In this document: one piece after another, positions 1 through 64,000 of the stretch
How the letters are laid out: every line of letters begins with the position of its first letter
Position numbering within the stretch: the stretch's first letter is position 1
Source of the DNA: Malacoraja senta
Lineage: Eukaryota
Assembly (NCBI GenBank): GCA_038087875.1
Contig: CM075991.1
Coordinates: forward strand, 9,984,001 to 10,048,000
DNA: 64,000 nucleotides
Direction: 5' to 3'
The notes under the pieces: model-generated
Seen by the model: only the letters and a program-made list of their open reading frames with translations
Database searches by the model: none
What the model was told of the DNA's origin: nothing
Position numbers and translations under genes: made by a program

Positions 1-165
1 CGCAATCTTCGAGAAACATTTAGACAGGTACACGGATAGGACAGGTTTAGAGGGATTATGGGCCAAACGCAGGCAGATGGGACTAGTGTAGATGCGACAT
101 GTTGGCCGGTGTGGGCAAGTTGTGCCAAAGGCCCTGTTTCCATGCAGTAAGACTCTATAACTCTG
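1..165 (+). mobile_element. CR1/HER1-type LINE 3' end fragment
   Basis: ORF end (..KHLDRY..) then a 3' UTR ending in gccaaaggccctgtttccatgc and a gactcta tail. The same tail recurs many times in the window. Confidence 0.7.
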
Positions 166-177
166 ACGGGGAGAATG

Positions 178-372
178 AGCAGCACAATGGCACAGCTGGT
201 AAAGCCACTGCCTCACAGCACCAGAGACACAGGTTCGATCCTGACCACAGGTGCCGTATGTGTGGAGTTTGCACGTTCTCTTGGTGACTGCATGGATTTC
301 CTCCGCATGCTCTAATTTCCTCCTGCGTCCCAAAGACTTGTAGGTTTTTAGGTTAATTGGTCTCTGTACAAT
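178..372 (+). mobile_element. Diverged HE1-like tRNA-derived V-SINE (5' part)
   Basis: A-box-like tggcacagctgg, B-box ggttcgatcc, then the tgtgtggagtttgcacgttctc...ttcctcc body shared with other copies. Confidence 0.7.
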
Positions 373-1636
373 CTTTACACCCTATACATAAAGCCCTCAC
401 CCACTGAGCTAACATGAACCCAGGCTTCAAATGAGTAAAGAGAAATGCGTGGTCCATTTCTGTCTTGTGTTAATGAAGTACAAAGTGAGGGGGGCTTTGG
501 TGGTCCTTCTGATTGTAAAAGGAGTTACTGCGACTATATATATGCACTGTAGTCTTTTCCTCATTAATAAAGTTCAACGGGCAAAATTACACATGCTTTA
601 TTCTGTCTCTGGAGTTCTGTTAAATGAAGTGTGACTGTCTATCAGATTGTTAAAAGGATGTACAAAATCGTGACAGGAATAGATTGGGTGAATGCAGAGT
701 CTCTTGCCCAGTGTCGGGGAATCAAGAACCAGAGGACAAGGGTTTAAGTTGATTTAATAGAAACCTGAGGGGTGATTTTTTTTTAATACAAAGGGTGGAT
801 CAAGACACCAAAGGAGGTAGTTGAGGCAGGTGCTATCGCCAACATTTAGACAAGGATAGTTTTTGAGGGATATGGGCCAAGCACAGGCAGGTGGGACTAT
901 AGATGGGACATGTTGGTCGGAATGGGCAAATTGGGCCTGTTTCCATGCTGTATGACTATGGCTCGAGGACTTTAGCATATTTGACTTGTTTTCTTGGGCC
1001 ATTATTCACTTGCATACATTGGGGATGTGTTTACCAGAGATAAATATGCAGAGTTGAAAAGACCAGAGTATTTCCTTGGCAGAAGATCATTCTTGATTGA
1101 AAGGACAGCAAGGACCTCATTCTACAGATGCTGCCTGTCCCGCTGAGCATTTTGTGTCCATCAATATGTAGAATGACATGGAGAAAAGGGATAGGTGATG
1201 TTTCGGGTCGAGACCCTTCTTCAGGATAGGAGACTTCTCAACCCAAAATGTCACCTATCCTTTTTCTCCAGAGATGCTGCCTGTCCCGTTGAGTTACTCC
1301 AGCATTTTCTGTCTATCTTCGGTGTAAACCAGCATCTGCAGTTCCTTCCTATACTCATTATATTGTTGTATGTGGGTGTTTCAGCGTTAGGCATGATAAT
1401 ATGAGCAAAGGAGTTGCATTCACCTGTAATTTTCACAACCCTCCAAAAGCCAATGAAAAACTTTAATCTTTGGGGTAATGGTGAGTTCTTCAAAAAATCC
1501 TTTACTGCAAATGGGCATTGGTCCAACTACATGATAAGTTGTGAAGAGAACATGAAGAGGCTACAAAGAGATATAGATAGATAGGTTAAGTGAGAGGACT
1601 GAGATCTAGCTGATAGGTGACATATAATGTACAGAA

Positions 1637-2043
1637 CTTCTCCGTGGATTGTCACCTTGTCGTGGTGCTAGGAGCTTGTGTGGTCCTGACAACCTGAGAG
1701 CGATGCCCTCTGGAGCTATGCTCCTGGTAGGACCACCCAAGGTCGAGGGGGAGGTCCCTGACAAAGAGCAATCCAACCAAGACCTCAACGGTGGAACAGG
1801 CGGAGGACGATGGCTGACCTTAGTGGAGCGTCACAACGGCTGGGAAGGCGGATGAAGGCTGCAGCAGAAAAGGGTCTCCGGTCGTCTTGGACTCCATGCC
1901 ACTGGATCCTGACCCAGATCTGTCAAGGACCGTGTGGTGGCTGTCTGTGCACCAGTCTCCCCACGTTAAACAAAGTCACACACAGGCGTTCTCCACATAG
2001 AGAATGAGAGGACTGTCACACTCGTTTTGAGTGACTGCAGATG
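1637..2043 (+). mobile_element. Bipartite RTE-derived non-autonomous retroelement (copy 1), inserted into an old CR1 fragment
   Basis: Closely similar to 28549-28958 in reverse. Flanked by aatgtacagaa (1626-1636) and aatgtacaaaa (2044-2054). 5' end resembles RTE/Expander 5' UTRs (caccttgtcgtggt...gagctatgc...tgacaaagagc). Confidence 0.8.
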
Positions 2044-2289
2044 AATGTACAAAAATGTGAAATTGTTCATTTTGCCTGGTTAAATAAAAATTTAGCTTAT
2101 CATCTAACTGATGGGAGTCTACAGAGCTCTGACATATGGTGGGATTGATGCACAAAGTCTAACAAGTGCAATATTTGTTTATGGGTACAGAAAATTGAAC
2201 ACAAATATAGCAAGTTTCTCCTTCAGTTACAGTACATAGGGCATTGGTGAGAGCAATCTCAGGTACTGCCTCCTTATTTAACGACGTTA

Positions 2290-2810
2290 TTTATGCTCAA
2301 CTCTTGCTATTGAGGGAATGCAGCGTAGGTTCACCAGGTGAATTCCCGGGATTGCGGGACTGACATATGATGAAAGAATGGATCGACTAGACTTATATTC
2401 ACTGGAATTCAGAAGGATGAGAGTGGCTGCTATCGAAACACGTACAATTCTTAACGGATTGGACAGACTAGATGCAGGAAAAATGTTCCCCATGTTGGGG
2501 GAGACCAGAACCAGGGGACACAGTTTAAGAATAAGGGGTAGGCCATTTAGGACTGAGATGAGGAAAAAACATTTTCACCCAGAGAGTTGTGAATCTGTGG
2601 CATTCTCTGCCACAGAAGCCAGTGGAGGCCAATTCACTGGGTGTATTCAAGAGAGAGTTAGATATTGCTCATAGGGCTAATGGAATCAAGGGATATGGGG
2701 AGAAAGCAGGAACGGGGGTTTTGATTTTGGATGATCAGCCATGATCATAGGTGCTGGCTCGGGGGGCCGAATGGCTTACTCCTGCACCAATTTTCCATGT
2801 TTGTATGTTT
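2290..2810 (+). mobile_element. CR1 LINE ORF2 C-terminus plus 3' UTR (5'-truncated)
   Basis: DRLDLYSLEFRRMR...LDAGKMFPMLGETRTRGHSLRIRGRPFRTEMRK, followed by the gatcagccatgatc...ggccgaatggc UTR. Confidence 0.9.
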
Positions 2811-3379
2811 TTTATGACAGTTAATGCGTTGGAATCTGTTCAGAGAAAGTTTACTAGACTTATAAATGGAATAGAGGAAGGTTCGCTGGACATAATTGGT
2901 CTTATGGGGAAAGGTTGTATAAGCTATCAACCGGTGATGAGAAGATTGAGAGGGGACTTGATTAAAACATGCAAGATGCTGAACAGTCTTGACAGCATTG
3001 ATATGATGAAGATGTGGCCAGGATGTTTCCACTTATGAAAGAATCTAAAACTATGGGTCACTGTTTAAAAACAAGAAGTCGTCTACTTATTACTTATGTA
3101 ATAAGTCATTTTATTTTTCTTCTTAGAGGACTTGGAATTCTTTTCCTTTAAGATCAGTAGAAGCAGAATGTTTGAATATTTTCAAGGCAGAGCTAGATTG
3201 ATTCTTGATATGCCATGGAGTGAAAGGTTACCTTGGGTTAATGGAATAGGTTCTGGAGGTTACACTCGGCCATGACCTTATTGAATGATGGAGCAGATTT
3301 GCAGAACCAGGTAGGTTTGTAATTTGTACCTCTGTATGGTTATATTGATGACGAGAGCCAGCCGGAGCTAATATTATCG

Positions 3380-3531
3380 GGGAAGGAAAGAACTGCAGAT
3401 GCTGGTTTAAATCAAAGATAGACACTAAATCCTGGAGTCTGAAGAAGGGTCTCGACCCGAAACGTCACACATTCCTTCTCTCCAGAGATGCTGCCTGTCC
3501 CGCTGAGTTACTCCAGCATTTCGTATCTCTT
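3380..3531. mobile_element. Penelope pseudo-LTR inverted pair with intact hammerhead-like motif (3437-3468 +)
   Basis: gtctgaagaagggtctcgacccgaaacgtcac; direct repeat taatattatcg at 3369-3379 and 3532-3542. Confidence 0.8.
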
Positions 3532-4424
3532 TAATATTATCGATACTCAGACTCAGGTCTGGTTCAGATTTCCTAGGTTGATTCTCTTCAAGTTTTCATT
3601 TCATAGAGTCATGGTCAAAGAGACACAGAAACAGGCCCTTTGGCCCAACTTGCCCATGCTTACCAACATACCCCATCTACACTAGTCCCACTTGCCTGCA
3701 TTTGGCCCGTATCCTTCTAAACCTGTCCTATCCATGTACTTGTCCAAATGTTTTTTTTTACAGTTGTGAAAATTCTGCCTCAACTACCTCTTCTGGCAGC
3801 TCATGTCATGTAACTACCACCCTTTAGAGTCATAGAGTGATACTGTGGGGAAACAGGCCCTTTGGCCCAACTTGTCCACACCGGCCAACATGTCCCAGCT
3901 ATACTGGTCCCACCTGCCTGCAAGGTCCATATCCCTCCAAACCTGTCCTATCCATCCTTTGTGTAAAAAAGTTGCCGCTCAGGTTCCTATCAAGTCTTTC
4001 CCCCCACCTCACCTTAAACCGATGTCCTCTGGTTCTTGGTTCCCCTACTCTGGGTAAGGCTCTGTGCATTTATCCAGGCATTTCTCTGGAAGCTAGCAAG
4101 AGCAGGGTGCTATGTGCTATGCGGGTCGGTTAGGTGATTTGAGGTGGGTAGAGCCCCAGTTACCTGCAAGCCAGCACCTGGTATAGTGTAGGAAGGAACT
4201 GCAGATGCTGGTTTAATCCGAAGGTAGACACAAAAAGCTGGAGTAACTCAGCGGGACAGGCAGCATCTCTGGAGGGAAGGAATGTGTGACGTTTCGGGCT
4301 AAGACCCTTCTTCAGAAGGGTATATTGTGCAGTTATAGTGTAGTTAGTGCGCAGTGCAGGTGAATCACTAGAGAAGCAGTCAGGGACAAAAACCTGAATC
4401 TCATCAGTACAGTTGGGAAAGGGA

Positions 4425-4702
4425 GGCACGGTGGCGCAGCGGTAGAGTTGCTGCCTTACAGTGAAGGCAGCGCTGGAGACCAAGGTTCGATCCCGACTAC
4501 GGGTGCTGTCTGTACGGAGTTTTTACGTTCTCCCCGTGACCTGCATGGGTTTTCTCCGAGATCTTCGGTTTCCTCCCACATTCCAAAGGTGTACAGGTAT
4601 GTAGGTTAATTGGTTGGTAAATGTAAAAATTGTCCCTAATGTGTGTAGGATAGTGTTAATATGCGGGGATCGCTGGTCGGCGCGGACCCGGTGGGCCGAA
4701 GC
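4425..4702 (+). mobile_element. HE1-like tRNA-derived V-SINE
   Basis: ggcacggtggcgcagcggtagag head, B-box ggttcgatccc, central domain, LINE-derived tail gtgggccgaag. Confidence 0.85.
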
Positions 4703-4787
4703 ACCTGATAAATAACTTTATCATTTGAGAGAAAAAGCCAGTTGCTGTCACTTTAACCAGTAAACTACCAGATAGTTTTTTAAACAA

Positions 4788-4980
4788 AGGTAGACAAAAG
4801 TGCTGGAGAAACTCAGCGGGTGCGGCAGCATCTATGGAGCGAAGGTAATAGGCAACGTTTCGGGCCAAAACCCTTCTTCGTTGCCTATTTCCTTCGCTCC
4901 ATAGATGCTGCTGCACCCGCTGAGTTTCTCCAGCACTTTTGTCTACCTTCGATTTTCCAGCATCTGCAGTTCCTTCTTAA
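4788..4980. mobile_element. Penelope pseudo-LTR (family B) inverted pair
   Basis: ggtagacaaaagtgctggagaaactcagcgggtgcggcagcatctatggagcgaagg followed directly by its reverse complement. Confidence 0.8.
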
Positions 4981-5329
4981 ACAGTTATTTAAACAAAATC
5001 CTTTTCACTAATGTCTTTCAGGGGAGGTTATTTCCCGTCCTTATCCGATCTGACCTTTCTGTGACTCCAGACCGTTGGGCCGAAGGGCCTGTTTCCACGC
5101 TGTATCACTCTGTGACACTATGACTCTATGAGATTCACCACCCTGACTACCAGTGATGAGGGGCTGTTTTGATTCCAACTGGGAAAGATCACTGGGTATG
5201 GAAATCAGTCGGGATTTTAAAGGTGGTTTTCCATTATGATGGCCAGTGCCATTTTTGGTCAATGCTGCGCAGTAAAAAACAACACACAGCAACACAAAAG
5301 GTTCGGGACAAGAACACCATGGTGTCGAC

Positions 5330-5524
5330 CAGGGCTTCCCAAACTTTTTTGTCCCGTTTACCCCTGGCAACTTTAATAGCACGTATCAATGTTATTTCAC
5401 TTATTTGTGAACAACTAATGATGAACACCAGAACCAAACACAGTCAGTCAATGAGAAAAAATATGTACAAATCCAGAATCAACAACCTGCGTAGGTGAAA
5501 TTTACCCCAGGTTGGGAACCCTTG
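5330..5524. mobile_element. hAT (Charlie-like) MITE
   Basis: TIRs cagggcttcccaaac / gttgggaacccttg; 8-bp flanks gtgtcgac (5322-5329) and gtgtagaa (5525-5532), 6/8 identical. Confidence 0.65.
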
Positions 5525-8500
5525 GTGTAGAACTCTTCCCCTGAATGGTTTTGGCAGGATGTTAAATCTTCATGCTCCATGCTGCCTGACCGACAGTGTT
5601 CGACTGAGAAGGTTTTGGGTCGTCAGTACTGCAATCTTTTTCTTTGTAACGAGCAAAGCTGTCTTCTTTCAGAACGAGCTGACACCACTCTTGAATCTGA
5701 CTGTGCACACTGCAGCTACCATCGCATTTCTTCTGGCTTCCCACCACACGAGGTTAGGTCTCGGTGGAAGGCATTAGAAGATATTGCAGTTCCCACATTC
5801 CGATTGTAGAGCCTCACAAGCGATCCTCTGGTGGGCAAGAATAATTAGCAGGCCAGCAAAGCCTCTGGTAAGCGTGTAATTACATGTTCAGCACTGTGGC
5901 CCGTGGGCCGAGAGACAGAGACAGAGACAGAGACAGAGACAGAGAGAACTCCGCTCATCTTCATTGTAGAATCTCACATTTAACCAGCAGTGTGAGACTG
6001 CGAGATATGCAGACCCGACTCATCTCATGCAAAACGCCTCTCCACCATAAATTAGCTTGCTTACAACACCTCGCTGCTCTCAAGACTCTGAGACGTCGAA
6101 CTCTAGAGATTGTACGGGACTCATAGTTCATACAGGATAAGTTCATACATTCATGAGTTATAGGAGCAAACGTGAGGCCTTTCGGCCCATCAAGTCTCCT
6201 CCGCTGGTTGCTGGAGCCCAATTCACTGGATGTTTTCAAGAGAGAGTTAGATTTAGCTCATAAGGCTAAGGGAATCAAAGGATATGGGGGGAAAAACGGA
6301 ACGGGGTACTGATTGGGGATGATCAGCCATGATCATATTGAATGGCAGTGCTGGCTCGAAGGGCCGAATGGCCTACTCCTGTACCTGTTTTCTATGTTTC
6401 TATGTTCGATCACGGCTGATATATCAGACAGCTGAATTCTAGTGTGTGTAGGATAGTGTTAAATGTGCAGGGGTCGATGGTCGGGGAAAACTCGGTGGGC
6501 CGAAGGGCCTGTTTCCGCGCTGTATCTCTATACTACACTAAACCGGGCAGCCACAGAGTCAGGCCGAGTTGTGGTTGCGTTCACCGTTGAACAGCATCAT
6601 ATTGAGATCACGGGTGGGGAATACCCACTCCGTGAGAGATGCCTGAAGCTTGCCGAGGTTCGACGGAACAGAATCCCTGCAGGAGCCAGGAGAGGACGGA
6701 GAGCAGAAAGAAAAACAAGAAAGATTCAGAGAAGAATCTTTGAGAAACAGCCAAAGGCAGCCAGCATACAATAAACCCAAAACACAGAGCCTGGCAGTTG
6801 AATCTCTGATCTGTGGGATTAGGAATTTTAATAAGATTTATTGATTTTGCTAAATTCATTGAATTTTCAAGCTCAAAACTGCTTTTCTTTCCCCAGACAA
6901 CATCCTGACCCCCTCAACCTAGCCTCGAACCCCTCGAGTATATTGCAGCTGCAAAATGGAGCTCTGATTTTTAACCTTGCTCCATGCTCACATTCCATTT
7001 GGTTGACAATAATTTTATTCAGGAGGAAGGCCCTGTCGTTTCCAATTAGGCCCCAAACTAGCTGAGCCAGAACTACTAGGCCGAAGGCTTTCGCCGTCCC
7101 CAAACTGTTACACTTTAATTTGTAGTGAAAGCATCGTTTTTTTCCCCCCTCCCCTTGACCAGAATCCTGAAAGGACCTGATCAGAGCAATAGCTTGGTAA
7201 TAAATCACTCGAGTCCAGGTGACAATTTATGGCAAGAATTTACTGTTCAATAAAAGAACAGACGCTACCTTTCAACACTCGACTGACCTGGACTAATTGA
7301 CCTCAGCATGGTCTTGTCATTAATCATCTTGGCACAGGGCAAGTTTCAGGCTTACATCATCAACTTACAAAGTAAATAAAATACCGGACAAACCATTCCT
7401 ATGTGTTTTGCAGATATTGCGGCTCTTTTAGTGTGCATTATTGAAATAATAATTCAATGCAGTTTTTAGGGGAAGAAAGACACAGCAATAGAGTTTTTAG
7501 CTCTTGGCTTGGGATACTAAAGTATAAACTCATAAGACATTTGTTTGAGTAGTAGTCATTCTAATGGTCATTTACTGGGACGTTTGTTCAGAAGGGCCAA
7601 AGTCGCTGATAAAATTGCTGATTTTCGGACTTCAATTCCAAGAATTCTCTGTTGGGCGCCCAAGGTTACTGGAAATAAGAACCTTTTTTTATTGTTTTGA
7701 AACTTGCTTCTGCAAAGCACGGATGACTGACTGTATGGCTTCCGACGTCCTACCATTAGACGATAAGATCATGAGAAATCGGAGCTGGAATAGGCCATTC
7801 AGCCCCTCGAGCCTGTTCCACCACTCGTGAGGATCATGGGTGATTTTGTACCATTTTCAGTGCCACTTTCCTGCACTATAAAGTATTAGGTTTCCTTTAT
7901 TGTCATTCAAACTTTTAGTTTGAACGAAACTGCGTACCTTGCAGCCATGACAGAAAATAAAATAATGCACCACACACTTAACACAGTTTAATATCCACCA
8001 CAGTGAGTCTACCAGGCACCTCCTCACTGTGATGGAAGGCAAACGTCTTAAAGTCCTTGTACCCCCTCACATTTAGAGAACTGTTGATCACTGTTTTTGA
8101 ATTAGCCTCTGGGGAATGGAATGCATTCCGATTCAGGTGGTGGCATTCGGAGATGATTCAGGAGATACCATTCGGGATGGAGCGCAAATTAAATCTCTCT
8201 CTACATTGATCCACCAAGCTCCTTCCCTGCACCCAGTCCCCTCTCAACAATACGGGAGTTGGGGGAGTGACAGAGGAGGAACACTGAGCTCCTTAATTAG
8301 ATAGAACACAGAACAGTACAGCACAGGCAGCACCCAGAGCCAGGATCTAACCTGGGTCTAAGGCAACAAAGAGAGACACATTTGCTGGTGTAACTCAGCG
8401 GGACAGGTAGCATCTCTGGATAGAAGGCATGGTTGACGTTTCGGTCGAGACACTTCTTGAAGGAGGGTCACCCATTCCTTATCTCCAGAGATGCTGCCTG

Positions 8501-9509
8501 TCCTGCTGAGTTACACCAGCATTTTGTGTCTATCTTCGGTGTAACCAGCATCTGCAGTTTCTGCCTACACTATAAGGCAGCCGCTCTACTGCAACGCCTC
8601 AGTGCCGCACGATTGCACTATGCAACTACACAAAAATAAAGGAAGTTGTCTCTATGCCCAGACTAATATTGTTCCCACTTTCAACACTCCTAAAGCAGAT
8701 TATCCAGTCATTATCCCAATGCTATCCTGCTGTGTTGATTGATTGAAAGATATAGCATGTAAACAGGCCCTTCGGCCCACCCAGTCCGCACCAACTAGCG
8801 ATCCCCGCACATTAACACAAGCCTACACAAACTAGGGACAATTTACAATTACACCAAGTATACAAACCCAAGCCAATTAACCTACAAATTAACCGTCTTT
8901 AGAGTGTGGGAGGAAACCAAAGATCTCGTAGTTTCGAGACACAGCGTGGAAACAGGCCCTCCCTCCCACTAAGTCCGCGCCGACCAGCCATCACCCCGTA
9001 CACACGAGGAACAATTTACAGAAGCCAATTATCATACAAACCAGTACGTCTTTGGAATGTGGGGGGGAACTGGAGCCCCGGAGAAAACCCAGGTGGTCAC
9101 GGGGAGAACATACAAACTCCGTACAGACAGCAGCCGTAGTAGGGATCCAACTCGGGTCTCCAGCGCTGCAAGGCAGCAACTCTACCGCTGCGCCACCGTG
9201 CTGCCCTATGTATTTAGGCAATTAATAGATGCCAATTAATGTACAAACCCGTACGTTTTTGTGATGTGGAAAGGAACTGGAACACCCGGAGGAAACTCAG
9301 GAGGCCACAGGAAGAAGGTGCAAACTCCACAAAGACAGCACCCGAGGTCAGCTGTACCTGCTGCGCGAATGTGCCGCCCAAATATTTGGCATAAATACGT
9401 CAATTTATATTTTCAATCGGCCTCAACCAGTTCAAACATGGTAAGAGAGAGAATATTTAGAATTATGCAGAAAATGGGCAGACAAATCATTTTGATAATG
9501 TGTTTGGAA

Positions 9510-10005
9510 TTTGAGTTTGAGTTTGGTTTATTGTCACATGTACCGAGGTACAGTGAAAAGCTATGATGCATGCTAACCAGTCAGAGGAAAGAGGGTACAT
9601 GATAAAGGGAATAACATTTAGTGCAAGATAAAGTCAGCAAAGTCCGATCAAAGAAAACTGTCTAAGGGTCTCCAATGAGGTAGATAGTCATTCAGGACCG
9701 CTCTCTGGTTGTGGTAGGATGGTTCAGTTGATAACAGCTGGGAAGAAGCTGTCCCTGAATCTGGAGATGTGCATTTCCACACTTCTGTACCGTTTGCCCG
9801 ATGGGAAGAGGGAGTGGCCGGGGTGCGACTCATCCTTGCTGGTACTGCTGGCCTTGCCGAGGCAGCGTGAGGTGTAGATGGAATGGTTCGTATGATGGGC
9901 TGGGCTGGGAGGGGCTGCGTCCATAATTCTCCACAATTTCTTGCGGTCTTGGATGGAGCTGTTCCCAAACCATGCTGTGATGCATCCCGATAAGATGCCT
10001 TCTAT
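9510..10005 (-). mobile_element. Rex1/Babar-type LINE 3' fragment
   Basis: IEGILSGCITAWFGNSSIQDRKKLWRIMDAA...SRCLGKASS..KDESHPGHSLFPSGKRYRS..RFRDSFFPAVI; tail gtgacaataaaccaaactcaaactc. Confidence 0.85.
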
Positions 10006-10148
10006 GTTTAAGCCCTTTCCTAGTTGAGATCTCACCCAGGCATCTGCGTACCATTTCCCTGGCATCACCTCATGATGACGCTATGATCAAACATTTCCCA
10101 TATTGCAAATTGAGTCACACTTTAAAAATGAATCATTGGCTGTAAAAT

Positions 10149-10202
10149 GGGGTGGAAGATGGCAACCTTCACGTGGTCCACCCTGTTTCGCCGAATGCAA
10201 TC
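10149..10202 (+). ncRNA. Minimal HDV/CPEB3-like self-cleaving ribozyme (predicted)
   Basis: P1 GGGGUGG/CCACCCU with G1-U wobble; P2 GAUGGCA/UGCAAUC (one mismatch); P3 ACC/GGU; L3 UUCACGU; GU after P1; UUCG in place of P4; J4/2 CGAA with putative catalytic C at 10192. Confidence 0.8.
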
Positions 10203-10263
10203 AACCCGATGTGCACAAACAAGATCAAATAGAACAAGTTTACCGACAACTTTAGAAGAAGGA
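10149..10263 (+). mobile_element. Short (115 bp) ribozyme-headed SINE-like element, probably Ingi/Vingi-derived (copy A)
   Basis: TSD ggctgtaaaat(g) at 10138-10148 and 10264-10274; agaagaagga tail; homologous to 43336-43476. Confidence 0.8.
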
Positions 10264-10364
10264 GGCTGTAAAATGTGTTGTCACATTTGGTAAGGAATGT
10301 TGGAATGTTAAATCAATTCAAGACGCTGCTTCACGTCATGTCCTTAAAGTAGCAGGTCCCTGCC

Positions 10365-10840
10365 TCACCCCCAGCAGGACCAAAAACAAGACCTGTCAAA
10401 GGGCGGATGAGCTTCTAGCGAGCCAACAGCCATCCACTCTAAATCATCATCATCGTTGAAAACATCATCGACGCAGTGGTGCTGGTTTCCGACGGGAACG
10501 GTGACGGACGCACCACACATCTCTGTCCTCCATTCCCTGCGGACGTCCGCCACTGGATGTACAGGATTTTGGTGTGAGTGTGTGCTTTATCATCATTCCT
10601 TACAATGCCGTGTACGACAGTGATCACAACTTCTACTGAAGTGTGGATGGTCGTTGGCTCGCTAGGAGCTCATCCGCCCTTTGACAGGTCTTGTTTTTGG
10701 TCCTGCTGGGGGTCCACAGCCCCCTCCTCACCTGGCAAACCAGGTGGGAGAAACGGTTTAGTCGCCGACTATCCGACCATGAGGCAGGTAGCACGGGATT
10801 ACATGGTACCCGTGGCGGGGGGAACTCCCCCCCCGACCTG
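10365..10840 (-). mobile_element. Non-autonomous retroelement (RTE/RTE-X-like) with (GAT)n tail plus an inverted partial copy
   Basis: On the minus strand it ends ttttcaacgatgatgatgat at ~10442. 10368-10437 is a ~70 bp inverted copy of 10643-10712. Family assignment is from memory. Confidence 0.55.
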
Positions 10841-11154
10841 ACCTTTAAGCCAAAGGGATTTATTAAGGGAAAGGGATAAAAGGTTTGCAGGGATAGACAC
10901 AAAATGCTGGAGCAACTCAGCGGGACAGGCAGCATCTCAGGAGAGAAGGAATGGGTGACGTTTCGGGTCAGGACCCTTCTTCAGACCGGATCGGGTTTAC
11001 AGGGGATGCAACGCCAAATTTTTAACTGGAACACACCGCCTGAGGGGGTGATGGAGGCAGAAACAGTCACAACATTTAACAAGTAATTAGACAAGCACTT
11101 GAATTGCCAAGGCATGGAAGGATTTGGTTAATAGAATTAGTATGGATGGGTACG

Positions 11155-11465
11155 GGCGCACGGTGGTGCAGCGGTAGAGTTGTAGCCTTACAGCGCCAGA
11201 GACCTGGGTTCGATCGTGACTATGGATGCTGTCAGTACGGAGTTTGCACGTTCTCCCCGTGACTGCCTAGGTTTTCTCCGAGTGCTTCGGTTTCCTCCCA
11301 CACACCAAAGACGAACAGGCTTGTAGGTTAATTGGCTCCGGTAAAGATTGTGGATTGCCCCTAATGTGTAGGATAGTGCTAGTGTACGGGGATCGCTGGT
11401 CGGCGTTGAATCGGTGGACCGAAGAACCTGTTTCCACGCTGCATCTCTAAACTAAACTCAACTAA
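11155..11465 (+). mobile_element. HE1-like V-SINE, full length
   Basis: tRNA-like head, B-box gggttcgatc, tail ending gcatctctaaactaaac. Confidence 0.85.
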
Positions 11466-11483
11466 AAGGAACTTGAACATCTC

Positions 11484-11797
11484 GCGGTCTAGGGGTAAGC
11501 TCAGGGGCGACCGTGCCTTTGTGGTTGCAGCTCCTAGACTGTGGAACAGCGTCCCTCTTCCCATCAGAACTGCCCCCTCCATCGACTCCTTTAAGTCAAG
11601 ACTTAAAACTCATCTTTACTCTCAAGCCTTTCTTGACGTCCTCTGAGGGAGGGCTATATGTATGTATTTATGTATGTGCTTAATCTATGAACCACTGTTG
11701 TATAACGTTAGTACCTCCACCAATGTAAAGCACTTTGGCCAACGAGAGTTGTTTTTTAAATGTGCTATAGAAATAAAAGTGACTTGACTTGACTTGA
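11484..11797 (+). mobile_element. L2 LINE 3' end
   Basis: SRGKLRGDRAFVVAAPRLWNSVPLPIRTAPSIDSFKSRLKTHLYSQAF; tail tgtaaagcactttg...tgtgctatagaaataaaa(gactt)n. Confidence 0.85.
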
Positions 11798-12422
11798 AGG
11801 ACAGCATGAATATATTGTGGGCTGAAGGGCCGCACGACAGTCCAAGTTGCACGACAGTCTTGCGCTGTGAACCTAACTGCCAACCAGAAACGGAGACTCT
11901 CACCTTTGTAAAAGTCTGTGCTTAAACAAAACAAAAAAATCTATAAGTGCAAGCAGGTAAATTTAGCAAGAGACGGCTGCTGATTCAGCACCTGATGTAG
12001 AAAGCAGGCTGCAGTTTTAGTGGGTTAGAATTCCACTGGGATCTTTCCAGCTTGGGTCCGAGGTTACATATTTGGCAAAAGAGAAAATTGCTGCTAATTT
12101 GGGAACTCAAGAAACAGAATTCAGTTCTTTGGCTCAGTAAAGACTTTTCCTGCCCGCTGATTGTTTTGTTGCCTGTCTAAATCCTATGTTATTCACCTTG
12201 CAAAAATCCTGACTCCACACAGATTTACAATAATAAAAATCATTCATAGACTAGGGTGCATTCTACTGCTGTTTCCATGCTGTATCTTTCAACCACTTTG
12301 ATCCAATCAATTTCCCCAACAAAGACTCTTGCAAAGTGGGCAATAGATAGAGATAAATAGAGAGGGGGAGATAAGTGTTGGCAGAGACAAACACAGACAA
12401 ACACAAACAGCACCAGAGGCAA

Positions 12423-12515
12423 GTCTGAAGAAGGGTCTCGACCCAAAACGTCACCCATTCCTTCGCTCCATAGATGCTGCCTCACCCGCTGATTTTCTCC
12501 AGCATTTTTGTCCAC
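12423..12515 (+). mobile_element. Solo Penelope pseudo-LTR with 12-bp TSD
   Basis: gtctgaagaagggtctcgacccaaaacgtcacc; caccagaggcaa at 12411-12422 and 12516-12527. Confidence 0.8.
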
Positions 12516-12649
12516 CACCAGAGGCAAAGTCCGTGAGCAGCAATTATTGATGAAGGGAACCAAGGGCTACCAGTGAGGAACAGCAACTCCGACAGAATGC
12601 ATGAGAAAGGCCATCAATGGCAAAGAGAAAGGAACATTGCCTAATAGTC

Positions 12650-13010
12650 AAACTGAATAGTGAAAGGCCTGAGTCGAGGGGGTGTGGAGAGGATGTTTCC
12701 ACTAGTGGGGGGAGCCTAGGAATAGAGGCCACAGCCTCAGAATAAAAGGACGTACTTTTAGGAAGGATATGAGGAGGAATCTTTTTAGTCAGAGGGTGAT
12801 GAATCTGTGGAATTCTTTGCCACAGATGGTTGTTGAGGCCAAGTCATTGGGTATTTTTAAGGTGGAGATACTTGATTGATAAGGGTGCCAAGGGCTGTGG
12901 GGAGAAGGCAGGAGAATGGGGTTGAGAGAGAAAGATAGATCAGCCATGATTGAATGGCGGAGTAGACTCGATGGGCTGAATGGCCTACTTCTGCTCCGAT
13001 GACTTATGAA
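12650..13010 (+). mobile_element. CR1 LINE 3' fragment (second subfamily)
   Basis: RMFPLVGEPRNRGHSLRIKGRTFRKDMRRNLFSQRVMNLWNSLPQ; UTR gatcagccatgattgaatggcggagtagactcgatggg. Confidence 0.85.
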
Positions 13011-13024
13011 CTAAAAGAGGCCCG

Positions 13025-13350
13025 TGAGGGGTCAAACACTACCAGTGGGAAGCATGTTCTGCTGGTGGGAATCAAGGCAAGAGAAGTGGGAAACAGCATC
13101 AGGGGATGGGAAAACTGCCAGAGAGCAGAAACATTGCCAAGGCAATGAAAACGCTGCCATAGGAAGGAAAAAACTGGCAATGAGGAGGTAAAATCTGGCA
13201 GAGGAAGGAACATACTGACAGAGAGGAGGCAAACACTGCTAGAGAAAGGAAAACATTGGCAAAGGAAAGAAACACGATAGAAAGAGGAAAATATTGTCAG
13301 AGGGAATCGCTACAACATTGGAACGCATGCTACAGATGTCAGAGAGAAGG
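13025..13350. repeat. Degenerate ~20-bp tandem repeat (consensus about GGAAACACTGGCAGAGAGAA)
   Basis: Successive units such as gaaaactgccagagagcaga, taaaatctggcagaggaagg, caaacactgctagagaaagg, aaaacattggcaaaggaaag. Confidence 0.65.
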
Positions 13351-13352
13351 TA

Positions 13353-13528
13353 CACAAAAATGCTGGAGAAACTCAGTGGGTGCAGCAGCATCTATGGAGC
13401 GAAGGAAATAGGCAAAGTTTCGGGCCGGAACCCTTCTTCAGACCTTGACCTCACTATCTCCATCGCAGGTGATAGACTTCTGACCGACATCAACCATAAA
13501 CCCACTGACTCCCATGGCACTTCGGGCC
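13353..13528. mobile_element. Penelope insertion: inverted pseudo-LTR fused to an RT fragment (13444-13518 +)
   Basis: LDLTISIAGDRLLTDINHKPTDSHG matches the Penelope RT C-terminal FLD..T.vy.KPT motif. Direct repeat tcagagagaaggta at 13339-13352 and 13529-13542. Confidence 0.8.
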
Positions 13529-13935
13529 TCAGAGAGAAGGTAACACTGGCAGAGAATGGCAAATCCGGACCAGGATTCACTGCCCCATCTCCCGCTGCGT
13601 CACAGCTCCAGAAACCTCGGGTTCGATCCTGACCTCGGGTGCTGTCGGTGTGGAGTTTGCTCGTTGTCCCCGTGGGTCTCCTCCCGGTGCTCCGGTTTCA
13701 TCCAACGTCTCAAAGTCATGCAGGTTGGTAGGTTAATTGGCCCCCTAGTGTATAGGGAGTGGATGCCAAAATAGGATAACGTGGAACTAATGTGAATGGG
13801 TGATCAATGGTTGGCAGGACTCAGGTGGGCCAAAGCTTCCACGTTGTTTCTCTAAACTAAACTCGTCCGAATCTTTGAAGAATGAAGATCTTCCGATTAT
13901 CCTCTGAATTATCATTAGCTCCTTCTGAGCAAAGG

Positions 13936-14150
13936 CAGGAACTGCAGATGCTGGCTTAAACCGAAGATAGACATAAAAGGCTGGAGTAACTCAGGGGGAC
14001 AGGGAACATCTCTGGGGAGAAGGAGTGGGTGAGGTTTCGGGTCGAGACTCTTCTTCAGACAGTCTGAAGAAGGGTCTCGACCCGAAAAGTCACCCTTTCC
14101 TTTTCTCCACAGATGCTGCCTCACCCGCTGTGTTACTCCAGCCTTTTGTG
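13936..14150. mobile_element. Penelope pseudo-LTR head-to-head inverted pair (family A)
   Basis: Centre ...cttcttcagac-a-gtctgaagaagg... near 14060; arms of about 85 bp. Confidence 0.8.
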
Positions 14151-14151
14151 C

Positions 14152-14640
14152 ATGCTGACCGGTTGCATCGTGGCTTGGTTCGGCAACTTGAGGGCCCTGG
14201 AGAGGAAAAGACTACAAAAAGTAGTAAACACTGCCCAGTCCATCATCGGCTCTGACCTCCCTTCCATCGAGGGGATCTACCACAGTCGCTGCCTCAAAAA
14301 GGCTGGCAGCTTCATCAAGGACCCACACCATCCTGGCCACACACTCATCTCCCTACTACCTTCAGGTAGAAGGTACAGGAGCCTGAAGACTGCAACGACC
14401 AGGTTCAGGAACAGCTACTTCCCCACAGCCATCAGGCTATTAAACCTGGCTCGGACATAACACTGAACTTTACTAGCCAATACTGTTATTTGCACTTTAT
14501 CAGTATATTGACCATTGTGTATATATTTATAGAATGCCTTGTAGTAAATGCCTACTATGTTCTGTTGTGCTCAAGCAAAGCAAGAATTTCATTGTCCTAC
14601 CAGGGACACATGACAATAAACTCACTTGACTTGACTTGTG
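14152..14640 (+). mobile_element. Rex1/Babar-type LINE 3' end
   Basis: LTGCIVAWFGN...LQKVVNTAQSIIGSDLPSIEGIYHSRCLKKA..IKDPHHPGHTLISLLPSGRRYRSLKTATTRFRNSYFPTAIRLLN; tail atgacaataaactcacttgacttgac. Confidence 0.9.
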
Positions 14641-15994
14641 TCTATCTTCAAGTTAATTGGATTGTGTGTGACTGATAATGAGTTTCCACCATCTCCTGAT
14701 GCTGCTTAGATTGTACGATTTTTGCAATGATAAGGTTGGTGACTCCATCTTCACTAACCCCCCAATCAAATCCTTCTTCACAATAGACAATAGACAATAG
14801 ACAATAGGTGCAGGAGTAGGCCATTCGGCCCTTCGAGCCAGCACCGCCATTCAATGTGATAATGGCTGATCATCCCCAATCAGTACCCCGGTCCTGCCTT
14901 CTCCCCATATCCCCTGACTCCGCTATTTTTAAGAGCCCTATCTAGCTCTCTCTTGAAAGCATCCAGAGAACCTGCCTCCACCGCCCTCTGAGGCAGAGAA
15001 TTCCACAGACTCACCACTCTCGGTGAGAAAAAGTGTTTCTTCGACTCCGTTCACTTCACGCTGCATTTGGAAAGCAGCCAACAGACGGCCCTGGAAGCCA
15101 AGTCAATGGGTATTTTTAATTCGGAGTTTGACAGATTCTAGATTAGTACGGGTGTCAGTGGTTATGGGTCGAAGGCAGGAGAATGGGGTTGAGACAGAAA
15201 GATACGTAGGTAGACAAAAGCGCTGGAGAAACTCAGTGGGTGCAGCAGCATCTATGGAGCGAAGTAAATAAGCAACGTTTCGGGCCGAAACCCTTCTTCA
15301 GAAAGATAGATCAGCCATGATTGAACGTCGGAGTAGACGTGATGGGCCGAATGGCCTCATTCTGCTCCATAACCTATGAACATAATAAAGGATCACGCAC
15401 ACCCTTCTTCCCTCTCACATCAGCCAGAAGATGCAAAAACTTGAAAGCACGTGCCACCAGATTCAAGAGCAGCTTCTTCCCCGCTGTTATCAGGCTGCTG
15501 AATGAACTCTCAGCAGCTAAGTGTGTAGTCGAGGGTCTAACACTGCCAAAGAGAAAGAAAACACAGACAGAAAATGTCAAACAGTGGCAGGGAGTGGGGA
15601 ACACCAGCGGAGAGAGAGATAAGTACTCTCAGTGGAAAGGAAACAGTGGCAGTGTTTAGTTTAGTTTGGAGATACAGCGTGGAAATAGGCCCTTCGGCCC
15701 ACCAAGCCCGTGCTGACCTGCGGTCCTCATACACTAGGACTATCCTACACACACTAAGGACAATTTACCATCTGTACCGAAGCCAATTAACCTGCAGACC
15801 TGTATGTCTTTGGAGTGTGGGAGGAAACCGGAGCACCCGGAGAAAACCCACGTGGTGGCAGGGAGAACATACAAACTCCGTACAGACAGCACCCGAAGTC
15901 AGGATCGAACCCGGGTCTCTGGCGCTGCCCCACAGCGCTCCCCGGCGAAGACAGTGTCAGAAAGAGGGAAATAAACCTAAAGAAGGGGCAAGAG

Positions 15995-16420
15995 TTGCCA
16001 GAGGGAGAGGGAGGAAGAGAGAGGAAGAGGGAGAGGGGGTGGGAGGGAGGAACAGGAAGGGAGAGGGAGAGAGAGGGAGGGAGAGAGGGAGAGTGGGTGG
16101 GAGGAAGAGGGAGAGGGAGGGAAGGAGTGGGAAGGAGGGAGGGAGGGAGGGAGAGAGGGGTGGGAGAGAGGGAGAGAGAGGGATAGAGAAGGAGAGAGGG
16201 AGGGAGAGGGGGAGAGAGGGATAGAGAGAAGGGGAGGGGGGAAGAGGGGAAGAATGGAAGAGAGAGGGAGAGAGAGGGGGAGAGAGGGACAGAGAGGGAG
16301 GGAGAGAGTGAGAGGGGTAGGGAGAGAGGGAGAGAGAGAATGGGAAGAGAGGAAGAGAGGAAGAGAGGAAGAGGGGAAGAGGGAGAGGGAGAAAGGGAGG
16401 GAGGGAGAGAGAGAGAGAGG
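15995..16420 (+). repeat. Polypurine (GA/GGA-rich) tract
   Basis: About 420 bp almost entirely A/G. Confidence 0.95.
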
Positions 16421-16969
16421 CAAACACGACTAGTGCAACAAATATCATCGTGCAGAAATAGCCAAACATTGTCAACCAAACCCAAGGCAGAATGTATTGG
16501 GAAGGAATGCGTTGACGAGCCCAGCAGTGAAGTGGTTAACAATGGTATTATGAATACATCTCTTGTTCTGCCTCTTCAGGGAAACCAATGCAGTTAGTTC
16601 CAAATATTGTGGACATCATAAAATCACCAGAAGCATCTGTCAGCACAGTGAGCTGCTATTTTCATTGTCCAATAGCAAATTTACACAGTGGAACACCTGG
16701 GCTGGATGGTTGTTTGACGAATTGTCGCGGGACAGTAGCCTGCATTTGTCTTCACTCCGGTTTCCTACCCTCCGTCTCAAACATGTGCTTTCACTTTTCT
16801 CCTCAGGCTCCAGGAAATAACAGGACAGTGAAGGCAGGAAAAAAACGATTTCTCTTCCAAAAGGTTGCCTCCTCCGAGGCCGATCCCAAAATAACGGCGA
16901 CGTGATGAGCCATTAATCATTCGGCGAGTTTACCAGCCCGAGCCACTAGGGTTTCATCCGTGCAGGGAT

Positions 16970-18762
16970 TGCCTGCCTGCCTGCCTGCAACCTGCCTGCC
17001 TGCCTGCCTGCTGCAACCTGCCTGCCTGCCTGCAACCTGCCTGCCTGCCTCCTGCAACCTGCCTGCCTGCCTCCTGCAACCTGCCTGCCTCCTGCCTCCT
17101 GCCTCCTGCAACCTGCCTCCTGCCTCCTGCAACCTGCCTGCCTGCCTCCTGCAACCTGCCTGCCTCCTGCAACCTGCCTGCCTCCTGCAACCTGCCTGCC
17201 TCCTGCAACCTGCCTGCCTCCTGCCTCCTGCCTCCTGCCTCCTGCAACCTGCCTGCCTCCTGCAACCTGCCTGCCTGCCTGCAACCTGCCTGCCTGCCTC
17301 CTGCAACCTGCCTGCCTCCTGCCTCCTGCCTCCTGCCTCCTGCAACCTGCCTGCCTGCCTCCTGCAACCTGCCTGCCTCCTGCAACCTGCCTGCCTGCCT
17401 CCTGCAACCTGCCTGCCTCCTGCCTCCTGCCTCCTGCCTCTGCCTCCTGCAACCTGCCTGCCTCCTGCAACCTGCCTGCCTCCTGCAACCTGCCTGCCTG
17501 CCTCCTGCAACCTGCCTGCCTCCTGCAACCTGCCTGCCTCCTGCCTCCTGCCTCCTGCAACCTGCCTGCCTCCTGCAACCTGCCTGCCTGCCTCCTGCAA
17601 CCTGCCTGCCTCCTGCAACCTGCCTGCCTCCTGCAACCTGCCTGCCTGCCTCCTGCAACCTGCCTGCCTCCCTGCCTCCCTGCCTGCCTGCCTCCTGCCT
17701 GCCTGCCTCCTGCAACCTGCCTGCCTCCTGCAACCTGCCTGCCTGCCTCCTGCAACCTGCCTGCCTCCTGCCTCCTGCCTCCTGCCTCCTGCAACCTGCC
17801 TGCCTCCTGCAACCTGCCTGCCTGCCTCCTGCAACCTGCCTGCCTCCTGCCTCCTGCCTCCTGCCTCCTGCCTCCTGCCTCCTGCAACCTGCCTGCCTCC
17901 TGCAACCTGCCTGCCTGCCTCCTGCAACCTGCCTGCCTCCTGCAACCTGCCTGCCTCCTGCAACCTACCTGCCTCCTGCAACCTGCCTGCCTCCTGCAAC
18001 CTACCTGCCTGCCTCCTGCAACCTGCCTGCCTCCTGCAACCTGCCTGCCTGCCTCCTGCAACCTGCCTGCCTCCTGCCTCCTGCCTGCCTGCCTCCTGCA
18101 ACCTGCCTGCCTCCTGCCTCCTACCTGCCTGCCTCCTGCAACCTGCCTGCCTCCTGCAACCTGCCTGCCTGCCTCCTGCAACCTGCCTCCTGCAACCTGC
18201 CTGCCTCCTGCAACCTGCCTGCCTCCTGCAACCTGCCTGCCTCCTGCAACCTGCCTGCCTGCCTCCTGCAACCTGCCTGCCTCCTGCCTCCTGCCTGCCT
18301 GCCTCCTGCAACCTGCCTGCCTCCTGCAACCTGCCTGCCTGCCTCCTGCAACCTGCCTGCCTCCTGCCTCCTGCCTCCTGCCTCCTGCAACCTGCCTGCC
18401 TCCTGCAACCTGCCTGCCTCCTGCAACCTGCCTGCCTGCCTCCTGCCTGCCTCCTGCAACCTGCCTGCCTCCTGCAACCTGCCTGCCTGCCTCCTGCAAC
18501 CTGCCTGCCTCCTGCCTCCTGCCTCCTGCCTCCTGCAACCTGCCTGCCTCCTGCAACCTGCCTGCCTCCCTGCAACCTGCCTGCCTGCCTCCTGCAACCT
18601 GCCTGCCTCCTGCCTCCTGCCTCCTGCCTCCTGCAACCTGCCTGCCTGCCTCCTGCAACCTGCCTGCCTCCTGCAACCTGCCTGCCTCCTGCAACCTGCC
18701 TGCCTCCTGCAACCTGCCTGCCTCCTGCAACCTACCTGCCTCCTGCAACCTGCCTGCCTCCG
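16970..18762. repeat. Compound minisatellite built from CCTG, CCTGCAA and CCTGCCT modules
   Basis: About 1.8 kb; base unit cctgcaa-cctg-cctgcct (18 bp) with 22-bp and other variants. Confidence 0.97.
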
Positions 18763-19079
18763 CCCGCAGCCGGAGGGAGAAACGGGCTCAGCTAAAGGCA
18801 GGCAGGGAGTCACGGCCACACACACAACTCGACGGCCGACGGTCGCTCTCAGGGTCGAGGTGGGACAAAGGCAATGCCGCAAGACGACGGCGTGTTTGAA
18901 TTCAGATGAATCCTGTGTGTGTGTTTATGTATGTGTGTATGTACCTCAGGCACCTAGACCTACGTTTTAACGCACACTGTTGAAAGCAGGTGTGTGAGCA
19001 TAGATTGGGTTGTGTGCGTTGCATGTGCGTGAAAGTGTATCATGCTTGCGTGTGTGGAGTGTGTCAGTATGCATATCTG

Positions 19080-20292
19080 TGTGTGTTTGTACGTTGTGTG
19101 TGTGTTTGTACATGTGTGTGTGGTTGTACATGCGTGTGTGTGGTTGTACATGCGTGTGTGTGGTTGTACATGCGTGTGTGTGGTTGTACATGTGTGTGTG
19201 TGGTTGTACATGCGTGTGTGTGGTTGTACATGCGTGTGTGTGGTTGTACATGCATGCGTGTGGTTGTACATGCGTGTGTGCGTTTGTACATGTGTGCGTG
19301 TTTGTACATGTGTGTTTGTACGTGTGTGTTTGTACATGTGTGTGTGTGTGTTTGTACATGTGTGTGTGTGTATGTGTGTGTTTGTTGTGGTTTTTGTACG
19401 TTTGTGTGTGTTTGTACATGTGCGTGTATATGTGTGTGTTTGTACATGTGTGTGTGTACATGTGTGTGTGTACATGTGTGTGTGTACATGTGTGTGTGTG
19501 TTTGTACATGTGTGTGTGTACATGTGTGTGTGTGTTTGTACATGTGTGTGTGTACATGTGTGTGTGTGTTTGTACATGTGTGTGTGTACATGTGTGTGTG
19601 TGTTTGTACATGTGTGTGTGTACATGTGTGTGTGTGTTTGTACATGTGTGTGTGTACATGTGTGTGTGTGTTTGTACATGTGTGTGTGTACATGTGTGTG
19701 TGTGTTTGTACATGTGTGTGTGTACATGTGTGTGTGTACATGTGTGTGTGTACATGTGTGTGTGTGTTTGTACATGTGTGTGTGTACATGTGTGTGTGTG
19801 TTTGTACATGTGTGTGTGTACATGTGTGTGTGTGTTTGTACATGTGTGTGTGTACATGTGTGTGTGTGTTTGTACATGTGTGTGTGTACATGTGTGTGTG
19901 TGTTTGTACATGTGTGTGTGTACATGTGTGTGTGTGTTTGTACATGTGTGTGTGTACATGTGTGTGTGTGTTTGTACATGTGTGTGTGTACATGTGTGTG
20001 TGTACATGTGTGTGTGTACATGTGTGTGTGTGTTTGTACATGTGTGTGTGTACATGTGTGTGTGTACATGTGTGTGTGTACATGTGTGTGTGTACATGTG
20101 TGTGTGTGTTTGTACATGTGTGTGTGTACATGTGTGTGTGTACATGTGTGTGTGTACATGTGTGTGTGTGTTTGTACATGTGTGTGTGTACATGTGTGTG
20201 TGTACATGTGTGTGTGTACATGTGTGTGTGTACATGTGTGTGTGTACATGTGTGTGTATATGTGTGTGTGTACATGTGTGCATGTGTATGCA
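19080..20292. repeat. Compound (TG)n-TACA satellite
   Basis: 14-bp (tgtacatgtgtgtg) and 18-bp (with ttt) units, often alternating as a 32-bp higher-order unit. Confidence 0.97.
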
Positions 20293-20685
20293 TGCTTTGG
20301 TCACAAGAATACCACAGACTAGTGAGACTTAAGCAAAGTACACACTGCCATGTCACGGCAGAAAATATTAGGACAGGTACATGGATAGGAAGGCTTTAGG
20401 ACTAATGTGGGTAAATGGGACAGAATGCCAACACGGTCGGCATGGATAAGGTTGGCCGAAGGCCTTGGTTTTGTACAGTATGGCTCTGTGCCTCTGCAGT
20501 GACAAGATGGTGTTCCACCACACATAGCCTCCTGTGGCCTCTAGTTCTTGATTCTGACCCTGGGAGAGTGACCATTGCATTCACCTTGTCTACTTCCCTC
20601 ATACACGTTTTATACACTTCTATAAGATCACCCCTCAGCCTCTTGGTGCTTGCGTCCTTGCAATATTTAATTTAGTTTCGTTTTA

Positions 20686-21377
20686 CAGTGCCCTCCATAA
20701 TGTTTGGGACAAAAACCCATCATTTATTTATTTGCCTCTGTACTTCACAATTTGAGATTTATAATAGAAAAAAACCCACATCTGGTTAAAGTGCACATGG
20801 TCAGATTTTAATAAAGGCCATTTTTATACATTTTGGTTTCACCTGGTAGAAATTACAGCAGTGTTTATACACAGTCCCCCATTAACAGGGCACCATAATG
20901 TTTGGGACCCATGGCTTCACAGGTGTTTGTAATTGCTCAGGTGTGTTTAATTGCCTCTTCATGCAGGTATAAGAGAGCTCTCGGCACCTAGTTTATCAAC
21001 GAGGACCAAAGTTGTGCCAATTAAAGTCAAATAAGCCATAATCAGAATCAGAATCAGAATCACACTTTATTCGCCAAGTATTTCACTGGCCAGGTCAGTC
21101 ATACAATTAAAAGCAACAGATCACTCAAAAACACATTTTAACATGAACATCCACCACAGTGATTCCTACACATTCCTCACTGTGATGGAAGGTGAAATAA
21201 AGTTCAAGTCCTTCCCTTAGTTCTTCCTCGGTCGTGGGCCTCGAGCCCCCGTTGACGGGACGATCTTGACTCCCGTAGCCGGCGGCGTTCGGGCCCTCCG
21301 CGTCGAGGCGATCGAGACGAAAGAGAGCACTGGTGAGCTTACTAATCGCAAAGTCACAAACATTATGGAGGGCACTG
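20686..21377 (+). mobile_element. Internally deleted Tc1-like (IR/DR) DNA transposon with a nested retroelement
   Basis: TA|cagtgccctccataatgtttg ... caaacattatggagggcactg|TA; direct repeat ccataatgtttgggac at 20695-20710 and 20893-20908; possible degraded transposase start TRTKVVPIKVK*AI near 21000. Confidence 0.85.
21041..21320 (-). mobile_element. GC-rich non-autonomous retroelement with Rex1-type (attctg)n tail
   Basis: Homologous to 55336-55700 and partly to 7880-8060; tail tacttggcgaataaagtgtgattctgattctga. Confidence 0.7.
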
Positions 21378-22356
21378 TACATACTTGGGGCAATATACAG
21401 AGGCCAATGAACCAGCCAACCTGCACGTCTTTGGTAAGTGAGAGGAAACAGGAGCCCAGGGAAGAAATCCATGTTGTCACAAAGGACACGTGCAAACTCC
21501 ACACAGAGAGCACCGGATGGGATTACATGTCTTTCCCTGGTACAGTGGGGCAGCTGCCCTACTAGCCTTGTCATTGTGCCCTGCAGCACAGTGACACCAA
21601 ACTGCTTGTTTACGCCTTGTCATCATAAGCAAACTTGGTTCACACAAGTGGAGATATGAGGCAAGTGGAAGATTGAGGGGGGATCTTATAGAAACTTACA
21701 ACATTCTTAAGGGGTTGGACAGGCTAGATGCAGGAATATTGTTCCCGATGTTGGGGAAGTCCAGAACAAGGGGTCACAGTTGGGCACCTTTAGGACCGAG
21801 ATGAGAAAAACATTTTTCACACAGAGAGTGGTGAATCTGTGGAGATGCTGCCGGACCTCTGCGGCAGTCTCATTCAAAAAAACCTCACAATTATATTCAT
21901 TATATTATTTTTATATAATATATTTATACATAATTATATATGATTACAGTCATATTCACATCATATATATATATATATATATATATAGTTTAAATAGACT
22001 GCAACACGGAAATAGGCTCCCCATGGTGTCATATGGGCATTGGACACTAGATAGCGCTTACTTTTATGATCTCATTTTCTAATTAGTTTAATTAATTAAT
22101 GTGCAACTTTTGGCACTGACGAGTCATGACTTCCTTCTCAATTATATTTTATCTAAATCTGTGCAAAATTTCATGTAGTTCCGAGACATGGGTCACGAAA
22201 GTTGATTTCTAGACACATTTTTGATGCTCGGCCTAGCTGGAGTAATGCAGCGGTCAGGTAGCATCTCTGGAGAACATGGGATCTGAAACGTCACCATGTT
22301 CTGAGCCGCTGAATTACACTCTGTGTTTTTATTTTCGTAAACCACCATCTGCAGTT

Positions 22357-22675
22357 TAGATTTTTAGTTTAGAGATGCTGCGCGAAACAGGCCCTTCGGC
22401 CCACCGAGTCCGCACCGACCAGCGATCCCCGCACACTAACACTATCCCACACACACACCAGGGACAATTTTTACATTTACACCAAGCCAATTAACCTACA
22501 AACTTGTACGTCTTTGGAGAGTGGGAGGAAACCGAAGATCTCGGAGAAAACCCACGCAGGTCATGGGGGGGAGAAAGTAACAAACACCGTACAGACAGCA
22601 CCCGTAGTCGGGATTGAACCCTGGTCTCCAGTGCTGCAAGAGCTGTAAGGCAGCAGCTCCACCGCTGCACCACTG
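22357..22675 (-). mobile_element. HE1-like V-SINE
   Basis: Reverse complement of the SINE consensus, head and tail present. Further minus-strand copies at about 8745-9205, 15655-15930, 22830-23160, 27725-28030, 44790-45098, 45548-45848 and 46520-46815. Confidence 0.85.
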
Positions 22676-23735
22676 CAATGTCCATTTTATTTGTTTCTGA
22701 TTTCCTTCTCTGGCTACAGGCAGGAATCTACAGCCTATTCTGCTTTCTGTTCTGTAAAATAAAAAAAAAAGCCATTTCCTTTCATTACACGTGCCCACTC
22801 ATTTAACCACTCCATATCCTTTAGGCTTGAGAGATACTGCACGGAAATAGGCCCTTCAGCCCATCGAGTCCACACTGACCAGCAATCACCCCGTATATAG
22901 AAAATAGGTACAGGAGGAGGACATTTGGCCCTTCGAGCCAGCACCTTACTAGCCAAATCCTACACCATTAACAATTTTTTTACCGAAGCCAATTAACCTA
23001 CAAGCCTGTACGTCTTTGGAGTGTGGGAGGAAACCGGAGCACCCGGAGAAAACCCCCGCAGTCACGGGGAGAACGTACAAAATCTGTACGGACAGCACCC
23101 GGAGTCAGGATCGAACCCGGGTCTGTGAGGCAATGACTCTACCGCTGCGCCACCGTGCCACAGGATCCCTTGCAGATTCTCCTCATCCTAGACCATGAGC
23201 TGCCTTGGATACACGGATTCTGTCACTGTATCCAAATTATTCCTTTGGATTGTAAATATCCAAGCCCCAAGTCACTGTGAGGTTGCAATGGTGCCAGATA
23301 TAACAACAGGTTCTGGCTGTAATATTAAGCATCAATATTATAGTTATAAAGTCATATGGTGCAGAAACACACCCCTCAGCCCAATTCGTCCACGCTGAAC
23401 AAGATGCCACCGTCTAAACTCATCCCATTTTGGCCCATATCCCTCTTAATCTGTCCTATCCATGAACCCATCCAAGTGTCTTTTTCTACACACACGTGGG
23501 ACAATTTACAATTTTACCCACAAACCCGTGCGTCTTTGGAGTGTGGGAGGAGACCGGGGCTTCTGGGGGGAAAACCCACGCAGGTCACGGGGAGAACCTG
23601 CAAACTCCGTACCGACAGCACCCGCAGCCAGGATCGAACCCGGGTCTCTGGCGCTGTGAGGCAGCAACTCTACCGCTGCGCCACAGTGCCGACGGCAATC
23701 GAAATGTCGCCGTGACCAACCTTGAGAAACAAGGT

Positions 23736-24008
23736 GTTTAAGAAGGGACTGCAGATGCTGGAAAATAGAAGGTAGACAAAAGTGCTGGCAAAACTCAGAG
23801 GGGACGGACTTGAAGGGCACGGACTTGAAGGGCCGAGATGGCCTGTTTCTGTGCTGTTATGGTTATATGGTTATATATGGTTATATGGGTGAGGCAGCAT
23901 CTATGGAGTGAAGGAAATAGGCAACGTTTCGTGCCGAAACGTTGCCTATTTCCTTCGCTCCATAGATGCTGCCTCACCCCTCTGAGTTTCTCCAGCACTT
24001 TTGTGTAC
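23736..24008. mobile_element. Penelope family-B inverted pair containing a nested CR1 3' tail (about 23803-23887)
   Basis: Inversion centre ggcaacgtttcgtgccgaaacgttgcc; flanks ccttgagaaacaagg / ccttgaggaacaagg. Confidence 0.75.
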
Positions 24009-24672
24009 CTTGAGGAACAAGGACTGAGAAGCGACCCACTGAGGCTCAGGAGGCAGCGAGGAGCAACGGTGTGGCTGACCGGAGATAAGGGGTTCGGTGC
24101 ATCATCAGAAATGGAAGGAACTCCCACGGAGGAGGCCAAACAGACATGCCGTCCCACCAAGGACTGAGAGAGACCTGGCACCTCTCAAAATCCAAATATG
24201 TTTAATATTCCTGTCTGCTTGGCAAAGTTCCCGGCATCGACACTGATACAATCCCAGTGTTCCGGATCATCATCAGACTTTTCCTGTACAGTCCACAGTA
24301 TTTTTCTTTATTTCCTGAGCAAATTTCCTTTGTTTCTTCCTCTGTACTCACAAGAGTGTGCGTGTTAAAAAAAAAAAAACAGCCAGCTAAATATGGCAAG
24401 TTTGATCACTGTGACTTCACTGACCCACAGGTCTCATTGTTCGACCGGTTGTCCCGCACACAAGAACACCCGGAGACATGTTTGGCTGAGACGTCGACAC
24501 TTTCAGGAATAATTTATGTTGGTCAGAGTGGACCCTGGGCTCTTTGTGTCTCTTCATTGGAGTTAGCGCCAAATACACTCTCAGATTCGTTTTCAGTTAT
24601 AGTTTTGGAGATGCAGGCCCACCGAGACCGCACTGACCAGCGATCCCCGCACACTTTTACTATCCCTCACAC

Positions 24673-25051
24673 CAGGCACGGAAATCGCTGGCAAAACATG
24701 CGGGGGACACAATTTCTGGGCGGCCGCGCGCGCATGCATGCGCATACACACGCGCGCATGCGCACACACATGCACACACGCGAGGCTTCGGCCGTGGGCT
24801 TAAATCGACCCGTTCATGGGATCTTTCATCGGCCGGCGGAGGCTTCAACTTCGGGAGCCTTGATCGCCTCGATGCAGCAGTTTGATTTTAAGCCGCGACG
24901 GGCGCTGAAAGGCCACGCGAACGGGCCGATTCAGCCCTCAGAAAGCGGCTGATAAAGTCCGGATGACAAAACATAGGGGAGATCATCCCCCACCTCTCAA
25001 AGCAAGGGGGGGGACGTGTCCCCTCTGTACCCCCCAGGATTTCCGCCCCTG
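24673..25051. mobile_element. hAT-type non-autonomous DNA transposon inserted into an HE1-like SINE
   Basis: TIRs caggcacggaaatc / gatttccgcccctg; perfect 8-bp TSD cctcacac (24665-24672 and 25052-25059). Confidence 0.85.
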
Positions 25052-26679
25052 CCTCACACACTAGCGGCAATTGACATTTGGTACATGTGACAAATAAAGG
25101 TCTCTTGTCTTGTCTCTCTTGTTATACCAAGACAATTAACCTACAAACCTGCACGTCCTTGGGGTGTGGGAGGAAACCGAAGATCCCTGTAAGGCAGCAA
25201 CTCCGCTGCTGCGCCTTTTACTCTTGAAACTTTGGTCATCTTTTTGCAATATTACAAATGTGAAAATCTAGTTGGCTGGAACGCTGCAGCACCGTTGGGC
25301 ATTATTATAATATGCGTAGTAAACGTGAGTATTACTACACCAAAAAAAATAATCTCTGGTCACATTACAGGTGCCATATATTTACACATCGTTGTTGTTC
25401 TCAACAAAGATGATCACATTTCCCTTGGATCGCTGGAACAGGAGGGAGTCATTTGACCACTCGACTCCCCCGACTGATTCCCAACAGGTTATGGCTGGGC
25501 TATGATCTATTATAGTGAGAGGTGTAGATAAACAGTTGGCTTGGTGCCTGTCCCAGATCTGAGTGCTACATCCTCGCACACATCTACTGGGGCTTGCACG
25601 CCAGTGGCCATAAATACTTGCCAAACCTTCAGCTTGCAAGGGTAAACAGATGTTTTTTTTTTTAAAGGGTCGTACTCAGCCCAACGACTGTGGCGCAGCA
25701 GTAGACTTGCAGCCTTACAGCGCCAGAGACCCGGGTTCGATCCCGACTACTGGTGCGCTCTCCCCGTGGCCTGCGTGGGTTTTCTCCGAGTGCTCCGGTT
25801 TCCACCCACACTCCAAAGAGGAAATTGGCTTGGTATATAATTGTAAAATTGTCCCTCGTGTGTGTAGGATAGCGTTATTGTGTGGGGGGGTTTGCGTGGA
25901 CAAGGTGGGCTGAAGGGCCTGTTTCCGCGCTTTATCTCCAAACTAAACTAGACTGGGCGGGTATAGTTACAGCACATCTCTGGCTGGGGAGATGACCAGT
26001 TAACTGGCCTCAATGGGGGGCCCCCAAGCACAGGCACTTTGGTCGGTCTGGGCTGACAGAGGAAAATAATTGGGATTTGCTCTCCAGGTCAGGCCACACT
26101 CTCCACACTGACTGTGGGCGGGACAGCAGCAAACTGTAACCCCCCCCCCCCCCCTTCTCCTGTCAACGTGCTGACATTGATCTCTTGTGCTTCAGGGGAC
26201 CGACACTTTGGTTGGGAAGGCAGGAGAGGGTGGTGGGAGCTGGCAGCAAGTCTGCAGGAACATTACCAGGCAGCCTTCACTGGAGAGGAGGGATGAACAT
26301 TGGCCAAAGCAACGCAAAAATCCTGTTCTATTAAAGTTGAAAGCGTTTGCTTTGTATCACGACTAGCAGTAAGAGACCTCCCTCTGGAGGACATTTCACA
26401 GTCAAGGCAAAATCCAAAATTTACTCGGCGTTGGACATTCCAAGGTCAAATTCCTTTGCAGTAAAAGAAATTGGATGCAGGAGATCTGGCCTTGGAGACT
26501 CTGTGCAATGCCAATTAAAAATCTCCTTATTGATTCAGAATGTTGGCCTGCCTCGCCTCTGTTCAGCTGCACACCTCCAGTGCTTCCAGGTCTATCCCAC
26601 CTTGCTGTGTGTTTCCTCAGCCACAGGGAGGAGCCGGCGAGCCAGCTCCTCATTCACATCAACCCACCGCTCGTGTGGA

Positions 26680-27062
26680 AGGAAGGAAGGAAGGAAGGAA
26701 CTGCAGATGCTGGTTTCAACCCACGATAGACGGAAAAACTGCTGGAGTAGCTGGACAGCGGGACAGGCAGCATCTCTGGAGAGAAGGAATGGGTGACGTT
26801 TCGGGGTGGAGAGCCTTTTCTTCAGACTGAAAGTCACGGGGAAAGTGAAACGAGAGATATAGACGATGTAGAGAGATAAAGAACAATATGAAATGAAAAA
26901 TATGCAAAAAAAATTAACGATAATAAAGGAAACAGGCTTTGTAGAATTTTAAATTGCATGGGAGATGTAGCTGAAGAAGGGTCTCGACCCGAAACGTCAC
27001 CCATTCTTTCTCTTCAGAGATGCTGCCTGTCCCGCTGAGTTACTCCAGCATTTTGTGTCCAC
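26680..27062. mobile_element. Penelope pseudo-LTR inverted pair; intact hammerhead core at 26971-26998 (+)
   Basis: ctgaagaagggtctcgacccgaaacgtc; reverse copy at 26700-26830 followed by 3' UTR sequence. Confidence 0.8.
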
Positions 27063-28548
27063 CTACGCCAACACAACAGTCCCTGTTCCCCAACCTTCGT
27101 GAATGCAACACCTGGGAAGTCTCTGGACTTGTCCCCCCAGAATCTCTGGGAAATTCCAGGGAGATGCTTGGGAATACAGCGGAAAATTCCCAGGTCACTG
27201 CAGGTGAAGAGGGTCAGTCATTCTCTGACTATCTCCAGGTCCCTGAAGGTGGACAGGGTCCGCAACCAAGAGTCCACGGCGCGCCGACAAGGTGGCCGAA
27301 AGATTAACTCATTCCAGTACAAGAGATCCTTAAGTTGTGGCTTGGAAATCTGCCCTTAATCAATGTGGTGTTTAGAGTTTAGAAAGACACGGCACGGAAA
27401 CAGGCCCTTTGGCCCATCGAATCCACGCCAGCCATTGACCACCCATTTACACCAGTTCTATGATATCCCACTTTTGCATCCATTCCTCACACAAGAGGCA
27501 ATTTACAAAGACCAATTAATAAAGTCACTAATGAAGTTACATTTAAGAAACCGTTTGGTATAATGGTGTATGGACATACTGATCAGTTCTGTATTCGTGC
27601 CTTCTATACTCTGTTGTGCTGATGCAAAGCAAGAATTTCATTGTCCTATCTGGGACATATGACAATAAACTCTCTTGACTTGACTTGGTATGTTTCTGAA
27701 GAGATGGCATTTACAGATATTTAGGCTTAGTTTAGTTCAGGGATACAGCGTGGAAACAGGCCCTTTTCGGCCCACGGAGTCCACACTAATCACCGATCAC
27801 CCGTACACAGGTTTTATTGGTTAACCCACTTTCGCTTCGCACTAGGGGACAATTTGCAGAAGCCAATTGACTTGCAAACCCGCACGTCTTTGGGAGGTGG
27901 GAGGAAACCGGAGCACCCAGAGGAAACCCACAAGGTCACATGGGGGACATGTAAACTCCACACAGACAGCAGCCCCGAGGTCAGGATCGAACCCGGGTCT
28001 CTGGAGCTGTAAGGCAGCGACTCCACCGCTGCGATTCACCAGATGCAGAGGCAAATGAACCGAAAATGGAACAATTAAACTCATACTTGCAGCAGCATAA
28101 CAGATATGTAAACATAGTACTCATACATAACACAATAAACAAAAGGCTTCATTAATTAAAAAAAATAATATGAGTGTAAACCAAAAGCCAGCAAGCCCGA
28201 GTGCAACCAAGACAGTTTGCAGTTTGTAGCTTGGTTAGTGTTTGTAGTGTTAGGGGCTTCATGGTTGTTTGGAAGAAGTTATTCCTGGACTTGGACGTCA
28301 CAGTTTTCAGATTCCTACACCTTCCTCCTGATAGCAGGAGTGAAATAAGAGCATGGCCAGGGTGGTGTGGGTCCCTGAGGATGCTGGCTGCCTTTTTTAA
28401 TGCTTTGCTTTCTATAGATCCCGTCGATGGTGGGAAGTACCCTGATGTACAAAAATAATCCATGATGGATTGGGCAGTATTCACCATTTATTGTCATCTC
28501 CTGGGCGTTTAAGTTGCCGAACCAGGCCGTGATGCAACTAGTCAATAT

Positions 28549-28958
28549 CATCATCATCATCATCGGTGGTCACTCGAAACGAGTATGACTGGCCTCTTTT
28601 GGGAGGACGCCTGTGCGTGACTTTGTTTAACGTGGGGAGACTGGTGCACAGACAGCCACCTCACGGTCCTTGACAGATCTGGGTCAGGATCCAGTGGCGT
28701 GGAGTCCAAGACGACCGGGGACCCTTTTCTGCTGCAGCCTTCATCCGCCTTCCCAGCCGTTGTGACGCTCCACTAAGGTCAGCCATCGTCCTCCGCCTGT
28801 TCCACCGTTGAGGTCTTGGTTGGATTGCTCTTTGTCAGAGACCTCCCCCTCGACCTTACCGCCATGGGTGGCCCTACCAGGAGCATAGCTCCAGACGGCA
28901 TCGCTCTCAGGACCAGACAAGCTTCTCCACCACGACAAGGTAACAATCCACTGAGAAG
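28549..28958 (-). mobile_element. Bipartite RTE-derived non-autonomous retroelement (copy 2)
   Basis: Perfect 12-bp TSD actagtcaatat (28537-28548 and 28959-28970); (GAT)n tail. Confidence 0.88.
28822..28958 (-). ncRNA. HDV-like ribozyme fold at the 5' end of the RTE-derived element (predicted)
   Basis: P1 CUUCUC(A)/(G)GAGAAG; P2 GGAUUG/CAAUCC; P3 ACC/GGU; L3 UUGUCGU; long P4 region; J4/2 CAAA with C at 28834. Second copy at 1637-1774. Confidence 0.55.
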
Positions 28959-29271
28959 ACTAGTCAATATGCTCTCTATCGTACAAATATAAAGGTTCAA
29001 GAGAGCAGTCATCAACATACCAAATCTCCTCAATCTTCTGAGGCAGTAGAGGTGCTGATGGACTTTCTTTATGATTGCATCAATGTGTTGGGTCCAGGAC
29101 AAATCTTCAGAGATATGCATACCCAGGAACTTGGTTGTTGACTTTCTCCACCACCAACCTGTCAATGGACACAGATTCGCGAATCCTTAACATGCCTCTT
29201 CCGAAGTCAACAGTCAGCTCCTTGGTCATACTGATGTTGAAAGGAAGAAGGGTCTCAACACGAAATGTCAC

Positions 29272-29792
29272 ATAGATACATAGAAAATAGGTGCAGGAGT
29301 AGGCCATTCGGCCCTTCGAGCCTGCACCGCCATTCAATGTGATCATGGCTGATCATCCAACTCAGTATCCCGTACCTGCCTTCTCTCCATACCCCCTGAT
29401 CCCCTTAGCCGCAAGGGCCACATTTAACTCCCTCTTAAATATAGCCAATGAACTGGCCTCAACTACCTTCTGTGGCAGAGAGTTCCAGAGATTCACCACT
29501 CTCTGTGTGAAAAGTTTTTCCTCATCTCGGTCTTAAAGGATTTCCCCCTTATCCTTAAGCTGTGACCCCTTGTCCTGGACTTCCCCAACATCGGGAACAA
29601 TCTTCCTGCATCTAGCCTGTCCAATCCATAAGAATTTTGTACGTTTCTATAAGATCCCCTCTCAATCTCCTAAATTCTAGCGAGTATAAGCCAAGACTAT
29701 CCAGTCTTTCTTCATATGAAAGTCCTGACATCCCAGGAATCAGTCTGGTGAACCTTCTCTGCACTCCCTCTATGGCTATAATGTCCTTCCTC
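29272..29792 (-). mobile_element. Young CR1 LINE 3' fragment nested in a Penelope pseudo-LTR
   Basis: Nearly identical to 30749-31280. The pseudo-LTR gaagggtctcaacacgaaatgtcac resumes as cgaaacgtcacctattcc at 29793. Confidence 0.88.
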
Positions 29793-30748
29793 GAAACGTC
29801 ACCTATTCCTTTACTCCAGAGATGCTGCCTGACCTGCTACATTACTCCAGCATTTTGCGTCTTTCTTCGGTGTAAACCAGCATCTGCTGTTCCTTCCTAC
29901 GCAGTTATAGTTTAATTTAATGTATTATTGTCCCCTGTACCGAGGTAGAGTGAAAAGCTTTTGTTTGTGTGCCAACCAGTCAAAGAAAAGACCAAAGATA
30001 AACACAAAAAGCTGGAGCGATTTGGCGGATCAGGCAGCATCTCCGGGGAAAAGGAATGGGTGACGTTTCGGGTCGAGACCGTTCTTCAGACTGAGAGTCG
30101 GGCCGAGACCGTTCTTCAGACTGAGAGTCAGGGGAAAGGGAAATGAGAACTATTGGCGATGATATAGAAAGATATAGAACAAATGAATGAAAGATATGCA
30201 AAAAAGTTACGATGATAAAGGAAACAGGCCATTGTTCGCTGTGGGCTAGGTGAAAACAAGTTACAGACAACGAGACTCAACAGGCTATAAAAGACCATAC
30301 ATGAACACAATGAAGCTGACTACAGTCCAACCAAGGTTGTTGTTCAGCCACCATTCTTAAGGTCATAAGGGATAGGAGTAGAATGAGGTCATTCGGTCCA
30401 TCAAGTCTACTCCGCCATTCAATCATGGCTGATCTATCTCTCCATCCTAACCCCATTCTCCTGACTTCTCCCCATAACCTCTGACACCCATACTAATCAA
30501 GAATCTATCTATCTCTGCCTTAAATATATCCACTGACTTGGCCGCCACAGCCTTCTATGGCAAAGAATTCCACAGATTCACCTCATCTCGTTCCTTAAAG
30601 AACGTCCTTTAATTCTGAGGCTGTGACCTCTGGTCCTAGACTCTCCCACTAGTGGAAACATCCTCCCCACATCCACTCTATCCAAGCCTTTCACTATTCT
30701 GCACGTTTCAATGAGGTCCCCCCACATTCTTCTAAACTCCAGCGAGTA

Positions 30749-31618
30749 CATAGATACATAGATACATAGAAAATAGGTGCAGGAGTAGGCCATTCGGCCC
30801 TTCAAGCCTGCACCGCCATTCAATATGATCATGGCTGATCATCCAACTCAGTATCCCGTACCTGCCTTCTCTCCATACCCCCTGATCCCTTTAGCCACAA
30901 GGGCCACATCTAACTCCCTCTTAAATATAGCCAATGAACTGGCCTCAACTACCCTCTGTGGCAGAGAGCTCCAGAGATTCACCACTCTCTGTGTGAAAAA
31001 GTTTTTCCTCATCTCGGTCTTAAAGGATTTCCCCCTTATCCTTAAGCTGTGACCCCTTGTCCTGGACTTCCCCAACATCGGGAACAATCTTCCTGCATCT
31101 AGCCTGTCCAACCCCATAAGAATTTGTACGTTTCTATAAGATCCCCTCTCAATCTCCTAAATTCTAGCGAGTATAAGCCAAGTCTATCCAGTCTTTCTTC
31201 ATATGAAAGTCCTGACATCCCAGGAATCAGTCTGGTGAACCTTCTCTGCACTCCCTCTATGGCTATAATGTCCTTCCTCAGATTTGGAGACCAAAACTGT
31301 ACGCAATACTCCAGGTGTGGTCTCACCAAGACCCTGTACAACTGCAGTAGAACCTCCCTGCTCCTATACTCAAATCCTCTTGCTATGAAGGCCAACATAC
31401 CATTCGCTTTCTTCACTGCCTGCTGCACCTGCATGCCTACTTTCAATGACCGGTGTACCATGACACCCAGGTCTCGCTGCTTCTCCCCATTTCCTAATCG
31501 GCCACCATTTAGATAATAGTCTGCCTTCCCGTTTTTGCCACCAAAGTGGATAACCTCACATTTATCCACATTATACTGCATCTGCCAAACATTTGCCCAC
31601 TCACCCAGCCTATCCAAG
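30749..31618 (-). mobile_element. Young CR1 LINE ORF2 C-terminal fragment (frameshifted), nested in another CR1 copy (30357-30748 plus 31619-31670)
   Basis: LDRLGEWANVWQMQYNVDKCEVIHFG...RDLGVMVHRSLK...LYRVLVRPHLEYCVQFWSP...RRLRGDLIETYK; (tctatgta)n tail. Confidence 0.92.
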
Positions 31619-32485
31619 TACGGGCCCAGTGCCGACAAACGGTCATCGTAGGCTAACCTATTAATTCAATCGGACGATCGATCTCCTTGCTATACTCTGA
31701 CTCATCATTATCTGTAATCCATCCAGCAATGGTGGGTGTCGTTGCTGAATTTAAAATGGGTGGTCAGTTGAATGACTGTGGGATTGATGGTAAGGATCCA
31801 ATCCCTTGCGACAATTCTCGATCCCTCTGGTGCAAGGCGCAGATATCACCAGCTGACCTTAGCTGGAACTCAGCACCACCAACGGTTTAATTTTGTGACT
31901 TGCACACCAGGTTAAAAATGTCAAACCACCAAGCACATGTGGCAAAAAAAAGAACACCAATTTAGTCACTCTGTTTGTTATTTTCTCCTCCAGATATCGG
32001 AGTTCATCTCTGCAGTTCCACGATCCCAATCTGTCCCGGGGGATCAGCCCACCTCCATATCGTTCATGGTGGTTTTCACTGAAAATCTGCAAGGCTCAGC
32101 ATTCCCTGGGCATTTTCCCCAAACAAAGCTCCTCGACACTGCCAAGTAATCAGCGCAATCCTTAGACAAACACGGCTGGAGTGAGCCGCAGAATCCACCA
32201 GAAGAAGAATGAGATTGAGTGTAGGAGGAGAAGCCCATTTGCGAGCCAAGTGAACTCAGGATTAACATAATGGACTCCCACACACAGATGTTGCCTGGTT
32301 TTGTTTATATCAGAAACTATCTCCAGCATAAGACCACACCAAAGTCTGTTATTAAATAGTCCAAGTTTGTAAGTTGACCATGCAAATAGTACATAACCAG
32401 AATCTTATTGAAAAGCTCAAGGATTCTGCGTGGCTATACCATCGTTAGAAGATAAAACCTTCCCACCGTATCTACTGTACTTGAC

Positions 32486-33145
32486 GGCACGGTGGTGCAG
32501 CGGTAGAGTTGCTGCCTTACAGCGCCAGGGACACGGGTTCGATCCTGACTATGGGTGCAGTCTGTACGGAGTTTTACAATAGACAATAGACAATAGACAA
32601 TAGGTGCAGGAGTAGGCCATTCGGCCCTTTGAGCCAGCAACCCCCTTCCAAGTGATCATGGCTGATCATCCCCAATCAGTACCCCGTTCCTGCCTTCTCC
32701 CCATATCCCCTGACTCCGCTATTTTTAAGAGCCCTATCTAGCTCTCTCTTGAAAGCATCCAGAGAACCGGCCTCCACCGCCCTCTGAGGCAGAGAATTCC
32801 ACAGACTCACCACTCTCTGTGAGAAAAAGTGTTTCCTCGTCTCCGTTCTAAATGGCTTACTCCTTATTCTTAAACTGTGGCACCTGGTTCTGGACTACCC
32901 CAACATCGGGAACATGTTTCCTGCCTCTAGCGTGTCCAAACCCTTAACAACCCAAATGTTCTCCCTCTGACCACGTGGGCTTTCTCCGGGTGCTCCGGTT
33001 TCTCCTACATTAAAAAATGTGAAGGTTTGTAGGTTAATTGGCTTCTGTGAATTGCCCCTGTTTGTAGGATACTAGCGTATGGGTGATCGCTGGTTGGCAC
33101 GGACGCAGTGGGCTGAAGGGCCTGTTTCCACGCTGAATCTCTGAA
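32486..33145 (+). mobile_element. HE1-like SINE interrupted by a CR1 3' end (32575-32950, minus)
   Basis: SINE head ends ...gtacggagttt and resumes tgttctccc at ~32957; the CR1 has a (ctattgt)n tail. Confidence 0.8.
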
Positions 33146-33676
33146 CAACACTTGAGTTTGATTTGATTGTATTTATGTATAGCATATCTGATCTGTTTGG
33201 ACAGCATATAAGACAAAGCTTTTTGCTGTACCTTCGTACTGTATATGTGCCAAAAAGAAACCTAAACCCCAACCTAAGGGTGCCACACAGGTGGAGCTGC
33301 AGCCTCACAGCACCAGAGACCCAGGTTCGATCCCGACCTCAGGTGCTGTCTGTGCGGAGTTTGTACGTTCTCCCTGTGTCCACGTGTTGTTGTTTTTTGG
33401 GAGCTCCATTCCAACATTCCACATTCCAAAGACATGCAAGGGTCTCGACGCAAAACCTCACCTTTTTCTTTTCTCCAGTGATGCTGCCTGAGCTGCTGAG
33501 TTACTCCAGCTTTTCGTGTCTATCTACGGTTTGCAGGTTATTTGGCTGTAAATTGTCCCTAGTTTGGTGCAAAGGTGGGGAAAGTAGAACTAGTGTACAG
33601 GTGATCGCTGGTCGGCGTGGACTCGGTGGGCCAAAGGGCTTGTTTCCACGCTGTATCTCTAAACTAAATCTATCTA

Positions 33677-34135
33677 TCTTCTATATACTTTTAAAACTCG
33701 CTGGCTGTCGTCCGTCTGTACATCTGTACGTCTGTACGTCTGTACGTCTGTATGTCTGTACGTCCGTACGCCGCCTTTGATACCGCCCCTGGCCCACACA
33801 GCGCGCGGAAAGGCCCATATTTTTTACCATTTCCAAAGAGATGACATTTATCTTTACCAATAGCCACTCTTGATTAAATTCGGTCCTGTTTATGTACACG
33901 TTTTTTAATAAAATCCATCCCCCCCCCCACCCCATGTGATTTTCTCCGATTGTCTCCGATTTTCTCCGAAAACGACGCCATCTTTGTTTCGCCGATTTTC
34001 TCCGGTTTTTTCCGAAAACGACGCCATCTTTTTTTCCACGATTTTCACCCGTGGTCTGAAGCACGTTCGGGAACAACACCCCGGGGTGTCAAGCACTTTC
34101 GGGGACCAGACCCAACGGGTCTGCACTTGGTCTAG
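33677..34135 (+). mobile_element. Non-autonomous Helitron
   Basis: A|TCTTCTATATACT 5' end; (gtctgtac)n subterminal repeat; 3' hairpin cagaccc-aac-gggtctg (34107-34123); CTAG|T end; no TSD. Confidence 0.85.
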
Positions 34136-34795
34136 TATACTATTAAAAGTCTCGTCTTGTTTGTCTGTCTGTCTGTGAGATCAAGGAACTGCGCCAAAAC
34201 GGTACACAATAGCGCAAACATTTTTGCAGAATCCTACTCAGCTTTCAGAAACACATCCAACTGTTTCTTAAACATGAAACCTACTTTAATGGCTATAGCG
34301 CTGGCTTATTCCACGATTATCTCAGAGTTAGACAAATTCCGTCCGATTTCCTGTGCTTCATCTCCAATTTTTAACTTGTGTTCTTAGTATTTGAATCTTT
34401 TGCCACATTGAATAACTTGGCCCGATCAACTCTTTCAATTTCCTTAAAAAATCTTGAAGGCTCCAAACCAGAACATGTATCCGTTCCAAAGGAAACAAGA
34501 GAAATCTTCTCAAAACTAGAATTATTTTCGTTCCCAGAATAATCACTGTGCATTCCACTGAAGCTCAACAAAGGCGATGCCGATCTCTTTCTGATTAGAT
34601 AACAGAAGTTGCAGACAACAATCCATACTTGGTCAGATTAATCAAACCAGTACACATGCATGTGAATTGGAGACACAAGAGAAATATGGAACCGTGGCTT
34701 AAAATATGTTGCTGCACTCTTTTATCAATGGATACCGAGATTATGTTGCCAAAAGATAGCAGGGCAACATGGCCACAGCGAGCAACACCGAAATT

Positions 34796-34995
34796 NNNNN
34801 NNNNNNNNNNNNNNNNNNNNNNNNNNNNNNNNNNNNNNNNNNNNNNNNNNNNNNNNNNNNNNNNNNNNNNNNNNNNNNNNNNNNNNNNNNNNNNNNNNNN
34901 NNNNNNNNNNNNNNNNNNNNNNNNNNNNNNNNNNNNNNNNNNNNNNNNNNNNNNNNNNNNNNNNNNNNNNNNNNNNNNNNNNNNNNNNNNNNNNN
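34796..34995. other. Assembly gap (200 N)
   Basis: Run of N. Confidence 1.
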
Positions 34996-35277
34996 AAACT
35001 GAATCCAAATTTTCTGACTTGGAGGTAAATTATGTTACTGTGTGAGACATTGGTGTGAAGCCCCAATAATAGACCTCTCTAATCTAAGTTTTTATAGAGA
35101 TACAGCATGGAAACAGGCCCTTCGGCCCACTGGGCCCATGCCAACCATTGATCACCCATTCACATTAGTTCTAGCTTATCCCACTTTACACATCCTATAC
35201 ATTAGAGGCAACTTACAGTGGACAATTAAATGCCTTTGCAACGATATACATTAGCATGTAGCTGCATAATTAGCATC

Positions 35278-35855
35278 CTTCTGCAGTTGTACAGGGCCCT
35301 AGTGAGATCACACCTGGGGTATTGTGTGCAGTTTGGGTCTCCAAATTTGAGGAAGGACATTCTTGCTATTGAGGGAGTGCAGCGTAGGTTCACAAGGTTA
35401 ATTCCCAGGATGGCTGGACTGTCATATGTTGATAGGATGGAGCGGCTGGGCTTGTACACTCTGGAATTTAGAAGGATGAGAGGGCATCTTATTGAAACAT
35501 ATAAGATTATAAAGGGTTTGGACACGCTAGACGCAGGATGTTATGGGGAGTCCAGAACCAGGGGCCACGGTTTAAGAATAAGGGGTAAGCCATTTAGAAC
35601 GGAGATGAGGAAAAACTTTTTCACACAGAGGGTTGTGAATCTGTGTAATTCTCTGCCTCAGAAGGCAGTGGAGGCCAATTCACTGGATGTTTTCAAGAGA
35701 GCGTTCGATATTGCTTGGAATCAAGGGATATGGGGGAAAAGGCAGGAATAGGGTACTGAATCTGGATATTCAGCCATGATCATATTGAATGGCGGTGCTG
35801 GCTCGAAGGGCCGAATGACCACTCCTGCACCTACCTTCTAAGTTTCTATGTTTCT
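35278..35855 (+). mobile_element. CR1 LINE ORF2 C-terminus plus 3' UTR
   Basis: LLQLYRALVRSHLGYCVQFGSPNLRKDILAIEGVQRRFTRLIP...RTEMRKNFFTQRVVNL. Confidence 0.9.
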
Positions 35856-37967
35856 ACTACAATAAATAAGGTATCACATCCAGCATCGCCTGCAGAGCCC
35901 GTGAACTGTGGAGAATTTAGTCCTTATCTATATCTAGCAGTGAAGCAGTAGCAACTTGTAGATACTTGTTACTATTCCCCAACATGCCTGCAGCTAAGTT
36001 CCCTGCCTGCCCCATAGAGATTCATGCGATTTCTAAAATTAAAGAAATTTTCACAGCCAAGCTCGCAGCACTTGCAATGCGAGCGAAGGGACATACATGA
36101 TTCTTGCTCGGACATTTATTATGTTACGGCTTTCTGAATCAACTCTTAATGCCAGCGAGATGAATTCGGAATACGGTCCACCGAGTCATTTTTGTATTAA
36201 CATGTGCAGTGGGTATTAGAATATTCATATTGGGTATGTTGGTGTGAGGTTCGTGCTCAAGTTTGGATGTTGCATGCTAAGCTGCTTTTAACACTCGTGA
36301 AGAAAGAGCCTGTTATTAATCAATCCGTTCAGCACAGGGTGTGGGGTTGTACGATTCACTTTTGGAACAATGAGCAGTATCAAAGATATCTCCTACTCTC
36401 GGGAACTGGATTAAGAATACATTTTTTTTACATTTTTTTTTGCAGAAAGACTCAGGTTTGAATTCAACCCAGACACACGGGATGAACGCATCCTGTTCTT
36501 CACGGCTGCCAAGTCAAAGCTGACCAAAGTTAAATGTTCCAGTCTGAAGAAATAACCAGGGAGATCCTCCAATTACTTGAAAGAACAATGGTGAGAGGCT
36601 TTGCATACCTTCAGAAAAAAGTGAGGGGAAAAAGTACTCTTTGTGTGTGAATGAATGATGGATAATTGGTACCTCGCCACCTTCCTCCGGCTTCATCCCT
36701 CCCCACGCGACTTCTTCCACGTATATTCCTTCCTCTGGCTTCACATTTTACGCCTTTTCCAACCTCATCTCCTTACCTCACATTATTTGCCTTTTCACTA
36801 TTGGTCTCCCATTATTTGTGGGAGAGTCCAGGACCAGAGGCCATAGCCTCAGAATTAAAGGACGGAGATGAGGAGAAATGTATTTAGCCAGAGGGTGGTG
36901 AATCTGTGGAATTCTTTGCCACAGAAGGCTGTGGAGGCCAAGTCAATGGATATTTTTAAGGCAGAGATAGATAGATTCTTGATTTGTACAGGTGGCAGAG
37001 GTTATGGGAAGAAGACAGGAGAATAGACAATAGACAATAGGTGCAGGAGTAGGCCATTCGGCCCTTCGAGCCAGCACCACCATTCAATGTGATCATGGCT
37101 GATCATCCCCAATCAGTACCCCGTTCCTGCCTTCTCCCCATATCCCCTGACTCTGCTATTTTTATGAGCCCTATCTCGCTCTCTCTTGAAAGCATCCAGA
37201 GAACCTGCCTCCACTGCCCTCTGAGGCAGAGAATTCCACACTCACCACTCTCTGTGAGAGTTGGGGTTAGGAGGGAGAGATAGATCAGCCATGATTGAAT
37301 GGCGGAGTATACTTGATGGGCCGAATGGCCTAATTCTATTCCTATCCCTTATGACTTTTTAATCTCTGGCCTTTGTCCAATCATCTGCCATGTAAAAGAC
37401 CCATCACCTGTATCCACCTATTACTTGGCAGACCTTGTCCCACCCCCATCCCCCTCAGCTATTTCACCCCTTGCTACAGTCAGTCTGAAGAAGGGTCTCG
37501 ACCTGAAATGTTGCCTATCCCTGTTCTGCCTGCCCCAGTTAGCTACTCCAGCACTTTGTGTCTTTTTTTGGTTTCAGTTGCATGCAAATAAAATCAATTA
37601 AAATCCACCACGAAAGTGTGACCTCCTCATCATCAAATGGACCTCTCCATTTCAAATTTAGCATTGCATACATACCATAGATTAATCCATAATTTACAGT
37701 CCTGCCTCCTCTCCCAAGGTTTTTGGTCATTGCACAGAAGAGAACCATGGTTTCCTTGGACTTCAGAGACCAGGGGACCAAAGATGCTCCTCCTTGTCCC
37801 TCTGTTCCCAAATTCCAGTAGCTTTTGTAAACATGGACCAAGTGCAGGCAAGTGGGACTAGGGTAGCTGGGACATTGTTGGCCGGTGTGGGCGAGTTGGG
37901 CCGAAGGGCCTGTTTCCACACTGTATTAATCTATGAACTATGACTCTATGAGCAACATAGACAGTAA

Positions 37968-38263
37968 AGCCCCTGTCCCACGATGCGAGTTTACACAAGA
38001 GCTCTCCCGAGTTAAAAAAAAAATCAAACTCTTGGTAAGTACGTAGAATGTACGTAGCAAGTACGTCGGAGCTCGTGGATGTCTCGTAGCGGCTCGTAAT
38101 GCTAACGGCAGGTACTCAGGAAACGCGGAAACTCGTGAAGTTTTTTCAACACTGAAAAATGTCCAAGAGTTAAAAAATACTCGTGATGAAGTACCACGAG
38201 TTTGATTTTTTTTTTTTAACTTGGGAGAGCTCTTGGGTGAACTCGCATCGTGGGACAGGGGCT
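37968..38263. mobile_element. PIF/Harbinger-type MITE
   Basis: About 65-bp TIRs (agcccctgtcccacgatgcgagtt...aatcaaactc); TAA TSD on both sides. Confidence 0.88.
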
Positions 38264-41200
38264 TAAGTATTGATGCGGCATTCAACCAGAGAAAATATCA
38301 CATTCATTTGGAAGGGTAACTGGATTTTAAACTGGATGGTCATTTCTTCTGAAGAACGGTCCTGATTATACATTTCATCTGTCCAATTCCCTCCACAGAT
38401 GCTGCCTGACCCGCTGAGTTCCTCCAGCACTTTGTTTTTTGCTCAAGTTTCCAACATCCGTGGCCTCTTGCGTCTTCAATATGCTGGCTGTTCCGCACAC
38501 AAAGGGAAGATAAAACTAACTTTCTGGCCTGTGCTTTTTATATTCATCAAAGGAAAGGATCATGATGCTGGAAGCATTTCCAACATCAAACATGGGGGTG
38601 TTGCCATGGTGTTGTTGAGCTCTTCTACTATCCTTGCAATCGTAACAGCGCAAACTCCACTACATTGACGAAGGACATAGAACAGTACAGCACAGGAACA
38701 GGCCCTTCGGCCCTATCATATCTGCCTCCACCATCACATTCCAAATACCAATCAGGCGGCACGGCAGCGCAGCAGTAAAGTTGCCGCCTTACAGCGGTGG
38801 AGACCCGCGTCCGATCCTGACTACGTGTGCAGTCTGTACAGAGTTTATACCTTCTCCCCGTGGGGTTTCCCCCGCACTCCAGAGACATACAGGTTTGTAG
38901 GCTAATTGGCTTCAGTAAAATTGTAAATAGAATAGTGTTAGTGTACGGGCACGGACTCAGTGGGCCGAAGGGCCTGTTTCCACTCCAAAACTCTAAATCT
39001 CTAAAACTAAAACAATCGCTCTCTGTGTAAAAAGCTTGCCCCATGCAACCCTTTTAACCTTTGACCCTCTCACCTTAAAGCTTTGCCCTCTCGTCTTTGA
39101 CATTTCCAGCTTTGCCCTCTGGTCGTTTTTTATATGTTTCCTCGTAATAATTAATCATTGACTTCGCTAAAAATGACAGATTGCCCCTTGGTATGAAAGT
39201 TGAAATAAATTTATACTGTAAATCCGTGCCTTTGAAGAACAAAACTGCAACAATTTATTTAATCTCATTGGGCCCCACTAAACGTAAGTACCTCGAAACT
39301 GAGGAAGAGAAAATCATTTACATCTCTTCTTTAAATACATAAATTCTGCTCTGGAAATATTATACGCACATTTCTGGTGGAAATCCCACCTCATGTGAAG
39401 TTGGATTTGCCCTCTATCCTGACTTACTCCAGCAAGGGTGTAATTTCCTGGTTGCATTTTGCACACAGTGAAGCCATATAGGTGTACATCTGAGATGCCG
39501 GCAACAATGGATTAATGGTAATGAAGTATGATCTTTAGTCCTAGTCACCATTAATCATGAAACGAACCACATCGGGAATCATACCTGCCTTATGCCTCCC
39601 TTTTGGCACATTTTATAGTATTACTGACCTCCACCCATGGTGAGAGTGTAGGAAGGAACTGCAGATGCTGTTTTAAACCGAAAATAGACACAAAAAGAAC
39701 AGAGGTGAGGATACACTTTTTCTCACAGAGAGTGGTGAGTCTGTGGAATTCTCTGCCTCAGAGGGCGGTGGAGGCGGGTTCTCTGGATGCTTTCAAGGGA
39801 GAGCTAGATAGGGCTCTTAAAAATAGCGGCGTCAGGAGATATGGGGAGAAGGCAGGAACAGAGTACTGATTGGGCCTGATCAGCCATGATCACATTGAAT
39901 GGCGGTACTGGCTCCAAGGGCCGAATGGCCTACTCCTGCACTTACTGTCTATTGTCTAAAAGCCGGAGTAACTCAGCAGGACAGGCAGCATCTCTGGAGA
40001 GACGGAATGGGTGACGTTTCGGGTCGAGACTCTTCTTCAGACTCTTTATCTGGGTCTACCCACCCAGGTTGAGTTCCAGGTCTACCATTGTATAGACTGA
40101 TGGTATTCTTGGCCCCCATGTAGGTATCCACTTGGAGTCGCCCAATGACAGAATGGGGTCTGGTTAAAACATGGGACTACTCCATTGTATGGGACAGGCA
40201 TGCGTTACCCATTTAATCCTCGCTTGTTGATTTCCCCCTCCACTTCCCACTCTCACTGCCCCCACCACCACTCTATCCCTCATCTCCACAGCTTCCATGG
40301 TAAGAGTTCTATAACACCTCCCAGTGGCAGCATGTGAATGAGATGGCAGCTACCAGCTTCCACCAAAGTCACTACCCAATGGTTTGAAATGGGAGAAAAC
40401 CAACCACGTGAGCAATTTCTTACGGCAAGAATGTCTCAATTCAGCACATTTATTTTTGACGGCAATCAGCTTGAAATTCGAACCACGTAATGGAAAGGGT
40501 ACATCTCTATTAGGAAGCGTTTAGAGCGATATGGGCCAAATGTAGGCAAACGGGACTAGCCCAGGACATTGTTGGCATGGACGAGACACACAATGCTGGA
40601 GTAACTCAGCGGGACAGGCAGCATCTCTGGAGAGAAGGAATGGGTGACGTTTCAGGTCGAGAACCTTCTTGAGACTGATGTCAGGGGAGTGGGCGGTTGG
40701 CATGGACTTGTCGGGCCGAAGGGTCTCTTTCCAAGCTCAATGACTCTGTGCTCATGTAGCACACCAGAAATGGTGAGCATCCAATTTCCAAGCCACGGTA
40801 CTTACGCAGTGTACATCGTAGTTCCCTTTAAGTGGCGGTAATACGATATTGGCTGGTGCTTTTTAGTACCAATCCATCAAGGAAGCACTCAATCTAATTT
40901 TTAATGGGAGTGATTGTGCAGCACACATCCGACCTATTGCCTACTCCTCAATTTTTTCAAAATGGTCGCCCTTTCCATTGGCATCGCTGGAATCGAGTGG
41001 AAAGTAATAATTCTGTCACAAGGGAGTGGATGTGGGAAGTAACATTTTCTCATGTAAGCTGCCACTAACTCAGCTCTTTGTCATCTGCAAAAGAAAGTGG
41101 AAATTAATTCTGTCTGTCTTTGGTCAAGCCAACATATTTTATTACCTCAAAATGTTTCAGATGTACGTTAATAACTTCAAGATGCTTTCTTAATTTGTTT

Positions 41201-43335
41201 TGTTTCCTATCTAATAGACTGCACCTGCTTTCTGTGTAGGGTCCCTCTGCAGTAAAGTTTGGACGCTGTCCAATTCCAGGCAGTCCATTAAGTGGAAAAC
41301 TTCCTGAAATCATATTAATAATGGAAAAATGCAGTCAAACTCTCTTAAGTGTGTAATGCATTTGACAAGAAACTTTAGACCTTACACTGATCATAAATAC
41401 CACGCTGAAGAATTTGGCTCAGAGAAATAAAATGGGCAGTAACTCTTTCAGGAGGTGCACTGCAACTTCCCAACTCACAGATAAAGACGACTTTGGTTAG
41501 AAAGGAGTTCGGGTCCAGTGCCGGTCACGAAGAGGAACGCAAGCCATAAATTCCCTCGTTGCGCCGAAAAGCAATTCTTTAATGCCCTATCATGAGAATT
41601 TCCAAAAATGGGGTAGTTGAGACAGGACGGCAACATTTGGGGTGGAATTCGAAAGTAGAGTTTTGTTTAGTTAAGAGGTACAGCGCAGAAACAGGCCGCT
41701 ACTCTACCGCTGCACCGCCATGCCGCCCCAAATGATTGAGGAAATTAGGATTCTTGGTTGAACAGACAAACTTTCTTGGCACAAAGTACAACAGGGTATA
41801 AATTTCCCTCTTATGGCAAGAAAAATAGGAGTACCTGGGCAATTCATGTAGCGGTCCCCATTTCAGATACTTTACATGGAGCGGGTAAAATGGATGCCTA
41901 ATTGAAGACAGATGGGATGACTCAAGCTATCTGCGCAACGTCAATGACGTTTCAATGGTTGACTAATGACTAAAAATCATTGCAGTGAAAGATTTGGGAT
42001 TTGCATTATTTTCAAAGAGTAAAAAAAAAATCACTGTTGTTTTGGTGACCAATTCAATGAAAGATGAATGTTTTAACATTGCTGTTCTAACAATAAAGAA
42101 TGGGCGGTATTATAATCTCCATTCTTCTTGGCATTTTACTGGAAACATATTTTTAGGATTAGTTGGCCACTTCCAAAGGAAGCTTCTCATATAATTTATG
42201 ACTAGTTTAGAGACCGAATCTTAATTCCCCAAAACAGTGACTTGATTTTGTAACCAATTTGAAAATCAAAATAAATCTGATATGTGAATCCAACATGTCT
42301 TGAAGTTGCCTCATTTGGAAGTCAAATGAGTGGACACAAATCAGATCGTCATTAACATCAAGATGTGTATAGGATACTTTTTTTAAATCAGGACAATGCT
42401 TCTGGACGAACTCATGGGTGAGTTGCTAAATGTACTTTTGTACCTCACCAATTATTGCAGACCAGAACTGCTGATGATGTGTTAATTTGGATAATATCAA
42501 CTCGCTAAAAGAAAATGTAACAGTATTGTTAAGAAAGAAGCATAACAAAAATAAGCCAAGATCCCTGTTTCTTAGTACTACTTAGGGCGTTGTCAAGAGT
42601 GTTTTATTGTCAGATGTCCCAAATAGAACAATGAAATTTTTACTTGCAGCAGCACAACAGAATATGATGGCGTTCTGATGGGCGTCGGCAGTGGTGACGG
42701 GAGCGTAATTATCTTGCATGCTGGAGACCAATTTTCGATTGGGCGCGTCGGGGTCACCAATTTGGCGATTTCCAAAATCAGTTTTATTATCAAAATGACG
42801 AAATCAACGGAATAACACAACACAGCCAATACAAAGGTCAAACCACATCGGTGGTCGAGAACGACTGAAGGGGCATCGCCCAGAAAGCGCGCGAACACAA
42901 ACCCCTCCCCATAGTCACGCGACTGAAGCACCTGACCGCAGGGTTCGACTACCTGCGGGCACCAGCGGGTGCCGCTAACAATTTTTATGTTTCTATTTCC
43001 TCAAAAAGAACTGAGACCAATTATTGTTTTCGGTGCTGTTGTACGTGGGATCAGTCTTCCCAGAACATTGTGAGAATCCCTGCTCTTCATCAACAATAAC
43101 AAAAGTCATATCTGTATTCCATTTTAAACATTCGAGTTATTCCAGCCTCACTAAAATTACAGGAGGATGCCTACAGTATTCTGGGGACAAAATGAATGGG
43201 TGTGTAATTATGGGGCAACTTACCGCAAGTTACCTAGGGTCTGCATCTCTAGTGTGCTTGGTTGCTATATGGCACTCACACAAAAGGATGTGATGGTGCT
43301 CCAAGTTTGCTGTGCATACACATGGCACTGTGTGT

Positions 43336-43476
43336 CTTCTTCTTGCGTATGGCGTGCACAGCCTGAAGCTGTAGATCAAGTGGCATGAAAAACTACATCT
43401 ATTTGTTTGTGCAAGTCGGGTTGATTACATTAATCGAAACAGGGTGGACCACGTGAAGGTTGCAATGTCCCACCCA
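43336..43476 (-). mobile_element. Short ribozyme-headed SINE-like element (copy B; ribozyme region 43423-43476)
   Basis: gggtgggacattgcaaccttcacgtggtccaccctgtttcgattaatgtaatc...gccatacgcaagaagaag; imperfect TSD ggcactgtg / ggcactatg. Confidence 0.8.
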
Positions 43477-43883
43477 GGCACTATGCTTAAACTCCTCTGA
43501 AACCCAGCACAACTCTGTTGCCACTACTGTGCAGGATACTTCTCCATGCCTTCCCATGTTTCCACTTGCATGCACTACTGAGATGAATGTGCAATGTAAG
43601 GTGCCACAATGGTGCGGCCTCACGGCTCAGAGATCCGGGATCAACACCGAACTAGTTTAGTTTAGTTTAGAGATACAGCGCAGAAACAGACCCTTCAGCC
43701 CTCCGAGTCCGTGCCGACCAGCGATCCCCGTACACCAAAACTCTCCTACATGCAAGGGATAATTTACAAAAGCCAAATTAACCTACAAACCTGTACGTCT
43801 TTGGAGTGTGGGAGGAAACTGGAGCACCCAGGGAAAACATACGCGGGTCTACAGGTGCTGTCTGTACCTTCGAGAGGGGAGGG

Positions 43884-44535
<652 letters not shown>

Positions 44536-47500
44536 AATTTTCATGTTCTACCTCTGATAGTGTGGGTTTCCTGCAGATGCTCTGGTTTCCTCCCACAATG
44601 CCAACAATATGCAGCTGGGTAGGTGTATTTGCCACTGTAACCTGCCCCTGGTGTAGGCGAATAGTAGAATCTGGCGGAAGTTGACGGGAATGTGGAATGT
44701 GGGGAGAATAAAATGGGTTAGGTGTGAGAAGAGTGTAAAAATGTTTGCTGGCTTGTTGGTGTTTGGAGTCAGTGGGTCTGTTTTTGCACTTTAGTTTAGT
44801 TTAGAGATACAGCGTGGAAACAGGCCCACCGAGTCCACACTGACCAGCGATCCCCACACATTAACACTATCCTACACACACGAGGGACAATTTACACTTT
44901 TAAAAAGCCAATTAACCAACAAACCTGTACGCCTTTGGAGTGTGGGAGGAAACCGGATATCTCAGAGAAAACCCACGCAGGTCACGGGAGAACGTACAAA
45001 CTCCGTACAGACAGCACCCGTAGTCGGGATCTAACCCGGGACTCTGGTGCCAGAAGCATTGTAAGGCAGCAACTCCACTGCTGTGACAACGTGCCGCCTT
45101 TTTAACATTTTATTACGCCACTGTGTCCTTTCTCTCTATGAATTTCATGTTGCTCAGTTAAAGACACAAACTGATTATTTACAGAATGGTTAACAAACTG
45201 CTCAAGGTGCTGATTCCAGTGACTGGCATATGTCCCAATTCCTCTGGCTGCTTATTCCCAGAATGTTGGTGTCCCTCCTGCCCAGAAACTTTCAAAGGCA
45301 ACTGTGCACTTCTGCCATCAACAGTTTACATGGGAGGGAAGCATGGACAAAATGTCAAACAGCAGTCAGCATTGTGTTAAAGAAGGAACTGCAGATGCTG
45401 GAAAAATCGAAGGTACTCAAAAATGCTGGAGAAACCCAGCGGGTGCAGCAGCATCTATGGAGCGAAGGAAATAGGCAACGTTTCGGGACGAAACCCTTCT
45501 TCAGACATTAGCATTGGCTGGCAACGAATGGGAAGCAATTTTCTTTTGTAGTTTAGAGATACAGCGTGGAAACAGGCCCTTCGGCCCACCGAGTCCATGC
45601 CAACCAGCGAGCCCAGCACATTAACGCTATCTACACACACTAGGGACAATTTCCAATTATACCAAGCCAATTAACCTACAAGCCCACAAGTCTTTGGAGT
45701 GTTGGAGGAAACCGGAGCACCCAGAGAAAACCCATGCGGGTCATGGGGAGAACATACAAACTGCGTACAGACAAGCAGCACCCATAGTCAGGATCAAACC
45801 CGGGTCTCTGGCACTGTAAGGCAGCAACTCTACCGCTGCACCACCGTGACGCTTTTTTTTTTAAAGAGGCAAGCCAAATACTCCAATTTATGATCTTTGC
45901 TCTCCCTTAGCCTACCAGTCATCTTGTTAAGAGCAATGCTTTGCGACCAATAACACCTAGTTAAAGAAGTTGAAGAAGGGTCACGACCCGAAACGTCACG
46001 CATTCCTTCTCTCCAGAGATGCTGCCTGAGTTACTCCAGCATTGAGTTGGGTGGGACAAGTGTTTCAAATGAGTTTGCTGCTTTTAAACATAATAATGAC
46101 TTGTATTAATGATGTTGGCTTTTGCACTGATGTTGTTTACTGCAGTCTCATCTCAATGGCATCCATCCATGTGCAATAGAAATTAAGTCTAACTAAACCC
46201 ACACCTATCCACATGGACACGGACCTCCAGCAGAGGTTTACTGCAGCAATCAAGTCCATGAAACATTGCTATTTTTTCGCCCTCCCTGGCCATGCAGAGG
46301 GAAAATTAATTGTAATGGCCCTGGTGAAGTGCCAGCTGAGAGAATCTAATTCAGTACACACTGAAATCAAACTGGCAACATTCCTGGTCTATGTAAGCCC
46401 AATTCCATTGCAGCCAATACATTTACCATGCAGTTATGTAGCTTTAGAAGGATTTTAAATGTTTACTCTGATTCACAACGTATGGCTGCTTTCAACACTG
46501 TGTTAAATATTTCTTAGTAAAGTTCAGAGATACAGCATGGAAACAGGCCCTTCGGCCCACTGAGTCCGTGGCGACCAGCAATCCCCGCACACTAACACCA
46601 TCCCACACACGCTATGGACAATTTACAATTTTACCAAGCCAATTAGCTTACAAACCTGTATGTCTTTGGAGTGTGGGAGGAAACCGGAGCACCCGGAGAA
46701 AACCCACGAGGACACGGGGGGAACGTACAACCTCCGTACAGACAGCAACCATAGTCAGGATTGAACCCAGGTCTTTGTAAGGCAGCAACTCTACTGCTGT
46801 GCCACCATGACGCCCACGTTATATATATTTAAATATGTTTAAAAGGTGTTTGGATACGTAGTTGAATAGGAAAGAGATAAAGAGTGATAGGCCTAAATCA
46901 GGCAATTGGGATAAGTGTACACACATTACCACTTTCACCAGCAAAGATTTAGCCCCCTTTAAAAATGCTCCTCTCTTTGACCATAGGTTTGCCCTAGCAC
47001 CTTCTTATATGGTGCAGTTTCATATGTGTATATGGCAATGCTTTTTCTGAAGTGGCCTGCGATGTTTTGCAATGTTTGTTCCATTGGAGGTTTAATATAG
47101 CCACTGCCTTTTATTTTATTACACGTGGCTATTATAGGAAAAACGGCAATAATCCACGATCTACTCTTTCATAAATCTCAATGGTTCGGCACTTGTCTCA
47201 ACGGGTAATGTTTGCCGTGCTGTTTTCCAGCTGGCCTGCACCTCAGTTCCTGCGCTCCCATCCGACTCACCAGAGCTTCAACAAACCAAGGCCATGTTTC
47301 CCACTCTTCCTTTAAACTTAGTTCACAGACAAATTTATTATCATAAAGTGCCACAGGTGTTAAAAAAAGGTGAATGAATTTCCTTGATCATCATCTGCTT
47401 TGATCTGTTCTTTTCACATCTTACATGTTCTTTGTACCTTTCCATATATAGTTTTCTTCTCCCCGACTCTCAGTCCGAAGAAGGGTCTCGACCCGAAACA

Positions 47501-47557
47501 TCACCCATTCCTTCTCTCTCCCCGAGAAGGAATTCGCTCTCTTTTCCTGCTGAGTTA

Positions 47558-48099
47558 AGGGGCTGTCCCACTTGGGCGACCTAATCCGCGGGTTCGGGCG
47601 AGTTTGCCCTCGACTCATACTCGCAGCATGGTCGACACGAGGTCGTAGGAGGTCTTTGTAACTCTCCTTCATGCTCGAGAGTGGTCTCCGCGTACTCGAG
47701 GCCTCAGCTAGGTCGCGGCGTATTTTTCAACATGTTGAAAAATGCCTGCAAGTAAAAAATGGTCGCCATGGAAAAAAACGATACTTTTTTTATTCGTCCG
47801 TTTAGTCGTAGTAGGTCGCAGTAGGTCGGCATGTTAGTCATAGGTAATCGAGGGTAGTCGAAGGAGTCGTAGATAGTTTTCATCATAGTCGAAGGGAGGT
47901 CGAAGGAGGTTGTCTTCACTCTCCACTATTCGGTGTCCAATTTTCCTGACGTTAGTCGTAGCTAGTCGAAGCTAGTCTTCAACATAGTCAAAGGAAGTGG
48001 AAGGAGGTCTTCTACATAGTGGAAGGAGGTCATCAACATGTCTTTTTTTCCAAACTCTCCTAAACTCGCCAATTAGGTTGCCCAAGTGGGACAGCCCCT
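47558..48099. mobile_element. PIF/Harbinger-type MITE inserted into a Penelope pseudo-LTR
   Basis: TIRs aggggctgtcccacttgggcgacctaat / attaggttgcccaagtgggacagcccct; TWA flanks; host sequence gctgagtta|ctccagcatttt is split. Confidence 0.85.
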
Positions 48100-48440
48100 T
48101 AACTCCAGCATTTTGTGTCCATGTTCGGTGTAAACCAGCATCTGTAGATCCTTCCTACACGTGAATTAAGAATGTGCTGGGTTCATTATCTGGAAAATTT
48201 GATAAAGTGACAGAAAACTCCTGAGCATGCTGAACATGGATAGGATAGGTTTAGAGGGACATGGGCCAAACACAGGTAAGTGGGACTAGTGTAGATGGGG
48301 CAGGTTGGTCGATGTGGGCTAGTTGGGCCAAAGGGCCTGTTTCCACACTGTTAATGATTTCAGACTAATTAACAGTCTTGTCCTGGAAAGGTTTTCAAAT
48401 CCTGGGCAAGACTGGATTGTAACCGAATCAAATTAATAAT

Positions 48441-48574
48441 CGTCTGTCTGAAGAAGGGTTTCGGCCTGAAACGTTGCCTATTTCCTTCGCTCCATAGATG
48501 CTGCTGCACCCGCTGAGTTTCTCCAGCATTTTTGTGTACCTTCGATATTCCAGCATCTGCAGTTCCTTCTTTAA
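48441..48574 (+). mobile_element. Solo Penelope pseudo-LTR (family B) with 12-bp TSD
   Basis: gtctgaagaagggtttcggcctgaaacgttgcc; caaattaataat at 48429-48440 and 48575-48586. Confidence 0.85.
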
Positions 48575-51303
48575 CAAATTAATAATTGAATGTGCAATAG
48601 AAGCAATAAGGAATAGCACACAAACAAAGACTGAGAAGTAATTGGCTTCAAATTGGTAGCAAGAATAGAAATCTCAGTGATGCCTGCATTGCAATGTATG
48701 CATTTAAAACGCTCAAGACTTTTTCCCTATGCCAACCAAGCGTTTAGCTTTTAGTTTTTGTTTTGTTGCACTTATTCTATCTCCATTGCTGTGAGCAGTG
48801 GAAGGAACTTATTTCCAGTCATTTGTGAGTCTCATTTGGAAATTGCCAGCCAGTTTTTCACTGTAGATTCGTATACGTTAAAATCACAATGCTGCTCATT
48901 GAAGCAACAATCAGAGTTGCTCCAAACTCGAATTGTTCAGTTTTGTACTGCAACATGTCCCTTGAGTGCCGAATAGCCATGGGTCAGATTCTGTTTGTGG
49001 CATGAAGTGAGATCACTGAATCCTTGCCAAGTTTAAACACCAATGTTTAAAAATGGCACTGCAGACAAAATCTGTATTGTCTACGATTTCAGGAAAAATC
49101 AACTTTAGGAGTTGGAAGAGAATGGAAATGACACCTAAACTGGGGAATTTCAAAATAAAATGTACTGATCAAAAATGGAAAGGATATACAGTGAAATTGC
49201 AAATGTATAATCCATTACTTAAGATGTCCAAATGAGAAACAAGTTTCAAGTGGTTAAAAAATAAATAGAAACAAAAATATTTTACTTGATTTCAACACGA
49301 GGGAAAGAATGTAAACAATTAAAGAAACCCTGGGATGAAATGAGAATGTTGAAAAAAGTAAATGTCAAATGAGATTGAGGGGAACAAGTATAGTAAATCC
49401 CCAGATATAGGTTTGAAACAGGAAAAGTATTAAATATCAATAGGGCCCCTTAAGAAGGAGCGAGACGAGATGGAGGAGATGCTAGCAGAATAGAGGAACT
49501 TTCAAAATGATTTCAGAATAATTTCATGCTTGAAAACATTGGTGGCATTCCCAGAGCACTAGCTAAAGCGTGGGGGATGGACATGCATCCATGGAGAATA
49601 CACAGGCCAGCAATTGAGGCGTTGTTAAGAAATTAGAGTATTTCAGATTCTTTCAGCATGTATCCAGATGAACTGCATGCCAAGAAAGGAGGCTCTGGAT
49701 TCAAGTGCAGAACTGCTGAGTTAGCCATCCCGGAAACGCCAGGTTTCTACACTCATTGAGAGAAATTCATACAACTTGCATCAAAATGACACTACACAGA
49801 AATCCCACTCCGCTCTGCTTTTGTCGTCGATGATGATGAGCAAACACAGGCCTGCATGAGAGAAGACTGTTCATTGAATCGTTCCAAGTGCATGTTATAT
49901 AACCCATCATGGTTGGGTGAATAACTCAGAATGTTGGTAGATTCACTCGGTACACATAGGCAGTTGGGATTGCAGTGGCATGGGACTTCACCAGGTTTAC
50001 AGTCATTTTGAATGGGGGGGGTGGCTGACACTCATCAGTGTGAAGAAGGGTCCCGACCCAAAATGTTACCCATCCTTTTTCTCCAGGGATGCCGCCTGCT
50101 GAGCTTCTCCAGCACTGTGTGTCTATCTTCGGTATATGCCAGCATCAGCAGTTCCTTTCTACACACCCATCAGCTCAGCCTGCAGCTGATGATAACACTA
50201 ATACTTGTGCAAGCTTGTCCTTCATATAGCATTAAATATGTTCAAAGATATCCCTTCCAACTCAAGATAACGCTGATATTTTCTCGTGCTAGCCAGGGCA
50301 TTTTGCAGGAGATATCGGTACATTTCCATCATTGCCTGTTAAGTGGGAGTACTATCAATAGACCCAGCACACCTTAGAAACAAACCTGTGGTGACTGACA
50401 CTGCCCTGTGCCTCTCAAAGGAGAGCTGAGCGCCGAATCTGATCACAACTGCTAGCTGTTGTGGAGCTCACTGCACAGATGAGGAAGCCTTGGTGGATCA
50501 AGCATGGGTGGAAGAGTTAGGGAGATAAATTATCACTTGGTCTCCGCATGCGACGACCTACCACGTGTGGTCAATATCGGCAGAAATAGCAAATACCATC
50601 AAATAGCCACCTACACAATATACCACAAGAGTGAGTGTGAGCCCGATTGTGTGTGTGTGTGCACATACATGGCCATGAGCTGAGCTTACAGCAATGGTCA
50701 GAAGACCATAGCCAACATCAATCCTCTCCTCCTCCACCATCTACAATGAATCCCTCCTGATTAAATATTACTGATTGTATACCTCGTTGTCACCTTCCCC
50801 TCAGCTAACAATGTACCGTTCTCCATTTTCCTTGATCATCGTTCCCTTTGATCGGTGTTTTCGCACCTTGCCCTTCCATATCGCTCTCTCCCTCTCCCCT
50901 GACTCTCAGACTGAAGAAGGGTCTCGACCTGAAACGTCACCCATTCCTTCTCTCCAGAGATGCTGCCTGAGTTGCTCCAGCATTTTGTATCCATCTTCGG
51001 TGTAAACCAGCATCTGCAGTTCCTTCCCACACAAGCCCCACTACAGTGCTCCAGTGGGGTGAGAGAATACATTTTTATGTACTAGTCTGAAATGGAATAC
51101 AAATCTACATAATAAAACAGAAGCAGGTGGAGATGATTTTGTCCGGTTATGTATGTTCTGCCACAGTCAATACGAACATGCCTGACCTTTTTTTCTGAAT
51201 GCTATTTCCTAATCTCTCCCTAACCCCTCGATGCCATGCCATGTCTCCAGAACTTGGAACTATATTTCTCCTCACTCTTCATGCGGAGAACTCCAAGAGT
51301 TTA

Positions 51304-51698
51304 AGAAGGAACTGCAGATGCTGGAAAATCGAAGGTAGACAAAAGTGCTGGAGAAACTCAACGGGTGCAGCAGCGTCTATGGAGCGAAGGAAATAGGCAA
51401 CGTTTAGGGCCGAAACCCTTCTTCAGACTGATGTTGGGTGGGCGGGGCGGGGAGAAGAAAGGAAAAAGGAAGAGGAGGAGCCCGAGGGCTGAGGGAGAGC
51501 TGAGAAGGGGAGGAGACAGCAAGGGTCAACGGAAATTGGAGAATTCAATGTTTATGCCGCTAGGGTGCAGACTGCCCAAGCGGAATAGGAGGTGCTGCTC
51601 CTCCAATTTCCGGTGGTGCTCACTCTGGTCATGGAAGAGGCCCAGGACAGAGAGGTCGGATTCGGAATGGGAGGGGGAGTTGTGGAGTTGTAACTCTT
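51304..51698 (-). mobile_element. Penelope element 3' end: GIY-YIG endonuclease C-terminus (51526-51681) plus pseudo-LTR
   Basis: NSPSHSESDLSVLGLFHDQSEHHRKLEEQHLLFRLGSLHPSGINIEFSNFR* matches the R...E...I..L.t..p.GlN end of Penelope endonucleases; 19-bp direct repeat ggagaactccaagagttta. Confidence 0.9.
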
Positions 51699-53592
51699 GG
51701 AGAACTCCAAGAGTTTACCACAAGGAGCGCGAGGTCAGTCTTAAATGTCCGTCTCCATCTCCTATCCCCCTCATTCTGGATATCTTCAGACCCACGCTCT
51801 CCCACCCACCTAGCCAAGAAAAACAGCTTCTGGCCAAAGGAAATTATTGTAAGGGCGATAGCATCTAAGCCTAACTGATGACTAATCAATTTAAAATTGA
51901 TAAGTATTTTCCAGAAAAAAAAAGCAGGGTAAATTGGTACAATGAATCGTTAAACCAAAAATGCAGTTAACCTATTCTGTTGTATCATTTCATTAAATGG
52001 CTTTACTCCCAGATGTCCTGTGCTGTGTGTAGCAAGGGGCAATGCAGATGAGCTGGATTCAGGCTGATTCTCGTGGAGTATGTTGATCTTAGCTTGGATG
52101 GTAATAAAAGTGTTGTAACTGACATCAATGCCCAGGGGCTACAAGGGTAAAATAAAAACAGCCAATGTTTGCATTAATGAGTGGAGTGCAATAATCCATG
52201 CTGACACAGTCACTATCCTAGCTCGTGATGAAGTGAGATACTAAAAGGCTGAAGGTACTTGGGGAACCATATACGGATTAACAGCTGGGAACTGCATCAC
52301 TGAAAGACTGTCTCAGACTGGACACTGATGCCTACCATAGTGGAATTGCAAGCCAAAAGTCACTGTGCTGGGCTCTAAACCAGTATGCAGAGCAGCACAT
52401 CTGTTAAAATAGGTTTAAGACCAGTTTATGCCCATTTAATTATTATCCAAAAGAATGGGCAGATATTGTGCCCGTATTCGCTTCGAAAATACTGAATGGA
52501 TAGAGAACATATATTGCTTCTGATCAATATCGAAACGTGAGCAAACTGTCTGACATCATTCACGCTTGAGGAACCGGAAAACTTTATGCTCTTTTGCAAA
52601 ATAAGCAGCAATATGAGAAACACCAGAAAAGGAAAGAGAAAAAAAAAGAGATAAATGAGAGACGAGAGACAATGAAAAAGCAAGAATTAATCTCACAAGA
52701 GCAAGAAAACACGAGAGCATATGAAGCATAAAAGAGGCTGGGGGGGGGGGGGGGGCACACAAGAGAACAAGCACATCAGAGAGACACAAGGGATGCTCAG
52801 TATATAAATGCATGAGAAAAGTTCAAGTATCATATGCCTTCAGAATGAAAAATAACCTGAAATAGGAGAGAGAGCAACACACACGCGCACAGAAAACAAG
52901 AGACAAAGGCAGGAAATTAGATGAGTCATGATCACATTAGCGCTAATTTCCAGAGATAAACAAAATGGGAACTTCAAGTACCAAGGTCACCAAAGTATTC
53001 CACAAATCAAACGATAGGATTGAAATGGGTGATGGAATAACCTTTCCGTGCAAAGCTCTCCTCACTTAGAATTAGAGACCACCTTCACCAAGAGTGCCTG
53101 TGTGTGTGTCCACTTGCTGGGGATGAAATCTCTATCTGTGGTTAATTGTACATATGGCTGCAATAAATGGACTTCTTGGCTTGATGCACAAGTCTGATTC
53201 TGGTGCACAAAAGCACAAGTCCCAAGCTGCTGATATTTTCAGATGGAAACAGTAAAACTTATCAGATTTTATTGCTGTGCATGGCTGCGTGGGAGGACTG
53301 GACAGTGATGTATGAGGCAGACAACAGTGCAAGATGCTGTTTTATACTATAGAATTTCTTTATTTTCCCTAACTTATGGGTGATGGTCTCCCATTGCAGT
53401 AAATATGTTCGCTGGCAGTGACCAAAGGGAGTAACAGACGGGTCAATTTTTAGTCAGTGCATTGATTACTAATCTGCATTCGGAAACTGGAAGCACCAGT
53501 ACATTACAAGATAACTTGGGTAATTTCGTTCTTGGTTTGTTGTTGGATTGAGGCACCACATACAATTTTCACCCAGAGTGGAGACCAGAATA

Positions 53593-53910
53593 GGGTGGCA
53601 CAGCAGTAGAGTTGCTGCCTTACAGCGATTGCAGCACCAGAGACCCGGGTTCGATCCTGACTACGGGTGCTGCATGTATGGAGTTTGTACGTTCTCCCCG
53701 TGACCGCGCGGGTTTTCTCTGAGATCTTCGGTTTCCTCCCACACTTCAAAGACTTAAAGTAGGTTAATTAATTTGGTGTAAATGTAAAAAACTGGTGTGC
53801 GTGTGTGTGTGTGCACGCGCGTAGGATAGTGTTAATGTGCGGGGATTGCTGGTCGGTGCGGACTCGGTGGGCCGAAGGGCCTGTTTCCGCGCTGTATCTC
53901 TAAACTAAAC
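53593..53910 (+). mobile_element. HE1-like V-SINE, well-preserved copy
   Basis: A-box-like tggcacagcag, B-box gggttcgatcc (53647-53657), tail ggactcggtgggccgaagggcctgtttccgcgctgtatctctaaactaaac. Confidence 0.88.
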
Positions 53911-54014
53911 AACATAAGGAAAAGGAACATGAATAGGCCAGAATAGGCCATTCAGTCCCTCGATCTCTTCTACTGGTCAATGAGACAATCCAGCTTTCAT
54001 CTTATTGATCTTGA

Positions 54015-54217
54015 TTCCAAGATGGCGCCCAACACAGGCGACTATTTGCATGCGAGCCACAGAAGCAGATCTACAAACACATATTACAATTGCTCAACAC
54101 TCTAAATCTATACACTGTAAATGGATCGATTGTAATCATGTATTGACCTTCTGCTGACTGGTTAGCACGCAACAAAGGCTTTTCACGTGACAATAAACTA
54201 ATCTGAAACTGAAACTG
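54015..54217 (+). mobile_element. Short bipartite element: CCAAGATGGCG head plus Rex1-type 3' tail
   Basis: The 3' half matches the tails at 57720-57850 and 9510-9600; ends gtgacaataaactaatctgaaactgaaactg. Confidence 0.55.
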
Positions 54218-54219
54218 TT

Positions 54220-55330
54220 TATTCTCCATAACCCTCGATTCCCTTACTGATTAAAAATCTATCTCAGCTTTAAATATATTCAGGTATCAGCTCCCAAGTT
54301 TTCGACCACAGCTCTCTGCAGCTAGGGTTTACAAAAATTTGAGAGAAATTCATCCTCGCTCCCATCTTTAATGAGTACACCATTATTCTGAGACAAGGCC
54401 CTCTAGTCCTGGACTCTCACAGTATTTACCCTGTCAGGCCTCAAGAATCTTACGTGGTTAAATAAGATTGCTTCTCATTCTTCTAAACTCCAATGAATAC
54501 AGACCCAACCTGTCCAAATTTTCATCAAAAGATAATTTCTCCACACATACAGAATCATATTGTTAACCTCCCCTGAACCGCCTCTAAAGATATTTTTCCT
54601 GACAAAAACGGAACCAAAAACTGTACACGGTACTCTGTGGTCTCATTAGTGTCTTGTACAGTTATAATGGGACTTCACTACTTTTGCTCCAACCCCCTTG
54701 AAATAAAAGCTAGCATTCCATAAGCCTGACTGATTATCTGCTGTGTTTGTATTCTAGCCGAGTTTCTTGTACCAGGTTCCCTCAAATCCCCCTGTGCTGC
54801 AGTCTTTCACCATTTAAATAATAATCCACTTTATTAATCTTCCATCCAAAGCAAACAACTTTTACATTTTACCACATTATACTCTGTTTGCCAACTTTTT
54901 GCCCACTCACTTAACCTATCAATCTCTCTCTGTAAACCATTTGCATCCTCCTCACAGCTTGCCTTCCTCCCCCTTCTATTGTATCATCCGCAAAGTTGGC
55001 TGCAGTACAATTGCCTTCTTCTAAATCATTTATATATATTATAAACAGCTGTGGTCTCAGCGCTGATCCTTGTGGCACTGCAGTGGTTACAGGTTGCCAA
55101 GCTGAACATGACCCACTTATCTCTCTACCTGCCGTCTTCTGCTTGTTCGTTAATCTTTAATCTGCACCAATATATTACGTTACCTCCAACATCATGAATT
55201 CTTGTAAAGTAACATAGTGTGGCATGTTGTCATAATCCAAGTATCTACTGGACCCCTCCATCCACTTTGGTTGATACTTCTTCAATGAACTATTAATACA
55301 TTTGTCAGGCAGGATTTCCCCTTCTTCCAA
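54220..55330 (-). mobile_element. Old, degraded CR1 LINE ORF2 fragment
   Basis: Recognisable remnants, e.g. ccacaaggatcagcgctgagacc (PQGS.L.P), tttgcggatgatacaa (FADDT) and gagtgggcaaaaagttggcaa. Confidence 0.7.
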
Positions 55331-55335
55331 ACAAT

Positions 55336-55700
55336 AGTACTTTATTAGCCAAGTATGTTTTGCAACATACGAGGAATTTCGTTTGCCAAGTCAGTCACAC
55401 AAATGAAAAGCAACAGAACACACAAAATACATTTTAACCTAAACATCCACCAGAGTGACTCCTCCACATTCCTCACTGTGATGGAAGGCGAAAAAAAAAA
55501 AGTTCGATCTCTTCTCTTCTTTGTCCTCCCATGGTCGTGGGCCTCGAGCCTTCCATTGACGGGACGATTTTACTCCCGTAGCCGGCGGCGTTCGGGCCCT
55601 CCGCGTCGGGGCGATCAAGCTCCCGCATTGGGGGTACCCCAGCTCCCCCGCGCCGAGCGATTGGACCCCGGGTCAGGGCTTGTCGAACCTTCTCCGTCAT
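55336..55700 (-). mobile_element. GC-rich non-autonomous retroelement with Rex1-type tail (longest copy)
   Basis: Homologous to 21041-21320; tail ttcctcgtatgttgcaaaacatacttggctaataaa. Confidence 0.7.
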
Positions 55701-58700
55701 GAACCTTCATGAAGCCTTTCGGATACTTCTAGATAAGGTTTTGACGTACCAAATGTTTTCATGTTACCACCTTAATAACAGATTATAACAAATTTCTAAT
55801 AATGGATATTAGACTAACCAGCTTACAGTTACCTACTTTTTAATCTCCTACTATTTATGAATGTGTTTTCTAATCTTCTAGTACTTCTCCAGGATCTAGG
55901 GATTTTTGGAAAATTACATCTAAAGCATTGACCATTTTTGCAGCCACGAACTTCAGGATCCCAAGGAGCAAACCCTTCATTCTTAGGAACCCAACACAAA
56001 AAACATACTGGAGGAACTCAGCAGATCAGGCAGCATCTGCAGAGGGAAAGTAGGCATTCTTCGACCTGATATGAAACATTGTCTGTCCAATTCCCTTCCA
56101 CAGGTGCTGCCTGACCCACTGAGTTTTTCCAGTAGTTCTTGCTTCAGATTCCAGCATCTGTAGTCTCTTGTGTCTCCTGGAAACCTAGCAGCTGAAAGCT
56201 CCATTAGTTTCCAAATAATCATTCTTATGCGATGTGATGATATTTCATTCCCCCCCCCACCCCCCCCATAATCTTTTACTATTAATGGAACATTTGTAAT
56301 ATCTTCTATCCGAACGATTGTTGCAATTTAATGCCTCTGTTGTTTTTTTCTTTCCATCAAATTTTCCCCCAATCTCCTTCTCAAAAAAAAGCGGTTTTGT
56401 TTGCTCAAGTCTCTCATCCTTTTTATATGTATTTCTTGACACCTTTGACCTCGGCCACCAAGAAGGAAACATATCATCCCAGGGTCATATTTGCAGCTGC
56501 AGAAATTCCTACCTGTTCCTTTACAATGAATGCCTTCACGCCATCACACTCCCAATTTCCCATTTTCTCCTCCTGTGTGGGTGAGCCCTGGTGCCAATGA
56601 CTTGACTCTTGCTCTGCACTCCTTCAGGAATGCAGACATCCCCCCCCCCCCCAATATCTGTGAAGCGAGCCTGATGCCAAAGGACAACTGCACTACCAGC
56701 CACCTTCTACACTGCCTCGCAGTGACCCATTCCTTTCGGCATTGCAGCTTTCGTCTGGGATGGGACCTTTTCTACAGAGGGGCTATCCATGAAAATCCCA
56801 GCCCTGCCGATGCTCCAACGATTCAGCCACAGTTCCAGCTCCTAAACAAGAGATTTCAGTAGTTGCAGCTGGAGACCAACACAATGCTCAAGAGGACCAT
56901 TCCATGTGACCAGACTGACCTGCCATGACTTGCACTTACAATACGTCAAAGAATATTAATTACACCCGGGACCAGTTTCACTCTAAATACTGTTTCCATC
57001 GACCACAAACGTATTTAATTTTAATTCATTTATAGAGATACATCATGGAAACAGACCCTTCAGCCCACCAAACCTGCATCAGCCATCCAATTTTATACTA
57101 ATCCTACCTGATTCATTTTATATCCCCCTCCCAACCCCCCACACATTTCCATCAATGTGATCAGAATCAGAATCAGAATCACACTTTATTCGCCTAGTAT
57201 ATTTTGCAACATACGAGGAATTTGTATGACACCAAGCTCCCGGATGAAATCCACACAGTCACTGGGAGAACATGCAAACTCCACACAGATAGGACGGAGG
57301 TCAGGATTGAAGTTTGATTGGGTAGCTGGAGCTATGCTGCCGCAGTTCCACTAGCTGCGCTACCTACAAATATTGAAGCTTAGTAGTAGAGATACCCATC
57401 CGATCATACATAGCATTCAGATACCTCCCTTTGTACACCTCAATGTCACCTCTAATGCTTCACCTCGACGTCCATTTTGAAACCCTAAGGAGCTTTGCTG
57501 CAACTCCTTTTTAAACTTCCTCGTTTCCCCTCTCCCATCAGGCAAGAGGTACAGAAGAGTGAAAACGCACACCTGCAGATTCAGGGACAGTTTCTTCCCA
57601 GGCATCCGAACCATCCTACAACCAACTACAAAGAGGTCCAGATCTACTATCTACCTCTGGCTACCCTCGAACTATCTTTAATCGGACTTTACCTTGCACT
57701 AAACGTTATTTTCTTTATCCCGTATCTGTACACTGTGGACGGCTTGGTTGTAATCATGTAATCCAGTCTTTCCACTGACTGGATAGCACGCAACAAAAAA
57801 TATTTTCACTGTCCCTGGGTACACATGACAACAAACTAAACTAAACTCACGAAGCCTGTTCCCAACTTATTAAACTCACATAGCCTGAAGTAGAATCAAT
57901 ATCAGGATCATGGCCTGATCCAAGGAGATAAAAATCATAGTCATAGAGTGATACTGTGGAAACAGGCCCTTCGGCCCAACATGCCTCAACTACCTCCTCT
58001 GGCAACTTGTTCCATATATCCCCATCACTCTTTTTGTGTGAAAATCACTACTGTGAAAATTTACAGCTTCTGCTCTCAATCACTTTCCATTATCACAGGC
58101 AGCATATAGATAGAACATGTTCCAGCTACACTAGTCCCACCTGCCAACATTTGGTCCATATCCCTCCAAACCTGTCCTATCTATAGAAACATTGAAATAT
58201 AGAAAATTGGTGCAGGATTCAATATGATCATGGCTGATCATCCAAAATCAGTACCCCGTTCCTGCTTTCTTCCCCTATCCCGATTCCGTTAGCCCTAGGA
58301 GCTGTATCTAACTATCTCTTGAAAACATCCAATGAATTGGCCTCCACTGCCTTCTGTGGCAGAGAATTCCACAGATTCACAACTCTCTGGATGAAAAATG
58401 TTTTTCCTCATCCCAGTCCTAAATGGCCTACCCCTTATCCATGTACCTGTCTAACTGTTTATTAAACGTTGGGATAGTCCCTGCCTCAACTACCTCCTCT
58501 GGCAGCTTGTTCCATACATCCCCACCGCCCTTTTTTGTGTGAAAATCACCACTGTGAATCATTCACAGCTTCTGCTCTCAATCACTCCCATTATCCCAGG
58601 CAGCCTATAGATAGAAGGGTTTCCTGTGATGGCATCTGGAGTCAAATAGTGTGATCAGCAAGGATGACATATCAAGAACGCAACCCAAAGGTACCAGTTG

Positions 58701-61599
58701 TATACAGTCCACAGAGAGCCCTGGCCCCGAGGAGGAAGGAATATTGATGTCAGAAGCAGACTATTAAAAAGCAAAGACACTACATAACCTGGCGCAGTAA
58801 CATAGCAACTGTAACATTGATTAGTGCAATTTGACCTATTGGGCTCATTTCTTTGGAAAGGCAACAGATATTTGCGCAGAAACGCTGTCGTTAACGAGCC
58901 TCCTAGACTGCTAGCAGGTTCAGGGAACCCGAGTTATCCTGGTCTAACTGGATTTGGTTTTAGTTAACTGTGTGAACCAAAACCTGGAGGAACACCACTC
59001 CAGCAATAAATCGGCTCTATCAAAATTTTATGACTGAGATATAAATCACAAACTATGCTGCTCCCAAGGTCATCCTGAAAATGAAGGCATTGGATTGTTA
59101 CAAATTCCAATGGCTATTCTTTCAGCCAATTAACTAGCAACTTGCCAAGAGGGCTAGAACATCTTTCAGTTAATGCAACACTTTAAATTCAAACTCTATG
59201 CACCATTGAGAACATAGCCCATACAAAATGATTAACATTTACTCCTCGTCGGCATCGAGCAATTATACTCCAGAAAGCTTTGCCACAAGAGCAGTTTTAA
59301 AGTGAGAGCACTCCCGTGCCTTCAAGTGAATAGCACTGGGTCGAGAAGGCAGCATACTACACGATTATCATGGGACAATTAGAGATGATTAATAAACACT
59401 GGCTCTGCCAGCAATACCACATCCCGTAAATGAACAAAACAAAATCCTCCCCAAATCTACAGTGGCCAGAACTGTATTCAGCTGAGACTTTACACTTACA
59501 GCTACCATAACTGGCTATCTTTTTAACATTCTGTCTCTCTAAAACCAAAGATCCAATTGTCGCGGACTAATTTGCCCTTTTGCGAAATTGTATGATGTTA
59601 AAGAGCATGGTGTAGGTGACAGTGGCAGAACTGCCACCATCCACTCTCAAAATCCTATTCTCCACCGACTGCTCGCCGCCTGCCCAAAATAACGTTTCTC
59701 AACACCATTTATTCAGGCTGCATTTCAAGCCATCATTATTTAATAATTCATTGCAAGTATTCCAACAACTTGTCTCTCTTGCTGGATGTCTGACCTCCAT
59801 TACCTGCTCTAAGCAAGGTTATGTCTCCTACGAGGGAGATCAATAATTTTAACAAATAAGGGACGTTTAAAACTCAGAATTTAAGGTAATGAGATCAAAA
59901 CAGCAAATGAAAACAGCCTTCCCGAGAGGCCAGTTGCCAGAGCTGCAAAGGGAGTGGGCAGCAACCCAAGCAGCTAATAAGGTGCCTTGAGATTTCCTCA
60001 AGGTCTCATACCATCCAGAAATCTTCTTCATTTAAACTCTCATTAGGATTAATATTTGCATACGGATTTGAGACCCAACTTCATTATATGCAACCTGTCT
60101 ACAGTACATAAATAATGTAAGACAGTCCACAGCACGGTGGGCAATTGTACTGCTCGGTACATCATGGCCATGCTAACCAAGGTGGTCTCCTGTTCCGTTC
60201 TTGGCTTGGGTCGAGCTATTCTCTTCTCAGGGAAGAGGCTGGGAATGTGATTAGCCGAGATGGAGCGAGGGAGAGCATAATAATATATATTTTTAAACCA
60301 GGCAGTTGTTTCTAGTTCCATTCACTATCCTTCAAGGTGGTACAAAATGCATGCAAGATGATATCAGGTCAAAAACAGCACTGTCTCAACTGTGACCTGA
60401 CAACTTCCAACAGGCAAACGGTTTGCCGATATTCATCATCCCTGTGCAATTCAGTAGAAGTCGGCCCCTTCGGGGAAGGTAAAGTTGAAAAGATAGAACG
60501 GATTTTCTGGTGACATCTGTCAGACAATGTGACACTGTGTTTTCACAGTCAAGTACGACACTTGGTGGATCCAAAAATCAAACTACTACAAATGCCAGAA
60601 ATCTGAAACAAACTGCAGCTGAGGTAGCTTCCATGGAGAAAGAGTGTAGGAAGCAACTGCAGATACTGGTTTACACTGAAGACAGTCACAAAAAGCTGGA
60701 GTAACCCAGTGGGTTAGGCAGCATCTCTGGAGAAAAGGAATAGATGATGTTTCAGGGCCAGTCTGAAGAACGGCCTCGAAACCAAAACGTCACAAACTTT
60801 TTCTCCAGAAATGCTGCCTGACCCGCTGAGTTACTCACATATTTTGTGTCTATGGAGAAAGAAATGGATAACATTTCAGAATATACTTATGAATAAACGT
60901 ATTCATTCATTAAAACCCATTAATAGATGCAGGGGACTAGTTTGAGCAGTAGACTGTTGTTCCATGAAAATCATGTCTGATCTGGTCTCCTCACTTCCAA
61001 TTCCAGCACCAATTACAAAGTCACATTTTCTCTGTCCTCCACAGATTAAAAATCCTCCTATTTTACTCAGTACTGGGGATTACAAGATATGGTACACGGT
61101 ACTGAGGGATTACTGCAATGTCTGAAAGGCTTTTCGAGATGCCTCGGACAATTTAGAGATATCAGCTTAGTTTAGTCAGGCAGATGATACACACATAAAG
61201 CTGGAGTAACTCAGCGGGTTAGGCAGCATCTCCAAAGAAAAGGAATAGGTGACATTTTGGGTCGAGACCCTTCTTCAGCCATCTGTTAGTTAGTTTAGTC
61301 AGACATTTGGTTTAACTGCCTGATGCTGCACTTTATTGAAATTGGTGCATCATAAAATAGGGTCGAAAAAACATGGTCTCCAACACTCTTGTCTCCAAGG
61401 ATAATGTGAAAATCATGACACCAAGATTAATATCTCATCACCTTATCCCTTCGGTTCAAATGGAGCACTCAATACATCATTTCACCAACATGAAATTCCC
61501 CAATGGTCTGGACAATTTTCCTTCAACCAACAGGTTATTTTGTTGATATTTTTGGGTTCTTACTGGGTACCCTTTTGAAGGACAGTCACAACAAGGGGA

Positions 61600-62560
61600 A
61601 TCAGTCAGTTAAGTGAATGAGCAAAGTTCTGGAGAAGTAGTGCCAGGTGGGAAAATGCTAAATTGTCCTCTTTGGCTGGAAACAAAAAGCATATTACCTA
61701 AACGGGGAGAGATTGCAAAGATCCAAGATATAGTGGGACCTGGATGTCCTGATCTATAAAATTAACAATAAATTATCATTTATTGCAGGAGTAGCTGCAA
61801 AGAGGTTATGCTTCAGTTTTACAGGGCATTATCGAGTCCATACATGGAGTACTCTGAATAACTCCTTAATTTGAGGAAAGATTTTAATGCATTGGAGGGA
61901 CAACTTACTAAACTGATAGCTGGAATCGATGGGGTGTCTGACGAGAAAGGGGTGGACAGATTAAACAAATATTTCCTTGTTCTTAAAAAAAAGGGAGGGG
62001 TAATGGCTAAAGGATACAAGATCCTAAGTAGTCTTGACAAGGTGGGGAGAATTTAGAACTAGGTGTATAGGAATGCAGATGCTGGTTTAAATTGAAGATA
62101 GACACAAAACGCTGGAGTAACTCAGCAGGACAGGCAGCATCTCTGGAGCGAAGGGATGGGTGGCGTTTCGGGTCTTGACATCTGAAGAAAGGTCTCGACC
62201 CGAAACATCACCCATTCCTTCTCTCCAGAGATGCTGCCTGTCCCACTGAGTTACTCCAGCATTTTGTGTCTATTTAGAACTAGAACATTAAAGATGAGTG
62301 ATTGTCCATTAAATGGCAGAAATATGGCAGTTTCCTTGTTTTGGCACAAATCCTTAGCACTTCCGCAAAATGGGGTGGAAGAATTTAAAATATATATATA
62401 CATATTTAATACAGAGGTAGTTTCTTGATAAGCAAGGGGGTGAAAGGTCACGTGGGGCAGGCAGAAAGATAGAGATGAGGTTGCAGTAAGATGGGCCATG
62501 ATCTTATAGAATACCAGAGCAAGCTTGAGGGACTGAGGGGAACATCTGGACCTAATTTGT
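61600..62560 (+). mobile_element. Old CR1 fragment interrupted by a Penelope inverted pair (62063-62271, TSD atttagaactag)
   Basis: RKDFNALEGQLTKLIAGIDG-like remnant; TSD at 62051-62062 and 62272-62283. Confidence 0.75.
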
Positions 62561-63782
62561 ATGCTCGTGTTGTATGGCTGCTGCTTTTAACCAGCAAAGC
62601 AAATCTCACACCCAGAACCTTTCCATAATCAAAAGTGTACATTATTTCAGTCATCTTTCCACCTATTCCCGTTTGTTGTCTTAATTTTCTTCCCCCATCT
62701 CTTGTAAAATCCCTAGGAACGATTTCAATGCACAAGAAAGTTGCCATGGCACACACACAAAGGCCGTTTGGATAGCATATGGGTATTGAAGAAAAGATAC
62801 AGATAGAATAAGAGTCAGCTACTGATTTAATGCATCAATTAACAAAAAGAGGGTCAGACATAATAAATATCCTGCTTTGAGAGAGTTAATGAACTCGATT
62901 AAGTAACCACATTTACCTCAACTGCAAATGAGGTGACATATGTCGCAGTCCCATTGCACTGTGCGAATGCAAGCATCTGTCACCTTTATTAATTACTAGT
63001 GTACCTTAGTACATGTGCTCCTTAAGAAGAGAATACTGCCCTACAACTGGGGAACACTGGATCTTCACCTCCCCCCCTTGCTGAGAGATTTAACCCATTC
63101 CTAATTATTTTTTCTCTCCACCCCAACCTCTCCCTTTTCTTCTTGCCTGGCACCTTCCATTCAAACACAAACGCCTTCCAGCTGAAATCACTGGACAGTG
63201 ATTGAGAGTAGGAATTTCTCATCCTTTGCCCAGAGGTGTTGGGGCCAATTGCAGTACCGCTGCTGCGGTCGCAACTAAATTCAGCACAAACCACCTTGCA
63301 CTCTCTGGCTGAGTGCTGCATTTAATCATTTAGATCACCAGAGAGGCTGTACAACAAACCGATAGTGTGTAGAAGTCAGTGGAAAGTTAACAAACCCACT
63401 ACACTACCCAAACTATAAGCATTATTTTTTCCTTTTACTTGTAGAACAAAGCAAATTTTACTATTTTCAGTTTAGTTTATTGCCATGTGTACATGTGAAA
63501 AGTGAAAAGCTTTTTTGCCGCTTGCTAACCAGTCAACAGAAAGACAATACATGATTACAATCGATCCATTTACAGTGTATGGATACATGATAAAGGAATA
63601 ACGTTTAGTGCACGTTAAAGCCAGCTAAGTCGGATCAAGGGTAGTCCGAGGGTCACCAAAGAGGTAATGCTCAATGATAGAAAACCTTGGATGACTAGTC
63701 TAATATGCAAACGATACCAAAGTCTAAAAAAAGGAAATGTTTAAAAAAAAAGTCACACCCAAGTGATACAAGATTATGCCAC

Positions 63783-63983
63783 GTGTAGGAAGGAACTGCA
63801 GATGCTGGTTTAAACCGAAGATGGACACAAAATGCCGGAGTAACTCAGCGGGACAGGCAGCATCTCTGGAGAGAGGGAATGGGTGACGTTTCGGGTCGAG
63901 ACCTTCAGACTCGTCGAGGTAAAGGGAAACCTTTCCCTTCTCCCTTACTAATCTGAAGAAGGGCCTCGACCTGAAACGTCACC
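63783..63983. mobile_element. Penelope pseudo-LTR inverted pair
   Basis: Direct repeat caagattatgc at 63769-63779 and 63984-63994. Confidence 0.8.
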
Positions 63984-64000
63984 CAAGATTATGCTATTAT

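What the first reader, a model, noticed from the sequence alone, without database searches (positions are those of the whole stretch)
10149..10263. Mobile micro-SINE headed by a 54-nt, P4-less HDV/CPEB3-like ribozyme, with its 5' boundary at the cleavage site
Seen: the + strand folds into a complete nested double pseudoknot. P1 is 10149-55/10178-84 (7 bp, G1-U wobble), J1/2 is AA, P2 is 10158-64/10196-202, P3 is ACC/GGU and L3 is UUCACGU. GU follows P1, UUCG-C replaces P4, and J4/2 is CGAA (C10192). The 11-12 bp TSD (ggctgtaaaat[g]) ends at or within 1 nt of G1, and the whole element is 115 bp with an AAG-type tail. Established: HDV-like ribozymes process the 5' ends of R2, RTE and ingi/L1Tc retrotransposons. 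As I recall it, the mammalian CPEB3 ribozyme has the same L3 (UUCACGU), the same GU with a single C-G P1.1 pair, and J4/2 CGAA. Inference: this is a promoter-less SINE made of little more than a ribozyme and a LINE tail, cut out of host transcripts by self-cleavage and mobilised by an Ingi/Vingi-like LINE. It may resemble the kind of element from which CPEB3-type ribozymes arose. I do not know whether this family is already described.
Basis: partly seen in the sequence, partly recalled or inferred. Interest (0 to 1): 0.9.

Follow-up and report, generated by a model that had tools for sequence, protein, structure and literature searches.

The report
Ribozyme-headed miniature of a Vingi LINE
This is one of thousands of copies of a tiny jumping element made from the two ends of a longer retrotransposon, each starting with a stripped-down fold of a self-cutting RNA, and a sister retrotransposon in the same genome starts with an RNA much like the mammalian CPEB3 ribozyme, which hints at where that memory-linked ribozyme came from.

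Summary
The fold and the 11-12 bp target duplication are there, with corrections: this copy breaks one P2 pair, its CGAA is private (family CUAA, 55 of 63), and it lacks 18 nt of the family's 3' end. The head has 6,467 genomic matches; 37 of 41 copies picked by their 3' part begin within 2 nt of G1. I found the partner: a 3.1-kb single-ORF APE-RT LINE without RNase H (Vingi type) sharing both ends. So this is an internally deleted LINE like NARTc/RIME, not a classical SINE. The same fold, with compensatory changes, heads 10 of 18 distant relatives against 0 hits in 490 kb; all ten keep P4, this family does not. Cleavage is inferred, not shown. This family does not match Rfam's CPEB3 model, but a sister family in this genome does: up to 64 bits (cut-off 35), four top hits directly upstream of its ORFs. 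That points to a Vingi origin of the CPEB3 ribozyme; I could not read those sequences.

The parts
10138..10148 (+). Left copy of the target-site duplication
   Evidence: Identical to 10264-10274; duplications of 8-15 bp found at 30 of 41 other copies
10149..10202 (+). HDV-like ribozyme fold without P4; the 5' end of the parent LINE; predicted cut 5' of G10149, predicted catalytic C10192
   Evidence: same head on the LINE copy L127 from head position 9 on, 65 of 66 bases identical to a typical short copy
10203..10222 (+). Next part of the LINE 5' UTR
   Evidence: window 10156-10222 matches L127 at 94%
10223..10238 (+). Subfamily-A junction segment, origin not found in L127
   Evidence: unmatched; 510 genomic matches to the subfamily-A body, control 0
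10239..10255 (+). Last codons and stop of the LINE ORF (two substitutions in this copy); the 18-nt LINE 3' UTR that follows in most copies is missing here
10256..10263 (+). Short AAG-type tail
   Evidence: (AAG)n tails on short copies and on LINE 3' ends
10264..10274 (+). Right copy of the target-site duplication
43336..43475 (-). Second copy in the window, subfamily B (LINE 5' UTR up to the start codon joined to the last five codons and 3' UTR); the catalytic C is changed to T

Best explanation
A non-autonomous, internally deleted derivative of a Vingi-type LINE. It keeps the LINE's first ~75 nt and last ~35 nt plus the (AAG)n tail. Shown: the anatomy, the shared ends, the copy number, the 5' boundary at G1 and the conserved fold. 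Inferred: a copy lying in a host transcript is cut out at its 5' side by the HDV-like ribozyme; the LINE's endonuclease/reverse transcriptase, supplied in trans, binds the 3' end and inserts a cDNA copy by target-primed reverse transcription, leaving a 10-13 bp duplication. Because the ribozyme lies 3' of its cut, each new copy carries it again. This lineage has replaced P4 by 5 nt. The window copy is probably a weakened, inactive insertion (broken P2 pair, truncated 3' end).
For: LINE 3' ends predicted from the reading frame of the tail and found: 186 exact matches, control 0; 20 of them fetched, all ending in the same ORF end, short 3' UTR and AAG-type tail, with variable 5' truncation. Near-full-length copy L127 carries the same head directly before the ORF. 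Homologue P0004 (63-71% identical over the main segments) has APE and RT domains and no RNase H. 6,467 head matches at <=3 mismatches of 42, control 0. 30 of 41 copies chosen by their 3' part start at G1 and 37 of 41 within 2 nt. Fold at the 5' end of 10 of 18 distant relatives, 0 hits in 490,416 background bases and 0 in 200,064 bases around another LINE clade. P3 in a sequence-only alignment: 33 of 33 cells paired, 10 compensatory, 0 of 500 shuffles as high. A second family in this genome has its own head with different P1, P2, P3 letters. HDV-like ribozymes on L1Tc, NARTc and SIDER cleave in vitro (PMC4035085, passages).
Against: No cleavage assay. One RNA run of another organism that holds the element (X24, about 6% read) shows reads running in from flanks on both strands and no pile-up of starts at the head; the reference lacked the first 8 nt, the library was poly(A)-selected and most copies are decayed, so this is weak. 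A sharp 5' end at G1 is also what an internal promoter would give. The P4-less silkmoth R2 ribozyme has very low activity (PMC3774820, passages). In the family majority the 8 nt around the linker could form a 2-bp hairpin on UUCG that ties up the P1.1 G and the catalytic C (read from the sequence), and the 126-nt element's best nested fold pairs the G-run with downstream bases instead of P1. 8 of the 18 relatives show no descriptor hit (truncated, decayed or different; two of them, L129 and L153, not resolved by the descriptor). Only 550 of the 6,467 heads were tied to a subfamily body.
Confidence: 0.8

Rival explanations
1. The head works mainly as an internal RNA polymerase II promoter (and perhaps translation-start or protein-binding signal), as Pr77 does in L1Tc; the loss of P4 marks a ribozyme that no longer cuts, or cuts poorly, in this lineage.
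For: Pr77 is both promoter and ribozyme (PMC4035085, passages); P4 is kept in all 10 relatives with a descriptor hit and lost here; no RNA starts seen at the head; low activity of the P4-less silkmoth R2 ribozyme.
Against: All 17 pairs, G1-U, the L3 pattern and the J4/2 cytosine are intact in the family majority and identical between the LINE and both subfamilies; P4-less ribozymes are active in phages (PMC10879173, passages). The two roles are not exclusive.
Confidence: 0.17
2. A SINE in the strict sense, with a head from an independent small RNA gene fused to a LINE tail.
For: Size, tail and duplication look like a SINE; a 16-nt junction segment of subfamily A was not found in L127.
Against: The head is the LINE's own 5' end; no tRNA gene in the window; subfamily B runs through the LINE 5' UTR to its start codon.
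Confidence: 0.03

Closest known systems
NARTc/RIME/SIDER (non-autonomous L1Tc/ingi derivatives with the Pr77 HDV-like ribozyme); R2 SIDEs
   Same: Short internally deleted LINE, HDV-like ribozyme at the first base, mobilised in trans (PMC4035085 passages; PMC5786205 passages)
   Different: Animal host; parent lacks RNase H; about 125 nt; ribozyme of 54 nt without P4
Vingi clade and its non-autonomous internal-deletion derivatives (Vingi-1_EE, Vingi-2_Gav)
   Same: Single ORF, APE + RT, no RNase H, about 3.1 kb, bipartite derivatives (PMC13708176 and PMC5786205, passages)
   Different: [quoted passage not shown]
Minimal (P4-less) HDV-like ribozymes: drz-Mtgn-1, theta ribozymes; silkmoth R2 and an abalone ribozyme with 5 nt instead of P4
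   Same: P4 replaced by a short linker (PMC10879173; PMC3774820; passages)
   Different: Theta ribozymes are almost all in phages, next to tRNAs; here thousands of copies head a retroelement in a 1.94-Gb animal genome
Mammalian CPEB3 ribozyme (Rfam RF00622)
   Same: Same L3, GU after P1 (model consensus printed; one G-C plus U-U in P1.1 per PMC4836649, passages)
   Different: Focal family has another P3, CUAA, no P4, and no match at E<=10. The close match is the sister family

Membership tests
HDV-like ribozyme | Nested double pseudoknot: P1, P2, P3/L3, P1.1 | tested here: met
   one P2 mismatch in this copy; P1.1 as C-G plus U-U read from the sequence
HDV-like ribozyme | G1 paired at the base of P1, U-G in L3, catalytic C in J4/2 | tested here: met
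   C kept in 61 of 63 heads; C in all 10 relatives with a hit, where the descriptor required it
HDV-like ribozyme | Compensatory changes among relatives | tested here: met
   P3 on a sequence-only alignment; P1/P2 pair types tabulated from descriptor parses, which is circular
HDV-like ribozyme | Mg2+-dependent self-cleavage 5' of G1 | not testable with these tools
   RNA reads gave no sign either way
Rfam RF00622 CPEB3 (focal family) | Score above 35 bits | tested here: not met
   no match at E<=10 for the window copy or four subfamily-B copies
Rfam RF00622 CPEB3 (sister family in G000) | Score above 35 bits | tested here: met
   39 of 60 listed matches, best 64.2; sequences not read
Vingi clade (parent LINE) | Single ORF with APE and RT, no RNase H | tested here: met
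   L127 itself is broken by frameshifts and stops, the domain call rests on its homologue P0004
Vingi clade (parent LINE) | RT phylogeny with named Vingi elements | not testable with these tools
   no named reference; the tree holds only unnamed relatives; the clade name rests on architecture and on recall of the C-terminal motif
Bipartite non-autonomous LINE | 5' and 3' ends from one LINE, no ORF, target duplication | tested here: met
SINE (strict) | Head derived from a tRNA, 5S, 7SL or snRNA gene | tested here: not met

The most novel reading that the evidence does not exclude
An HDV-like ribozyme is the general 5' end of Vingi-type LINEs across animals, and the mammalian CPEB3 ribozyme is the domesticated first ~70 nt of one such element: a Vingi-type family in this genome carries a full-length head that scores up to 64 bits on the mammal-only CPEB3 model and shares its 13-nt P3-L3-P3' core exactly at 1,175 places. 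The focal element is the minimal, P4-less cousin of that donor lineage.
Probability: 0.6. Interest if true: 0.85.

Novelty: new variant of a known kind. Interest (0 to 1): 0.62.

Why it matters
The element itself extends a known device (ribozyme-made 5' ends of LINEs and their deletion derivatives) to the Vingi-type clade and supplies thousands of natural variants of a 54-nt P4-less ribozyme in an animal genome. Vingi-1 is being developed for gene writing with its native 5' UTR (PMC13708176, passages), so a ribozyme there would bear on template design. The larger point is the origin of the CPEB3 ribozyme: co-option from a mobile element has been suggested in general terms (PMC7761336, passages), but I found no named donor; name a candidate clade, which left a relic in the human genome (X12_LINE; PMC5753468, passages), and make the question testable by one alignment.

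Tried and rejected
Rfam scans of the site and window: nothing relevant. Endonuclease family PF14529 in the genome: the 30 loci read were a two-ORF LINE with no head match; rejected as partner. ORF listing and protein search of the window: no piece of the partner LINE. Nested folding cannot show the pseudoknot and gave z -0.37 and 0.20 for the heads. Viral contigs: no relative of the LINE; one 17-base match, with no descriptor hit, taken as chance. Sequencing runs: no holder on record as RNA among the indexed rows; 23 of 24 rows hold the stretch, under seven coded organism names. Bacterial promoter scan does not apply. The base before G1 was T in 25 of 41 copies; this reflects the target site, not cleavage, and was not used. 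MAFFT put P1 and P2 out of register across families, so only P3 was counted without bias. Other HDV-type models as controls: RF01787 no match, RF02682 none over cut-off. Earlier findings: none by sequence, place or the full word set. Kojima 2011, Ruminski 2011 and Webb 2009 were not held; Repbase and Dfam were not available; no supplements were opened.

Full report
Observation. P2 has one G-A mismatch. The duplication is 11 bp (10138-10148, 10264-10274), 12 if the G shared with the element's first base is counted. A double-pseudoknot descriptor scores the site 15; none of 3,000 shuffles of the surrounding 102 bases reaches 13, and no other place in the window does. Rfam has no match here.

Family. 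The window is G000 C15:9984001-10048000 in a 1.94-Gb assembly; I did not identify the species. A 42-base core of the head has 6,467 matches at up to 3 mismatches, reversed control 0. The usual unit is about 125 nt plus (AAG)n. To avoid choosing copies by their 5' ends I used searches with the 3' part only. Of 30 subfamily-A loci one was not parsed and four were dropped as duplicates; of the 25 left, 19 start at G1, one at 2, four at 3, and one is split by an insertion (L049/L050 look like one more duplicate pair). Of 16 subfamily-B loci (16 of the 40 listed), 11 start at G1, two at 2, one at 8, two near 50. Duplications of 8-15 bp were found at 30 of the 41, all ending within 2 nt of G1 in a search range of -2 to +12. 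Among 63 ungapped, de-duplicated heads from 76 loci, mean divergence from the majority is 3.3%, 37 keep all 17 pairs and the catalytic C, and J4/2 is CUAA in 55 and CGAA in 3. The window copy departs from the majority at 4 positions and lacks the last 18 nt, as does 1 other of the 30 loci. Exact-register bodies number 510 for A and 40 for B, so most heads are unassigned; length variants of the A-rich middle are visible and may account for many.

Partner. The tail reads as the last codons of an ORF. Adding a tryptophan codon at a recalled position gave 186 exact matches, control 0. All 20 fetched end in the same ORF end, and the longer ones show a C-terminal Cys/His finger and variable 5' truncation. 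A database homologue, P0004 (1,019 aa), has APE and RT domains and no RNase H. Searching the genome with it and crossing places gave L127, a decayed 3.1-kb copy whose head (from position 9) and 106-nt 5' UTR lead straight into the ORF; its own 3' UTR is disrupted. Subfamily B is the 5' UTR up to the start codon, with a small deletion, joined to the last five codons. This architecture is that of Vingi (PMC13708176, passages), and bipartite derivatives are described for RTE, Ingi, Vingi and R2 (PMC5786205, passages). The clade name is not confirmed by a tree with named elements.

Is the fold real? Of 78 metagenome loci encoding relatives, 18 have DNA upstream of the ORF start. A strict descriptor written before I saw them hit two, both at 5' ends, and nothing else in 252 kb besides the positive control. 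A relaxed one, written after looking, hits 10 of 18 there and 0 times in 490,416 other bases. On a sequence-only alignment of 11 heads P3 is paired in 33 of 33 cells with 10 compensatory cells; 0 of 500 shuffles and none of the slid registers reach that; two pairs of these heads come from close relatives, so the number of independent events is smaller. The bearers are spread over the endonuclease tree. A second family in G000 (48% to P0004) has its own head with other P1, P2 and P3 letters and a P4. All ten relatives have 20-55 nt between P1 and J4/2; the focal family has 7. P4 loss is known in phage minimal ribozymes (PMC10879173), silkmoth R2 and an abalone ribozyme with 5 nt in its place (PMC3774820), so it is rare, not new.

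Mechanism. Most likely (0.8) the ribozyme cuts the element's 5' end out of host read-through transcripts and the LINE protein inserts the RNA by target-primed reverse transcription, as shown for R2 and L1Tc/NARTc (PMC6765202, PMC4035085, passages). Cleavage is inferred. In RNA run X24 the element lies inside longer transcripts on both strands, with no pile-up of starts; this neither supports nor seriously weakens the model. An internal promoter in the same bases remains possible (0.17).

CPEB3. The focal family shares only L3 and the GU with CPEB3 and does not match RF00622; three distant heads score 16-18 bits. But RF00622 over the whole genome gives 39 of 60 listed matches above the 35-bit cut-off, best 64.2, over model positions 1-78, with 0 of 14 control genomes above cut-off; two other HDV-type models give none above cut-off. 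Hits ranked 1, 2, 6 and 11 end 29-59 bases upstream of ORF matches of a third Vingi-type family, 38-41% identical to P0004; that is 4 of the 9 such rows that reach the N-terminus, and only 59 of 102,231 candidates were scored. The exact 13-nt P3-L3-P3' core of the model occurs 1,175 times, control 1, including inside three listed hits. Against: active sites of HDV-like ribozymes are known to converge (PMC3774820, passages), G/C-run P1 stems score easily, and I could not read these sequences, so how far identity extends into P2 and P4 is open. The other hits were not tied to any element.

Literature. Ten searches showed no paper reporting a ribozyme on Vingi, this family, or a named donor for CPEB3. 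I saw passages only, of 15 papers. The three most relevant primary papers were not held and may include such elements under other labels, such as their lamprey, lancelet or abalone ribozymes; Repbase may already hold the family. Supplements were not opened.

Verdict. Real, and a new variant of a known kind: a very small ribozyme-headed deletion derivative of a Vingi-type LINE. Interest 0.62, mostly for the clade-wide ribozyme and the candidate origin of the CPEB3 ribozyme (probability 0.6, interest 0.85 if true).

Noticed in passing
G000 C21:8958106-8958189(-), C1:217550485-217550568(+), C1:153860770-153860853(+), C8:937615-937698(-): Heads of a third Vingi-type LINE family match the mammalian CPEB3 ribozyme model at 52.6-64.2 bits; its 13-nt core occurs 1,175 times, suggesting a further high-copy short derivative
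   Followed up: partly
L128 (G000 C1:165944075-165944355); 44 places: Second Vingi-type family with its own HDV-like head, P4 present
   Followed up: partly
L127:2745-3077: The LINE's C-terminal region is 82% identical in protein to P0002, named by NCBI as from the eel Synaphobranchus kaupii; possible horizontal transfer
   Followed up: no
window 10367-10440 and 10640-10713: 74-bp inverted repeat, 94.6% identical, MITE-like, just downstream of the element
   Followed up: no
window 10256-10269: The target duplication begins with the same six bases that follow the stop codon in full-length copies, exactly where this copy's 18-nt loss starts; microhomology may explain the loss, though L003 lacks the segment without it
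   Followed up: no
L061-L090: Young two-ORF LINE family with many intact 1,277-codon frames; the label Nimb/I-group is recalled
   Followed up: no
L127:1-39: The LINE copy sits inside what looks like a tRNA-derived SINE (loose ends)
   Followed up: no
window 16900-18900, 19000-20400, 43760-44560: Long simple or minisatellite arrays giving spurious open frames
   Followed up: no

What the first reader, a model, noticed from the sequence alone, without database searches (positions are those of the whole stretch)
28549..28958. Bipartite RTE-derived element beginning with a second, different HDV-like fold
Seen: the perfect 12-bp TSD places the 5' end at the first base of a putative P1 (CUUCUCM/GGAGAAG). 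It is followed by P2 GGAUUG, P3 ACC/GGU, L3 UUGUCGU, a P4 region of about 85 nt, J4/2 CAAA and the P2 partner GAGCAAUCC. L3 position 3 is G and the base after P1 is C, so the P1.1 pair is swapped (G-C) relative to the C-G in the micro-SINE. There is no tRNA head and the tail is (GAT)n. Established: RTE-clade LINEs give rise to bipartite 5'+3' non-autonomous derivatives, and some RTE 5' UTRs carry HDV-like ribozymes. Inference: an independent ribozyme-processed SINE family.
Basis: partly seen in the sequence, partly recalled or inferred. Interest (0 to 1): 0.7.

Follow-up and report, generated by a model that had tools for sequence, protein, structure and literature searches.

The report
Ribozyme-headed mini RTE retrotransposon
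This is one slightly worn copy of a short, protein-free jumping element cut down from an RTE retrotransposon, and it starts exactly where a hepatitis-delta-type self-cutting RNA fold would cut itself free; the fold is inherited from a wide group of RTE elements rather than invented here, and cutting has not been shown.

Summary
The 410-bp insert (28549-28958, minus strand) has a perfect 12-bp target duplication, a (GAT)n tail and no tRNA head. A second copy (1637-2044) starts at the same base, and sequencing runs hold thousands of matching contigs whose depth falls about 14- to 25-fold at that base. The first 138 nt fit an HDV-like nested double pseudoknot. In 68 homologous 5' ends from metagenome contigs, P1, P2, P1.1 (G-C or A-U) and four P4 helices covary, the catalytic C is kept in 57 of 60, and conservation begins at the predicted cut site. 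Those homologs head RTE-type APE+RT elements and their internally deleted derivatives. So this is a bipartite non-autonomous RTE, a known kind (Kojima 2018), with an inherited HDV-like 5' fold, also known in principle. It is not a SINE in the strict sense, and the swapped P1.1 is ordinary variation. Unusual: C at +1 paired with G, and a conserved ~95-nt branched P4 shared with BovB/AviRTE/elephant RTE1; no Rfam model matches. This copy lacks 8 nt of P4 and may be dead. Cleavage is untested; the autonomous partner was not found.

The parts
28549..28958 (-). Whole element, copy A (410 bp), non-coding bipartite RTE derivative
   Evidence: TSD; second copy 89% identical over 416 columns; depth edges
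28959..28970 (.). Target site duplication, 5' side of the element
   Evidence: 12 of 12
28537..28548 (.). Target site duplication, 3' side; its first two bases continue the (GAT)n tail
   Evidence: empty-site contigs
28821..28958 (-). HDV-like nested double pseudoknot; predicted cut 5' of C28958
28952..28958 (-). P1 5' strand; +1 is C
   Evidence: P1 covariation 11.85 vs 10.25 of 14, 0 of 20000 permutations
28942..28949 (-). P2 5' strand
28929..28941 (-). P3 (3 bp) and L3 UUGUCGU; G28936 is the P1.1 partner
28922..28928 (-). P1 3' strand
28921..28921 (-). C after P1, single P1.1 pair with G28936
   Evidence: G-C 47, A-U 17, G-U 2, unpaired 4 of 70
28835..28920 (-). Branched P4 domain (86 nt here, 94-98 in most relatives): helices 28914-10/28843-39 (4 of 5), 28898-94/28863-59, 28892-88/28884-80, 28874-72/28868-66; lacks 8 nt near 28905-28912
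28830..28834 (-). J4/2 CAAAG; C28834 is the predicted catalytic cytosine
   Evidence: C in 57 of 60 aligned homologs
28822..28829 (-). P2 3' strand
28602..28820 (-). Rest of the 5' part (inferred RTE 5' UTR region); other copies continue beyond 28602 with different sequence
   Evidence: loose ends before 28602 in 122, 95 and 10 contigs
28549..28597 (-). 3' part: short hairpin and (GAT)n tail; joined to other upstream sequence in other copies
   Evidence: loose end behind 28597 in 2 X11 contigs; folds
1637..2044 (+). Copy B: same first base, 11-bp TSD with 1 mismatch, broken P1 3' strand, different 8-nt deletion and different internal junction
28959..29186 (-). Host: older LINE-like coding fragment that the element interrupts
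   Evidence: PF09004 hit E 6.9e-7; frame goes on beyond the insert

Best explanation
The element is an internally deleted, non-autonomous derivative of an RTE-clade LINE: about 357 nt of the parent's 5' end joined to about 49 nt of its 3' end. Shown: insertion with a TSD, high copy number, a fixed 5' start, a conserved HDV-like fold. Inferred mechanism: a copy is read through by host RNA polymerase II; the 5' 138 nt fold into the double pseudoknot and C28834 catalyses a cut just before C+1, freeing a unit-length RNA whose folded 5' end also shields it; the partner RTE's APE/RT protein binds the 3' hairpin, nicks DNA, primes on the (GAT)n tail and copies the RNA, giving 11-12-bp TSDs and copies that all start at +1. 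The ribozyme was inherited from the RTE parent. Odds: bipartite RTE derivative about 0.9; fold real and selected across the RTE group about 0.95; family consensus self-cleaves at +1 about 0.7; this copy still cleaves about 0.4.
For: Same first base in both window copies; depth falls 127,307 to 5,053 (X1), 51,283 to 3,693 (X5), 7,500 to 299 (X11) across the 5' edge, and 71 X5 contigs go loose exactly behind 28958. 68 of 113 metagenome motif hits are homologous at E<1e-4, none of 112 viral and prokaryotic hits. In the largest cluster C is at +1 in 31 of 33, against 10/9/8/6 one base upstream. RNAalifold finds P2, P3 and four P4 helices unaided, 23 of 31 pairs with changes on both sides; 29 named pairs are 93.6% paired, 0 of 500 shuffles, slid registers at most 49.2%. 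10 of 27 homolog loci with 700 nt downstream (L034 itself included) lead into an ORF like that of L034, which has Exo_endo_phos and RVT_1. L083 is 302 nt of L034's 5' end plus 115 nt of its 3' end with a 13-bp TSD. RTE-3_Crp matches 66 of 69 columns in P4 by eye. L1TcRz cleaves at a C+1 with a one-pair P1.1 and works in the non-autonomous NARTc (PMC3185411).
Against: No cleavage data. A review calls the G.U at the cut site essential and G1 invariant for HDV-like ribozymes (PMC8495972); here it is C-G in 55 of 70. Copy A lacks 8 nt of P4 and, folded alone without pseudoknots, gives P3 probability 0.00; the core-constrained fold is -41.3 against -48.6 kcal/mol before P1 (-7.2 as a duplex) is added. 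Copy B has a broken P1. The search motif fixed L3 and two P3 pairs, so their invariance is no evidence. The P1.1 flip needs 3 changes on the tree but well-supported branches force only 1. The partner LINE was not found (no tblastn hit in the window), and the 3' junction rests on 2 contigs. The one RNA run laid gave only 7 contigs.
Confidence: 0.72

Rival explanations
1. The fold is real but cuts little or not at all. An internal Pol II promoter starts transcription at +1, and the structure serves as an end cap, protein-binding site or translation aid.
For: C-G instead of G.U at +1; strong primary-sequence conservation inside P4 beyond pairing needs; L1Tc's first 77 nt are both promoter and ribozyme; Kojima notes that LINE 5' ends drive transcription.
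Against: The catalytic C (57 of 60) and the C-N-A-A of J4/2 are kept although the search did not ask for them, and the element boundary sits exactly at the base of P1. A promoter and a ribozyme do not exclude each other.
Confidence: 0.18
2. The element is a chimera, not a clean internal deletion: its 5' part and its 49-nt tail come from different RTE families (tail exchange), and the 410-bp form is a minor variant of a longer family.
For: Depth over the tail (35,000-66,000 in X1 and X5) is several times lower than over the body (up to 410,000), many contigs leave at 28602, and copies A and B differ at the junction. Tail exchange is described.
Against: Short terminal pieces are laid less well; both window copies share the same tail; an exact internal-deletion pair exists in a related family (L083/L034).
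Confidence: 0.09
3. The HDV-like parse is a chance pattern in a GC-rich 5' end.
For: No Rfam hit; folding z-score 0.10.
Against: 0 of 5000 shuffles hit at the 5' end; compensatory changes in 23 of 29 pairs; P1 and P2 permutation tests 0 of 20000 each.
Confidence: 0.01

Closest known systems
Bipartite non-autonomous RTE elements (Bov-A, RTE1-N1_LA, RTE-N2_Lch, RTESINE1/2, WALLSI3; Kojima 2018, PMC5786205)
   Same: RTE 5' end plus short 3' end, microsatellite tail, no ORF, no small-RNA head, 10-12-bp TSD typical of RTE. RTE1-N1_LA shows the same fold by eye, with P3 swapped to AGU/ACU.
   Different: Other host and sequence family; (GAT)n tail; partner not identified; the paper does not fold these 5' ends.
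Repbase RTE-3_Crp and RTE-7_PM (as printed in the supplement of PMC5786205)
   Same: Nearest named 5' ends seen: 66 of 69 columns with RTE-3_Crp across P4, L3 at position 24 (by eye).
   Different: Their first 23 nt and their 3' ends were not visible to me, so partner status is untested.
HDV-like ribozymes of RTE, R2, R4, Baggins (Ruminski 2011, seen only through citing papers)
   Same: Nested double pseudoknot at the element's 5' end, cut at the junction.
   Different: Here +1 is C paired with G, J1/2 is very short and the large insert is in P4; Agam-2-1 has its large domain in J1/2. I could not see which RTE families that paper lists.
L1TcRz in L1Tc and NARTc (PMC3185411, PMC4035085)
   Same: Cut at a C+1, one-pair P1.1, carried by an internally deleted non-autonomous element.
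   Different: Ingi-clade, trypanosomes, 77 nt with a small P4, and activity shown; sequence homology not tested.

Membership tests
Bipartite non-autonomous RTE | 5' part homologous to the extreme 5' end of RTE LINEs | tested here: met
Bipartite non-autonomous RTE | 3' part is the 3' end of the same LINE | tested here: inconclusive
   hairpin plus microsatellite tail; other upstream sequence in 2 contigs; partner not found
Bipartite non-autonomous RTE | No coding capacity, internal part missing | tested here: met
   three-frame translation and no tblastn hit with the L034 ORF; contigs leave at 28602
Bipartite non-autonomous RTE | Retroposed many times, with TSDs | tested here: met
SINE (strict, small-RNA head, Pol III) | tRNA/5S/7SL-derived head with A and B boxes | tested here: not met
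   ARAGORN 0 genes; no B box in either copy, one loose A-box match in copy A only; no Rfam hit
HDV-like ribozyme | P1 of 6-7 bp, P2, P3 of 3 bp, P4 in nested double-pseudoknot order | tested here: met
HDV-like ribozyme | P1.1 of one or two pairs | tested here: met
   G-C 14, A-U 6, gap 1 of 21; next position U.U in 67 of 70, as in a solved HDV-type ribozyme
HDV-like ribozyme | Catalytic C followed by N-A in J4/2 | tested here: met
   57 of 60
HDV-like ribozyme | U...G reverse wobble and C-G in L3 | tested here: inconclusive
   present in both copies, but imposed on the homologs by the search motif
HDV-like ribozyme (canonical form) | G at +1 in a G.U wobble | tested here: not met
   C-G in 55 of 70; L1TcRz is an active exception with C+1
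HDV-like ribozyme | Mg2+- and C-dependent self-cleavage at +1 | not testable with these tools
   needs an assay

The most novel reading that the evidence does not exclude
The 5' end of a large part of the RTE clade (the group holding Expander-like, BovB, AviRTE, elephant RTE1 and their bipartite derivatives) is one uncatalogued, active HDV-like ribozyme subtype with C at +1, a flip-tolerant one-pair P1.1 and a conserved ~95-nt four-helix P4 domain. It would be missed by G+1 descriptors and by Rfam, would be present at very high copy number in vertebrates including mammals, and would explain why RTE so often spawns bipartite derivatives that keep their exact 5' end while tRNA-headed SINEs lose or break it.
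Probability: 0.3. Interest if true: 0.68.

Novelty: new member of a known kind. Interest (0 to 1): 0.4.

Why it matters
The element itself is an ordinary example of a known design. Its value is as a pointer: the covariation gathered here turns a by-eye fold into a well-supported structure shared by many RTE families, and gives direct tests of an open question raised by Kojima 2018 (whether ribozymes explain which LINE clades make bipartite derivatives). If the C+1, large-P4 form cleaves, it widens the sequence rules for HDV-like ribozymes, adds a high-copy vertebrate class, and may bear on RTE-1_MD-based gene-writing templates, which carry RTE UTRs (whether RTE-1_MD has this fold was not tested).

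Tried and rejected
Rfam, gathering and E-value modes: nothing relevant. No whole genome is held, so no genome-wide copy set or partner search. The motif scan of viral contigs (3 hits) and prokaryote genomes (109 hits) gave no homolog; these serve as a negative control. My first P2 test used a loose pattern for J4/2 that mis-anchored several rows (0.59 vs 0.49, 52 of 20000); it was redone with an alignment column. Helix indices for two P4 stems were off by one and corrected. P1 could not be counted on the MAFFT alignment because J1/2 length varies, so it was tested by an anchored permutation. The middle P4 pairing is unresolved: my guess and RNAalifold differ. Pseudoknot-free folding recovers few of the helices in most single sequences, so it neither supports nor refutes. 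The ~133-bp repeat family was checked as the 'micro-SINE' and is not it. The sigma-70 scan is irrelevant to a vertebrate element. Ruminski 2011 could not be read. Earlier-findings look-ups by sequence, place and first word set were empty.

Full report
Observation. The insert spans 28549-28958 and reads on the minus strand. A 12-bp direct repeat flanks it with no mismatch. It interrupts an older LINE-like coding fragment (PF09004, E 6.9e-7; the frame continues on the other side), and contigs of that host repeat without the insert run on behind 28548 in all three larger runs laid (203, 187 and 10 contigs). A second copy lies at 1637-2044 (+), 89% identical, starting at the same base, with an 11-bp duplication that has one mismatch. 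A generic HDV descriptor, written after I had seen the element, hits the window once, at 28958; 30 shuffled windows gave 3 hits in all, and 0 of 5000 shuffles of the 5' end gave a hit at the start. Rfam has no match and plain folding is no better than shuffles (z 0.10).

Family. 20 of 23 listed runs hold the stretch or part of it, 15 with half or more of its words, from 12 studies; six coded organisms hold 0.69-0.75 of the words. Four runs were laid: 10,125, 8,278, 1,071 and 7 contigs. Depth drops about 14- to 25-fold between the bins 28936-54 and 28955-73 in X1, X5 and X11, and 71 X5 contigs go loose behind 28958 with no common sequence (agreement 0.37), so many copies share this 5' end. Loose ends at 28905 and 28912 show that other copies carry 8 more nt in the base of P4, as copy B does; copy A has lost them. 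Many contigs leave the element at 28602 with a shared other continuation (122, 95, 10), and 2 X11 contigs join the last 49 nt to another upstream sequence. That is what a 5'+3' junction predicts, but the 3' side is thin, the tables were cut, and the tail is covered several times less deeply than the body, which I cannot fully explain. The host is a vertebrate, probably a cartilaginous fish; that rests on recalled resemblance of its repeats and was not tested.

Homologs. Of these 225, 68 match the element at E<1e-4, all from metagenomes and only over its first ~180 nt; 4 weaker hits were dropped. They are inferred to be animal DNA in the assemblies. 10 of the 27 with at least 700 nt downstream (L034 included) lead into an ORF related to that of L034, a ~3.3-kb element with one 1026-aa frame holding Exo_endo_phos and RVT_1. 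L083 is 302 nt of the L034 5' end (91%) plus 115 nt of its 3' end (90%) inside a 13-bp duplication: the same bipartite design in a related family. The supplement of Kojima 2018 names the group: RTE-3_Crp agrees with copy A in 66 of 69 columns across P4, RTE-7_PM, AviRTE and BovB share the same blocks, RTE1-N1_LA shows the whole core with P3 swapped, and BovB_Plat has the A-U form of P1.1 (all by eye).

Structure. In 70 rows (68 loci and 2 window copies) L3 position 3 and the base after P1 are G-C 47, A-U 17, G-U 2, unpaired 4; the search fixed only the purine side. At the level of 21 clusters, 17 give a 12/0/0/5 table (p 1.6e-4) and 4 are unpaired. On a tree without those columns the flip needs 3 changes (bootstrap 3-4), though well-supported branches force only 1. 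P1 scores 11.85 of 14 against 10.25 +/- 0.28 when strands are dealt out between 20 clusters (0 of 20000; copy B left out). In the 60 rows long enough, the column of C28834 holds C in 57; P2 positions 2-8 pair at 0.864 against 0.628 +/- 0.030 (0 of 20000), while its top pair is mostly open. RNAalifold on 21 representatives finds P2, P3 and four P4 helices unaided; 29 named pairs are 93.6% paired, 23 with changes on both sides, 0 of 500 shuffles, slid registers at most 49.2% (these shuffles ignore kinship). In the largest cluster conservation starts at the first base of P1: C in 31 of 33, against a near-even mix one base upstream. L3 and two P3 pairs were imposed by the search and count for nothing. 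The +1 pair is C-G in 55 of 70 (P1 5' strand picked by best pairing).

Mechanism. Shown: retroposition with TSDs, a fixed start at the base of P1, a selected HDV-like fold. From established knowledge: HDV-like ribozymes cut at the first nucleotide of P1 and free LINE RNAs from co-transcripts; RTE TSDs are mostly 10-12 bp and start with A in animals, as here. Inferred: read-through transcription, self-cleavage before C28958, recognition of the 3' hairpin by a partner RTE protein, priming on the (GAT)n tail. The main doubt is the C at +1: one review calls the G.U there essential, but L1TcRz cleaves at C1 with a one-pair P1.1 and is active in non-autonomous NARTc, and earlier screening rules were judged too strict. 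Copy A itself is doubtful: 8 nt lost, a U.U in the basal P4 helix, and a competing fold about as stable as the ribozyme form. Copy B has a broken P1.

Comparison. It works like NARTc or an R2 internal-deletion element, and it is a member of the bipartite non-autonomous RTE kind on three of four features, the fourth inconclusive. It fails the strict SINE test. It meets the structural tests for an HDV-like ribozyme but not the canonical G+1. The swapped P1.1 is real relative to the micro-SINE but not distinctive: solved HDV-type ribozymes have U:A plus U:U or C:U there.

Novelty. The element is a new member of a known kind. Nine literature searches showed no paper, in their listings or in the passages read, that describes this C+1, large-P4 fold for BovB, Expander, AviRTE or RTE1; the library lacks most subscription papers, and Ruminski 2011 with its supplement, the most likely place, was not held. 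Hence 0.3 for the bolder reading.

Papers seen. PMC5786205: main text parts 1-4 of 5, supplement passages and part 6 of 15. PMC3185411: passages and first part of the Discussion. PMC4035085: passages and section 5. PMC6765202, PMC8495972, PMC4908430, PMC3774820, PMC6007223, PMC13708176, PMC13635239: passages. Ruminski 2011: nothing, known through citations only. Other papers: search listings. The label 'Expander-like' for L046 is recalled.

Noticed in passing
My strict descriptor missed both worn copies.
   Followed up: partly
window 28821-28950 against 43420-43470: The P2 strands of the micro-SINE and of this element look alike (ATTG...ACC and GCAATC); the match is weak (15 of 19, E 0.28), so chance or shared constraint.
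   Followed up: partly
window 28549-28612: Tail depth is several times lower than body depth in three runs, and most leaving contigs share one other continuation at 28602; a longer sister form or the autonomous partner probably exists.
   Followed up: partly
L006, L013, L057, L060, L063: A related non-coding family sits behind (TG)n repeats at what looks like one kind of site; L013 is a much shorter internal deletion.
   Followed up: no
L052 and L085: These lack the P4d hairpin cleanly while keeping the core, so that helix is modular.
   Followed up: no
L043, L059, L093: Further short ribozyme-headed elements of about 290-550 nt inside 9-11-bp duplications.
   Followed up: no
window 29270-29792 and 30756-31279: A 525-bp direct repeat at 97.7% close to the element; recent duplication or assembly artefact.
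   Followed up: no
window 45375-45507, 48445-48576, 51299-51431, 4787-4983, 13346-13443, 15205-15306: A young ~133-bp repeat family, with two opposite copies abutting at 4787-4983.
   Followed up: no
window ~16900-20400, ~43760-44560 and ~34800-35000: Long simple tandem arrays that give spurious long ORFs, and a 200-N gap.
   Followed up: no
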